A stretch of DNA of 62,875 nucleotides from Azolla caroliniana. Lineage: Eukaryota; Plantae; Polypodiophyta. How positions within the stretch are numbered: the stretch's first letter is position 1; each line of letters opens with the position of its first letter. Made by a program: the position numbers and the translations under genes. Below are positions 1-62,875 of this stretch, piece after piece. The DNA is taken from contig JBHGNT010000163.1 in NCBI GenBank assembly GCA_043228905.1, forward strand, positions 1-62,875. Direction: 5' to 3'. The notes under the pieces were generated by a model. The model was not told the origin of the DNA. It searched no databases and saw nothing but the letters and a program-made list of their open reading frames with translations.

Positions 1-2263
1 AGATTTTTTGCCAAAACTTGGTGATTATTGTGGAAGGAACTTGAAATGTGTGCCAGACCTTCCCAACAGCCGATTCTCAGGCGGTTTGAGTGGCTAGAAT
101 GTGGTGACCCAATCTAGTTGTGAATTGGAAGAAAGGGATGGGTTTGCTTCCTTGCCCCACATAGGGATCACGCCATGTCCATTGCAAAGGGTCCCAACTA
201 ACCTTATGTAGCCATGTGTTTTCATGAGTACATATACGCGGTTTTTTGTATCCAAAGAATCACAGTCCCGGATAAATATTATGCCATCTTTAAGCTTTCA
301 AGTGTCTTGGTATTATAAATGTTTGATACAAATTGGACGTGATGAATTTTCTAAAAACAACGTACACTGCACAATTATATTATAGAAAATAATGAATAAT
401 TGTGCCAACTTATAAGTAGACATGTTTAATCATGGTACACCTAAGTTGCTACAATTGAAGACAATAACACCATATTCCTGTAAGGGTAAAATTGAGAAAA
501 TGCGAGATAACTATTAACTATCTAATCAATGAAACAATGCTATACAAATATGAATAAGTTGATTTGGCAAGAATTTAAAATAATTGATGATATAAAAAAC
601 CACCACCCAAATCATAAATGGGAATAATTTGATGTTGAATCGCGGAAATGTACAAAACAAAAGACATTAGCTCACGATTGACTACATTAATTGAGGTGCA
701 AGAGAGTTAATATAAATCTTACAATGGCTTTGGATCCCTTCTAATCAACTTATTCTCAACAATAAATAAATAAAAACATTATGCACTACAACAAAAAGGT
801 GAAAAATGTCAGCTTGTCATTGACTATATTAATTGAGATGCAATGACCTTCAGTCTCATCGTTAGCATTTTCTTACCTATAAAAACAAACATATGCACTA
901 TTGTTTGATATTTTGAATATTTATATATGTGTGTGGGTTGTCTATAAATATGTCGATGTTATGTTTAAGTGTTTTACATGTATAGGTATATGTGAATTAA
1001 CATAAAATTGGAACAATGTGGTAAGGTGGGTATTTTTGCTTGCCTAGGAGTGTACATGCACATGTGTATGTGTATGTGTATGTGTCAAGGTGTGTGTGGA
1101 TGTGTATAAATGTGGATTTGTATGTATAAGCGTGTGTAATAAGTACGAATGTGTATGAGTATGTTTGCAAGTCTCTAAGAACAAAATGGGGAACTTTATG
1201 AATTAGATAAAGGGGCAAGTAGTGAAAGCAATGTGAACTTTGGAGTAACTGCGTGTAGTGGCAACTTATGTAATTTGGTTTTTATGATTTTATTATGTGT
1301 AAAGAGTAAATAAGGGTAGGTGGTGTGAACGCTAGGCTCGCACCAAACCTAGGTTTAGGAATCATGTAGGTTCGGTGTAAAAAAGGCTCCCTCAAGCCTT
1401 CATGAGAGAAACATCTTGTAGGTTCCACAAGAAAATGAGTGTGTTCACTTGAGGACAGCCTTTAAAGTAATGTGGTCTCGAGTTGGTGGGTTGACAAGCA
1501 TCTTGCTCGGGGCATCTAAGAGGATGACTCTGAAGGTTTCATAATAGATTTTGGATTAATTAAACTTTAGTCAATATAAGTTTGATCGAATTCGTCATCG
1601 AAGCTTCTGTTCGAATCCCAAAATCATCTCGAATTGGCAACGAGCTCTCTACCTCGTTTTGATAGCATCAACAACTCACTTGTCAGATAAAAACAAAAAA
1701 CTCTCCTCTACTTTTTTCTGCTACCATGCAACTATTCTTATCCTGGCAGGGGTGCTAGTCATTGGCAAAGTATGGGTCGATCATTTACATTTAGCACATG
1801 CTTCCTTGTCGTCATGTATGGATTGAGTTTTAAATCCGTTACCTTTTAGTTGGCAATGGCTACCTATTTACTAGGCCTCTTTTGATAATTGCTTTTATGA
1901 GAATCCCAAGCCATTAGCCTTTGTCGCAGGTTTCTTGCTTCAGAGACACAAACACACAGACACGACCACATCACAACAATATGGTAGAGAGTAATGATAA
2001 TTGAAAATGATGATTAAATAATCAATGGTATTGGTAAATCAAGAAGTCATGCATGTGAGAAATTTATTAACATTACCAATGGACATTGGATGGCTTACTT
2101 ATATATAGACATTTTCTTGGTATGTATATGTATGTATACAGAGTATGTACATACATACATATAGACATGTCACATATATATAGAGAAAACAGAGGATGTA
2201 GATACATCTAGAGAGAGAGAGAGAGAGAGATCAGTAAAAGAACAGAGGCACACTGGAACTAAT

Positions 2264-2294
<31 letters not shown>

Positions 2295-2299
<5 letters not shown>

Positions 2300-5200
2300 C
2301 AGAGCAGAGTTCCTAGAGGTTTATCAGAAGCTGAAACAGGAGCTCTTGGAAGATACAGAGGCATTCAGCTACACAGATGATTCCAGAAAGTGGGTCGAGA
2401 AGGTTAGTGTTGTTTCTTTTGTTTGCTTTGTTTTTTCTTTTCTCCTGCATCTTTAAGTTGTATTTTTTGGGATTTTCTCCTCTCTTTTTTCACCTGTAAT
2501 TTGTATCGCTTTTTGGATCCCCCCTTTTTTCTTGCAATTTTGTTTCAAAATTTGGATTTCGAAATTATCATTTTTTTCGTAGTTCCTTTCCTTTGTATGT
2601 GTTTTCATTTTGTTTTTTTATCTGAGTGGTTTTGCATCTGGATTTGTATAGAAAATACTGCATCCGTGAATTGTGTTGAAGAGGTAGTATCACATGAAGA
2701 AGATGCATCAGATCCACAAAAGAAAGACGAAACAATGTACCACACTCATTAAAGAAAGAAGAAATAAAAAAATGAGATTCATGAAAATATGAACTCTGAC
2801 GTATAAAAGAAAGATAGGAAAAATACATCAGATCCATGAAAAGAGTGAATCAGTTTCATAGAAAAAAAACTGAAATATTAACATCACATGCATAAAAAGA
2901 AAGATGATGAAAAATGTAGGCAGATCATAAAAGAATAGAAGATGACAAATGAATCAGATTCATTGAAGAAAGATAAAAAATTTTGAATCAAATCTGTTAA
3001 TAGCAGATGAAAATATGAAATCAGAATTATCTGTAAAAATCTCTGAACTTTCGTTGTTTCCTTCTTCTTTGCAGATGGTTGATTACAATGTACCAGGAGG
3101 TATTACTCTTCTCAACACCTTAAGGTTTTTCTTCCTGAATCATTGACGTTGAATGTCATGTTGAATAACTTAACATTTTTCTTTGTTTTCATATAATATG
3201 CTTGTCATTTTATATTCTCACCATTATACAGGAAAGCTAAATCGAGGATTATCGGTGGTTGATAGTCTTAAGCATTTGAAAAATGAAGAACTAACTGAAG
3301 AGGAAAAATTCTTGGCCTCTGTTCTTGGATGGTCAGTAGAATGGGTGAGTCTCTAGCACAAAATTAGTTGAATATATCGAGCTGCAAATTTGTTCTTATC
3401 CATCCTCTTGTTCTTATTTTTATGCTCAGCTTCAAGCTTATTTCTTAGTCTTGGATGACATAATGGACAACTCCATTACACGTCGTGGCCAACCATGTTG
3501 GTATAGAGACCCTAAAGTGAGTTTTCGTTTCTTTTCTTTTCTAGATAAAGGGTATTCCTGGGTACACATAGGAAAAATATATAATTGACAATTTTAAAGG
3601 ATTACTGATAAAGATCAGATTCATTATATCCAAGTAAAAGAAAGCATCTAAATGTTTTGTGTTTATATAAGATGTGTTGTTTTTCCCAGTCTTAACATTA
3701 GTCTTCAGTTCGCATTGATTAAGCTTGAAAGTATGGAAGTTATTATAAAAAACTGTTCATAGTTACAAGGTTTTGTATTCTACAGGTAGGGTTTATTGCT
3801 ATAAATGATGGGATTATGCTTCGGAATCATATATTTAGATTTTTGAAGCGCCATTTTCGAAACAAAGCTTACTATATCGAACTAAATGACCTTTTTAATG
3901 AGGTGGGTTCAATCTCAATTATCAGATGTCTAAAATCTAAACCCTAAACCTTTAATGTCTGTTCAATGAGCTTTTCTTTTTATCATGGATGAGATATCAC
4001 CTAACATTTTGATTGTAATATTCTTGGTTCTCATAGGACACGTTGGCCTCAATGGAGACATTGCTATAGTCTTTCTTAATTTATTTATTTCTGAGCAAAT
4101 CTGGATTTTTTTAAACTGTGTGGATGAAGGTTTTTTGGGCGTCCTAACTATGCTCATCTCTAATTTCAGGTAGAATTCCAGACATGTGCTGGTCAGATGC
4201 TTGATTTGATAACTACTCCATCTGGAGAAGTGGACTTGTCTAAATACGTGATTCCAACGTACAGTAACCTGGCTTTCTCTGCATTATTACAACTTGTAGA
4301 ATGTACATTACATGGATATCAAATTTGAATATTACACTTTTAACGTTAGCAAAATTTCCTGGAGAAAACTCCGAAATACTCTTTGAGTTTTTGTTTTATT
4401 CACCTGGTTGCTCCAACGTTCTACTTGTTTCCCCAAATTCCTCTGGTCAATGCCTTCAAAGAGAGACACACGACGATAAACTAAAAATGTAATCTCACAG
4501 ATAGCATATATAATGAGAAAAAGGGCAGTTATTTCTCCAAATTCCTCTGGTCAACCCCTCAAAAGTGAGAGAATGATGACAAATTAGACCATATAATTGC
4601 TTAAGATGGGATTGAGCAATGGCATTAATTAGGCGTTTATCATAGTTTTGTCGTTTTTCATTATATTTTTAGTTTTTTCAATATACATTTTTTGGGTCTT
4701 TCAGTTTTCTTCCTCATTTTCCTCTAATTTCTAAATATCACTCTAAGCTTGAATGATCAAAGTTTTGGTCCGTTGAAGATATATCTGTGTTAAGTAAAAC
4801 AGAACGAATTGCACAGTTATTCCTATGAATGAACATAGCTACTTTTAGTAATTTGGTTCATATTAGGTACCAATATATCAGAATTTTGTTGTTTTAAGAA
4901 TCTATTTTGCCGACTCGATATGCAGATATTTGAAAATTGTGCAATGCAAGACAGCATATTACTCCTTCTATCTTCCGGTGAGTTATTTTTTCTTGCTATA
5001 AAAGTTTTTAGTTTTTCTCAGCCTGTTGGCTCATATTTTAGGACGTCCTGAACAAAATAAAGAAATTTCCTTTGTTCAGAATAAGAAAAAAGAAATCTTC
5101 TTTGTTCCAGAGAAGAAAAAAAAAAGTTCTTTGTTCCGAACAAGTAAATTTTTTTTATTTATTCCAAATAAGTGAAAAAACTATTTTTGTTCTGAAAATG

Positions 5201-7359
5201 AAAAATCTTTTTGACTTCTTCCTTACCACTTTAAAAAAAATAGGTTGCATGTGCTCTTTTGATGTCTGGTGAAAGTTTGGAAAAGTATGAAACTGTAAAG
5301 GATATCTTAGTGCTAATGGGCACTTACTTCCAAGTCCAGGTATATTTTATGCTTCATGAGATTTGATTAATCACTATCCATTGCTACTACTTAAAATGAC
5401 GTTTGATATTATTTTATTATATAATATTCTGCAATCCAATATATCGCAGTGTTTAATTAGATATTCAGTAAGAAATATATACACTTCACAGTATGGTATT
5501 TGATTTATGCAAGTCTTCAATAGTATGTGATCATCTGCAGGATGATTACCTTGATTGCTATGGTGACCCTGAGTTTATTGGAAAAGTAAGCTGAAATTTG
5601 GAGTTTTTGAATATTCTCCTTTTATTGTTTTTTTTTAATCAAAATATCCCATCAATTTCAACAAAATTTCCCAAAATGTTCATCTTTTGAAAATTTCAAA
5701 ATACCTCTATCTGATATACAATCTCTCTCTCTCTCTCTCTCACTCATTCACTGTATTGCTGAGAATTTTTGTAGAGAGAGGAGTATTTTGGGAAGTTTGA
5801 AGATGAGGGATTTTTTTGGCACTTATAAAAACTACTAAATGGTATTTGGGGGTATTGTGAAAACAATGAATGGTGTTCTCATAAATGTCCCCCTTTCTCC
5901 CCACACATCCTGCATAATTTTCAACCGGATTTCACAGATTGGGACTGATATTGAAGATAGCAAATGTTCATGGTTAATAGTACAAGCCCTGAAAAGAGCG
6001 AATGAAGACCAAAAACATCGGCTTCTGGTAATTTTTTCTTCTTTTATCTTCATATTGTGAATTCTGAATTATAACTTGCATTTTGTGTTATTCATTGCTT
6101 AATGTATGTGGTCATTACTACAATAGAAGTGTTATGGGAAGGCTGATCATGCATTTGTAGCTGAAGTGAAGAAAGTGTACAGTGAGCTCAATTTACAGGT
6201 TTGTTCTCGAAACATTATCAATTTTTTGTGATGTTTCTAGAAATAATGGTGAAATTACAAACCCTATTGCTTTTTTTGATATTGAGAATTAACCTTAATA
6301 AATAATGAAATTCAGAAAAATAAATGCCACATTTGCAATTTATTGAGAAATAACTTAAATAATAGTGTAAATTGTGTTCTAAATTTGTTATAAATCACTT
6401 GATGTTCCAATTTGCAGTCTGTCTTCATAGAATACGAAAATGAGGTGTATGCCAAACTCATCAGTGAAATTGAGAGCCAAGAAAACAAGGCACTTCAGGT
6501 ATTTTTTGTTGATTTTCATCTTATCTCTACTGTCTATTATATATATATATGCATAGAAAGAAATAGTAGATGTTTTTTGTGCATCATTTGGGAAAATTAG
6601 AAGCTTAAATCTGCTACTCATGCTTCTAATTAGAAATTAGGCATGCACATCAGGTATTTTTGAAATTTTTGTTGATTTTCATCTTATATCTACTATTTAT
6701 TGTATAGATGCTTAGAAAGAAATAGTAGATCTTTTTTATGTATCATTTGGGAGAATTAGAAACGTAAATTTAGTAGTAATATTATCTTAATCCACTAATT
6801 ATACCTTTAATTAGGAACTGGGTTTGTATTAATTTGGGGAACGGGAAGAAACTTTTGTTAATATGCAAAGTAATCATGTCTTAGGGGAATTACGCTACTA
6901 GATTATTCTTAATTTATGAACATTAGACTAATTAAGTTATTGTCTATTCTAAAATATCTTTGATTTAGGGTGTTGATTTGACTGAAGGATATACTGTTAA
7001 TTTTGCAAATAAGGAGTTTTTTTTAATATACTTGAAATGTATAAGCATATTTACATTAAGTGTACTGATTTTCAAGTGTTAATACTGTTTACTGTGGATG
7101 GAAGGTCTGGTCATGAGTAGTAAACTTTCTTAGCCTGTACTGTTGTAAATGTTATTACTCTATGGAACTAAGAGAGCAAGGTTACATTAGGTGGATACAA
7201 TACACATATTCATTAGACTGGCGATCTGTCACACTCCCAGACTCCCACTTCCGTTTTTGTTTAAAAAATATATACCTGTTAGAGAGAGAGAGAGAGATTG
7301 ATATAACACAGGTGGTGCTGAAATCATTTTTGGCAAAAATCTATAAGCGTCAGAAATGA
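2295..7359 (+). CDS. FPS: Farnesyl diphosphate synthase, 13 exons, ~340 aa
   Basis: Exons with GT-AG borders: 2295-2402, 3075-3099, 3232-3344, 3430-3516, 3786-3902, 4170-4258, 4926-4977, 5244-5339, 5541-5585, 5938-6027, 6127-6198, 6418-6498, 7312-7359 (sum 1023 nt, frame intact). Motifs: [68 protein letters not shown]-terminal KIYKRQK. Confidence 0.96.
6496..6770 (+). repeat. Imperfect tandem duplication of the start of FPS intron 12, including its donor site
   Basis: caggtattttttgttgattttcatcttat...gaaagaaatagtagat...catttggga.aattagaa at ~6496-6610 recurs at ~6651-6770. Confidence 0.8.
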
Positions 7360-8435
7360 ATTACCTCGCATCAGCGAAAACATGTGGTTTCAGGTAGCAA
7401 AATCCTCCGCGTTTTGTTTTCCTCTTCAGTGTGAGTTGATAGAGATGTCATGTTTTATCGTGCAAGAGTTTTCAATTGCTTTGCTTATCATCGGAAAACT
7501 ATTTGTGTTGGAAGACAAATTTCGGTTGATTTGAAATGTCGGTATGCGACACCCCCCTTATTTATTCCTTGCTCGATTAAAACGAGAATTTAAAACATTG
7601 ATTTTTTACCCTGTAATCAATTGAATACTCTTTTGGTATTGAGTTATGAATAGTCTGTCTCTTGAAAAATAATGATTTGTTTTTGTATTGTCTCAAAATA
7701 TAACATGCACAGAACAGTGTAATGGTTTTGATATGGCTGTGAAGGAATACTCTCTTGAAGCGTTAAGATACATGTTACAGAATATTCTCTTCTTCATAGC
7801 CTTGTATCATGGATTGGTACAGGCTTTACCTGTAGACCATCGGAAGAAGATAAATAAATAATGTAATCAAGTTTATCAAGTCCAATTGATATGCAATTGC
7901 TTTTTACTTTAAAAACAATGAAAATGAAGTATCACATGAACCATTCAAATATTTCATATATACATACATATATAATGCATCCAAGGAAGTTTTTAAATCT
8001 GACACTACATTATAATGGGAAAACGGTAGTGAACACTAAAGACATCTCATTTATATGGTATGTAAGAACGTAAGAAGCTTGTTACCATTAATTTGACGTG
8101 AGGAGACTACATTTCTAGATTTATTTCAATCTTTATGAAAATGTGCGCAAAAAACTCTAGATGCTTGTTACCACTAATTTGATTCGATGAGGGTACATTC
8201 TTTACGAAAGGTAAAATGTTCAGAGCAGGATAGTGAAGTGGCACAGAATGTCCATTAGGCACGTTTTAGGATGTGAATGGATTTAACATGCTAAGATATT
8301 TCATTCTGCAATCACAAAATCAATCATAAACTATCCCTAGGTCTGTGTGGCCCCACTAGAGACGCTGGGCATATGTACATACTCAAGTGAAAGTCACCTA
8401 ATGTTGTATATGTATGGTTATGACTATGATTGCTA

Positions 8436-8527
8436 CATTAACTAAAGGATCGATTGAGGTTTGCTGCATTAACTAAAGGATCGATCGAGGTTTGCTGCAT
8501 TATATAAAGGATCGATCGAGGTTTGCA
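8436..8527. repeat. ~31-bp minisatellite x3 upstream of the GT92-like gene
   Basis: cattaactaaaggatcgat(t/c)gaggtttgctg repeated three times, followed by TATG/TCTG microsatellites. Confidence 0.85.
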
Positions 8528-8746
8528 TATAAATAAATGCACACATAAATGTATAAATGATACACACACAATGCATAAAATATGTATATGTATGTCTGTA
8601 TGTATATGTATATGTATGTATGTCTGTCTGTCTGTCTGTCTGTCTGTATGTATGTATATGTATATGTATGTACGTATTTGCATGGTATGTATGTCTGTAG
8701 AAGAAGGTAGAGATGGAGGATCTTGAATAAACTCTGAAATAAGAAT

Positions 8747-10072
8747 ATGGTGCCATGGCCAAGAAGCAGATGGAGAAGAACACCACCAGCAAGAAGAGGA
8801 AGAAGAAGACCACCTTCTCTGAATCTCCTCCTCCTCCTCCCACTACGTCTGTGGTTAGCCATTGCTCTGTTTCTCACATGCTTCCTCTACCTCTTCCTCT
8901 CCGGCTTCTTCTCCTCTCCATTCGTCCACCCTACCCCTCTTCAACCGCTTCCATGGCTCCGATCAGTTGGCCATGATAACTTCTATAGCATCTGCCGAAA
9001 CCCTAACCCTAACTCTAACGTTACTAGCCATAACCCTAAGCCTGACCCTGATTCTGACGGAATTAACGCTCTCGCGAACGTTAAGGGAAGTAAATCTACT
9101 TCTAATCCAATCCCTGACAAAAGTGGCCATGTTTTCAACGGAAGCTCAGTTCCTAAACCTAACGACTCTAGCCATATTCCAATTTCTGACTGGAACCGTA
9201 ACTCCAGCAAAAGTATCGATGAAATCAATCAATTCTTCCTTGTTGCTGTCATCTTTAACAGAGTATTTGGGCGAGATAGATTTGGGATTGGTCCATATGA
9301 ATGCCGACAGTGGATAGAATACATGGTCTATTCCGGGGTCGAACACATATTCTGGTATGACACTGCCCACAACAATGCAGAATCTCAGGAACCTTACCTC
9401 GCCTCCTACACAAGCGGAGGAATCTTGACCTATCTCAGGTTCCATAGAATCTTCCCAGATTCTGTGACGAAAGGATTCCACTTTGAACAGGACAATGCTT
9501 ATACCCATTTCCTTGCAACTTTCAAGGGCAGAACAAAGTGGGCTATTCAGATAGATGTGGATGAGTATCCTTTCTCTCCCATGGATAAAGAAAGCTGCTT
9601 TTTGCAAAGGTTCATTAGAGAATATGAGAGGAACAATCCCAATGTGACACAGATACTTCTACAATGTATGATCTTTGCCGGAAACCCTAGTGGTGACCTT
9701 ACCCATGGATGGGTTATTGAAAGGTATCAGAGAAGGAAGTATGAAACAGAGGGTCTTGTGAAAGGGTATGAAAGTAGGCAAAAGCCGATATATCGAGCAG
9801 ATTTGTGTAAAGGGATTATTAAAGAGAATCCTCATATTATTAGAATGGAAGATGGGAACACTATAGTTGCCGATGATGTGAAAATCCGATTGAATCATTA
9901 TTGGGGTGCCCGAGAACTTGGTTTCACACCTGATACCATTGAATCGGATTTGATGCTTGTGAATGATAATGGTATTCAATACATTGCATCTCACATCAAA
10001 CAGGAAACAGAGCTGAGAAAGCGAGAAAAAGATGTGCTCGGGACTTTCCTCCGAATGGTTGCATGCTGGTGA
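8747..10072 (+). CDS. Intronless type II membrane glycosyltransferase, GT92/DUF23-like (GT-A fold), 441 aa
   Basis: Basic N-terminal tail, hydrophobic anchor (LWLAIALFLTCFLYLFL), Asn/Pro/Ser-rich stem, then WIEY..YSGVEHIFWYD, Q..AYTHFL and W...IDVDEY (DxD), which are GT92-type motifs. Confidence 0.8.
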   Translation: MVPWPRSRWRRTPPARRGRRRPPSLNLLLLLPLRLWLAIALFLTCFLYLFLSGFFSSPFVHPTPLQPLPWLRSVGHDNFYSICRNPNPNSNVTSHNPKPDPDSDGINALANVKGSKSTSNPIPDKSGHVFNGSSVPKPNDSSHIPISDWNRNSSKSIDEINQFFLVAVIFNRVFGRDRFGIGPYECRQWIEYMVYSGVEHIFWYDTAHNNAESQEPYLASYTSGGILTYLRFHRIFPDSVTKGFHFEQDNAYTHFLATFKGRTKWAIQIDVDEYPFSPMDKESCFLQRFIREYERNNPNVTQILLQCMIFAGNPSGDLTHGWVIERYQRRKYETEGLVKGYESRQKPIYRADLCKGIIKENPHIIRMEDGNTIVADDVKIRLNHYWGARELGFTPDTIESDLMLVNDNGIQYIASHIKQETELRKREKDVLGTFLRMVACW

Positions 10073-10942
10073 ATGTCAGATTTTGGTATATACATATTTC
10101 AATATGCCTTACGAGACATTGCCATGTATATGAGTGCGTGTAGTTTATATATGTTTACATAGTGGATCTTAATCATATTTTTAAATATGTAGATGTCACT
10201 TCAATTTGGATTTCTGAATGCAGTGTCAAAACATTGGCATGTATATGCATTATGTTTATAGATGCAATTTTCTGGAAGATTGACATGAGCTCATGGGTAA
10301 TATAGATAACACACACGAATTTAATTACTCTATCCAGGCATGATAATGGTTTGTGCTGGCATTGTTTGGGGAGGATTTGTGCCATGGCAGAGAACCCATG
10401 GAAATGATGCAGAAGTAGAAGACCAATGCAAAGAAGGCTATACATGAGAACTAATTTTGGAGATGTCTATATATGTATTACGTAAGAGGAAATGGGCCAT
10501 ATAAATGGGAGCCAAAATGAGAGCTTTGGAGGTGTTGTAACTTTCGATGCTTAACACTCTTTTGTCGGTGTCACATTTGTTCTCACTGTACTGTGCCGTG
10601 AGATGGTTAGAACTTAAGGAGATCGCATTAATTTTACTAGCAATCACTTTTAATTTTAAAACCAACATGATTGAATTTAAAATTCCAGATCCTGTTGACG
10701 TGCATATTTTTTGTCCATGGTTCTCTCAATGGCACCTTGATCACACAATTTGTATTCTTGGAGTTTATTTTCAAAAGTATTTGATGTATTTTTGGGTAGT
10801 CATGTTTTACAAAGCTAACAGTGATCAAGATCCTTGATGCTACATTCTATGCTCTATTCAAATCAGTTACCTTGTTATATGTAAATAACCCAGTAGTGCT
10901 AATGCATGGATGCATCATGTATGAAATATTTTACCTTACACC

Positions 10943-11130
10943 ATTTGCATCTCTGCTTGCATCACGTTCATCAAGTTATAAAAGCAGTGGAATGATAGAG
11001 TAAGATTTGGACAATGATCTATAACAGTGTTTCTACATCAATTGCATCTCTGCTTGCATCATGTCCATCAAGTTATAAAAGCAGTAGAATGATAGAGTTA
11101 GGTTTGGACGATGATCTATAACAGAGTTTC
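10943..11130. repeat. ~98-bp tandem duplication in the convergent intergenic region
   Basis: attgcatctctgcttgcatca..tcatcaagttataaaagcagt.gaatgatagag..atgatctataacag occurs twice. Confidence 0.85.
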
Positions 11131-11424
11131 GTGCTCATGACCATTCATCATTTACTCAAAATTTACCATCTGCATCATCTCTTTATCGTCTAAATTAATA
11201 GATGATGCGTATATATCAACAAAAAGAGGATTATAATAACAGCCGCTCTGTAAAAAAAAGAAAAAGATTAGTATGTGCACAAAGTTAGTGTATGACGTGG
11301 TTTCTGACTACTTTCTAGATACATTGTTGTTTCTCACTCTTCTTTGAAGTTTATGAGATTCATCTTCTGATGTAACCAGTGCTTTTTGGTTAATTTTACC
11401 GAGCTTACTCTCCCTGAAGAGTGA

Positions 11425-14400
11425 TTACTTTCTAGATCGACCTATATTGCTCACTCTTTTCTGAAGTTTATGCGACTCATCTTCTGATAGAACCTGGGCT
11501 TTCCGGCTAGTTTTATCAAGCTTACGCACACCCATGCTCGCACATTTCTGACCATCCACAGTTTTCTTGATACCATCTGAATTAGAACTCTTGAAATCTT
11601 TTCTTCCGTTATTATTCTGAGATAACACAAAACCATCATTTTCGAAATTATTGCCCGTGAATGGTGGAACTGCACTAATGTTCCTACCCTTTGCATCATC
11701 ATTGGTCACAATATCTGTAGGAAACAAGCAAGAATCGGATTGCAGTAAACGATAACCATAATCAATAAACCGGTGAGCATGACTAAAAGGATCATCCGAC
11801 ACTTCTTTCAAGGACAATAATTCCTTTATTTTTGCAGCAAGATTCTCATGGAGGGATCTCAACCGATCATCTATTAGTTCTATCTTCTCCCTTGTTGATG
11901 CTTGGTTATTAGCAATTAAACATCCTGAAGCACTTTCTGTGAGTTTTTTTATGTCCACTTGCCACGATGTCCAAAGAAATTCAATCTCCTTGTTTGTGAC
12001 TTCAAGGAGATTCTTCCAAAATGCATTAACAGCTCTCTTTATCTCAGCTTTCGCGATATCTGCAGTGAATAACGCAACTTCATTGCCTTCTAGAACTTTC
12101 TGAAGAGTCTCGCTGAAATTTCTGCCTTTATTACATTGCTTGATGAGGGTATTTGAGAGATACTTAAGACCTCTATAATATGCCTTTCTTAAAGCTTCTC
12201 TCACTTGACCAAGGAGGCCTCCATCCATGCCACCACAGAAATACTTTGCTCGAAGGCGTTTCAAGGATAGTTCCCATTTTCCACGAAGTTGAACATGAAG
12301 GTTAACCGCCATAGCCAGCATGTCAGCATCAGCTATCTGTCACAAAAAAAGGCCACAGTATTACATATCACAAACTTATATTTTAAATTATATTGATTGG
12401 ATATAACAACTATAGTCTACATCTATATCTCAAGCATTTTGGATCTCAATTGAAAAGTCCAAGATCAATCAATATGGAAGATAATTTTCAATGCTCAAAA
12501 CTAGATGCAAGTTGCCTGTCAAAATGTTAAGAACACATGATTGTAATGGAGGAGGAAATTTCAAGTCTGTTGTGTGACTTATGGTCAAATTGTGCAATAG
12601 CAAGAAAGCAAGAAGAATCTGCACTCAGGACAATAACCAAAACAAAATTGACAAATTCCAATTTAGACAGAAACAGATAGGGCTCTAGGAGAACAGAATA
12701 GACCTTCTCAAAACGTGCATCTATCAAAGCTACATCACCCCTCATAGAGTTGAGGTTCTCGAGTGCTTGTTCCATAAAATCTTGTGAATCCTTGTTGATC
12801 ATGTGCACAAGCTCATTGGCCTTCTTTCCAACAACTTCTGGACAAAACCCACGAATTATAAATGGACCTAATGAGAAACGATCAGTCTGAATTTCAGATA
12901 GCAACTTGTTCCCCATTGAACCACCGAGATCTCTAATCTCCTCGGGTGTCAGTCGACATTCATCGGCACATTTGCCTAGCAGATATTCTAAACGATCCAT
13001 GTTTAGATTTTGATCTGGATAGCTCTTAATGAATGCACTTCTTGCAACTATTCTTGTAGATCGTTTACATTCGGTTTTCAAAAATTCAATGTATGATGTA
13101 TCTGGCTGCAGGAACAGAAAGCACAAGAATATCATCATAAAGATATTTAATCTTCTTACCATGCATAAAAATAGACAAAACAAAAATTCCATGCTTGCCA
13201 CATAAAAATTTAAGCAAAATTATTTACCACTGTTGGTTGTGCCAAAAAGGTTAAGCTTTGCTGAGTAGAATTAATAATGTGCTGAAGGTCGTTTAACGTT
13301 GGTGGCACACGAACAGAGTGTATCTTTTCCAGTAATTGTGGTATGTTTGTTTCTTTGCAAACTTCCCTAACTTCCTCTTCATTCATCAACAAAGGACAAC
13401 ATTTTTGTCCCTTCGATTCACAGGCCATCTTGTGTAGCTGAGGATTAGAAATCGTTAGATGAAGCGATGCACATAAAAAGGGAAGAACTGGTATAAGGCA
13501 TATTGAGCTTGCAAATAAGCTGTCTATTCTCTTTAGCCCAAGAGCTGCCCCAATACGTTTGCTTTTCACCAATCTACTTACAATCTTCCTGAATATTTTT
13601 TTCAAACTTATGAGTATATTGTCCTTTGAATCAAATCCAGCCACGAGATCCTTAGGGCACAACCCCTTCTTCATGTCTTTCTCTGCAATGCCCACAACAA
13701 CTAGACTGCAGGTTGCAGTTTCATCTATCAGCATTCTCTCTAGAAGAACGCTATCGACAAGTGATGCTTCAGTTTGCACATCAATCACAGACTTGTCCAG
13801 CACAAGCAAGATTAAAGATGTCCGATCAATCGCATCTCTAGTTTCTCTTTGATGCAAAACCCTTGGATCATTAGTGCCAGGCACATCTAGTAGACTTATG
13901 CCACTTTCGAAGCTAGATACTGGAACTTGTATTGATAAGTCTTCGATGAGTTTCCCGAGGTCTTGAGAGAACTTCTCTCTTATTCCTTCTCGGACAAATA
14001 TCCGATCAATGGTGCTCCTACAACCATACATTACATTCATTAGATGGTATAAAAAATAAGGACAATAAAGGGTAAAAAAAACATTTGCATTGGTTGCAAC
14101 CAAGAAAATTTCTAATATATTAAGAATTATATATTTTCTTTTCCGAATGTAGCCTCAATCTATGCCTAAGACACACGAGAATCAATGTGTGCTTATTTAG
14201 GTCTTCAAATATCAGTACTCAATGTAAGAATCAATGTGTGCCTATTACGTATTCAACTAGCAATATCCTCCTTCAAAAAGCGTCTAACTGTGTTACGTGT
14301 ATATGATCAAGAGCCTTTGCGTGTGACAATACAATTTGTGGAAAAAAAGTCGGTATTCACCCTTTTGTATTCTCCGTCTGGATCAATTCCTCTCTGTCCA

Positions 14401-15505
14401 GGAGCCCTCGTTTATTTCCCAATTCATCGATCACCATATGGATTTGCTCTTCAGTGGGTCTTTCTTCAGAACTTGGTATGCCAACAAGCTGGCGTACAAA
14501 CAGCCAAAACTCTCTTAGTTCCGCAATAGTTTGCTCTTCCATAGCCTGACCAGTATTATCTAAAAACTGTCTGAGGTTCCGAAGTTTCTTCCGTAGCTTC
14601 TTTCGGGTAATCCAACGGACTTTACCAGCAAATTTTGGACCATATTCAAGAGAAGTGACCTTTGTGGTGCCTGCATCTCCCATCCGCCCATTTGGGAGGA
14701 TGAAAGGATGCAGGTCATATTGAGGCACATGTTTGTTCATATACGATTGCCTATCCCGAGCACAACAAATCCCAAGGAAATCTTTGAATGAGAGCTTCTC
14801 GCTAACCATGAGTTTGGGAGGTACATATTCTGTTCTACATGCAGGCATGGAAATTCCACCTCCATTGTCATTCTCAAGGTCGGCATCTTCAGGTTCCAAC
14901 TCATTAGGGTGGTGTGAATGGGCCCTTGAGCACTCGCCATAAACCCTTGCACTGTCGCGTAATACTGCCCGAGCCGAGTCGGACCTGATACCTTGAATGT
15001 ATGTCTGACCAGAAGCACATGTCATAGACAACAAAAGGTTCTGCAATGTAAATATGAAGGATCAAAATGAATGAATTAAGGGAGCGTGATCAAGCCGAAA
15101 GAAGCAGGGTGAAATACGCATGCATCCGTAGGTACATGTATATGTGCATGTAAAATGTATAGACATTATGATTACCAGGAGAGTGGATTTCCCACATCCG
15201 GTGCGCCCGAGGACCGCAACAAACTGTTTGTGGCAGGGCCAGAGGGCGGCGAGGTTAGCATGGAGCTGGTGGCACACCAACTGCACCGACTCGAGGGTAG
15301 GCATCATGACGCATACAACACCGCCGCCGGGGCCTCCAGGGCTCCTCATCAGTTCCTCATAGAATGCGCTCAGGGTTTCGACGAGGCTTTGCAGCACGCA
15401 GACGACGTCATCGGCGAGGCTGAGCAGAAATGCAGTGGGGGGTTGGATGTTCAGAAGATCGTGATCGTGATTGTGATTGTGATCACAGGCCATGGATTCC
15501 TCCAT
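11425..15505 (-). CDS. Large dynamin-superfamily (Dynamin_N; SLIP-GC/NUGGC- or bacterial DLP-like) P-loop GTPase, 5 exons, ~1037 aa
   Basis: Exons 15505-15176, 15040-14361, 14017-13228, 13105-12704, 12336-11425 have GT-AG borders and matching phases (3114 nt). G1 VAVLGRTGCGKSTLL|NLLL is joined across intron 1; G2-like LPNG..GDAGTT; G3 LLDVPGTND; long helical C-terminal region. The start could also be the ATG at 15493. Confidence 0.75.
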
Positions 15506-16100
15506 CCCCCTTCCACACACACACACACACTCTCTCTCTCTCTCTCTCTCCTTGATACCTACCTATGTGTTGGCTCCACAGAAGAGACAGAGGAGGAGAG
15601 GGGTTCTGTCTTTCTCTCCTCTCTCTTTATATATATATATATGTATGTCTTTCTCTCTCTTTTGCTTCCCTTGATACCTACCAGTACCTACCTACCTTAC
15701 CTGTCTGATGGCTTCAGAGAAGAAACAGGGGAGGGCAGGGCAGAGAAAGTATGTAAAGAAGAGCTTAGAGGAAGAAGTGTAGTATGTATGTATGTATGTA
15801 TGTATGTAAAAAGAGTGGAGTTTTAGACAGAGAAGGAGGAAGCCAGCCCCATGCTACTACTAACTATGTATATTGTTCTGTTGTTGGCTGCTGGCTAAAG
15901 GAAGGTCTTTTACTTAAGGACTACTACAGTATGTACATAAGGGGGAAAAAAGGCAGCTAAAATTAACAAATAAAACAGCAAAAGCAGCCTTTTTTTTGGG
16001 GGGGTCCATTCAGGGGTTTGAATTCATTCCTCTCTCTCCCTTTGGGCCATTGTTGGCCATTTTGTAACTTACACCACTTGACGGACTATAATCTCCAATG

Positions 16101-16760
16101 TGTGTGTATTCAATAAATAAACCCTTATAATAAAATATAAGGTAAGGTACCTACCTTACCTACCTACCTACCTACGGGGGGGGGGGGGGGATGGAATCTC
16201 CCATGTGTATTCAGTAAATATCCTGATTCCTTATCATAATAATATACATATATTAAGGTACCTCTTGTACCTTTATAGGGAGGGTACATGAGAGAATCAA
16301 GGTATATATTAATGAGCTGCAGCAGTACTTGTTATGAGCTAATCATAATAATGGAGTGACTCTTCTATTTATCACCCCCAATTTCTTCACTTAGTCCTCC
16401 TTCACGCTGTCGAGCAACAACGTTGACACACGAGGCCGATCCGAGATCCACCTCCTAAGACTAGTCACGAGGACTCACTACTATACACAAGTAGCCCCAA
16501 CATAAAGCCAGACACAAGGCTCCTCCTTTCGTCACTGCTTTCTGACGTTATCAACAACTTTGACACACGAGGCCGATCCGAGATCCACCTCCTAAGACTA
16601 GTCACGAGGACTCACTACTATACACAAGTAGCCCCAACATAAAGCCAGACACAAGGCTCCTCCTTTCGTCACTGCTTTCTGACGTTATCAGCTCACGTTG
16701 CAAAGAACCCCTTCTCGAATTTGCTTGTTTCCTCTTTACATATATCGACCCCTCCATACA
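16101..16760 (-). mobile_element. Probable solo LTR (~660 bp) with an internal 137-bp tandem duplication
   Basis: Begins TG (16101) and ends CA (16760), flanked by CAATG at 16096-16100 and 16761-16765. The 137-bp repeat spans ~16414-16690. A CTATAAAGG TATA-like motif lies on the minus strand near 16270-16278. Confidence 0.55.
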
Positions 16761-16877
16761 CAATGTCTTTATAATTACCAACAAATATATTGCACATTAC
16801 TAATTATCTTTGATCTGCAAGTAAGGACAATGATAAAGAGCAATAAAATGTTTTTAGAGATGATGTATGTGTATATA

Positions 16878-17261
16878 ACAATCGGCAACAGTTTAGTTCG
16901 AGAGGGTCAAAAACGAACTGTTTAAAAATTTTGAAACCTGAACCGAACCATGAAACCGTTAAACGGAAGCATTAAAAAAATTTCGAACTGTAACCGTTAA
17001 GCCATTAAACTGGTAAAACTGCGGTTTCGGTTTTCAGCTTAGGTCAAAATTCAAATTTAAAAAATTTCCAAAATGTGAGAATAAGGCATGAAACTGAAAA
17101 GATTGTTAAAAAATAGGTTTTTAATTTTTTTTAAATTAAAAAAATATAAAATATAAAATATAAAAACCATTAAAACCGCGGTTTCTTACGGCTGAAACCG
17201 AACCGAACTGACCCGTTTAAACCGTTAAGCCGCGGGTTTGCGGTTCGGTTCGGTTGATTGT
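16878..17261. mobile_element. Non-autonomous TIR element (MITE-like) rich in AACCG/CGGTT motifs
   Basis: Ends are taACAATC...GATTGTta with TA on both sides. AACCGAACC and CGGTTCGGTT subterminal motifs, AT-rich centre. A homologous left end recurs at ~42678-42786. Confidence 0.6.
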
Positions 17262-17670
17262 TATGTGTGTATATATACAAATACATACATATATGCTTAT
17301 ATGTTATGTATGTTGATGTATGCGTGATAATTAATGTATGTGACAGTATGTCTATAAAAGTATGTATGTATGTATGTATGTATGTGTGTTTTATGTATGT
17401 ATGTATGTATGCATGTTATGTAAGGTATGTATGTGTGTGTTATGTATGTATCATGTATGTACATATGTATGCATGTTAAGTAAGGTATGTGTGTGTGTGT
17501 TATGTATGTATGTATGTATGTATGTATGTATGTATGTATGTATGTATGCATGTTAAGTAAGGTATGTATGTGTGTGTTATGTATGTATCATGTATGTACA
17601 TATGTATGCATGTTAAGTAAGGTATGTGTGTGTGTGTTATGTATGTATGTATGTATGTATGTACGCATGC
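17262..17670. repeat. Compound (TATG)n/(TG)n microsatellite with a higher-order unit
   Basis: gcatgttaagtaaggtatgt..gtgtgtgttatgtatgta recurs about 4 times within TATG runs. Confidence 0.9.
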
Positions 17671-17795
17671 TGATATTGGTTGCTAGGGTTTCTGTACGCA
17701 GTTCATCTTTGCAGGCAGAGACTGAGACTGAGACTGAGACAGAGCAGAGAATACACAGACGAACAGAGCAGAGAATACGCAGACGAACAGAGCAG

Positions 17796-18090
17796 GAGAA
17801 GCAAGAAGAAGAAGAGCCAAGAAGAAGAAGAAGGAAAGGAAGAAGAAGAAGAAGAAGAAGAAGAGCCAAGAAGAAGAAGAAGGAAAGGAAGAAGAAGAAG
17901 AAGAAGAAGAAGAGCCAAGAAGAAGAAGAAGAAGAAGCAAAGGAAGAAGAAGAGCCAAGAAGAAGAAGAAGAAGAAGCAAAGGAAGAAGAAGAGCCAAGA
18001 AGAAGAAGAAGAAGAAGCAGAAGAAGAGCCAAGAAGAAGAAGAAGAAGAAGAAGAAGAAGCAGAAGAAGAAGAGCCAAGAAGAGGAGGAG
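17796..18090 (+). repeat. Purine-rich (GAA)n higher-order repeat immediately upstream of PHF5A
   Basis: GAA runs punctuated by GAGCCAA and GCAAAG/GGAAAG; no T over ~295 bp. Confidence 0.95.
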
Positions 18091-18106
18091 ATCTTGGCAG
18101 CAGGGT

Positions 18107-18439
18107 ATGGCGAAGCATCACCCGGATCTCATCATGTGCCGCAAGCAGCCGGGCATCGCCATCGGGCGGCTCTGCGAGAAATGCGACGGCAAGTGCGTGA
18201 TCTGCGACTCGTACGTGCGGCCCTGCACCCTGGTGCGCGTCTGCGACGAGTGCAACTACGGCTCCTTCCAAGGGCGCTGCGTCATCTGCGGCGGCGCCGG
18301 CATCTCGGATGCCTACTACTGCAAGGAGTGCACGCAGCAGGAAAAGGATCGCGATGGATGCCCCAAGATCGTTAACCTCGGCAGCGCCAAGACGGATCTC
18401 TTCTACGAGCGCAAGAAGTATGGGTTCAAGAAGCGATAG
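18107..18439 (+). CDS. PHF5A: PHD finger-like domain-containing protein 5A (SF3b subunit, Rds3 homolog), 110 aa, intronless CDS
   Basis: [39 protein letters not shown]...[30 protein letters not shown] matches this ultraconserved protein. Confidence 0.98.
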
Positions 18440-20831
18440 ATGATTTGCCTGTGCGAGCCACTCCCCATTTCAATCCAGTCAGACCCTGCCCCGCCTGCTC
18501 AGCGACTGTTTCTGCCTTCCATCCATGAAGATCATTTTTTGTACAACAGTAAGCTTAGCTTCTCCATGATTACCACCACACTCTCTCAGTCAGCTTTGCA
18601 TGTCTGCTTTGCTAAAAAAGATCCAAGAAAAGTAAAGAAAAATACCACCCTTTTTCATCTTTCTCTGGTCGTCGTTACTGTATCTACCATACATGTGAAA
18701 CGATTCAATCGCTGTTGTTGTGGTTCTCATGTAAAGAGAACATTGTGACTTTGCTCTCTAAATCCTGTTGGAAGTTGATTTCTCTCTCGTAATATCTCCT
18801 TTTTATCATATCATGGTAATTTCTCGTATCACCATATCTGTGTTAGGTTTCTCAGATTGAATCTACTTTTATGTGTGTCTTAACAGTTTTTAGTTTTATA
18901 TAAATATGTTTGTCGAACAATTGTCCCTGCTTTTGAATGCTGTAATGGTCATTTTTCCGACAGTGAACAGAAAATTGAGATCAGTATGTGTGCATCTTTT
19001 ATCTACAACAAATGGTTCATCCCGAAAACATTTTTTGTCTTCTATGGTTTAGTAAATTGAGTTCTATCTTGGAGAATTCTTAGATTTGATTCAAGTAAAA
19101 CTGATTCCTGTTTGTAATGGGTGCTCAACCTTGAAATCTAGTTTTGACATCTTCAAATCTATTTCTAACATTGTAGATTTCAGCAAAAATCTACTTTTTA
19201 CATTTGTAGCTGGATCTCAGTGAGAGTCTTTCTTCTAAGCTTGATGGCATTGCCTGTCTATAATTTTGATGAGGTCATTCTTCAAATCAACCTGGTGGAT
19301 ACAAAGAAAAGCAGGCTCCCTTTACATGCATCTCTGGTTTATTACATGCTTGCTAATCTGTCATTGCCGAACTCAGTTCTGAAACACTTGGTTCTATATT
19401 TTCAAGTAGGCGTCTGTCTTTGCTTGTTGGAATTAAGTGATAGATAGATATTGCAAGCTACAATTTTAATGTATTTCTATCAAGATATTTTCCTTAACGG
19501 TACATAAATACTAATTAATTAGAACTGGTAAATTAATTTTTTATTGCACTGTTACAAGATTGAAAATCTACATTAGATATTTTCCCCAAGGAAATTCCAA
19601 TGATGAGGGGCTGCTTGACTGCCCTGCTTCTATGGCATTGTTTTCCGGCAATTTTCTATTGCATACATGATTCTACTTTTGCGGAACTACAGAATGAATA
19701 TAGATTTATCTCAAAGCCAATCTTGCTCCTTTTTGTGATGTACATTCTCTCCTGTATGCAAATTTGCCAGTGTACCAGAAATGTTTTCCCTGGTGGGTTT
19801 AATTATCGTTGTTGGTCGGTTTGGTTATCTTGTGTTTTAGTATTTTAATCTACTTGAGAATGTTGTTTTTTTGTCATGACTCTATACACGGGTTTTTTGG
19901 GCAGATGATGTGAAATTAATTATTAATCTTTAAAGACTTTATTTGTACAAAGAAACTAGGAGGGAAAGTGCAGTGCTAGGGGTAATATCTGCCTTTTTGG
20001 AATTCATTTTTTTCTTCAGGTGTTATCTTAATGTATGTGATCAACTATATTGACATATTGACTTAAAATATATGCCTTTTGCTGTCTTGATAACAAGGCA
20101 AGACACGCAATACATACAGCTTGTCTTTGTATGCACGAACATATCTAGTTGCATCACACAGTTACATCATATCTTTTGAGAACCTGGGACAGTAGCTATG
20201 ACCTGATGCAGAACAGTATCATTTCTTGAACAAGTAACAGTATCATGCCTTCACGAATTTATCTAGTTTTAGACTATATGGTGTTTTTATGATCCATGAC
20301 AAACTTTAGGATTGCATGTATCTCGTAGTCATAAAGGACACTGAAGTTTGTGTGTTCCTTTACTGCAAATTGGTTATAGGTAGACCCCACAACTATGTTT
20401 ACGCATTTATTCACCCAACCATATTTTCCCCTATACATTGTGTTCCTTTGCTACAACATGCATCAACTTAAAGGTGCAACCCTTGCACAACAAACAAAAC
20501 TTATTTCAAATATTAATTTCCGATTGAACAAAATTATCTTAGGATCAATCAACCTTTCAAATGAATTGATATTCTACTTGACCACAACTAAGTTTAGTTT
20601 GAAAAGCAAGCAATATTCATTCTATACATACAGAAGAAACATTGCTAAGAATGTAAACATTTTATTTCAAGATTGCTAAACAATGCTTGAATAGGGCCCA
20701 ATGAAGACATCCAAGAGAGCATGCGAGAGTAAGAGAAAGAAGCCACATCAATGTAAATCCAATAGTTCGATCTACATTAAATATTTGGTGAGTTTATCTT
20801 TGTAAACTCAAGAGGTGAAGTCATCTCTCAT

Positions 20832-21200
20832 CCTTGTATGAGTTTCCACATATTAGCTTACATGGCTTCACACTTGGACATAATTTCAAATCCATTGCTT
20901 GTAAAAATTGGAGTTCACCTGCACACTTTTGATGTCTTAATACCCACTTACATGTTTACATTCCATCTAATTTAGGTGTTTATATATGCTTTTGCATAAT
21001 GATAAGAACAATACCTTTTGTATGAGGTTCCACACATTATCTTATATGGCTTCACACTTGGACATAACATCAAATTCATTGTTCAATAGAATTTGAACAC
21101 ACTACCACACTTCCGATGTCTTAGAATCCACCTACATGTTTATTATTCCATCTGCTTTAGGTGATAGATAAATCCAACATGTTTATATATGCTTGCATAC
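20832..21200. repeat. ~183-bp diverged tandem duplication downstream of the mCSF gene
   Basis: tgtatgag.ttccaca.atta.ctta.atggcttcacacttggacataa...gatgtctta...cca.acatgttta.attccatct occurs twice. Confidence 0.8.
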
Positions 21201-21403
21201 TGATTAGAACTATCCTGATGCCAAAGTACATCTTTTAGCCAAAACCTTTCCACCTTCTATCACCCAAAGATTGTTGTCTTGTAGTCAGCACTATGGCTAA
21301 GATGTGACTTGCCAAACCTCTTGTTCCTGTCAAGATTAAATGCGATGCTTTGCTCCTCCATCTGCCTTTTGAGACCTCAATCTGTGTGTTATTTGTTTCA
21401 CTT

Positions 21404-24400
21404 TCACACATTATATGTGTAATCACTATCATCCTCATCAAGTGCCTCAACATCTTTGCATACATCACCCAACTCTTCAAGATCAACAGCTGAGTATCCT
21501 ACACAATTCACATCTTTAGGTGTATCTGTCCCATCAGGTTTTACATTTCCAGATGTAAGGCCTGCATTTCTGGATGTGCTATTCACATCCCCAGGTGTAA
21601 TATCCACATTTCTGACTGCAGTACCATCGCCTACTTTTTCTGATTTGAACCAATGCATTGGGCCTGAATCTAGTTTCCTATACTCACCATTCCACACAAT
21701 TATCTGCTCTTTATCGAATGATAGCAAGACACAAGGCACTAGATCCTGCAACAATAAATGAAGAAATAAAAGAAAAACGTGAAAATAATTATCTCTGGTG
21801 ATTATCCATCTTCGTCAAAGATTTGCAGAAGTTGATAAATATTCTTCAAAAGATCTACCAAATCAGTCAGAAACTATCATATATAGAAAACACTTGTTTG
21901 CATTGAGACATACCCTCAATTTCCCACCGATCCTTTTATAGTCGCTTGTGTTAAGACCAGTGCAATCTATCCTTACGAGAACATCATCTTCAAAAGCTTC
22001 CCTCACATGACCCACAAGATCTCCATAGTAACCGTTTTTTGCTAAGAAATAGAGAAACAAATTGGTAAATATTGAGTTTGAGTTCTTTTTTCTTGTTATC
22101 TAGAGGGATGAAAAGAAGAAAAAGTAAAGGTACAAATCAAATAACTCACCAAGTTTGCAAAGTGGCATGATCCTGAGACCGCGTTTCCTTAGGAAATTCG
22201 CAACATGCACTTTCAAACCACCTGGTGCCTCTGTGATGAGCTTTGGATAGATGGGTGAATGTGGTTTCCACAACATTGGTGGAATGATCGGTCTCTCTTT
22301 ATAGCTATAGTTTCTACCCCTAAATAAATATAGAGTTCCACCAGCCCTTTCAATGATTTTTCCACCTGTCTTGTCCTGCCAATATCAGAACTGCAAGATT
22401 TTTTCATCATATTCACGATCTACTTGAAAAGATCTATTTACCTATTTTGCATACTATGAAAGCCCAAGTCTTCTAATTGATGATGCATTCACATTCATCA
22501 AGAAAAATATGTTTTTTCAAGGCATTCCATGTCAAATTTCGTCCAGTAAAATATGAGTATTTGAATTAAAATCTCTCACTTGACCCTAACCAGAACAGGC
22601 ATCAGCAGTTTGTTAATATAGCTTAACTTGGGCTTTTTTTCAGCATTCTTAACTTCTTACCTCAATTTGGAAGATCACATTTTCCATGTCAAGTGTCGGC
22701 ACTCCTTTACACCGTACGCGTACCACACACTCACGTTTCCAATGGTCATGGATTTCAATTAGTGTATTATGTGTCAGCCCATCCCTTCCTATACACAAAA
22801 CAGCGGAAAAATATGATTTGAAAGAACAACCAAATATCTCCCAGTCAATGATGGGATAATGGCATGATAAGCCTATGAATCCTACAGAAAGAAGTGAAAA
22901 TACAAAATTAGAAAACGAATTCTCTCACCAGTCCTACAGTCCCAGCTATTCCCACCTTTCCCTTCTACTGAATTTCAGTTTCCCTCACAAACTCTGAAAT
23001 ACACTCAAGTTTTTCTTTCTTTCCACAAATGCCCCTATGTTTGTGTTATTTCCCCAAAAGTTCTTTGTCAACCCTTGAAAAACGAAAGATGAGGATGAAT
23101 TGACCATATGATTGCTCAAATAGTGTATCTCATTGAAAATAAGGGAATTCATTCTCTATATAATTGCTCTTTCAGGAGTTTCCTAAAGTGATAATTTTTT
23201 TTTTTTAAAAAGAACGTGGAATCGGGCATGTACCAATGTTTAATTGTCTACGACTCTTAATCGAATGTTCCACGAGTTCCTTTATTTCTTCCTTTGTCAA
23301 AGGCTCTCCGAGGATCTCTTCTCGCGTCCTTTCGCTCTGAGGATGCCCACATGTAGCTATTGGGCTTGGGGGATTAACAAATTTTATTCCTTTTAAGCTG
23401 TATTTGCTTTCCCTTCTGTTCAATAATTGATGAATCCATCAGTATTTGGAAAATAAAAAGAAAAAACTAAATTTAGGGTCGAATTTCTTTAGTTGAATTA
23501 TTCGAAAATCACATTTAAACTTTGAAATTCCAGGGCAACAATACCCCTAAATTATGAGATGGTTTCGAAAAACAAATCTTCAAATAATTGAAAATCGATG
23601 TTAAAGTTTTGAATTTGACAGTAAAGACATATCTATATTATAGAACAAAAAAGCTTAAGACATTGAAATTTATATTTGAAATTTCTGAAATGTAGGTAAA
23701 GATACACCTATATTAGGAGATATTTTAGGAATTAAAATAATGTGATCATCTTTTTCAACCATGGGCTCGAACTTTACGAAGTTCTATGAAAATCTAACAA
23801 GTATGGATGAAGGTGAGATTGCATTTTCAAAATTCAACTTTACAGACATTCAGCAGAAGTAAAGAGGAAAAAATCAACATTTCAAACAGCCGACTTGATA
23901 TCAACAAAGATATAAAAGAAACAAATAATTTAAACAATTGTACATGAAAATTTAGATGAATGGTTTGAAATCACATTTTGGAAAAATTATATGGTTCGAC
24001 AACCCATCTTTATATTGATAAAGTTTTAATGAAAAGAAATACAGCATCAAATTTAGATGAAGGTTAACGAATTATATTGAACTTACTACTCAACAAAAGA
24101 TTAAAATAAACAATCTAAAACAGATTTTGGATGAAGGCTTAATGAAAGAATCATAGAAATTAAAAATTAAAAAACTTGACACGGTGAGAAGATTAAAAAA
24201 GAACACTTTCAGAGAACCAGACTCACTAATCCACTGGAGGAATAAGGTTTACTTACATTTTGGGTGAAAAAGGATAATTTTCAGCCACTGGGGTGGTTGT
24301 TAATGATGACCATGATGAAGAGGATGAAGAGACTGATACCATCTGCGACAATGATGAAGAAGATGAAGATGACAAAGAAGAATTCGGCAAAGCTTGTTGT

Positions 24401-24804
24401 CCATCCCACGCTCGATCCAATCGATTTGGACCGAATGGAGAGAACTTCTCTTGGAAGCCAACTGGATCTGATTTGGGCACCTCTGTATAACTATACCTAA
24501 ATGCAAAGGGCAAATCTGAATGAACAGGGGTTTTCGCTGTTAAATCTTCAAATTCAAAAGGTCCAGGAGGGCCTCTCTTCTTGTTCTTCTTCTCCTTTTT
24601 AGAAATCGTTGTCCTGTTCTTTTGGAAATCAATGAAATAATCTCCATCTCTGACCACCCTATCTTTGTCTGCGTATCCAACTCCATGACACTTTGATCTT
24701 TTGTTTGTTTGGCAAGAAACAGAGGAGAGTGTAGAAAGGGGAGACAGAGTGTGAGCCGTGATACCTGTGAGTTGCACATTCCACCTTCTCCTTCTGATGA
24801 ACAT
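21404..24804 (-). CDS. CRM-domain group II intron splicing factor, CRS2-associated factor family (mitochondrial mCSF-like), 6 exons, ~517 aa
   Basis: Exons 24804-24257, 23415-23234, 22788-22661, 22375-22150, 22041-21914, 21745-21404 (1554 nt). Motifs DLPFAFRYSYTE..FSPFGP.RLDR.W, ILGEPLT, GRDGLTHN, KGVPTLDM, LFRGRNY, MLWKP, AKNGYY, VRIDC, DLVPCVLLSF. The Arg-rich N-terminus resembles a transit peptide. Confidence 0.9.
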
Positions 24805-26429
24805 GGGATAGTGACCTAAAAGAAAACAATCTGTGTCTCTTTGTCTAGTCTCTGTTCTCTGATTGATTGATTGTCTATTTGTGTTGTCATTCACTAGATG
24901 AAGAAGGGTACCTAACTCTGTCCAAAACAGCAAAATAGCACCTTGTATGGACAAGATTGAAGACCATTCAGTAAGTGTTCATGAGAGATTAGATTAGCTA
25001 TACAATCCATGGGACAAAGACCATGCCTTGCCCATGCCAAGGGTCGAACTTACTTGGGCTCTCTGGACATTTGGACTTACGATACTCACGTATAAACCAT
25101 GTGAGCCTATGAGCAAAAGCGATAGCGAGATTTTGACAATGCATTGGTAGATACCTCCAGAGAGATTTTGGAGGTTCTTCAAAGGGAGAGTTAGTGCACA
25201 TGGAAGACCCAAGAACAACCTGCAAGAATGTCTTGTGAGAGCCTAGAGTTGGCCCATATGAAAAGCATGAGAAGCCACACAAAGCCCATGTATAAGGAGC
25301 CTTAGATTTTGTTGTCTGCCATAATCGGTTGCCTAAACCAATAATTGTAAAGGGTAATTGTAATGTTCTGTTCTTATGGGCTGCCGCACAACTTGATGAC
25401 AGCTTTTCATAAACCATCTCCCCATGATTATAACATTCCTTCGTAATAAATTGCTTTTAATTGTTCATAGCATAATGCCAACTATTTCTATATCTCGTAG
25501 TATTCACAAGCATGTGTACAATATATTGAATACAACGTGGTGTCATGCAAGGATATGGAATGCAAAACCACAACATAAACGTGCTCTCTGGATGATGCTA
25601 CTTCAAGAAGATGGTCATCCATACACAAATGTGGGCCATGGATGATCCTACAAGAAGAGATGATAGTCCTTGGATGGGTTTTGCATGTCAACGTACATGT
25701 CATGCATGGGTTGGGCCCAAAATTGGTTTTAATTACAAGAGGTTTTCCACCCACTTACTCATGTATTACCCAACAGGGTAGGGGGTACATTGGTTACACT
25801 GGCCTATGCTTTTGTGTGCTCTAAACTATCATCAAACTTGTAACAACCAAGGGAATATGATCGAGAAGTGCCATTAAGTTTGCCCATTGCATTTTACTTC
25901 CTTTTTTTCGTTCATTCAGAGGTTCTATCATTTAGAGATAACATTTTACATCGCGTATAAAAATGGCGGAACACAACCAATGTGAAGCTGTTTACTTTAT
26001 GATTTCCAAAGGAATTAATTTTACATACACCAACAAAAGAATGAATACGGCCTCATTTTGGTACACAAAGAGAAAAAGAATGTCTTGAGTGCTTTGTTTT
26101 GGTACACATAGAGCGCCAAGCTTTTGCACAATGCAATGGCATTTGCATGCAGAACCTACGTTTATGTTAGACCTTAGGAAAGGAGAAAAACTTGATCATC
26201 AAACACTATATGTTGGCGAACAGTGTGCCCTCAACCCCGGTATTGTGGGCATTCGAAGAAACCTAAGGGTGTTTTAGCATTTGTTACCATTGAATCATGT
26301 TGGATTTTTCAATGAAACCTCTTTTGATGAGAGTTTCTTGTTTATACATCCCTCTGCTCTTAAGTACCTAAGGACTATATCGGGTTTCCTCAATGGTTCT
26401 TAACTGAAACCCGATGTAGGGGGTCAATA

Positions 26430-28320
26430 CTAATACACTCTACCATCTTCGGCTTCGGAATTATCTTCTTCACTGTATAATTCATGTGATGAATCTCCCC
26501 GGAACTTTATCTCTCCACTGTGAATATACCTGCAGGTGTCAGAAGGTAAGTTGGATGCAAGTTTTTGTTGCTGGGATCCTTCATTACCATATCCTTGAGG
26601 TACCCAAATACCACCCAACACTACTAATTGAGGAACATCATGGGATATTGTTGTTTTCCCAAAGCTTCCATCTACTTGTCTTCTTGTATGTAACCTATAT
26701 TTCTACAAAACCAACAACCAAAAGGATGATATAAGATTAGTTCCATTATTATTAGCTTGAGTTAATTTCTAATCTCTGAACAAACAAAATCTAGACTGAC
26801 ACAAAGTGTTACCTGAAGGTGGCTTTTCACTTCATCATTTGTCAAGTCATCGACATTCATAAGTTCTCGGATTTGCTTTGGAGTCGCGCCTGCGATTGAT
26901 ACATTCAAATTACGAGGAGTTAGAAACACAAATTTAAATAGAGGAACTTGGAAGGCACATATTATGTCATAATGGGAATCAATCACAATCTGAAAATATC
27001 TAAACATGCTTTTTCTGCAATTTCATGTTGAATGTGGAGCCTTTAGGTCATGTTTACATACACTGAGATCCGCCGAGTTGATGGAGAGCATGGACAAATC
27101 TCCGATGAAGCTCAGGGGACCAACACCTTCTTTGCTTTCTGCTATGTTGGGTAGCATTGTTGGCACGAGTCGGCGGCGTGGTTTTACTGTTGGTATTTGT
27201 AACCATAACAGCTGGGTAATTCCCCTGATTTATATTAGGGGATGATGTTCTCTCTGCATAATCTTCTTTATCTCCAATGGCAGGTGATGACACTTCACAA
27301 GGAGACTGTTGTTCTAGTGCTGATATATTTGATGCAGTTTTGGTTTTCAAGAAGGGCATGAAAGCCCCTCCTCTCCGTTCACAACTAATCGGGATAGGTT
27401 TCATAATGCTACTACTGTTGCAATAAGTAATGTCTCCACCACCCATGGCAGAAACCATCTGGAACACACCAGAAAACACATCAATATATAGTGCTATATA
27501 TATATACATATATGTGAATGGTAGGTCTATTCGATCTACGCCGAATTCACAACAAGCAATGCACATAATGCATTCATTTCCATATACACAATCATTCATA
27601 CTGTCGATGACCAGAGAGATACTAGAATATCCATTACATTTTTCTCAATAGAATTATGATATATAACTAGGCTTAAATCCCATTCCACAATTTTAATCAT
27701 CCGTGAAATGAAGATGATGATTGTCTCGTTACCTCTTCACCATGGGCATATGCTTCTTCGAGGCTCCAGAACTTAGTAGTTTGAGCGGTTGTTCCATTGA
27801 TCCTCGGACTCGCTTCTTCCGAACTCAGACCTTTTGGCGTGCCCAATCCATTCAGGGGCCGGAAAATGGTATCGATATTGATGTCCTCATTGATGGGGGT
27901 GACAGGATGATTTGAGATCACTTCTTGATCCTTGGAGTTGGAAGCTGAGTTTTGGAAGTTGTTAGCAAGTTTCTCCTTGGAAGCCTCTATTGCTACAGTT
28001 ACAGGAGATTAATGTATAAGAATCAACATATACATACAGAGAGATATAGTGAGGGGAAAAAAGAGAGAAATATGTATGTGTAGATAGTTACCACTTGTGA
28101 GTAGAGTCATGCAAAAAGGGAGCTCTCTCTTGAATGCTTCAATCTTCTTCCTTTCTGCCTCGAGAGATTCCACATAGTGCTCAAGTTCAAGTAGCTTTGA
28201 TGTGTTGGAGTCACGAGCTCCACTGTCACCGTCATTGTTCATATATGGCATTAACCCTAATGTTAGCTCTGCATGATTCGAACCCATGATGACTTGGTGA
28301 TGATCTTTATATAATAACAT
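26430..28320 (-). CDS. GARP/G2-like MYB transcription factor of the HHO/HRS1/NIGT1 clade, 5 exons, ~411 aa
   Basis: Exons 28320-28092, 27992-27733, 27458-27062, 26889-26813, 26702-26430 (1236 nt). Motifs [59 protein letters not shown]...[28 protein letters not shown]; N-terminal ELTLGL is EAR-like. Confidence 0.93.
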
Positions 28321-29591
28321 CAATATGCGTAATATTGATAGCCAAAATAAGTTTTTATACTTATAATTTCCTTTATCTTCAAGGCTTAGATCTCATGTGC
28401 AGGGAATTCTTCTTACTGTTTACAGATTTGGGTTCTGCAGAATGGTAAACCAGAGAAGTGGCTATTGGTTATTCCTCAGATTGTGAAGAGATTTCAGGTA
28501 TGGAGTCTTCGAAATTGGATGAATCAGAGATGAAGATGGGTGAAATAAAAAGAAATCGTGTGAGATAATCAAATGGGTTTCCCGCAGGAAAATGTTTATT
28601 ATTATTATTATATAAATTTCAGGTATATGATTGAAGAATTACAGATATGGGTTCAACTGAAGATTTGCAGAATCTGGATGGGTGTCGGCTCAAGATCTTT
28701 AGAAGGAAGGGCAGATATGGGTAATGGGTTCTTCAGAGATAAATTTAGGGATGGGGGTTCTTCAGAGGATTGAAGAAATTTGGAGGATTTTGAAGGATTT
28801 GGGAGAGGGAGGGGTACAGAGCTAAATATAAGAATGAGAGAGGGATGATGTAGAGAGAGAGAGAGAGAGAGAGAAAGAAAGGGGAGGGGTATGGATAGAA
28901 ATTAAAGATATACTTGGGGGGGGGTGTATGCATACAAGCACTTGTCGGACAATGCCGAACCGACACAGAAATCTTGTCTTTCGTCCGTCCCTGGATCAAC
29001 CCGACCAGAAGGCAAGCTACTGATGGGAGGGGCTCTCTCCTCAGATTTGCGGGAAATCAATCCCCCCAACCCAATAACAATGTCTGATGATGATGATGCA
29101 AAGAATGTGCGCGCGCGCAAAAGAGAGAAGAGAAGAGATGGCACAAGATTAGCGACAAACTTTCGTATGGAAGAGAAACAAGAGCCCTCGGGATGGTGTG
29201 TTAAGGGGAGAGCATTAGGGGATCGCAGTAGAGTATATCCCTTTTCGATTGAAGAGTCTCCTTATCTTAGTGTTTGGTACAATAGAATCTTGAAAATAAT
29301 ATTCCGTCGTACATACCCTCTCTTCAAAGTTCATGCATAAAGAGACACTTCTCTGTGTGCGTGAGTGAGTGAGCGAGTGAGTGGAGGGCACAAAAAATGT
29401 TGAATAAATGGGTTTTGAATCTTGCATCATCGTGTGGATCCCAACCTTTAACATCTCTCTCTTTTGGTGAGAGCTAAAAAAAGAGAGCCCAAAAGACTGA
29501 TTTTATGGAAATTTACCGAAGTACCCCTTGTTAATTATTCGCAATTTTCCGCTAGTGTTCTCCTTCATATCTTTTGAATCCTCCTTTACCG

Positions 29592-29651
<60 letters not shown>

Positions 29652-29790
29652 CCTCCACAATAGAGAGAACAAATACGTTGTCCATGCCGAGAATTTCGAA
29701 ACGTGAGTGGTATATTGGGAATCCCGTGAACACGACGTATATTTTAAGGATTTCATGAACGAATAGAGTGGAGACTCCCAGAGTATCCCC

Positions 29791-29925
29791 ATAGGAATAT
29801 TAGACCCTTAGGAGTATCTCTCTAGGAATATTAGACCCTTACAAGTATCTCTACAAGAATATTAGACGCTTGGAGTATCGTAGCAAGAATATTAGAGCCT
29901 TGGAGTATCTAAGTAGGAATATTAT
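29791..29925. repeat. ~30-32-bp minisatellite x4.5 upstream of the HHO gene
   Basis: A(G/A)GAATATTAGACCCTT.GGAGTATC units in tandem. Confidence 0.85.
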
Positions 29926-32900
29926 GGTGCAAAAATACGTTTGAGTTTTTCAATTCCAATACATAATCCTATACATCCGTTATCTAATCGCGTACATGTT
30001 TCGCCTACTTTCTATGTGCATGTTGTTTGTGTCTCCATTCAATGACTCCAAGGATTCTTTGCTCTTCGTGTTACAATATTGCCCAAACAAAAACGGTTGG
30101 GGATCCGTTAATTGTGTAAATGAACATAAATTGATGGGGAAATTGGAACAAGAGAGTTAAAAGCAATAAAAAAGACAAAAATGTTTGCGGTTTGTGGAGT
30201 AGATGTTTGGCACATGCACTAGGATAATTAACACATGAAGGTTTGGTCTATCTATGGATAAAGGGATGGTAAATTATAAGTGTTTTTATGTAAGGCTAGA
30301 TTCACATGAAATGGCCGGCCATAGGTGAGTGCCCTTATTATGGAAACGTGAAAACGAAGTGACATCATTGATCGGGTTACAGAATGTGGGTATGAAGTTG
30401 GTCTATATGGAGTAATGACATTTGTGAAACAAGATGGAGATATTAGGCCACATACAAAGCTCATGATTCATATGCTTCATCTCGCAATGTTCACATGAGT
30501 TGTTTGCTTGGTTAAGGGATATTTCTTGCAGTTGAAGTAATTTAGAAGTAATTTAGGACACCACAGATTGATGAATATATGGCATTGGTTTCACAACTAT
30601 TTCCATGTAAAAGTTTGGGGACGGGGGGTTCTCTATAGAAAGTGTAACTTTTACCACATGAAATAAACATAATGTATTTGTTACATAGAGCTTTTACTTA
30701 CATAATAGTGCCATATGACAAGGCTGTTTACATGCCACATAAAAAATGATGTATTTAATTCATGGAATATGTATCGAAAGAGGTTTTAAACCAAGCCTTG
30801 AACATGCATGATAATAGAGGTTCACATAGAGTGAATCCCATGAGCATTTGGGCCTCTAATTTTTAATTGTTCTTTTTACCAATCCCCAACTTCTTCGTGT
30901 ATCTATGTGAGATGCCTATCTAGAGAGAATACCATAAAAAACATGCTAGTAGGAAGTAGAACCAAGATTTGTCCACCCATTTTGATTTTATAAGGCCTTG
31001 CTTAGTACATGAACACTATGTGGACATGCCTTGCCTTGAATTATTTAAAATGTAGTACATTTGAGTTGCTTGATTTAACCATTATACATACAACATAGCT
31101 CACTCAATCAAAACTTATAGTTAGCCACTTTCACTTTCGGTGGAGTTCAAATTGTGCTATATGTTTGTCGGTCTGAGGACAGACTAAATTAGATAATGCA
31201 TAATCGTAATGGTATATGTTCTTGAAAGAAAAAAAAAAAAGGTTCATTTGAGCATTGGGAAATGCATAACACACATATGTACAAGTTTGTCTCGTTGTAC
31301 TACACCATGTCTCCTTATTGCCACAATAAAGAAAAAAGAACAAAAGAAAAAAGAGATTCATTTCAAGACAGCGTGTATAAAACGTGGAAGTTCGACATAT
31401 TGATATGCACCAATAATCTCGTCATAAGTTTCCACACCAAACTAAGAAATGGTGGAGTCCCACACAACCAAAGGGATACCCTTTGAATATCCCATGGATA
31501 TTCTTTACTCGTATATCTTATGAATCTTCTTCCTCGGAATATGCATTTAACATCATTTATGTGTACGAATATTTATATTTTATTTAATGGAGACATACTT
31601 GTTGGACTCCGGTGTGGAATGACCTGCCATCTCATCCACGTTTATTTTTAAGAAACTAAATGTTGAAAATAAAAGGAAAAAGATAACACATCACTTCACA
31701 TGGATAAGAGACTTGACTTTTTAGGAAATGTTACATGAACGTAGACAAATCTAAAGCGATCATCGAGACCATCAAATCAAGGCATATCATATATGTGTGT
31801 GGTTTTGGTTGAGCTCAACCTCTATATGAACTTCTTGCTTGAGTTTTATGAGATTTAGTTTGAAACAAGAAATCCACTAAATGATATTCATTGTCTATCA
31901 GAATTTGACTTGTAGATTTCCATCTTTATACTTATATATACTTTGTATGGAACACATCTTGCAACAACAACAAAAAACTTAATGTTACAAGGTAGAATAC
32001 CTAGAACCCATTATAGCTCTAATCGTTCATTCGTGTTGGCCATTTATAATGAAGCACTCATATCCAATCCAATGCGTGCTCAAAGTTGATCAAACTCCAT
32101 GGATAATAATTAATTTATTTATCTACCATTCTTCTACTAGTTAAATGCTTTGCCATTTCATTGTATATCTATCTAATGCATCGAAATAAAACACTCCCAT
32201 ACATGAAATTAACAAATATATGAGTTATGTAAAATAGTCATTATTTGAAAAGAATGCCATCATCGCGACCTTGGTGGAGTCATAATCTCTTGCCTTGAGG
32301 AGATTGTAAAATCATGATATTATTATTCAAAACATTGTACTTTCATCTTAACCCCTGAATAAAAATGTAGTGCCAAAGCTTGCAAAAGACAATGTCATGA
32401 CGCACATCTTGTCTACTATGCAACATGTAAAGTGATGGTATGATGGATATCTTGCATAATAACCACATGAATGAGGAAACGTGAACCGTGTTGATGATGT
32501 AGAAGCCTGGAAGGATATTGTTGTCCATATCTCGTTTATATCACTCTAACACATTAGGGTAACCTAATTAATAAGTGGGGCTTTATTAAATTTTGCCTTC
32601 ACTCCACTACAAAAGGTAGCAATGCCCTTCCTAGAATGCATTGACGAACGAGTTCTCTTTAGTTATTTTTGCTATGTGTGACCACTAAATGTTTTCTTTG
32701 TGCTAATATTTAGTGTTTACATGAACATTGATGATGCTTAAGAAGAATGATGTTGACATTGTACTCGGCACATGGCATTTGATGGAAATTGTGGCTTACA
32801 TTATTGGAGAACTACAAATCAATATGCATTATTAAATAAAAAGGAGTAATGAAATTGATACAAGAATCATCTTAAAACATATGTTTTCTTTGTAGAGGAA

Positions 32901-33699
32901 TGCTTGGACACTAATGCACTTTCAAGAACAATATATCAATTTGAAGGTTAGTATTTGTTGTAAGTGATTAGATTTCCATATTTGAATTCAAGTGAATCAT
33001 CATATTGTTGTCCACGTCCAATTCTGAAACTATTAGATCATAATTATAGAGTGAACTAATCCATGATAACCCTTGACTTTAGACCTTGACATTCAATACG
33101 TTGACAAAATTGCAAAATCCATTATAGATTTGCTAGGAAAGTAATGAATAGGACTTTCCATCTATGTGTCATCCACGCGATGTTGGTTGCCCAAAGCGAA
33201 TTATTTACTATATAGAAAATTGAAAATTGAATTTCTTGATTATTTAAATATTGATCCTATGATGACTATTCAACATTGTGTATTACTTCAGGAAATTTCC
33301 ATGTATAACTTGACATGTAAGACCAAGCCATAGGCATAGGGGATATAAAAACCAAAACGACAAGGAGAGGAGCTCCTTCCAATTACATCAATCATTGGAG
33401 ACGCTTGAAGAGCCTATATAAGTCCAAGCAAGGAAGACGAAAAGAGATGGACTTGAGATAGGCCAAAGGTATGCTAGTTTATAGATCCAATCCCCATAAC
33501 AAAGAAACTATGAGGGTGGACTCAATGGAGGCATGATATTTTTTGAACCTTAAGCATCTATTCAACAACCTTTTCCATGGCCATGATCTCAATGGGAAGC
33601 GATCCCATGGCAAGGAGGGTGTATAACGTTTATTTCTTAACTTGTAGAAACTTTGTAAGAAAATGTTTTTGGACTTTGAAGAAACATTACTAAAGGATT

Positions 33700-34050
33700 C
33701 TATTTCTTTTGTTCGGTGGAATTGGAACATAGTAGGCATCGATTTATTTCATGCCTGATGGCAAGGATGGTTTGGAGGTATATTAGTTTAGTGTGGATGT
33801 CTCTAACAGGAGTAAGTCTATCTTCCTTTAGTTGGGTTTTTGCACATATGGAGAACAATGAAGCGATGCCTCATTTTCAAATTATTTTTGAGTTCTTGAG
33901 GTATTGGGGGCTATGGTTCAATTGGAATATGCGGAATGCCTTCATTTTTTATTCGCAAGTTGGGGTGAGAAAATATGTTCTAAAGTTAACAAGACTTCTT
34001 TTATGGCAATTGACAGTGCTAGAGAAGTCACGAAATCTCAACTAGGAAGA
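33700..34050 (+). mobile_element. Possible highly degenerate LINE (L1) 3' remnant
   Basis: Translation HRFISCLMARMVWRYI resembles the H...C..A..VW pattern at the end of zf-RVT; weak. Confidence 0.3.
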
Positions 34051-34243
34051 GAGAGAACTCTGCAAGGTCACATATCATCATACTCACCATTTTTATTGGT
34101 GTGTAGGGTGGCATTGAGTTTGGTGTCGTAGTATTCTTTAGATCCCTTGATAGAAGGTTTCTATACTTTGTAGTAAGTTAGTCATGGTGGTGTTTTTTTC
34201 TTTCGTAATGAAAACCATTATTTACGAAGAGAGAGAGAGAGAG

Positions 34244-34430
34244 CAAGCGAGCCCAAATGGATGTAGTTCAGTTGGTAAGGTTGCCCAAACCCCTACATTC
34301 CACGGTGGCAACTAGTGATTTAAGAGATATGTATGAAGTATATAATAGAGAAGTGAGAAAATTAGGCTTCGAACCCAAAACATAGTGCTTATAGTGTAAT
34401 AACTTACCAATAGGATAAGCTAATTACGAT

Positions 34431-34432
<2 letters not shown>
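34244..34432. mobile_element. Small insertion in an (AG)n tract with tRNA-like (SINE-like) ends
   Basis: A-box-like GTAGTTCAGTTGGTA on + at ~34263. On the minus strand, TAGCTTATCCTATTGGTA...GGGTTCGAA from ~34422 to ~34368. AG repeats lie on both sides. Confidence 0.4.
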
Positions 34433-34476
<44 letters not shown>

Positions 34477-35030
34477 CCTTGAAGAGTTACCTCACTTTTC
34501 TTTTATTCACCATTCCTAGAGCCGTGTTCCTAATTGGTTGTTTTCTAAGCATTGTGTTATTCTAACCACATAGCATTAATGATAAGACTTCATTATCCTT
34601 TGATCTATGATGATCTAAATAATTTTGTGATATTTTATCGAGCTCGATATGTAGAGTGTGTTGATTGCATGATCATAAGTTACCAAGTAATCTTGTCTTA
34701 ACGCAGTTTTGGTAATGTGTGTGTGATGGCCACCTATCATTGGCTATTGGTTTTCGATCTCCACCTGACAATGACCACCAATAACCATAATCCTTCGATA
34801 TGATGTTTGACCCCTAGTTGTTTGATGAAAAGTACCATTGCTGACCACAATGAGTAGCAACTTACACCAAAGTGGACTACTAGATTGAATGTTGTTCAAA
34901 GGCCCCAAGGTTCACCATGAGCACATTCTCATGATGCCACATGCCTCCTTGACACAACACACAGAGGGAAGACACCAAAACGAGCTTCCGCATCTCTTAC
35001 TTGACCATTAGTACCTTTCATTTGGCATTG

Positions 35031-35404
35031 TGTTGAGAATCAAGCTCAACTTGGTCTAGTGTGTGAACTCACCTTGAGAGTGAATAGACACTCCAACGGT
35101 CAAGAGTCACCATTAAGTCACCACTTTGTATTCTAGCATTTAGTATGAGTCATAGAATCATATTCTATGACACATAACTTATGAGCTTTCACATTCCCCA
35201 TGCTCCATGAGTCTTGTGGTTAATGAAGAGAGAGGGTTACTATATAAAGCACCCTCCTCCCACCTTGTATTGAGTTGAGTCTTTCTCCTTTGTTAATACA
35301 ATCTACCTTGCGTATATTCTGTGTGTGTGTGTGTGTGTGTGTGTGTCTCTCTCTCTCACACACACGCACGCACGTAACACAAGAATCATACCCGATTCTT
35401 TACA
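35031..35404 (+). repeat. Copia 5' LTR
   Basis: TGTTGAGAATCAAG...CGATTCTTTACA; near-identical to 41074-41461; contains TATATAAA. Confidence 0.95.
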
Positions 35405-35563
35405 TGGTATCAGAGCGATTTGGTAGTTCGATCTAGCCCATTCGCCTCATTGTGATCGTGTGTTGTGCTCCACGCCAACGACCAAGAACCGGCTCATCGC
35501 TATCGTAGCTTCGCTACATAGCTCGCATTCGAAGAGAGAAGAAGAAGAAGAAGAATCGACATA

Positions 35564-38500
35564 ATGAATGCTCAAATGGGGAGCGCTCTCCCTACCGAGA
35601 AGTTGGATCGAAACAACTTCGCATCTTGGGAGTACAAGATGCACCATAACCTTGTCGGACAAGGCTATTGGAGCTACATCAAAGGAGTGCATGAAGACCG
35701 ACCCACTGAAGCGGCTCCCGGATATGCGACATGGGAGCAAGCCGTAAGCCGCGTGATGTATTGCTTGGCAACATGTGTTCACGATCACATGCTCGGCTAC
35801 ATTCGCGAAGCCAAGACGCCAAAGGAGGCATGGGAAAATCTACGAAAGATTTTCGCGGCGAACACAACCGCAAGAAGGCTTCAACTCCGCCAAGAGTTGA
35901 ACAACATTCAACAAAGGGACATGTCCATTACGACATACACCTCGAAGATCATGGAGCTTTGCGATTCGCTCGACTCAATAAGCGTAAATATCGATGATGA
36001 TGAGATGGCTCAAATATGCCTCCGTGGCCTCGCACCACGGTTCGACGCGATGTGAACCGCCGTTCTAGCACGGGAGAAATCTCCCTCCTTCTTCGAGCTC
36101 CAATCAATGCTTTTGGTCGAAGAAAACCACGTGCGTACAAGGAGCAATGAGTCTGAAGGCCACATGCTCTACACACACTCAAATGGAGGAAGAGGACGCG
36201 GACGATCGAGAGGCTGATTCGGCCAAGGACAAGGCAGACGAGGTCCAACCTACGATAACAACTCCCAATTTCGGCCGCAAAACGGAAGCCAACGAGGAAC
36301 CTTTGCAAGAAGGGGGAGCTTCCACTCTGGCCCGAGCCATCAAAACGCAACCGAATGCGGATATTGCGGAAAGCTGAGCCACTACGAAGAAGAGTGCCGA
36401 AAGAAGATGCGTGAATCAGCTTCCACAAACCGACAGCTCACGAATTACACGCACAATTCCAACTACGAAGAGTATAGCGGAATGTACGGGAACAACTCCG
36501 ACTACAAAGATCGTGGCGGAATGTATGCACGCAACTCCGACCATGGCGGTATGTTCATGATGAAACATAGAGCAAACTCTATGTCGGCCTCTACCTCAAC
36601 TAGTGCCCTCAATCCGGAGGACGTATGGTTTGTTGACTCCGGAGCCTCAAAACATATGACATCCCATAAAGAATGGTTTCTCGAACTTCGAGAGCCGTAT
36701 CAACCCGATTATGTCGAAACCGGAGACGACACTACGCACTCGATTCGACACATCGGCAATGTTTCGTTCGAAAAAGAAGGTAAGCAAAATTACATTAAAA
36801 ATGTCTTGCATGTACCGACCATTACAAAGAATTTGGTCTCTGTCGGCCAAATTGTAGAGCAAGGGATGCAAGTTCCATTTAATCAAGGCGGTTGCTTCAT
36901 CGAAAAAGAGGGCCGACTCATCGCACGCAGACGAAGAGAGGGTTGAACGTTCATTCTCGACTCACACGAGATGAAATCGGCCATGTTTGCAAAGGGAATG
37001 AAAGCCGACTCAGACATAGAGTTATGGCACAAGCAGATTGGCCATATAAATATCCAAAAGATCAAAGCAATGAAATCAAAAGGATTCGTCATCGAACTCC
37101 CATCATTCAAACAGAAGGAGATTAAAGGTGTATGCGAAGCGTGCCAATTCGGCAAGCAACACCAACACCCATTCCCGAAAGAGCGGAACGTGAGCAAAGG
37201 TCTACTTGACGCAGTCCATTCCGACGTATGGGGACCGACGCAGACGACTACATTCGGCGGATGCCGATATTACGTGCTCTTCATCGACGACTTCTCTAGG
37301 CACACTAGGATCTACCCGATTCGGCAAAAGAGCGAAGTGTTCGGACACTTCTAAACAATCAAGAATGAAGTCGAGAAAGCCACGTGCCGACATGTACGTT
37401 GTCTTCGATCGGATGGCGGCAAGGAGTACTTCTTGGACGATTTGACGGTGTCGTGGAGAAAACCGTCCCTAGGCGGAATCAAAGAATATCGGGAGAATCG
37501 GCAGTGTGCACTATGTGCACTTACCCTTGTAAAAACGTGTGAATAATAGGAGTTAAGTCAGGACAGAGGATCCCATGTATAATGGATTTATCCCACATTG
37601 TAACGTATCTCCCTCCTTGTTCTATAAAAGGAAGGGAGCGCCTCTTGTGAAAGGGTTGCCCATTTTGACTTAGGAGGGTATACCACTTAGGTTTAGGGGT
37701 TAGAGGATCCCATGTAAAAGGGATTTATCCCACATTGTAACGCATCTCCCTCCTTGTTCTATAAAAGGAAGGGAGCGCCTCTTGTGAAAGGGTTGCCCAT
37801 TTTGAGTTAGGAGGGTATACCACTTAGGTCTAGGGGTTAGGTAGTGTTCTTCCTCTTCATCTTATTCTTGTTCCCTGAAGGTTTGTACTTTGGTCTTGAC
37901 CCTCTTTCGTTTTAGGGTTTTGTCTTGGTTTCTTCTTATTCTTCTTATTCTTGTTCGTGTCTGTTGAGGGTTTAACCCGACGAAGAGCTTGTATGTTCTG
38001 TGAGGTTTTACTTCTACTCGGCCCCTTGTGCAAGACCCCGCTCGGCGCGATGAGCCCGTGAGCTCCCTGACGACGGCTTGACGGCAGACTGTTGTTGTGA
38101 CCTACCCTACCTCAGTCCGGCTCGGAGCCGGAGATGTAACTCACTCTAGTAATATATATATATATATATATGTTTGGTTGTGCACATCTGTGCCTTTGGT
38201 GGTGTCGGGAGTTTGTCCCCCCTTTGTTTTCTGTACATAAGAGTTGGTGTTGCGCGCAAGCTCTCTCCCTCACTCTCTCTCTCGTGTTCGGTTGCCTCCG
38301 GGACGTGTCCGGAGTCGGTTTCTCGGCACCCCCTTTCTCCCTAGTCCGAGACCCCTGTGGTCCCACCCCTTCTACACGCACACGCGTAACAACACAACAA
38401 CAACATATCTCCGAAAGGAAGGAATTCGGCGAGAATTCACTTGCCGACACACTCCGCAACAAAACGGAGTAGCCGAACTCAAAAATCGGCACATCCTCGA

Positions 38501-40835
38501 AGTAGCGCGGGCCATGATGAACGAGAAGCATATGCCCAAGTCATATTGGGCCGAAGCTGCAAATATGGCCGTCTACCTAATGAACCGGTGCACAACATCT
38601 GGCGTGCACGAGGTCACTCCGCACGAAAAATACTTCGGAAAGAAGCCGAAATTATCGCACACCCGGATATTCGGCGCGATAGCGTACGTGCACATCCCCG
38701 ACGTAAAGCGTCAAAAGCTTGACCCGAAGTCGGAGAAATGTATCCTCGTAGGATACTCATTGGAGCAAAAGGGGTACAAGTGCTACAACCCCTCAACTTG
38801 AAAATCTTGAGTAAGTCGAGACGTCGTTTTTTATGAGTCTGCATCTTGGTACGCAGCAGAGACAACTTCGACTCCGACTCCGCTCGACTCGGAATCCGCT
38901 GAACAAGAGGTAGAGGATGAAGATTGCCTTACACGCATGTTCGAAGAAAGTCCAATCACGAGCCGATTGAGCGGACCACAAGAGCCTTTTAGCGATCAAA
39001 GCACATCACGGCCTAGCCTGAAGATGGACAAAGGCAAGGCGAAAATGTTAGAATACGAAGACGATCGCTTCGACGACAATGAGTCGACTCACTCACTCGA
39101 CAGTGAGTTCGGCGGCTTCGATGTAACAATCGGAACTAAGAACGCCCTCATCTCTGCAAATGAAAAGCTCCGTCGCTCCACCCGTGAAAAGAATCCGATC
39201 AACCAATTCGGCTACAATGACTACATGGCATATCACTATGCCTTAATGATGAAGGTGGCGACAATACGCGAGCCGGAAACATTTTCCGAAGCAACCAAGG
39301 ATCCGCGATGGATAGAAGCCATGAACGAGGAGATCCAGGCACTATGCAAGAATGAGACGTGGGATCTTGTTCCCACTTCACCACACAAAAAGGCAATCGG
39401 ATGCAGATGGATTTACAAAGTGAAGTACAACGCCGATGGTTCCGTCAACTGCTACAAAGCGTGACTCGTAGCGAAAGGCTACACCCAAACGCATGGAGTG
39501 GACTACGAGGAGACCTTTGCCCCAGTGGCAAAGATGACGATGGTACGGACCGTAATTGCGCTTGCCGCGGCGAAAGGGTGGCACCTCCATCAAATGGACG
39601 TTTAGAACGCCTTTCTACAAGGCAAATTAGAAGAGGTGTACATGATACAACCACCCAGCTTCAACTCGAGCACCCATCCGAAAGCTGTATGTCGACTCAA
39701 GAAGCCACTCTACAGCCTCAAGCAAGCACCGCATGCTTGGCATTCGAAGATAACACAATATCTTCATCAAATCGGCTTCCGTATGTCAAAATCGGACAAC
39801 TCCCTCTACATACAAAGCAATTCTGCAAGTCCGATCGTCATCATCTTATATGTGGATGACCTAGTCATTGGAGGTGAGCACCTCATCGAAATCAATAAGG
39901 TCAAATCCCTCCTTTCCGACAAGTTTGAGATGATGGACATGAAGGAGCTCCACTACTTCCTCGGCATCGAGGTAATTCGGACTCCGACCGGAATCCTAAT
40001 CTCTCAACGACACTACATCCTCAACTTGTTATACAAGTTCGGTATGGCTGAGTGCAAATCCGCAACAACCTTGCTCGATCGCAATCTCAAACTAGATGCG
40101 AACTCCGGCACCAAAGCGTGTCAGCCGACTCAGTATCGGCAACTCATCAGGAGTCTCATCTACCTCACGATCACTCGACCCGATCTCAGTTATCCAGTCG
40201 GTCTCCTTAGCCAATTCATGCAAACATCGCGTGATACTCACTTGGATTGCGCTAAGCGAGTTCTACGATACATGAGCGGCACAATGGATTGCGGCATCCT
40301 CTACAAGACCGCGATGCCAACATGACTCGAGGGGTACACAGACACCGATTGGGCCGGCTAAAAAGCCAACAGAAGGTCAACCTCCGTATTTGTTTTCTCC
40401 CTCGGTAGCGGAGCAATATCCTGGAGTAGCAAGAAGCAGCCTATCGTTGCTCTTACGAGTACGGAGGCGGAATACAGGGGCGTAGCCGTAGCTGCGCGTG
40501 AAGCCGTATGGCTCAAGAGGATTTTGAAGGCTCTGGGCGTATCCATCAAGGATCCGACCTCCCTTTACTGCGATAACATGAGCATTATCTATCTGGCTCG
40601 GAACCCGGTGTTCCATGCGCGGACAAAGCACATCGAAGTGCACTATCACTTCATTCGAGAGCGTGTTCTAGCTGGCGATGTCGACCTACAACACATTAGC
40701 ACAAATCTTCAAACGGTCGACATCTTCACTAAAGCCTTAGGAGCCGACAAGCTGTGGCAATTCATGACCGATCTCGGATTGACGATCCCTAACTTGCCAA
40801 GCTTGAAGGGGAATATTGAAGATATTACGCAATAA
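35564..40835 (+). pseudogene. Copia gag-pol polyprotein, interrupted by stops, frameshifts and a nested insertion
   Basis: gag (KLDRNNFASW; zinc knuckle CGYCGK.SHYEEEC), protease WFVDSGAS.HM, GAG-pre-integrase/integrase HSDVWGP, FIDDFSR, TPQQNGVAE, RT LYVDDL, RNase H FHARTKHIEVHYHFIRE. Confidence 0.93.
37449..38399 (+). mobile_element. Nested ~950-bp LTR-like insertion (probable solo LTR of another family) inside the Copia integrase
   Basis: Splits SDGGKEYFLDDL from TYLRKEGIRREF. TG...CA ends and an internal 137-bp tandem duplication (37565-37701/37702-37838), each copy with CTATAAAAGG. No clean TSD, so the borders are approximate. Confidence 0.7.
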
Positions 40836-41073
40836 CGCGTGGATTCCGCAAGCCGCGCACACTACGCAAGAACGCGTGGATTACACAACCACGCAACGAA
40901 GCCGCGAAGAAAGATGCAAGCCGAAGCACAGACTTTGCAACTACGCACAACGAAAGCTGGAGCACGGTTTCCGCAACTCCGCATAAATGCGAGTCGACGC
41001 AGACTCCGGAATGCAAGTCGAAGCGGATTTTGGATACTGTCTGAAACCGACCCGACTTGAGCTTGAGGGGGCG

Positions 41074-41461
41074 TGTTGAGAATCAAGGTCAACTTGGTCT
41101 AGTGTGTGAACTCACCTTAAGAGTGAATAGACACTCCAATGTTCAAGAGTCACCATTAAGTCACCACTTTGTATTCTAGCATTTAGTATGAGTCATAGAA
41201 TCATATTCTATGACACAGAACTTATGAGCTTTCACATTCCCCATGCTCCATGATTCTTGTAGTTAATGAAGAGAGAGGGTGACTATATAAAGCACCCTCC
41301 TCCCACCTTGTATTGAGTTGAGTCTTTCTCCTTTGTTAATACAATCTACCTTGCGTATATTATGTGTGTGTGTGTGTGTCTCTCTCTCTCTCACACACAC
41401 ACACATACGCACATAACACACATCTATTCCGCTACACAAGAATCATACCCGATTCTTTACA
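41074..41461 (+). repeat. Copia 3' LTR
   Basis: Direct repeat of 35031-35404, followed by TSD CATTG. Confidence 0.95.
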
Positions 41462-41799
41462 CATTGTTTAACAAGTTCAAGGACGTGTCTCCCCCCTCTT
41501 GCATTCTTCTAGTGATTTCACTTAGACACTACCTTCTCGATTGGGCAACGAAGCACCAACACATTGGTTCTCCTGATTGGTTATTGTGTTCCTCGACATG
41601 TATTGCTTTCTTGTCAAAAAACCCATACCTACCTTGCATGAATCTAGAGGAGGAAATCATTTCACCCCCCTATCCAAATATTGTGGAAAGGATGATGCCG
41701 AAGCGCACTTCAACACATTCCTCACATCCACGTCTCTACACTTCTAGTCTTTTGATGAGGTGCAAACTGACAAAAGATATATCCCCCACTATGTCATAA

Positions 41800-42677
41800 T
41801 TAAAACCAAACTCCACCTATGGAGGAAACAACCATCGAGGGGGTACATATTGCCAAACCATTTGGTCCTTTCTCTCCACAAATACGAACAAATCCTTCCA
41901 CTTCCCTTTAAAGGATTGTCATTTCAGAAAAATGGTATCTTCATTACCAGTGAAGGAGTCATATTGACCTTTTAAAATTGCAATAAGCATCGACCAAATT
42001 TCCTTCACACAATGAACATGGTATGTCCTTAACTTGCCTTCCCCTAGTTTGAAGGGTAAGTAGTATTTTTTCCTTTTCATAATTATGCTTATCCACATTT
42101 ACATCCATCCAAAAGACATTTCCCCATGTAATCACATTAGGTGCATACACAACATTAATGAGGCGCAACATACATTTCCAAACAGAACATGCAACCATAC
42201 AGTTCCATAAGGCATGTTGCATTGATTCCAAATAAAACCCACAAAAAGGGCATGTTTTGATTCCCACTTCCCTATGCATCCATTCCAAGACTGGAAGTGC
42301 ATAGTGGACACATAACCATCTAAATGTAATGATTTTGCAAGGAATTGCAGAGCCCACAACCATTTCCAAAACGCCAATACTGAATGCATATGAATAGTAT
42401 TACTTAACCCTACCTTAGCTGCAACCAGCATAACTGGATTCCTCCTTCGTTGAAATTCCATAAGGCATGTTGCATTGATTCCAAATGAAACCCACAAAAG
42501 GAGCAAGTTTTGATTCCCACTTCCCTATGCATCCATTCCAAGATAGGGAGTGCATAGTGGACACATAACCATCTAATGTAATGATTTTGTGAGGAATTTG
42601 CAGAGCCCACAACCATTTCCAAAACACCAATACTGAATGCATATAAATACTATTACTTAACCATACCTTAGTTGCAA
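41800..42677 (-). mobile_element. L1-type LINE 3' remnant (zf-RVT) with a ~250-bp internal tandem duplication
   Basis: WKWLW..P.KI..FRWLCVHYALP..W....G...CPFCG..LESMQHALWNC..A..VW across frameshifts; the segment is present twice (~42200-42440 and ~42455-42677). Confidence 0.8.
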
Positions 42678-42786
42678 CTAACAATAAGCAACGGTTTGGT
42701 TTGGTTTGGTTTGAGAGGGTCCAAACCGAACCGGTTTGGAACCGAACTGTTTAACTTTTTTGAAACCTGAACCGAACCACGAAACA
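42678..42786 (+). mobile_element. Left end of the AACCG-type TIR element family
   Basis: taacaataagcaacggttt..gagagggtccaaaccgaac..ttttgaaacctgaaccgaaccacgaaac aligns with 16876-16957. Confidence 0.7.
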
Positions 42787-42791
42787 TGAGC

Positions 42792-43269
42792 ATACAAGTG
42801 GTTCATTGTCTTAATGCATATGGGGTAGTTTTAGAATCACAACCCAAGTAGGAGAATGGAGGGAATGTAAAACTAGGTTGGAAACTTGTTTACTCAAGAG
42901 ATACAAGACCTTGTGAAGCAATGGTTGAAGCTTCGATTGGTGCTACGGTTTTAATACATGAGGCAACTTTTGATGATAGCAAGCCTGTTGAAGTGATCAT
43001 GAAAAATCATAGTACGACAAAAGAAGCAATAGAAATTGCAAAATCGGTTGGAGTGTATTGAGTCATTCTCACACATTTCAGTCAATGTTACCCAAAAAGC
43101 CCTATTTTGAGTGACAAGTTACAACTATACAAGCCATGCTTGTATTGCATTTGATATGATGAGTGTAAACTTGGTGGATTTACCGTTAGTACCAAGGTTA
43201 CTACCTGCCTTCAAAACACTTTTCAAAGATGAAATGTTACTGGATGATGATGTAGAAATGGTAGCTTGA
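42792..43269 (+). pseudogene. tRNase Z long-form (ELAC2/TRZ3-like) C-terminal fragment
   Basis: Translates VVHCLNAYGVVL...GWKLVYSRDTRPC..ATVLIHEATFDD..NHSTTKEAI..VY*VILTHFSQCYPK..CIAFDMMSVNLVDL with premature stops and a frameshift. Not captured by the ORF track. Confidence 0.88.
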
Positions 43270-43411
43270 AATAAAAGCAACCTAGGGTTGAAGAGAATAT
43301 AAGGATATTAAAATGCTCCAAGAAAAGGCGTTCATATGACCAGATTGAATGAGTCCTTTAGAAGAAGATTTGCAAAGTCCTTTATAATGAAGGCAAGTTA
43401 AAGGTCTCCAT

Positions 43412-43630
43412 TTATCACACATGATTCGAGGAGATATGGTACAATGGCCTGCCATGTTATTGGGTTATATTGAGCAGGATAAGAATGAGGATGCTATACA
43501 ACTCTATCCTCGAATGCTTGTGCAAGGTCTCTAACTACTGTGATGACTTTTTCTGGTATGTTGAAAGCATGTGGCAACATGGGAGAATTGGTAGTCATAT
43601 TGAAATCAAATTAGATGTTGAGATGGATTT
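43412..43630 (+). pseudogene. PPR gene fragment
   Basis: DMVQWPAMLLGYIEQDKNEDAIQLYPRMLVQGL*, then after a frameshift TVMTFSGMLKACGNMGEL; matches the PLS-PPR motif consensus. Confidence 0.7.
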
Positions 43631-43949
43631 TAGTAAAATGAAGGATCCATGGCTAGCCATTGGGATAGTCCTTTTTTCTCTTCTTTTCCATCTATTTTGT
43701 AGTTTGTACCTGATAGGTTTTTTGAAAATTAATGGAAGGATATTTTGTTTTGAAAAAAAAAAAAGGCTTCAACATTCCACCTTTAAACTGTGTAAGTTGA
43801 TTTTGTAATTCATGAAGATGTTTAATTTTGATGAAGAACAAACATAGAAACACCAAAAGTAGCCCAAACTTGTTACATATTTATTTGAATACATGCCAGG
43901 TTACACATATGACCACATACATACTCATCTATAGTGTACAAAAATATTC

Positions 43950-44870
43950 ATTTACACTAATTACGACAATACCCCTGTCTTGCTATGTATTTAATCGGAA
44001 TACAATACCTTTCACTTGCTATGCATTTGCTCAGAATACAACACCCTTGACTTGCTATGTATTTACTCATAACACAATACCCTTGAGTTGCTATGTATTT
44101 ACTTAGGATACAATACCCCTGACTTGCGATGTATTTACTCGAAATATCTCTAACTCGCTAGATATTATCCCAAGAGTGAAAGCAAAATCACTAGAATAAC
44201 CCAAACTTGTTGGTGTTTATAAGAATACTCCAAATATTACACAAAATGATCATAATACCCATCATTTGCCTGCAAAGAGTCCGGTTTACACAAACTATAA
44301 GAATACCCTCAAATTCAGTAGTTGATTATTTAGAAGACCCCGAACTCGTTGTATATTTACCAAAATACCCCCAACTACTCGCACAGTACCAAATAAAAAT
44401 AGCCTAAAGGTCACGGAAATTACTAGAATCCTCCTCCGCAAAGAAATATCCTACTCTGAACAAAGCTTGCAAAAATCAATAAATTGAATATCTCTAACTA
44501 CAAGAGCTTACAAATTAGAAGAACATCCCAAACCATAGTATGAACCATACGTGCATTCTCATTCGAGAATGTTTCAACCATTCGAGTATGGTAAACACCC
44601 TCGAGGTATGGTAAATACCATACTTTTTTATTCATTATTTATTATAAGGTTTTTTTTAAAGGTAATAAAGTTAAGGTAAAAAGCGTAATAAAAAAACAGC
44701 ACAAGAATGTTTTGATAACATACGCATTCTGTTTCATTCGTATGAAAAAAGAATGTTTGCCAATGCATTCGAGTATATTACGTACTATGTCCCAAACCAT
44801 GCTTAACAAAATTACCAAGGATGCCCCTATATCTTTTACATGACAGGGGTATTGTTGTAAATAGAGAAAA
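43950..44870. mobile_element. Non-autonomous TIR element (Mutator-like?) with a 36-bp tandem array
   Basis: Imperfect TIR: CTAATTACGACAATACCCCTGTC (~43957-43979) vs GACAGGGGTATTGTTGTAAATAG (~44842-44864). The 36-bp unit ACAATACCC..GACTTGCTATGTATTTACTC occurs x5 (43966-44146), followed by decaying AATACCC copies. No TSD seen. Confidence 0.55.
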
Positions 44871-44903
44871 TTTAGGCATATGCTGTTAAACCCACAGAGA
44901 TGA

Positions 44904-46814
44904 ATGAAGATTGACAGAGACTCTGTACAGAGATTGATGTATACGGTGAAGATATGCAGAGTGATCATCATCAGAGACCTCTGTTACCCTTCACACTCCT
45001 CCTCCTCTCTCCTTCTTCATAGGAACGTCTCAGAATTTGCATTGACGGATCTTGATCTTGCACCTCCAAATGAAGAACAGAGCATTGCAACCCCACTAGG
45101 CCTTGCACCTCTCAGCAGATTAATAAACACGTCTTCTCCTCTCACTTGTTCTGACTATGCATCCTTGCTTCGTCATTGTGGAAGGCACAAGTCCGAACCC
45201 GATGGTAGGTATGCCCATGTTCACATTGTCGAATTCAGCCGCGAACAACTCACATTCTTGGGGAATCTTGTGATTCAAATGTATGGTAAATGTGGAGATT
45301 TGATCGATGCTTACGCTACATTTGAAGGTTTGCTAAAAAAGAATGTGTTCTCATGGAATATCATCATATCTATGTACGTGGATCATGGCCATGGAAGGAA
45401 AGCTATCAGGGTTTTCCAACAAATGTTGAATTATAGCAGTATTAGGCCGCATCAAGCCACTTTTGTTAGTGCTCTATCAGCATGTGCTATGGAAAAGTCT
45501 CTTGTCGAAGGTGAATGGATAAATGAATATGCTGCTTCATGTGGGCTTGAGTTTGATTCTCTTGTTGGTACAGCCCTTGTCAATATGTATGGCAAGTGTG
45601 GTAGCCTTGAAGGTGCAGAAGAAGTTTTCAGTAAATTATTGGAAAAAGATGTGGTCACTTGGTCGGCCATGGTTGCAATGTATGCTCAAAATGGCCTTAC
45701 TAATAAAGCATTTCAAGTTTTCGAACAAATGCAAATAGTTGGAATATCTCCTAATCAAGTCACATATCTTGCCATCATTGATGCTTGTTCAGGCATAGCT
45801 CAGATTGGTACAGCCGCCCGCATACATGCCACATTGGTAAAGAGTAAGTATCAGTATGATTTGATGGTTGGGAATGCGATTATTAACATGTATGGGAAAT
45901 GTGGAAGTTTAGAGAATGCTAGGATCATGTTCGATATCTTGCCAAAGAGAAATGTTGTCTCGTGGAGTTCTTTAATTGGAGTTCTTGCTCAGCTAAACCA
46001 TGCGAAAGATGCACTGGAAGTGTTCTGGAAAATGCATCAAGAAGAGGTTGAACCTGATAGGATTACCTTTATAAACATATTGGATGCATGTGCTAGTTCT
46101 ACAGATTTAGCGAAAGGTAAAGCTGTTCATGTTTATGTCATAGAAAAGGGTTACGAAAACGATGTTATTGCTGGAACTTCCCTTGTCAATCTATATGCTA
46201 AATGCGGTAAATTAGTAGATGCACAATTTATGTTTGAGAGGATGGAAATGAGGAATGTCGTCTCGTGGAATGCAATGATCTCTGGATATGCTCAACATGG
46301 CCAGAGCAAATCAGCACTTGAGATATATCAGAGAATGTGTAAGGATGGTATATTGCCTACTAAAGTTACATTTTTTGCTGTTCTTTCTGCATGTAGTTTT
46401 GCTGGCCTAATGCATGATGCACAAGGATACTTTGATTCAATGGAAAGAGATTATGGACTGATACCAGAAGTTATTCATTATAATTGTATTATCGATCTTC
46501 TTGGAAGAGCAGGAATGCTAGAAGAGGGTGAAAACTTGATTAAGAGGATGCCATGTGAACCTACTCCAGCATCATGGATGACTTTGCTTGGTGCTTGTAG
46601 AGTAAAACATGATGTAGAGAGAGCACAACGTGCAACAGAGAAAGTAGCACAGTTGGATCCACAGAATTCTGCCCCATTTGTGATGTTGTCGAACATCTAT
46701 GCATCATGTGGCATGTGGGATGAGGTCATGAATGTAAGAAAATATATAAAGGAGAGAGATTTGAACTTTGAAGACCCAACCATGACACAACTTGATTGTG
46801 CACGTGAAATTTGA
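44904..46814 (+). CDS. PLS-class pentatricopeptide repeat protein with E domains (organellar RNA editing factor type), 636 aa, intronless
   Basis: Repeated MYGKCG.L..A..F...DVV.W..MI..Y triplets; HYNCIIDLLGRAG; SWMTLLGACRV; FVMLSNIYASCGMW. No intact DYW domain. Confidence 0.95.
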   Translation: MKIDRDSVQRLMYTVKICRVIIIRDLCYPSHSSSSLLLHRNVSEFALTDLDLAPPNEEQSIATPLGLAPLSRLINTSSPLTCSDYASLLRHCGRHKSEPDGRYAHVHIVEFSREQLTFLGNLVIQMYGKCGDLIDAYATFEGLLKKNVFSWNIIISMYVDHGHGRKAIRVFQQMLNYSSIRPHQATFVSALSACAMEKSLVEGEWINEYAASCGLEFDSLVGTALVNMYGKCGSLEGAEEVFSKLLEKDVVTWSAMVAMYAQNGLTNKAFQVFEQMQIVGISPNQVTYLAIIDACSGIAQIGTAARIHATLVKSKYQYDLMVGNAIINMYGKCGSLENARIMFDILPKRNVVSWSSLIGVLAQLNHAKDALEVFWKMHQEEVEPDRITFINILDACASSTDLAKGKAVHVYVIEKGYENDVIAGTSLVNLYAKCGKLVDAQFMFERMEMRNVVSWNAMISGYAQHGQSKSALEIYQRMCKDGILPTKVTFFAVLSACSFAGLMHDAQGYFDSMERDYGLIPEVIHYNCIIDLLGRAGMLEEGENLIKRMPCEPTPASWMTLLGACRVKHDVERAQRATEKVAQLDPQNSAPFVMLSNIYASCGMWDEVMNVRKYIKERDLNFEDPTMTQLDCAREI

Positions 46815-46924
46815 GCTAAAGATTAACCACTACTATATTGGAGATGGAGATACAAGAAAATCTACTCTTAACTCAGGGCTTAGAGGCTGATCAAGTAAGG
46901 GCATGATAAAGAAGAAGAAGAAGA

Positions 46925-47045
46925 AGCATGGTATGAGTACTCTTAAAAGTTTGCACTCTTAGATGTGGGTGAAGGGGCAAAAAAAGAGTACTTAATTGTG
47001 TTACCACAGCGAAGAAATATATTGCTTATGGATTGGTAAATCTGT
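46925..47045 (+). pseudogene. Degenerate DYW-domain remnant downstream of the PPR stop codon
   Basis: Across frameshifts: LDVGEGAKKEYL / CYHSEE / IAYGLV, compared with the DYW consensus L.DV.EE.KE..L..HSEKLAIAYGL. Confidence 0.6.
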
Positions 47046-48051
47046 GGTTGTGGCAAGATGCTAGTTGTTCCCATGACATCAAGAATGGGATTTCTCTCAT
47101 GTCCACATTATTGCCTATGATTTGTTGTCCAGATGAACGCTTGTGAGAACCATAATGCTAATATTGCAGAGGTTTAATGTTCTTTGGATTACGTCTTGCA
47201 ATTTACAATGTTGTTGTGTTGCATAACCATTTCTAATATGGAAAAACAATCTATAACATTGTCAAATTATCAAGGTCTTTGTTGAAGAGAAATGTGTGGC
47301 ATGGACTGAAAATTGTCTCAAGGCACCCTTGGAAGTGCTATTGTGAGGATTTCCACACATGTTTAATGCAGTATGATGCTCAAGGAAATACCCCAAACTA
47401 CTCACATCAAGGTTTAGAATACTTCAAGGATTTGAATCTGTCAAGAAAAGTGAATTTAGCTTCAATGATTTAAATCTATCACAACATCATGTATCTATTA
47501 GTTTACACAACCCCAATATAGAGCTGAAATTGCATTCGTGTGATGTTATAACGAGGTGTGATCTTGTTGTCCGTTTAATGGAAATCATGATGCAAGTTAT
47601 TCTTTCTGATCCTTAAACCCCAAAACCCTCGCTGGAATACATTTCTTTTCACAGGAAACATAATTTATCTATCAAAACAATTTGTATCCTTAGAACAATG
47701 TGATATCCAAGTTTAGATAGATTTCATTGTAAGTTGTAACTACTGATGTAGGTTATCACCATCTCTTTAAAGCAAAAAGACATATCTTGTTACTCACCAT
47801 CACCGCCATCTCTCTAATGAAATATACATACCTCTTGACTCTCTTAATATTATTATGAAGCAAAACCTTGAAACAAGGCATCTTCTCTAGTAGTTTAGAG
47901 ATATATAAATATCAAAATGCTCAAAATATCAAAAGTGCCCATATTGTTTATGCAAGAAGCACATGCAATTGTTTATTCGGCATCAATTGGAATGTAATAT
48001 ACTCTATCTATATGTCTTCTAGTAAGGTATAATAATTAGTGAGGATTGTGC

Positions 48052-48192
48052 GTGTGGTTCTATCGTGATCACTCTATGTTCTGCGGATAAAGATTTCTTG
48101 TGGTTCTATAGTGATCACTCTATGTTCCGAGGATAAAGATTTCTTGTGGTTCTATAGTGATCACTCTATGTTCCAAGGATAAAGATTTCTTG
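48052..48192. repeat. ~46-bp tandem repeat x3
   Basis: tgtggttctat.gtgatcactctatgttc...ggataaagatttct x3. Confidence 0.9.
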
Positions 48193-48244
48193 CGATCTGT
48201 TCTACAAAAAAAATATGATTTGATGGTGTTTTGCACAATCATGT

Positions 48245-48583
48245 GTTGTTTAATAAGCTTGTGTCCCACAACATGTGGGGTTCAACATGGTGCTAGGCTT
48301 CTAAATTGTTTATAAAGGTTTGATAATGTTGTAATTTTTTGTCTTTTTTCCACACTTACCATTTCGCATATAGGGTGTTCACAAATTGGTGCTCAATCTT
48401 TATTAGAAGCCTAATGTTGTTTAATAAGCTTGTGTCCCACAACTGGTGGGGTTCAACATGGTGCTAGCTTCTAAATTGTTTATAAAGGTTCGATAATGTT
48501 GTAATTTTTTGTCTTTTTTCCACACTTACCATTTCGCATATAGGGTGTTCACAAATTGGTGCTCAATCTTTATTAGAAGCCTA
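48245..48583. repeat. ~169-bp near-perfect tandem duplication
   Basis: tgttgtttaataagcttgtgtccca...ctttattagaagccta occurs twice. Confidence 0.9.
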
Positions 48584-51500
48584 TTTATCACACTTAGTTC
48601 AAGTATCACCCATGTCCTATCGCTATTTATGATGGTATGGATTGTTGCTATGTCTCATGTGTATGTTCTAGCTCTTGAGAGGATTCCTTGTGAGAGAGAT
48701 CATGGTACTTCTATTGAAATATGATTTATTCCAAAAACGTTATTGGCACTAATCAATTTGTTAAATATCATTTTATGACAAGGAAATGTTTAACTTAAGT
48801 GATACGTTAAGTATTGCAATTATGCATTGAAATCTTGATTATGAACAATTTACAATTATCGGGGAAGAATCCATAGGAGCTGTTTTGTTAGATGTGCAAC
48901 TCAATGCATGTTATAATGTATCATCATAGTTAGAATTAGAGCAAGCATTTTAAGAAACGGTGGCGAGGGCTTCATTTATTTTCAGATACGTCTCCTGGTA
49001 TGAAGTGGAATTATTCCATTCCTCCTTTTTTATTGCATAGCTTGTAGATGGTGTTCCATTTGTTCCTATTGTGATATCATATGTATCATCAGATGTTGGT
49101 ATTAGGTTTTGTATTACAATAGAGGTGAGATGAAATGTCTCCCTCTGTTTTCTATATGTACATTTCTCAAGTAATTTACTAAGGTGTATCTTTTAAATAA
49201 ATAAAAAATTAGAGCAAGCATTTTAGCAAAATGTCACTTTCATTGCACAACATTCCCAAAGCACCTTTATGTTTTTGTGAAGTTCATAGTACATACCGTA
49301 GAGGGGTATCCTTCTAGATTTTTAGGAACATACTATGTGGTGGTGATGGTAGGGATTCTAGAACCATTTTTCCATATGTACCTGTGAGTTTTCTTTGCAC
49401 TTTCCTGAAATTTCCAAGGCATGATAAATGATTAGCATAGTCAATTGAATACAAAGAAAGTTGTTCAATAATGTAAAGAAATTGTATAACCAAACTCTTG
49501 ATAAGTTCCTTTGCAAGTTAGACCTTCAATAAACTAGCAAGTTGCATAAACCAAAGTCATAAAACTCAAAAGGAATTAATGTCCTCTGCAACTCGTAGTT
49601 GTATTTCATTGAAAAGGCTTAGCATGCTAAACCATTGACGCATGGAAGTTTTGGAGGTTGTCTTGAGGAGGTGTGCATGGTTTTAAGCTCATGTTCCCAC
49701 TTATGACTAGGCATTGTTTTACGCGTGTGATGCAAATAAATTATTCCTCGAACAGTTCCCATGGCATTGTCTTTCGTAAATTTTCCTTTCTTTAATGAAA
49801 AGTGAGATGGTTGTAAATGCATGTTTCTTGATTTAATGTGATATTCAACCACTTTTCTCTTCATTTTTCTCGATGATTCGACTACCCATATCATGATATG
49901 ATGCCCAACTCATATTTTGAGAATATTGTAAGTGGAATTCGAGTGAATATGCAATTATTATTTCATCCCGAATCTATATATAAGGTGGACGGAACTATAA
50001 TCAAGATCATGAGTGGTCCAAAAATTATTATTGTGTGTTATAATAACTCCTTGAAAGATGTGGGGTTTTACAAGCCCATATGGTTAGGGATAAGCATATG
50101 TTTTTTCATGTGTTGAGGTTTTTGGAAACATGTAGAAAGGAGAAGCATTGGTATATTATAATTGGCAAAACACATAGTTGGAAGTGTTTGCTTCAATAGT
50201 CGTGTTTATAACTACTCTTCAAGATGTGTTGGCAATATGGACATCAAGACCCTCGTGTTACTTCCCTTTACGGTGCCCTTTAGGTAACTTCACTTATCTT
50301 GTGACTTGCTTATCATCCATTTCAATCATTCAATTAAGTTGTTATTGTCTTTCTTTTGCTAGATTGGTTTTTTAAGATAATCGTAAGGATGATCAATGGT
50401 AGCCCCATTTGGATTTTGTATTGATCCTCTTATTGGGAGTGGCTTCTTTGTTCCACAATTTGGTGATACTTGTTTGAAAAATCTTCCTCTTTATTTGCTT
50501 CACATTTACTCCTTTCCCTTTTCTCTTTTGTTAAGCTCGGGTATTTAATGGGGTATTAGCCTACACTGAAGTGACCGATCTTTGCGAGCATGAAAACATG
50601 CATTAGAAAGATTCTTGTAGAAAATGAGCTAGAGGTTTATATTCCTAACAACTCTCAATGTCTTGTCACGTACGATGTATTGAGGGGTGATATAGTGGTT
50701 GCATATGAAGTTTACTTATCATAACTATCCATCCTAGGATGTCTTGTAAGGTCACACAGGACATTCGGTAGCTTTATGTGCATATAGTCTATGTCCTAAG
50801 CTAAAGTCTTTTTGTGTCGAAGTCAAGGAATCCCATCAACAAAAATGTGAGAAGAATCTAACTCAAGCTCACTATTTGGATGGAACTCTTAGAATTGTGT
50901 GTCCTTAACGAAACAAAATAAAGAAAAGGTTAAAGTGTGATGGTAGAATCTAGATGTCACTTCATGACAATGTTTCTAACTAGTGAAATGGAGTAAGTAA
51001 TAAAGCCTATTTCTATGCCAACATAAATTTGGACATCACAAATAGACACATGACTTTACCATGACTTGGAAAAAGTAGGCACATGTTTGCATATTGATAA
51101 TACTAGAAGTCATGTGGACCTCTTCTATTCTTATGGTGAAATTAACTTTACCTTATATTCTAAGATATAACGACTTCATGATTTTCCTACTTATAGTGGG
51201 GTGTTGCTTTCATGAATAATTGGTTTTATGCATTTATATAGATATCAAATCTTCCACTGCATGAACGAAAGAAATTAGAATCATTAGTGCATCAAACTTG
51301 TGTATTCACGATGGTCTTGTGCTTAGTGGTTATAATTATCATGGATGACTGATTATGTTCCAGATATTGTATCTCAATCAATTCTTGATTATGAATCACA
51401 CAATCTTGACACTGCCACATGTCAACTTGTTACCCCAAGATAAAAATATTTGAGTCTATGGCCAAATGCAAAACCATTACATAAGGTTAGAGCATTTTAA

Positions 51501-54131
51501 AGTTTTGGATTGATTCTTTGAGATAATGACTAGAATGTATTGCATGTTAATGAGGCACTTAACTTTATTAAGAGATCATAGATGTTGCTCCTTTTGAGGA
51601 CTTGTCAATGATCTTTAAAAGCAAAATTCTTGATTCAATCTAATGTGGCTGCCAACTTATGTTGGTTCATGTACAACCTTAGTGCATTTCTTAATACTAA
51701 TGTGGTTTCATTTCATTAAAAGAAAAAGAGTGTATTACAGTGATTTCCCAAGTCCTAGGTTGGTTTTTTACTATGCTAGTATCTAATGTTAAGTCATCAT
51801 CTAGATTTCCTTGATTCATGCTTTTGTAAAGGGTAGGGTGCACGACACTGTGTTGTGCACATAATGTCTTTTTCTCTATTAGTTAAAATGTTATACATTT
51901 TGCTTAATCAACGTGCCACTAACTAAAACACATTTTGCTTACGACATTGAATCAACAAGTTATTTAATCAATGCATTACTTCGTTTAGGCAGTTAAGTAG
52001 CAACACTTTACTTATTTACTTGTGGAATTGCGTAATAGGAATTTGATTATTTTCGAATCTAATTGGGCAAAAGGTGGATAGTTGTAGCTTGTAGGTAATA
52101 AGCGCTTAACTTTTCTTGTAGAATCTATCTACTTAACTTTTCTTGCTATTCTAATCACGACTTTCATATGAATGTTATAGTTTGGTGTCCTTGCTTTGAA
52201 TTCTCTCTTATTTGCATGAATGTTTTCGAAAATCATCATCATAACTTATTTACTATTTTGTCAAGGCTCCTGTAATTTGTATCAATAGTATGTCCCTTGA
52301 TTAGAGGTGCATATTAAAATGCATCTCATCATTGGCACATGTATGAGGTAGGTAAACAATTGAAAGGATGTGATTACATGTCCTAAGAAAGTGCTACCAA
52401 TGTATGAATTCTGTGACAGATCCATTGTGTATTTTTATTACAACGAACTTTTTCACCCATATTGTTTATTCATTACATATTATGGCATCCATTTGGCTTT
52501 GGTTACTACAAACCCTCCTATGTGATTGTTTGTGTTAACAAACTTCTATCATCCAAATGTTGTGAACACATACCTCCTTTCATTAGTCCTCATAGTATAC
52601 TCACAATTGGGTTGTGCATTACGGCCTTCTATTAGTTACGGACCAAAGTGATTATAACGGAGAAATTGTACACCATGGTGGGGTGGTTATGTGTACCATG
52701 TTAAACCGCAAATAAGAGCGCAATGTTTATAGCTAGTTTTAACTGTTTGTAAGTTGAAAATTGATGTTGCATTCAATTGTAAAAAAATCTGGATAATTTT
52801 AGTTTGAAACCTTGTGTAGTCACAACTTGTTCCAATAAGGAATAGGAAAAACTAGGTATCAAAATATTGATATTGCTTTTTTGGAACACAAAGGAGTGAA
52901 AAAAACACAAGGCATTGCCCCCAAAAAGTCAATGTGAGTAGCACATATTTAGCCTATAATAACTAATGCAGCAGAGATGTAATTAAACACTTGAAAATAC
53001 CTATATTGATCATTTCTCCTATGCATGGTTCTGGTTGATGCACCGAATTTAACCACATTTGCATTTGCTTTCCTCACATTGTCAATCTCCAACCATAGAC
53101 ACATTTCTCTCGCAATCACAATGTGCATTGTCAATCGCAAATCCGTTGGTAAAATGCTTCAACATCGGGCAATCAGCTGGACCACATATACTACATGAAG
53201 GAAGATATTTCACTACTGTCCATAACAGGCAATGTTCGACCTCGGAGGATGATAATAAAATCCGTCTTCGCAATGACTGACAGTCAAAATTACCATATCT
53301 CAGAATGCCTAATTGGGAAGATCTGTGCTTTCCAAAAAGATACAATACTGTAAACATGGGTTGTCCATGTCCAGCTTCCACACCATGAAAACGCTTTCCA
53401 TCCTTCCAAGCATGTGATAAAAAAGCAAGCTATGAATCGACATCATAGATTATTAGATTGTGAATGGAGAGGGTGGGAGAGCCTCATTGAGCTCTTTCAA
53501 ACCACTGGCAGTTTCAGTGCTTGCATTACATTGAAGCTTTTTTTTCTTCAAAATACTTGTGCTTGTGGCCCCGATTTTACAAGCTTATATTGTATCTTTT
53601 TAATGCAAGAAGATCAGCTTTTACATACATATATGATATAATACATAGGTACCCGTCTAAGCATCCATGCATTAACCTCATGACTTCACATGTTACCTCT
53701 GATACATACACACATATGAGATCTGTATATCATAACAATGGCTATGCATATCCTGCCCAAAATGTAACGAAAAAACAATAAGAAAAAAAGCACAGAAACA
53801 GTTTTGCTCAATTTTGCTAACTTGATGCCTACTCATCAATGACCCGAACAGAGTTTTGCACATTTTTCCATTCCTGAAATATATGCTGAATGTCGTGGAT
53901 TCCCCCTTTTTCATCAGCTGTTATGTACAAAAAGCTAATATATGTTCCCTTTAGAGGTGAGCTCTACCCTAAAATTGGATTAGAGAGACTTAAACTAACT
54001 CAAAATTAGTCCTAATCCTGGATATCAATCAGGATTTTGTGTATGAAACAGTTAGTAGAATGGTATCATACACAAGGACAGAGCTTAATTGTTGAATTTG
54101 AGCTTTGACACTTCGTTAACAGAGTATGAGT

Positions 54132-57100
54132 TTAATCATCATCAAGTGTTTTCAGTCGCTTTGCAGCTTGTACAAAACGCGCAATAACTTGGATTTCATC
54201 GAGCTTCTGCAACATATAACACACACACACACACCATAGTGGGGAAAAAAGGTAAATCAAAAGATAAAATGTTATATGGAAAACACGTCCATTATTTCTA
54301 GGATTAAATGTTCCCACATTTTCATTCCTTCCCCAAGAAAACTCATCCATATAATTGTTCAACTCTCACATATAATTGAGAAAGAGGGGATGAATTAACC
54401 ATATAGTTGCTCAAGTAGCATATGTAGCTGCTGGATCCAGGATTAGGTAATAATGAAACTTCGAAGGATTTCGGAAAATAACAAAAGAAACTCGGGAGAT
54501 CCTGGAATTTTCTCCCTGAGCACTGCTGTTATGAGCATATGCATAACTGCATCTTTAAGGGTTAATTAAGTATATAGGATATAATTAATGGGCCTATTCT
54601 CCAGCCTTAATTAACCGATAACATAGTTAAGAGTGTTAGTTATATTCATATAACACTAATTTACTACTCTTTACTTAAGATTGATACTGACGGAAGCAAG
54701 TAGTTATGCTCACGTAGTACTAATTATTAATCTTTATGTGGAAGAAAGAATTCTGCTACTTAAGAGTGGTACGAATGGACAGGACTACCACGATTTCATG
54801 CCACCTTATAATCAGCAAAACAACTGGAAAGTAATTCATGCTACACTATAATCAACAAAAAAACCCATGAAAAGACAATCATACTGCATCTGGATCATTC
54901 TTTGAATGATCTCATTGTGATACATTACACATATTAAAAAGAAATTTCCAATATAATGATTTGATCATGCTACATTATAATCAATAACCCTAATAACCTT
55001 GCGAAAAGATAATTTGATTGCATGTTAAGATCTACAGACGACTTTAAAGTCACATGGATCAAACTGTGCACATTATGACTAAAATCGATTAAAGACATAA
55101 TTATTCTTGTATAAATCATTGAGGTTAAAATGTGTACGTACATACATATGGAGGATGTAAGATTTACCTGAGAGCTGAAATGTCTCTCTACAGCATCAAC
55201 AAGCTGCTGTTTGGAAGAATGAGGACCTGCATCAACCTTTGTATCCAATCGATGATTTGCAATGAAAGGTTAAAACGCTTCAGTACACAGAAAAAAATGG
55301 AAGAAAAGAAAACCAACAAACCGATTACACTTGAAAAAGAGCATTACCAATTTGAATCGTTTCCAATATCTTAAGAGAGTATCTGTTTCTAGTTTGCTAA
55401 GGTTCACCTTCTGCACATATCAAAGACAATTCCACTAGTAAAAAAGAAAATTGGCTAAGGGACTTTTCGATGAACTATAGCCAAATATTCATCCCAGAAC
55501 AAAAATAACGTCATTTTATCTAAATCCATCATCAGACCACTTCTTCAGAGACTACAACCCAATCAGAAACAAGAGAAACGATGTCATTGACCAGACCCAA
55601 TTCTTTCAAAGACTCCATAGCCCCCCCGAGCATAGAGACCAAAACATGAAATTTGATCTAAATGCATAATTTAGAAATCAAGATTTTCAAGAACCCTAAT
55701 TCCCGAGAACATGACCTAGGCAGAATACAGATGTTATACTCACCAGAAACCTATGGCCAGATTTGGATCCAGCTGTTGAGAAGGCATCAGCAACTTGAGA
55801 TTTTCTAGCGAAACAGCTAGGCTTTTGCGGTCGAACCCTTGTTTTGAAAGGCCGTCGATAGTCCTCTGAATAGATATATGTAATTCATAGGATTATTAGC
55901 ATAAAAAAGGTCAGAATCATCAAACATCAATCGCTATGTGTCTAAACAACCCACATTAAATTGTTAAAAATCAAGCATAAATTTAAAATGTGGTTAAACA
56001 AACCATGTCAAGATTCAAAGCAGGTTATGGAAAATATTAAGTATTAATTAATGTGTGACTAAGGATCGAAGGACATGCTTAAATGGAATCTACTGAGAGT
56101 TTTTCATCAATAAATATGCAGTTCAGAAACCCATAATAAAGCTTCAAAATCAATTTATATTGTAGTTAAAATCAATCTTAAAATCAAATTATCAAGGTGT
56201 GAAACATTGATTAATATGTGGTAAACAGTTCACATCAAAACTTCAGCTCAGATTGTTAAGAGCATACATTAATATGTTGTTAAGTATGCCACATCAAATT
56301 TCAAGTAAAAGAATAAGAAATAACAAGAATCAATTGATACAGCCCACATTAAGGTTCAAATCAGGTTTTTGGGATATTAAGCATCAATTGGTACAACCCT
56401 CATCAAGCTCAAATTAATCATCGAGAACATCAAGCATCAATAGATACAAGCCAGATCATCGTTGTATGTAAAGTTATTAATAGCACCAAGCATCAATTGA
56501 ATATGTGGTTAACAACACATATCAAGATCAAAACTGAAAGGAATATTATAGTCGAGAAACAAGCAGCAAAATTATAAAAACATCATCGACCATGAAAATG
56601 GATCCACAAAAGCATTTGATTTATTATCAGGCAAAATTGTTAAATTTCTGAAGGTCTTTATGTACTGACCTATGTTTGATCTTCCATCCTCAGAATCATT
56701 TTCATCTTCCTCTAACCCTGTGGGAGGTTCTAGAACACTCAAGGCATTTCGTTGAAGTTTAACTTCAACCCCATTCGTAAGAACCTATATATAAACAAGA
56801 AACATAGAGCATTCATTAGAATTAGCAAGTAAAAGAAAATTGAATTAGCGTTACAGGTTTCACAGATTTGGTCAGACTCAATGTACTGAAAACGCCCTTT
56901 TGGGAATAGTGAGAGAACAAAAGTATTGCTAAATCAAGAAATACTCAAGGAAGATAATTTCTATATACTCTGGACTCATGAGAAATATAGTGAAGATTCT
57001 TTTTTCTAACCCTAAGAAATTAAATGGAAAGAGACTGGTTTTAAGAAACATAAAATAAGTTCCATCAATGCTCAAATTACTTTAGAAAACATGTTCATGG

Positions 57101-58246
57101 ATGTGACTGGATTTCTCTACTGTGTTTAACTTCTGGCTAACCGTTTGCCTGTGGATGAACCAGGGTTTATAATATGAATCATTTAAATGGAAAAATTTAA
57201 GAAGTTCCCAATGTTAAAAAAGAAGCTCTTGGGGTCTTTCTACAGTGTATTTGATCTGATTAAACTTTTGTGCTATGGTGGAATGGATAATTAGGGTTTG
57301 TTGGTTTTGCTTGATTCTCATTGCCGGCCAATGCAAAATTACTCCAAACAGAAAACTCAGGGTGTGTTCCTCTGTGAGCTTTTTCACGGTGAGAGAAAAC
57401 ACAAATGCACAGAGAGAGAGAAATAGAGGAATAAATTATTAGGGTTTCTTAAAATGAAGAGCTAAAAAATAGCAATATAATTAGTCCAACCAATGCTAAA
57501 TGAAGCTGAAATTTTGGTTATGGCTGGATTAATCATAATTAGGGCTTTCTTTGTTTCGTATCGTATCAACTTTGTATGAAGCTTTTTTTTGGCTAATAAT
57601 GGCAAAAATAAAACAAAACAAAGCAGAGTTTTCAATCTTTCTCTGCGCATTTAAAACTTTGCATATCATGCAAGCCAATGCGAAACTAATCCAATCACTG
57701 CTAATCAAAACTAGTTATTGGATATGGCTGAAGAAGTACTTGAGCGTTAATTTCTTTTGTGTTTGATTCAAACCTGGTGGGGGACTTATGAAGCCATACA
57801 AAAGGATATGCTAGGGATTTTCTTCTTTCTCTGCAATTTCTTTGCATAAGCACACATAATAGCCACTGCTAAAATGAAGGTAGCCCTTTTGGGTAAAACG
57901 GCTACCTGAACGGATCAACAAAATAGGGTTTTCTTGAGTTTTGATTAGTTTAAACTGTATGGAAGGGGGGGATCATGAAGCTTTTTGGCTATGGCGAAAA
58001 CAATCATCTACATACATATAACATAAACAAATTAGGTTTTACTTCTTCGCATACATGATTACAGTCACATACCAGCCAATGCCAACCGCCGAGGCCAACA
58101 GCCTTCTTGACGACGCCATGAGATCCGACCAGAACAGATCTTGTCCGGTTATTCCCCGTTACAATCACCTTGGTATGGCGTGGCAGTACAGAAACTTCCT
58201 CATCGAAATTAGTCTCTTCCTCTTCAATCTCTTCCTCCATCATCAT
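54132..58246 (-). CDS. SAP30 Sin3-binding-domain protein (AFR1/AFR2-like HDAC complex subunit), 6 exons, ~205 aa
   Basis: Exons 58246-58073, 56784-56670, 55865-55744, 55410-55348, 55236-55168, 54206-54132 (618 nt). Motifs SVLPRHTKVIVTGNNRT.SVLVG..GVVKKAVGLGGWHWLVLTNG.EVKLQRNALSVLE.PTG; V.LSKLE...L.RYW..F.L; SKQQLVDAVERHF.SQ.LDE.QVI..FVQAAKRLK. Confidence 0.93.
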
Positions 58247-58269
58247 AATTGCCCAACCTAATCCTTTCT

Positions 58270-58595
58270 TTATTAGGGTTTTCCAACCCTAGAAAATCCC
58301 TTATTTTAATTCTTTAATTTATACTTATGGATTTTCTATCCCTAAACCCTAATTCCTTCTCAGCTGAGAAATTTCTAATTTCTGAAGAAAAAAACCCTCC
58401 TCCTTTTTAAACCCTACCTCATCTCATCCTCAGCTGAAGCCCTAATTATGAAATGTTACTTTTTCCAAAAGCTCTGAATGTTAATTCCTTCTCGTCTGAA
58501 ACCATCCCAACTCCAAAAATCTCCTCTTTCAAACCCTGAAACCCTACTTCTGACGTACCCCTTTCCTAATTCTCTCTCACCTAAAACCCTAACTC
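58270..58595 (-). promoter_or_regulatory. Cluster of telo-box-like (AAACCCTA/TAGGGTTT) motifs in the 5' region of the AFR-like gene
   Basis: tagggttt at ~58274, aaaccctaa at ~58344, aaacccta at ~58409, ~58539 and ~58584. Confidence 0.4.
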
Positions 58596-59609
58596 TGAAA
58601 AGATCCTCGGTAAATCGTAATTTCGCCTCAGGTGAAGCCCAATTTCTCAAAATCTCCTCTTTTAAATCCTGTGTGCTCCTCAGCTGGAGCCCTGATTCTG
58701 AGAAATCCGTTTCTAATCCTTAATTTCTCCTCATCTGAATCTCTAATTCTGAGAAGCTTCATTAAATAACTGATATCTTCTGCTCCACCTTCATTATTAT
58801 TGTGCCAATGTTATTTATTTTGGCCTTATAATAATCTGATAGAGAGAATCTCTGATTCCTTCTCATACCACCGCTAATTCTTTCTTATATACCCTAATTC
58901 CTTCTCAAATTAATCCTAATTCTTCCTTATAAATCCCTGATTCCGAAAAAATCCTTTTTCAAAAGAAAAAAAGACCGCCTCTAATTCTATTAGATTCGCC
59001 ATCACAATGCCATCACATAAATATAAAGAATATGTATGACCTTACAATATTCCCCCAAAAGAGAGAGAGAGAGAGAGAGAAGAAACCTTAATTCCTTCTG
59101 ATAAAATCCAAATTTCAACAGCAAAAGAGGTCAAAGAAGAATTGAAAAGACGCTTGAATTTTGATCAATATAATGAAAAATTGGTATCCCCTGAGAAACA
59201 GGGAGGAGGAAGAGGAAGGAGAAACCCTGTTTCTGAGCAGAAACTTAAGCAGAGATCAGGAGAGGAACTAAAGCCATAAGCTGTGGCGCAATTTAAATGC
59301 AATCAACATTAAACAGACTAAAGAGGCATTTGGATGGATAGGAGTTGATCAAATGGAGCAATGCAGACCATGTTTGGAGCTAAAACATTATGTAATAAGA
59401 GATAGAGCTTTCTTGAACGAAGGTTTGGGGGGGGGGAGGAGCTATGGAGATTTCTCATGGGTTGCAGGGAGGGTTGAGAAGGATCATGAAGAGAGAGAGA
59501 GAGAGAGAGAGAGAATGGAATGGAATGGAATGAAGGTCAGGAGCTATGGCGATTTTCTGAGAGACAGGGGAAGGGGCAGGAAGGAGACGATGGGATGCCC
59601 TGTTTATAC

Positions 59610-59762
59610 CTAGAGAGAGGTAAATGCTCTGTAGAGAGAGGTAAATGCTCCCTAGAGAGAGACACACACACAGAGAGGTTGCAGTAGAGAGAAGTAAATA
59701 TGAGTAGGGGTAGAGAGAAGTAAATCATTCTAGAGAGAAGTAAATCCTTCTAGAGAGAGGAA
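59610..59762. repeat. ~20-bp degenerate minisatellite (TAGAGAGA.GTAAAT)
   Basis: TAGAGAGAGGTAAATGCTC / TAGAGAGAAGTAAATC repeated about 6 times. Confidence 0.75.
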
Positions 59763-62700
59763 AAGCTCCCCATGCCCTCTCTCTCTCTCTCTCTCTCTAA
59801 ATTTCTATGTATCTATGTATCTATATGTAGAGGAGGAGAAGAGAAGAAGGGGTTCCATAATCCATTCATTGGTTCATTGGTTGGGGTTGTTTTCTCTCTT
59901 GGGGTTTTCATTGTGGGTGGGGGGGGGGGAGTGGCCAATGGAGCCTCTCATATGTCCGGGATCTCTCGAGTCTTCATGTCTTTGTGTCATGTCCGCCCCC
60001 GTCCCCTATGTCTGGTCCTGCCCACGAATGCTCATACAACGAAATGCCCCCATTGGTACCACCTGCCAATGCTAATGGTGATACCCATACGCTATTCTGT
60101 GTCGGCTCTCTCTCAACAAAAAGATGTGCCAAATGTGTTCTTGCCGAATCGGCACCCACATATGCGTAAGATGGACACAGACATCCACCCACATACATAC
60201 ATACCTATACAAACATATGGCGAAACCCACTTGTGCGGTCCATGAAGAACGCAATGTGGTGTTTCATAATGTGGCATACGAGTGATCATGCGAGGGGAGG
60301 GTGTGGGGTGTTATGATACTTTCATAATGTCCTCTCCTTGGTGTTTAAGCCTCGGTATGCCAACTCTTATCGGCACTTTTGGATCTAGTTTGTGTCGATC
60401 AAGCCCCAAGGTTGGGGTTTTTCTTTGTTTGGAGGGCAATGGAGATGGTTACAAAAGGGGCTGGTAGTTTTGTCCGAAGAGAGGGAGAGAGAAAGTGTGC
60501 AAGGAAGGAACTGGGATGGGATGCTTTGACACTTTGTCCCAATGGCCTAACACTTGTTCGCCCAATGTTGCTTTTTTTCCCATAAAAAATATCATCCATT
60601 GGTATTAAAATTAAAGTGGCTAGAGGCAATATACAAAATAGTCCACTATTACAATGATGTATTGCATATTAGTGATGTCCACAAGATAACATCTTTAGCT
60701 GGAAATTGTTGAACACTCATGCAGCTTCAGCAACCCAACCACATTTAGCATCCATATCAAGCAAGGAATTGCCACCAGCAACATTGGTTTCAATGTTGCT
60801 TTTTTATGAGCGAGCCGTTATGATACTCGTAACTTAGCCACAAAAGTCACAAAGAGAGAGAGAGAGAGAGAGATTCACAGGCCGTGGACGTTTGTAGAGA
60901 AGGTGGAATGCAATGAAACAAAAACATTCGAAGAGATTCAAGATAGAGAAGTGACAGAATGTCTGGGAGAGTGAAAGCATGTGGGTCATTAGTGACTTTC
61001 TTCTTTTTCATAAAAGACACGGAAGGCGTTCAAGAACCATCTTTGCATATCTTACTTTTCCACTTTCATTGTGCCTTTTTCACGAGAATGCCATCTTCCC
61101 ATAGGCTCACCACTTGCACTGAGGCTAGGTTTGGACTGAACGATCACAATTAAAGTCCGTATTGATGTAGCATTGCATAAAATCATTATCTTGAAATCCA
61201 TGTCGATGTGGTGTGACATAAAATCATTGTGTGCTTTTTCTAGATTAAGTAGCCGAACCGAAATCCATATTGACGTGGTGTGACATCAAAATTTTGGTGC
61301 ACAAGTTTCATAAGCAAAAAAGAAGCAAGTGTGCAATGTAAAGAATCAAACTCTAGTTGGCATATGTAATCAATAGCTTGAACAAGTTTTAATTTTCTCA
61401 TGGACATCCACTTTGTCTACTTTATACTTGAGCATGGTTCAATTTGAGTGTCTACATTTGATGATCAATTATCCATCGCTTGCATTGTTTGCTTAAAATC
61501 CATGATGGAGTCAAAAAATAAATATTCAATCAAAGTTTCCCATGTGTAACAGATGATCATTTGGTAAATATAGACATCTTCACCCAAAATTGATGTCATT
61601 TGGGAAGACATATTTGATTTAGATCCTGCGGAACGAGAAGGAGCGTCCCTTCAAGATTTGTTGATTGTATGAGGCTATCATGTCGTGAATTCCATAGCTC
61701 CCAAGCCATAAAAGGGGTGTTTGGCATAGCCATGTAAGTAATGTTCACATGTTCAACTAAAGGTGTCTAGTAGTCTGTACTAGGACTAAGTAGTTTGCTC
61801 ACATACATTCATATCATATTATCATGGTGATGATGGTGACGAATCACCAATAAGAAAGTGATTTATCATATGCTACTATTGAAAGATCATCCTCACGAAA
61901 TGAGTTGCTTGTTTCCGAGTCATTGTCTCAATGTACTTTACGTTTCCCACCTAAAGGCGGAAGGGATAGTTAGGTTTTTCACCTAAAGGCACAAGGGATA
62001 GACTACGTAAATGTGAAGACCAAAATGGGGGTTCCAAAATTGCCTTCGCCTAGTTCCAATGTCCTTTCTATGGAACTTGATTATCCTTGGGATATTTCTA
62101 TGTCGATTTGAGACTTATGGTCTTCCTTGTCTTCTTCCAACTTGAAGTTCCCCAAAATGAAGATATTTATAGAAACTAAAGGGATTTTGGAATGTGTGTT
62201 TTTGAGTTTCTTGTAAATATCATATATTAGCCAATAGAAAATACATGTAAACATGCATTGTATGTGTTGTCTTTTAGTCTACTCGGTTTTCCTAGGTGAT
62301 TCAGTTATGGTCACGAGGTCAAATCAAGATGTTGACATGGGCGTACTATTTATGGGTCATATTGTTGTGGTCCCCCTTCGTAATCTTGAACATCCATATC
62401 GTCATAACATTTTCATGTAGTGAAACATATTTTTACATGTCCCTCTCATTCGCCAATCCATGATCCATGCACTAATGGTATGAAGGTTTGTCGGAATGAC
62501 TTGGAATTGTTTATATCATACCGATGTCATGGACAAATATATTGCTATTGTGAACCAACATTGGGAGTCACAAAAGGAAACTTTAGGCTACCGTTTGAGA
62601 GATTTTTTGCATCAATGGATGAGCAAACACGCATCAAGCCTTCCATCAACTCTTCTCATTTACTAGATCAACTTATGACATACATACCATAATGATTGTA

Positions 62701-62875
62701 TGCTTATTGTGAATTTATACTCTATTTAGGAGCCATCAAGTTCTCTGAAATGGCATAAACATGATTCACTATCAAACTACGATCAATTTGGTGGAGAGAA
62801 TGGCGAGGAACGATCATATTTTATACCCTCACCTAGCGTTCGGTCGAAAAGGGATATTTATGGTTGATCAAATCT

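What the first reader, a model, noticed from the sequence alone, without database searches (positions are those of the whole stretch)
11425..15505. Intact ~1037-aa dynamin-like GTPase unlike standard plant DRPs (SLIP-GC/NUGGC- or bacterial DLP-type)
Seen: five fragmented ORFs splice with canonical sites and matching phases into one ORF. It has G1 GRTGCGKSTLLN, a G2-like LPNG...GTT, G3 DVPG, an atypical G4 region (GIAEKD rather than T/NKxD), a ~90-aa insertion between G1 and G2, and a long helical tail. Knowledge: plant DRP1-5 use GxQSSGKSS and DLPG with middle/GED domains. The GxTGxGKSTLLN.LL...D.PG pattern is closer to the NUGGC/SLIP-GC and bacterial dynamin-like clades. Dynamin-superfamily GTPases (Mx, GBPs) often act in cell-autonomous immunity. 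Inference: a lineage-restricted or horizontally acquired large GTPase, possibly an undescribed defence or membrane-remodelling system in non-seed plants.
Basis: partly seen in the sequence, partly recalled or inferred. Interest (0 to 1): 0.8.

Follow-up and report, generated by a model that had tools for sequence, protein, structure and literature searches.

The report
Unstudied dynamin-like GTPase of seedless plants
This fern gene is a real, spliced, single-copy gene for a large protein predicted to fold like a dynamin; close relatives were found only in ferns, a clubmoss and liverworts, and it likely works in the nucleus of dividing cells rather than in defence, which is untested.

Summary
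The gene is real. Five exons give a 1037-aa ORF, and contigs from public runs skip all four introns at the predicted GT-AG sites. It is single-copy and its GTPase core is under strong purifying selection (pN/pS 0.06). Orthologues were found in ferns, a lycophyte and liverworts; no named seed-plant or moss hit appeared among 1.84 billion representatives. A model of a 60%-identical orthologue has the full dynamin layout and is closest to bacterial DLPs and mitofusins, not plant DRPs. Its nearest relatives are eukaryotic (cryptophyte, Rigifila, bichir, unnamed sequences). They share a ~105-aa G1-G2 insert and a degenerate G4, which bacterial and fungal SLIP-GC-type proteins lack. It therefore looks like an old, patchily kept eukaryotic subfamily rather than a recent transfer. 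Defence is not supported: no gene expansion, and the likely Marchantia orthologue is absent from TMV-response lists. That gene is 7-fold higher in early antheridia than in thallus, like MCM5. Best guess (about 45%): a soluble, nuclear, SLIP-GC-like NTPase of proliferating cells. The scan noted a possibly related protist fusion before (e1-7215446), but not this plant family.

The parts
15176..15505 (-). Exon 1 (aa 1-110): N-terminal helices of the predicted neck bundle, and G1
15185..15208 (-). G1 / P-loop GRTGCGKS (aa 100-107)
15041..15175 (-). Intron 1 (135 nt, GT-AG)
   Evidence: skipped in X1 and X12
14361..15040 (-). Exon 2 (aa 111-337): G1-G2 insert, G2, first part of the G2-G3 helical insert
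14711..15022 (-). About 105-aa G1-G2 insert, shared with the eukaryotic relatives; helical, with one low-confidence loop
14663..14671 (-). G2 GTT (aa 234-236)
   Evidence: invariant in 9 of 9 orthologues
14018..14360 (-). Intron 2 (343 nt, GT-AG); an alternative donor near 14288, seen in X12, would give a stop at codon 338
13228..14017 (-). Exon 3 (aa 337-600): G3, G4 position, end of the G domain
13876..13887 (-). G3 DVPG (aa 381-384)
13678..13692 (-). Degenerate G4 GIAEK (aa 446-450); Glu aligns with the Asp of bacterial-type THAD
13357..13434 (-). H-x3-C-x7-C-x12-C motif (aa 532-557), candidate metal site, land-plant members only
   Evidence: 11 of 11 land-plant sequences, 0 of 7 others tested; metal binding untested
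13106..13227 (-). Intron 3 (122 nt, GT-AG)
   Evidence: skipped in X1 and X12
12704..13105 (-). Exon 4 (aa 601-734): predicted helical trunk
12337..12703 (-). Intron 4 (367 nt, GT-AG)
   Evidence: skipped in X1, X12, X5
11425..12336 (-). Exon 5 (aa 735-1037 + stop): trunk, C-terminal neck helices, low-confidence tail
11425..11502 (-). Conserved C-terminal short helix and basic end, candidate nuclear localisation signal
   Evidence: localisation untested

Best explanation
The locus is an intact, spliced, single-copy fern gene for a 1037-aa protein predicted to have the full dynamin layout, and it likely acts as a soluble nucleotide-driven motor in the nucleus of dividing cells, in the manner of animal SLIP-GC. 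SHOWN: gene model, splicing, single copy, purifying selection, orthologues in ferns, a lycophyte and liverworts, and a eukaryotic sister group sharing the G1-G2 insert and degenerate G4. PREDICTED: a BDLP/mitofusin-type G domain on a neck bundle made of N- and C-terminal helices, plus a helical trunk, with no transmembrane segment. INFERRED from family knowledge: nucleotide binding dimerises G domains, and hydrolysis swings the neck and trunk to move or release whatever the trunk binds. INFERRED from indirect clues: the basic tail imports it to the nucleus, the two large helical inserts and basic helices on the G domain contact chromatin or a nuclear partner, and the job is needed most in rapidly dividing tissue such as spermatogenous cells. 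It was likely inherited vertically from early eukaryotes and lost in seed plants. Identity and history are about 0.85 likely; the nuclear role is about 0.45.
For: Splicing. Single copy. Core pN/pS 0.06 (21 synonymous, 4 non-synonymous). Orthologues 37-60% identical over most of the length. Fold: pLDDT 77.8, pTM 0.61; VIA Z 17.9 to SynDLP (rmsd 5.6, 298 aligned) and Cj-DLP1, 17.2 to MFN1, 16.0 to Fzo1 (rmsd 3.1, 221 aligned), against 12.5 to AtDRP1A. Nearest Atlas cluster is 'Nuclear GTPase SLIP-GC-like', 0.96, 205 of 256 features. Last 30 residues carry net charge +3 to +7 in 9 of 9 full-length land-plant proteins, with K[KR]x[KR] at the end in 7 of 9. Relatives are fused to BRK, NIF phosphatase, OTU and PIN domains, which are often nuclear (recalled). 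Likely Marchantia orthologue Mp2g19320: thallus 7.5, early/middle/late antheridia 52.7/43.6/17.6, resembling MCM5 (6.2/74/65/46) and unlike five IFT genes (thallus <1, peak middle or late) (PMC11371191 supplement rows).
Against: No localisation or activity data exist for any member. The window's own protein and P0001 lack the terminal K[KR]x[KR] pattern and have only a weaker basic end. Atlas ranks 2-6 (fungal and bacterial clusters) score 0.95, nearly tied with SLIP-GC. DUF7605 was not detected in the plant proteins. The expression list holds about 9,900 genes, only one replication gene served as comparator, and cytokinesis or organelle-division genes would show the same pattern. Lack of a TM segment does not discriminate: a bacterial dynamin in the same scan also has none (P0076). 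All solved structural matches are membrane remodellers. The Mp2g19320 link is inferred from the name MPTK2_2g19320.
Confidence: 0.45

Rival explanations
1. It is a peripheral membrane-remodelling dynamin of the BDLP/mitofusin type that tethers, repairs or divides membranes in dividing cells (cell plate, nuclear envelope or organelles).
For: The best structural matches are all membrane-acting (SynDLP, Cj-DLP1, IniA, MFN1/2, Fzo1, BDLP). The neck and trunk are complete. Enrichment in early antheridia fits cytokinesis as well as replication.
Against: No TM segment or hydrophobic trunk tip: the three most hydrophobic windows lie before residue 540 in 9 of 9 proteins. Only 5-35 residues precede the first neck helix in most orthologues, leaving little room for a transit peptide. 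The basic C-terminal end is conserved.
Confidence: 0.3
2. It is a cell-autonomous immunity GTPase, like Mx, GBP or the bacterial Eleos/LeoBC dynamins.
For: The subfamily is patchy across eukaryotes with varied fused domains, a pattern common in conflict genes. Weak PADLOC LeoBC match in 9 of 9 members (best E 3.4e-7, G-domain only). Fish SLIP-GC genes are among horizontally moved immune genes (PMC12107551, passages).
Against: Single copy with one cluster per named species. Core pN/pS 0.06. The Marchantia gene id was not found in the supplements of the TMV study, which reports 1879 up and 1645 down genes, while neighbouring ids are listed. Neighbours in the window are a GT92 glycosyltransferase and PHF5. 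Only one pathogen was checked.
Confidence: 0.12
3. It is an ATPase or a weakly active nucleotide-gated scaffold rather than a true GTPase, because G4 has lost the T/N-K-x-D consensus.
For: G4 reads GIAE in land plants, VNAD in the sister group and xxE in other eukaryotes. EHD proteins in this superfamily are ATPases (titles).
Against: G1 Lys-Ser, G2 Thr and G3 Asp-x-x-Gly are invariant in 9 of 9 orthologues, and an acidic residue is kept at the guanine-reading position. This rival concerns substrate only and is compatible with either location.
Confidence: 0.2
4. It was horizontally acquired by early land plants from bacteria, fungi or a giant virus, or is transposon cargo.
For: Patchy distribution; the fold is nearest to bacterial DLPs; the GC-rich sister sequences have no taxon label, and deep tree support is moderate (88/62).
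Against: No relative by pattern scan in prokaryote genomes or viral contigs (these find close relatives only). The insert is shared only with eukaryote-like proteins. AU test rejects plants plus three bacterial-type proteins, p=0.014. Viral fold matches are generic dynamins at 8-14% identity. No transposon domains. GC 0.43 and GC3 0.41 match neighbouring GT92.
Confidence: 0.07

Closest known systems
NUGGC / SLIP-GC and the Dynamin_N + DUF7605 proteins of animals, fungi and bacteria
   Same: Nearest Atlas cluster (0.96). Profile match 98.8% over 203 columns around G3-G4 to four no-insert proteins, three with DUF7605 hits. Same long G2-G3 spacing (145-158 vs 146-151 aa). No TM.
   Different: About 105-aa G1-G2 insert, GIAE at G4, plant-only His/Cys motif, about 250 aa longer, DUF7605 not detected. 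No named NUGGC sequence was retrieved, so it is not in my trees.
Bacterial dynamin-like proteins and mitofusins (SynDLP 9em9/7zw6, BDLP 2j68/2j69, Cj-DLP1 5oxf, IniA 6j72, MFN1/2, Fzo1)
   Same: Best structural matches: G domain plus neck of N- and C-terminal helices plus trunk (Z 15-18; Foldseek E 2e-8).
   Different: 10-18% identity; two large G-domain inserts; no TM or evident paddle; spliced nuclear gene; basic disordered tail.
Plant DRP1-DRP5
   Same: Same superfamily; AtDRP1A aligns at Z 12.5.
   Different: This genome's DRP-like loci have GSQSSGKSS/DLPG (3 of 5 fetched) or GHQTDGKS (1 of 5) and score under 3 bits against the family profile. A review lists six land-plant DRP types, none like this (PMC4154393, passages).
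Eleos (LeoA/LeoBC) anti-phage dynamins
   Same: Weak G-domain similarity (E 3.4e-7).
   Different: Single eukaryotic gene, no partner gene seen, match limited to GTPase motifs.

Membership tests
Dynamin superfamily | TRAFAC G domain with G1, G2 Thr and G3 DxxG | tested here: met
   Invariant in 9 of 9 orthologues; Dynamin_N above cut-off in 4 of 6 tested
Dynamin superfamily | Neck/BSE bundle from N- and C-terminal helices plus helical trunk/stalk | tested here: met
   AF2 models of P0004 and P0001; alignments span residues 13-866; trunk matches MxB stalk Z 9.2 and 5owv_C Z 9.5, middling for helical bundles
Dynamin superfamily | Canonical G4 T/N-K-x-D | tested here: not met
   GIAE at the aligned position; acidic residue kept
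Dynamin superfamily | Assembly-stimulated GTP hydrolysis | not testable with these tools
   Needs an enzyme assay
Plant DRP1-DRP5 | GxQSxGKSS-type G1 and close G1-G2 spacing | tested here: not met
Plant DRP1-DRP5 | Pfam Dynamin_M and GED domains (recalled) | tested here: not met
   Not listed at E<=0.1 in 6 of 6 orthologues
FZL / mitofusin | Transmembrane segments in the C-terminal half (recalled) | tested here: not met
   No hydrophobic window after residue 540 among the top three in 9 of 9 proteins (hydropathy only)
NUGGC / SLIP-GC | Dynamin_N G domain with long G2-G3 helical insert | tested here: met
NUGGC / SLIP-GC | C-terminal DUF7605 (PF24564) | tested here: inconclusive
   No Pfam hit in 6 of 6 and no profile match, but that comparison also failed between the other groups, and only 21% of the Atlas SLIP-GC cluster carries it; Atlas lead 0.84
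NUGGC / SLIP-GC | Short G1-G2 spacing as in the no-insert group (23-44 aa) | tested here: not met
   124-134 aa in land plants; tested against bacterial-type and fungal proteins, not named NUGGC
NUGGC / SLIP-GC | Orthology to named NUGGC in a tree | not tested
   No named NUGGC sequence was returned by any search
NUGGC / SLIP-GC | Nuclear localisation | not testable with these tools
   Only a basic tail is seen
Eleos / LeoBC defence system | Paired dynamin genes with full-length model matches | tested here: not met
   Single gene; match covers profile positions 62-166 of 601

The most novel reading that the evidence does not exclude
An undescribed, ancient eukaryotic branch of the dynamin superfamily works in the nucleus as a mechanochemical enzyme on chromatin or replication machinery. 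It is carried with chromatin- and ubiquitin-type domains in protists, kept as a single conserved gene in liverworts, lycophytes and ferns for rapidly dividing and germline cells, and lost in seed plants. Marchantia would then be the first tractable model for membrane-independent dynamins such as SLIP-GC.
Probability: 0.3. Interest if true: 0.8.

Novelty: new variant of a known kind. Interest (0 to 1): 0.52.

Why it matters
The land-plant dynamin set is described as six DRP types (PMC4154393) plus FZL. This is a further, structurally complete and strongly conserved dynamin-like protein that Arabidopsis-centred work would miss, because the likely Marchantia orthologue has no TAIR10 hit. It has one copy in a genetically tractable liverwort, so a knock-out and a fluorescent fusion would show directly whether a dynamin-fold motor can work in the nucleus, a question open since SLIP-GC was described. 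It also defines a eukaryote-wide subfamily with a rewired nucleotide pocket and large inserts for which I found no description.

Tried and rejected
Sequence search of PDB gave only P-loop matches to ABC ATPases. Pattern scans found no relative in prokaryote genomes or viral contigs. Metagenome scans gave nothing for P0063 and one 1171-bp contig, 94% identical to the window, for A1, so the GC-rich sister group stays without a taxon. No RNA holder was listed as such by the run index; RNA status of X1 and X5 is a guess and X12 is unlabelled. The G-domain homodimer prediction with GDP and Mg returned no verdict. Profile comparison of C-terminal halves found nothing between any two groups and did not beat a reversed control, so it says little about DUF7605. 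The first AF2 model (9 sequences, pLDDT 59) was superseded by a 34-sequence model. NCBIfam gave only P-loop matches. The gene id was not found in supplements of PMC11906373, PMC9680858 or PMC9402228 (small files). Supplements of PMC13078155 (Pseudomonas, salicylic acid) and PMC13237563 (cell cycle) were too large to read and may bear on both the defence and proliferation readings; Data Set 5 of PMC11371191 is cut. The primary SLIP-GC papers and a Phytophthora study were not held. Sixteen short P-loop-only hits were left out of the alignments; P0028 and P0030 were dropped from the first tree for low occupancy and not used in the second. Rejected: pseudogene (open frame, spliced, purifying selection); contaminant contig (neighbours include a PPR gene with an E motif and a Copia element); flagellar protein (expression unlike five IFT genes).
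Full report
OBSERVATION. The gene lies on the minus strand. Testing all nearby GT/AG pairs, the longest open combination uses exons 15505-15176, 15040-14361, 14017-13228, 13105-12704 and 12336-11425, giving 1037 aa. Laying four of 16 listed runs showed a single 2925-nt contig in X1 that skips all four introns at exactly these sites. X12 has the same four joints. X5, about 99% alike, shows the intron-4 joint with only 24 letters on one side. X4, probably DNA, reads through the introns. X1 and X12 come from different studies and a related organism, not necessarily this species. Exons 2 and 3 each match one place in the 523-Mb genome.

SELECTION. Using the 35 listed of 40 differences between X1 and the window in exons 1-3 and 36 listed of 44 in exon 5, the G-domain core has 21 synonymous and 4 non-synonymous changes (pN/pS 0.06). 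The insert gives 0.28 (5/5), the exon-5 helices 0.46 (9/15) and the tail 1.4 (2/10, too few to read as more than relaxed). Exon 4 was not counted.

RELATIVES. Word-indexed searches returned nine long orthologues: Adiantum (2), Marchantia (2), Riccia (2), Diphasiastrum and two unnamed Logan proteins, 37-60% identical to the spliced protein. A profile search of 1.84 billion representatives gave 51 hits. Eleven are the land-plant tier (four long proteins and seven exon-sized pieces). The scores then drop to 60 bits or less. I looked up 30 of the 51. None was named as a seed plant or moss; P0012 and P0016, from the land-plant tier, are unnamed. Absence from seed plants is thus non-detection in a clustered library. 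It is backed by one independent row showing no TAIR10 hit for the Marchantia gene. The named distant hits are Cryptomonas paramecium, Rigifila ramosa and Polypterus/Erpetoichthys. These and the other eukaryote-like hits that span both motifs have 95-146 residues from G1 to G2, against 23 in bacterial-type proteins and 44 in a Suillus protein, and an acidic residue at G4. Profile matching covers 462 columns against the eukaryote set (99.7%) but 203 against the no-insert set (98.8%). Several carry extra domains: OTU, NIF phosphatase, PIN, BRK.

TREES. On 224 core columns without the insert, land plants join a GC-rich unnamed group at 99.6/100, and all insert-bearing proteins group at 70/81. Under a mixture model on 537 columns, land plants are 100/99, plants plus the GC-rich group 88/62, and the no-insert proteins are split off at 94/96, with several long branches. 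Liverworts, lycophyte and ferns branch in species order, weakly at the lycophyte node. Forcing plants together with three bacterial-type proteins is rejected (p=0.014). I read this as an old eukaryotic lineage with many losses. The sister group may be green algae, but that is a guess. No named NUGGC was available for the trees.

STRUCTURE. The orthologue P0001 (60% identical) was folded with a 34-sequence alignment: pLDDT 77.8, pTM 0.61, with both inserts largely helical and the last 120 residues low-confidence. Foldseek ranks SynDLP, BDLP, Cj-DLP1 and IniA first (E 2e-8 to 1e-6), ahead of Drp1 and dynamin (1e-4 and weaker). VIA gives Z 17.9 for SynDLP and Cj-DLP1, 17.3 IniA, 17.2 MFN1, 16.0 Fzo1, 13.9 EHD2, 13.3 MxA and 12.5 AtDRP1A. 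N- and C-terminal helices form one bundle, and the middle matches dynamin stalks at modest Z. The most hydrophobic window lies inside the G domain, and none of note lies in the trunk. An H-x3-C-x7-C-x12-C motif occurs in 11 of 11 land-plant sequences and 0 of 7 others tested; a metal site is a guess. Four of five own-genome Dynamin_N loci fetched have ordinary DRP-type G1 motifs and no similarity beyond chance to this family.

FUNCTIONAL CLUES. The nearest Atlas cluster is 'Nuclear GTPase SLIP-GC-like' (0.96), with fungal and bacterial clusters at 0.95. For SLIP-GC I saw only a secondary statement that it is nuclear and enhances B-cell genome stability (PMC12107551, passages); its link to replication sites is recalled. 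All nine full-length plant proteins end in a short conserved helix and a basic tail. In the supplement of PMC11371191 (rows and passages seen), Mp2g19320 reads 7.5 in thallus and 52.7, 43.6 and 17.6 in early, middle and late antheridia. MCM5 reads 6.2, 74, 65 and 46, while five IFT genes are below 1 in thallus and peak later. The list has about 9,900 genes, so only the profile is informative, and it points to proliferation in general. In the TMV study PMC11436993 (supplements searched, passages read) the gene is absent while neighbouring ids appear. The link from P0009 (MPTK2_2g19320) to Mp2g19320 rests on the name.

MECHANISM. Most likely a dynamin-type cycle: nucleotide binding, G-domain pairing, hydrolysis, and a neck/trunk swing (family knowledge, not shown here). 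I put the site of action in the nucleus of dividing cells at about 0.45, on membranes at about 0.3, and in defence at about 0.12. Whether the substrate is GTP or ATP is open because G4 is degenerate.

NOVELTY. It works like a dynamin-superfamily protein and meets the structural tests for membership. It fails the tests for DRP1-5 and FZL/mitofusin, and is related to, but not shown to be, NUGGC. A review lists six land-plant DRP types, none of this kind (PMC4154393, passages). A survey of new DRP clades excluded the BDLP/mitofusin side (PMC10280142, passages). Eight full-text searches aimed at this family found no description of it (listings only), though subscription papers are not covered. The scan's earlier notes hold no look-alike sequence. 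One word-search note describes a protist PHD + SLIP-GC-like + OTU fusion, which may belong to the same subfamily; I did not see its sequence. Interest 0.52.

Noticed in passing
window 14288-14360: Run X12 shows a second donor for intron 2 at depth 18 against 33 for the main joint; in the window's sequence it would introduce a stop at codon 338. Possible unproductive splicing as regulation.
   Followed up: partly
window 11572-11631: X1 and X12 lack 60 nt (and a further 6 nt at 11506) in the tail-coding region, without GT-AG ends; X5 retains most of it. Probably in-frame indels between species.
   Followed up: no
L003 (G000:C735:2000-5200): An intronless 670-aa dynamin ORF at GC 0.54 on a 16.6-kb contig, with motifs that look like fungal Mx-type dynamins (recalled); possible fungal contamination or endophyte DNA in the assembly.
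   Followed up: no
window 8747-10072 (+): Single-ORF glycosyltransferase family 92 gene, convergent with the GTPase gene.
   Followed up: partly
window 18107-18439 (+): PHF5-like splicing factor ORF with GC3 0.88, preceded by a purine-rich simple-repeat tract; divergent from the GTPase gene.
   Followed up: partly
window 35500-40850 (+): Broken Copia-type LTR retrotransposon (gag and RVT_2 hits).
   Followed up: no
window 44904-46811 (+): PPR gene with E motif, typical of organellar RNA editing factors.
   Followed up: no
P0055 / P0078 (Polypterus, Erpetoichthys): Bichirs encode an uncharacterised 1003-aa member of the insert-bearing subfamily; no other vertebrate was named among the hits looked up.
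   Followed up: no
window 24256-29337: Several 120-240-codon open frames with no Pfam match; may be exons of unannotated genes.
   Followed up: no
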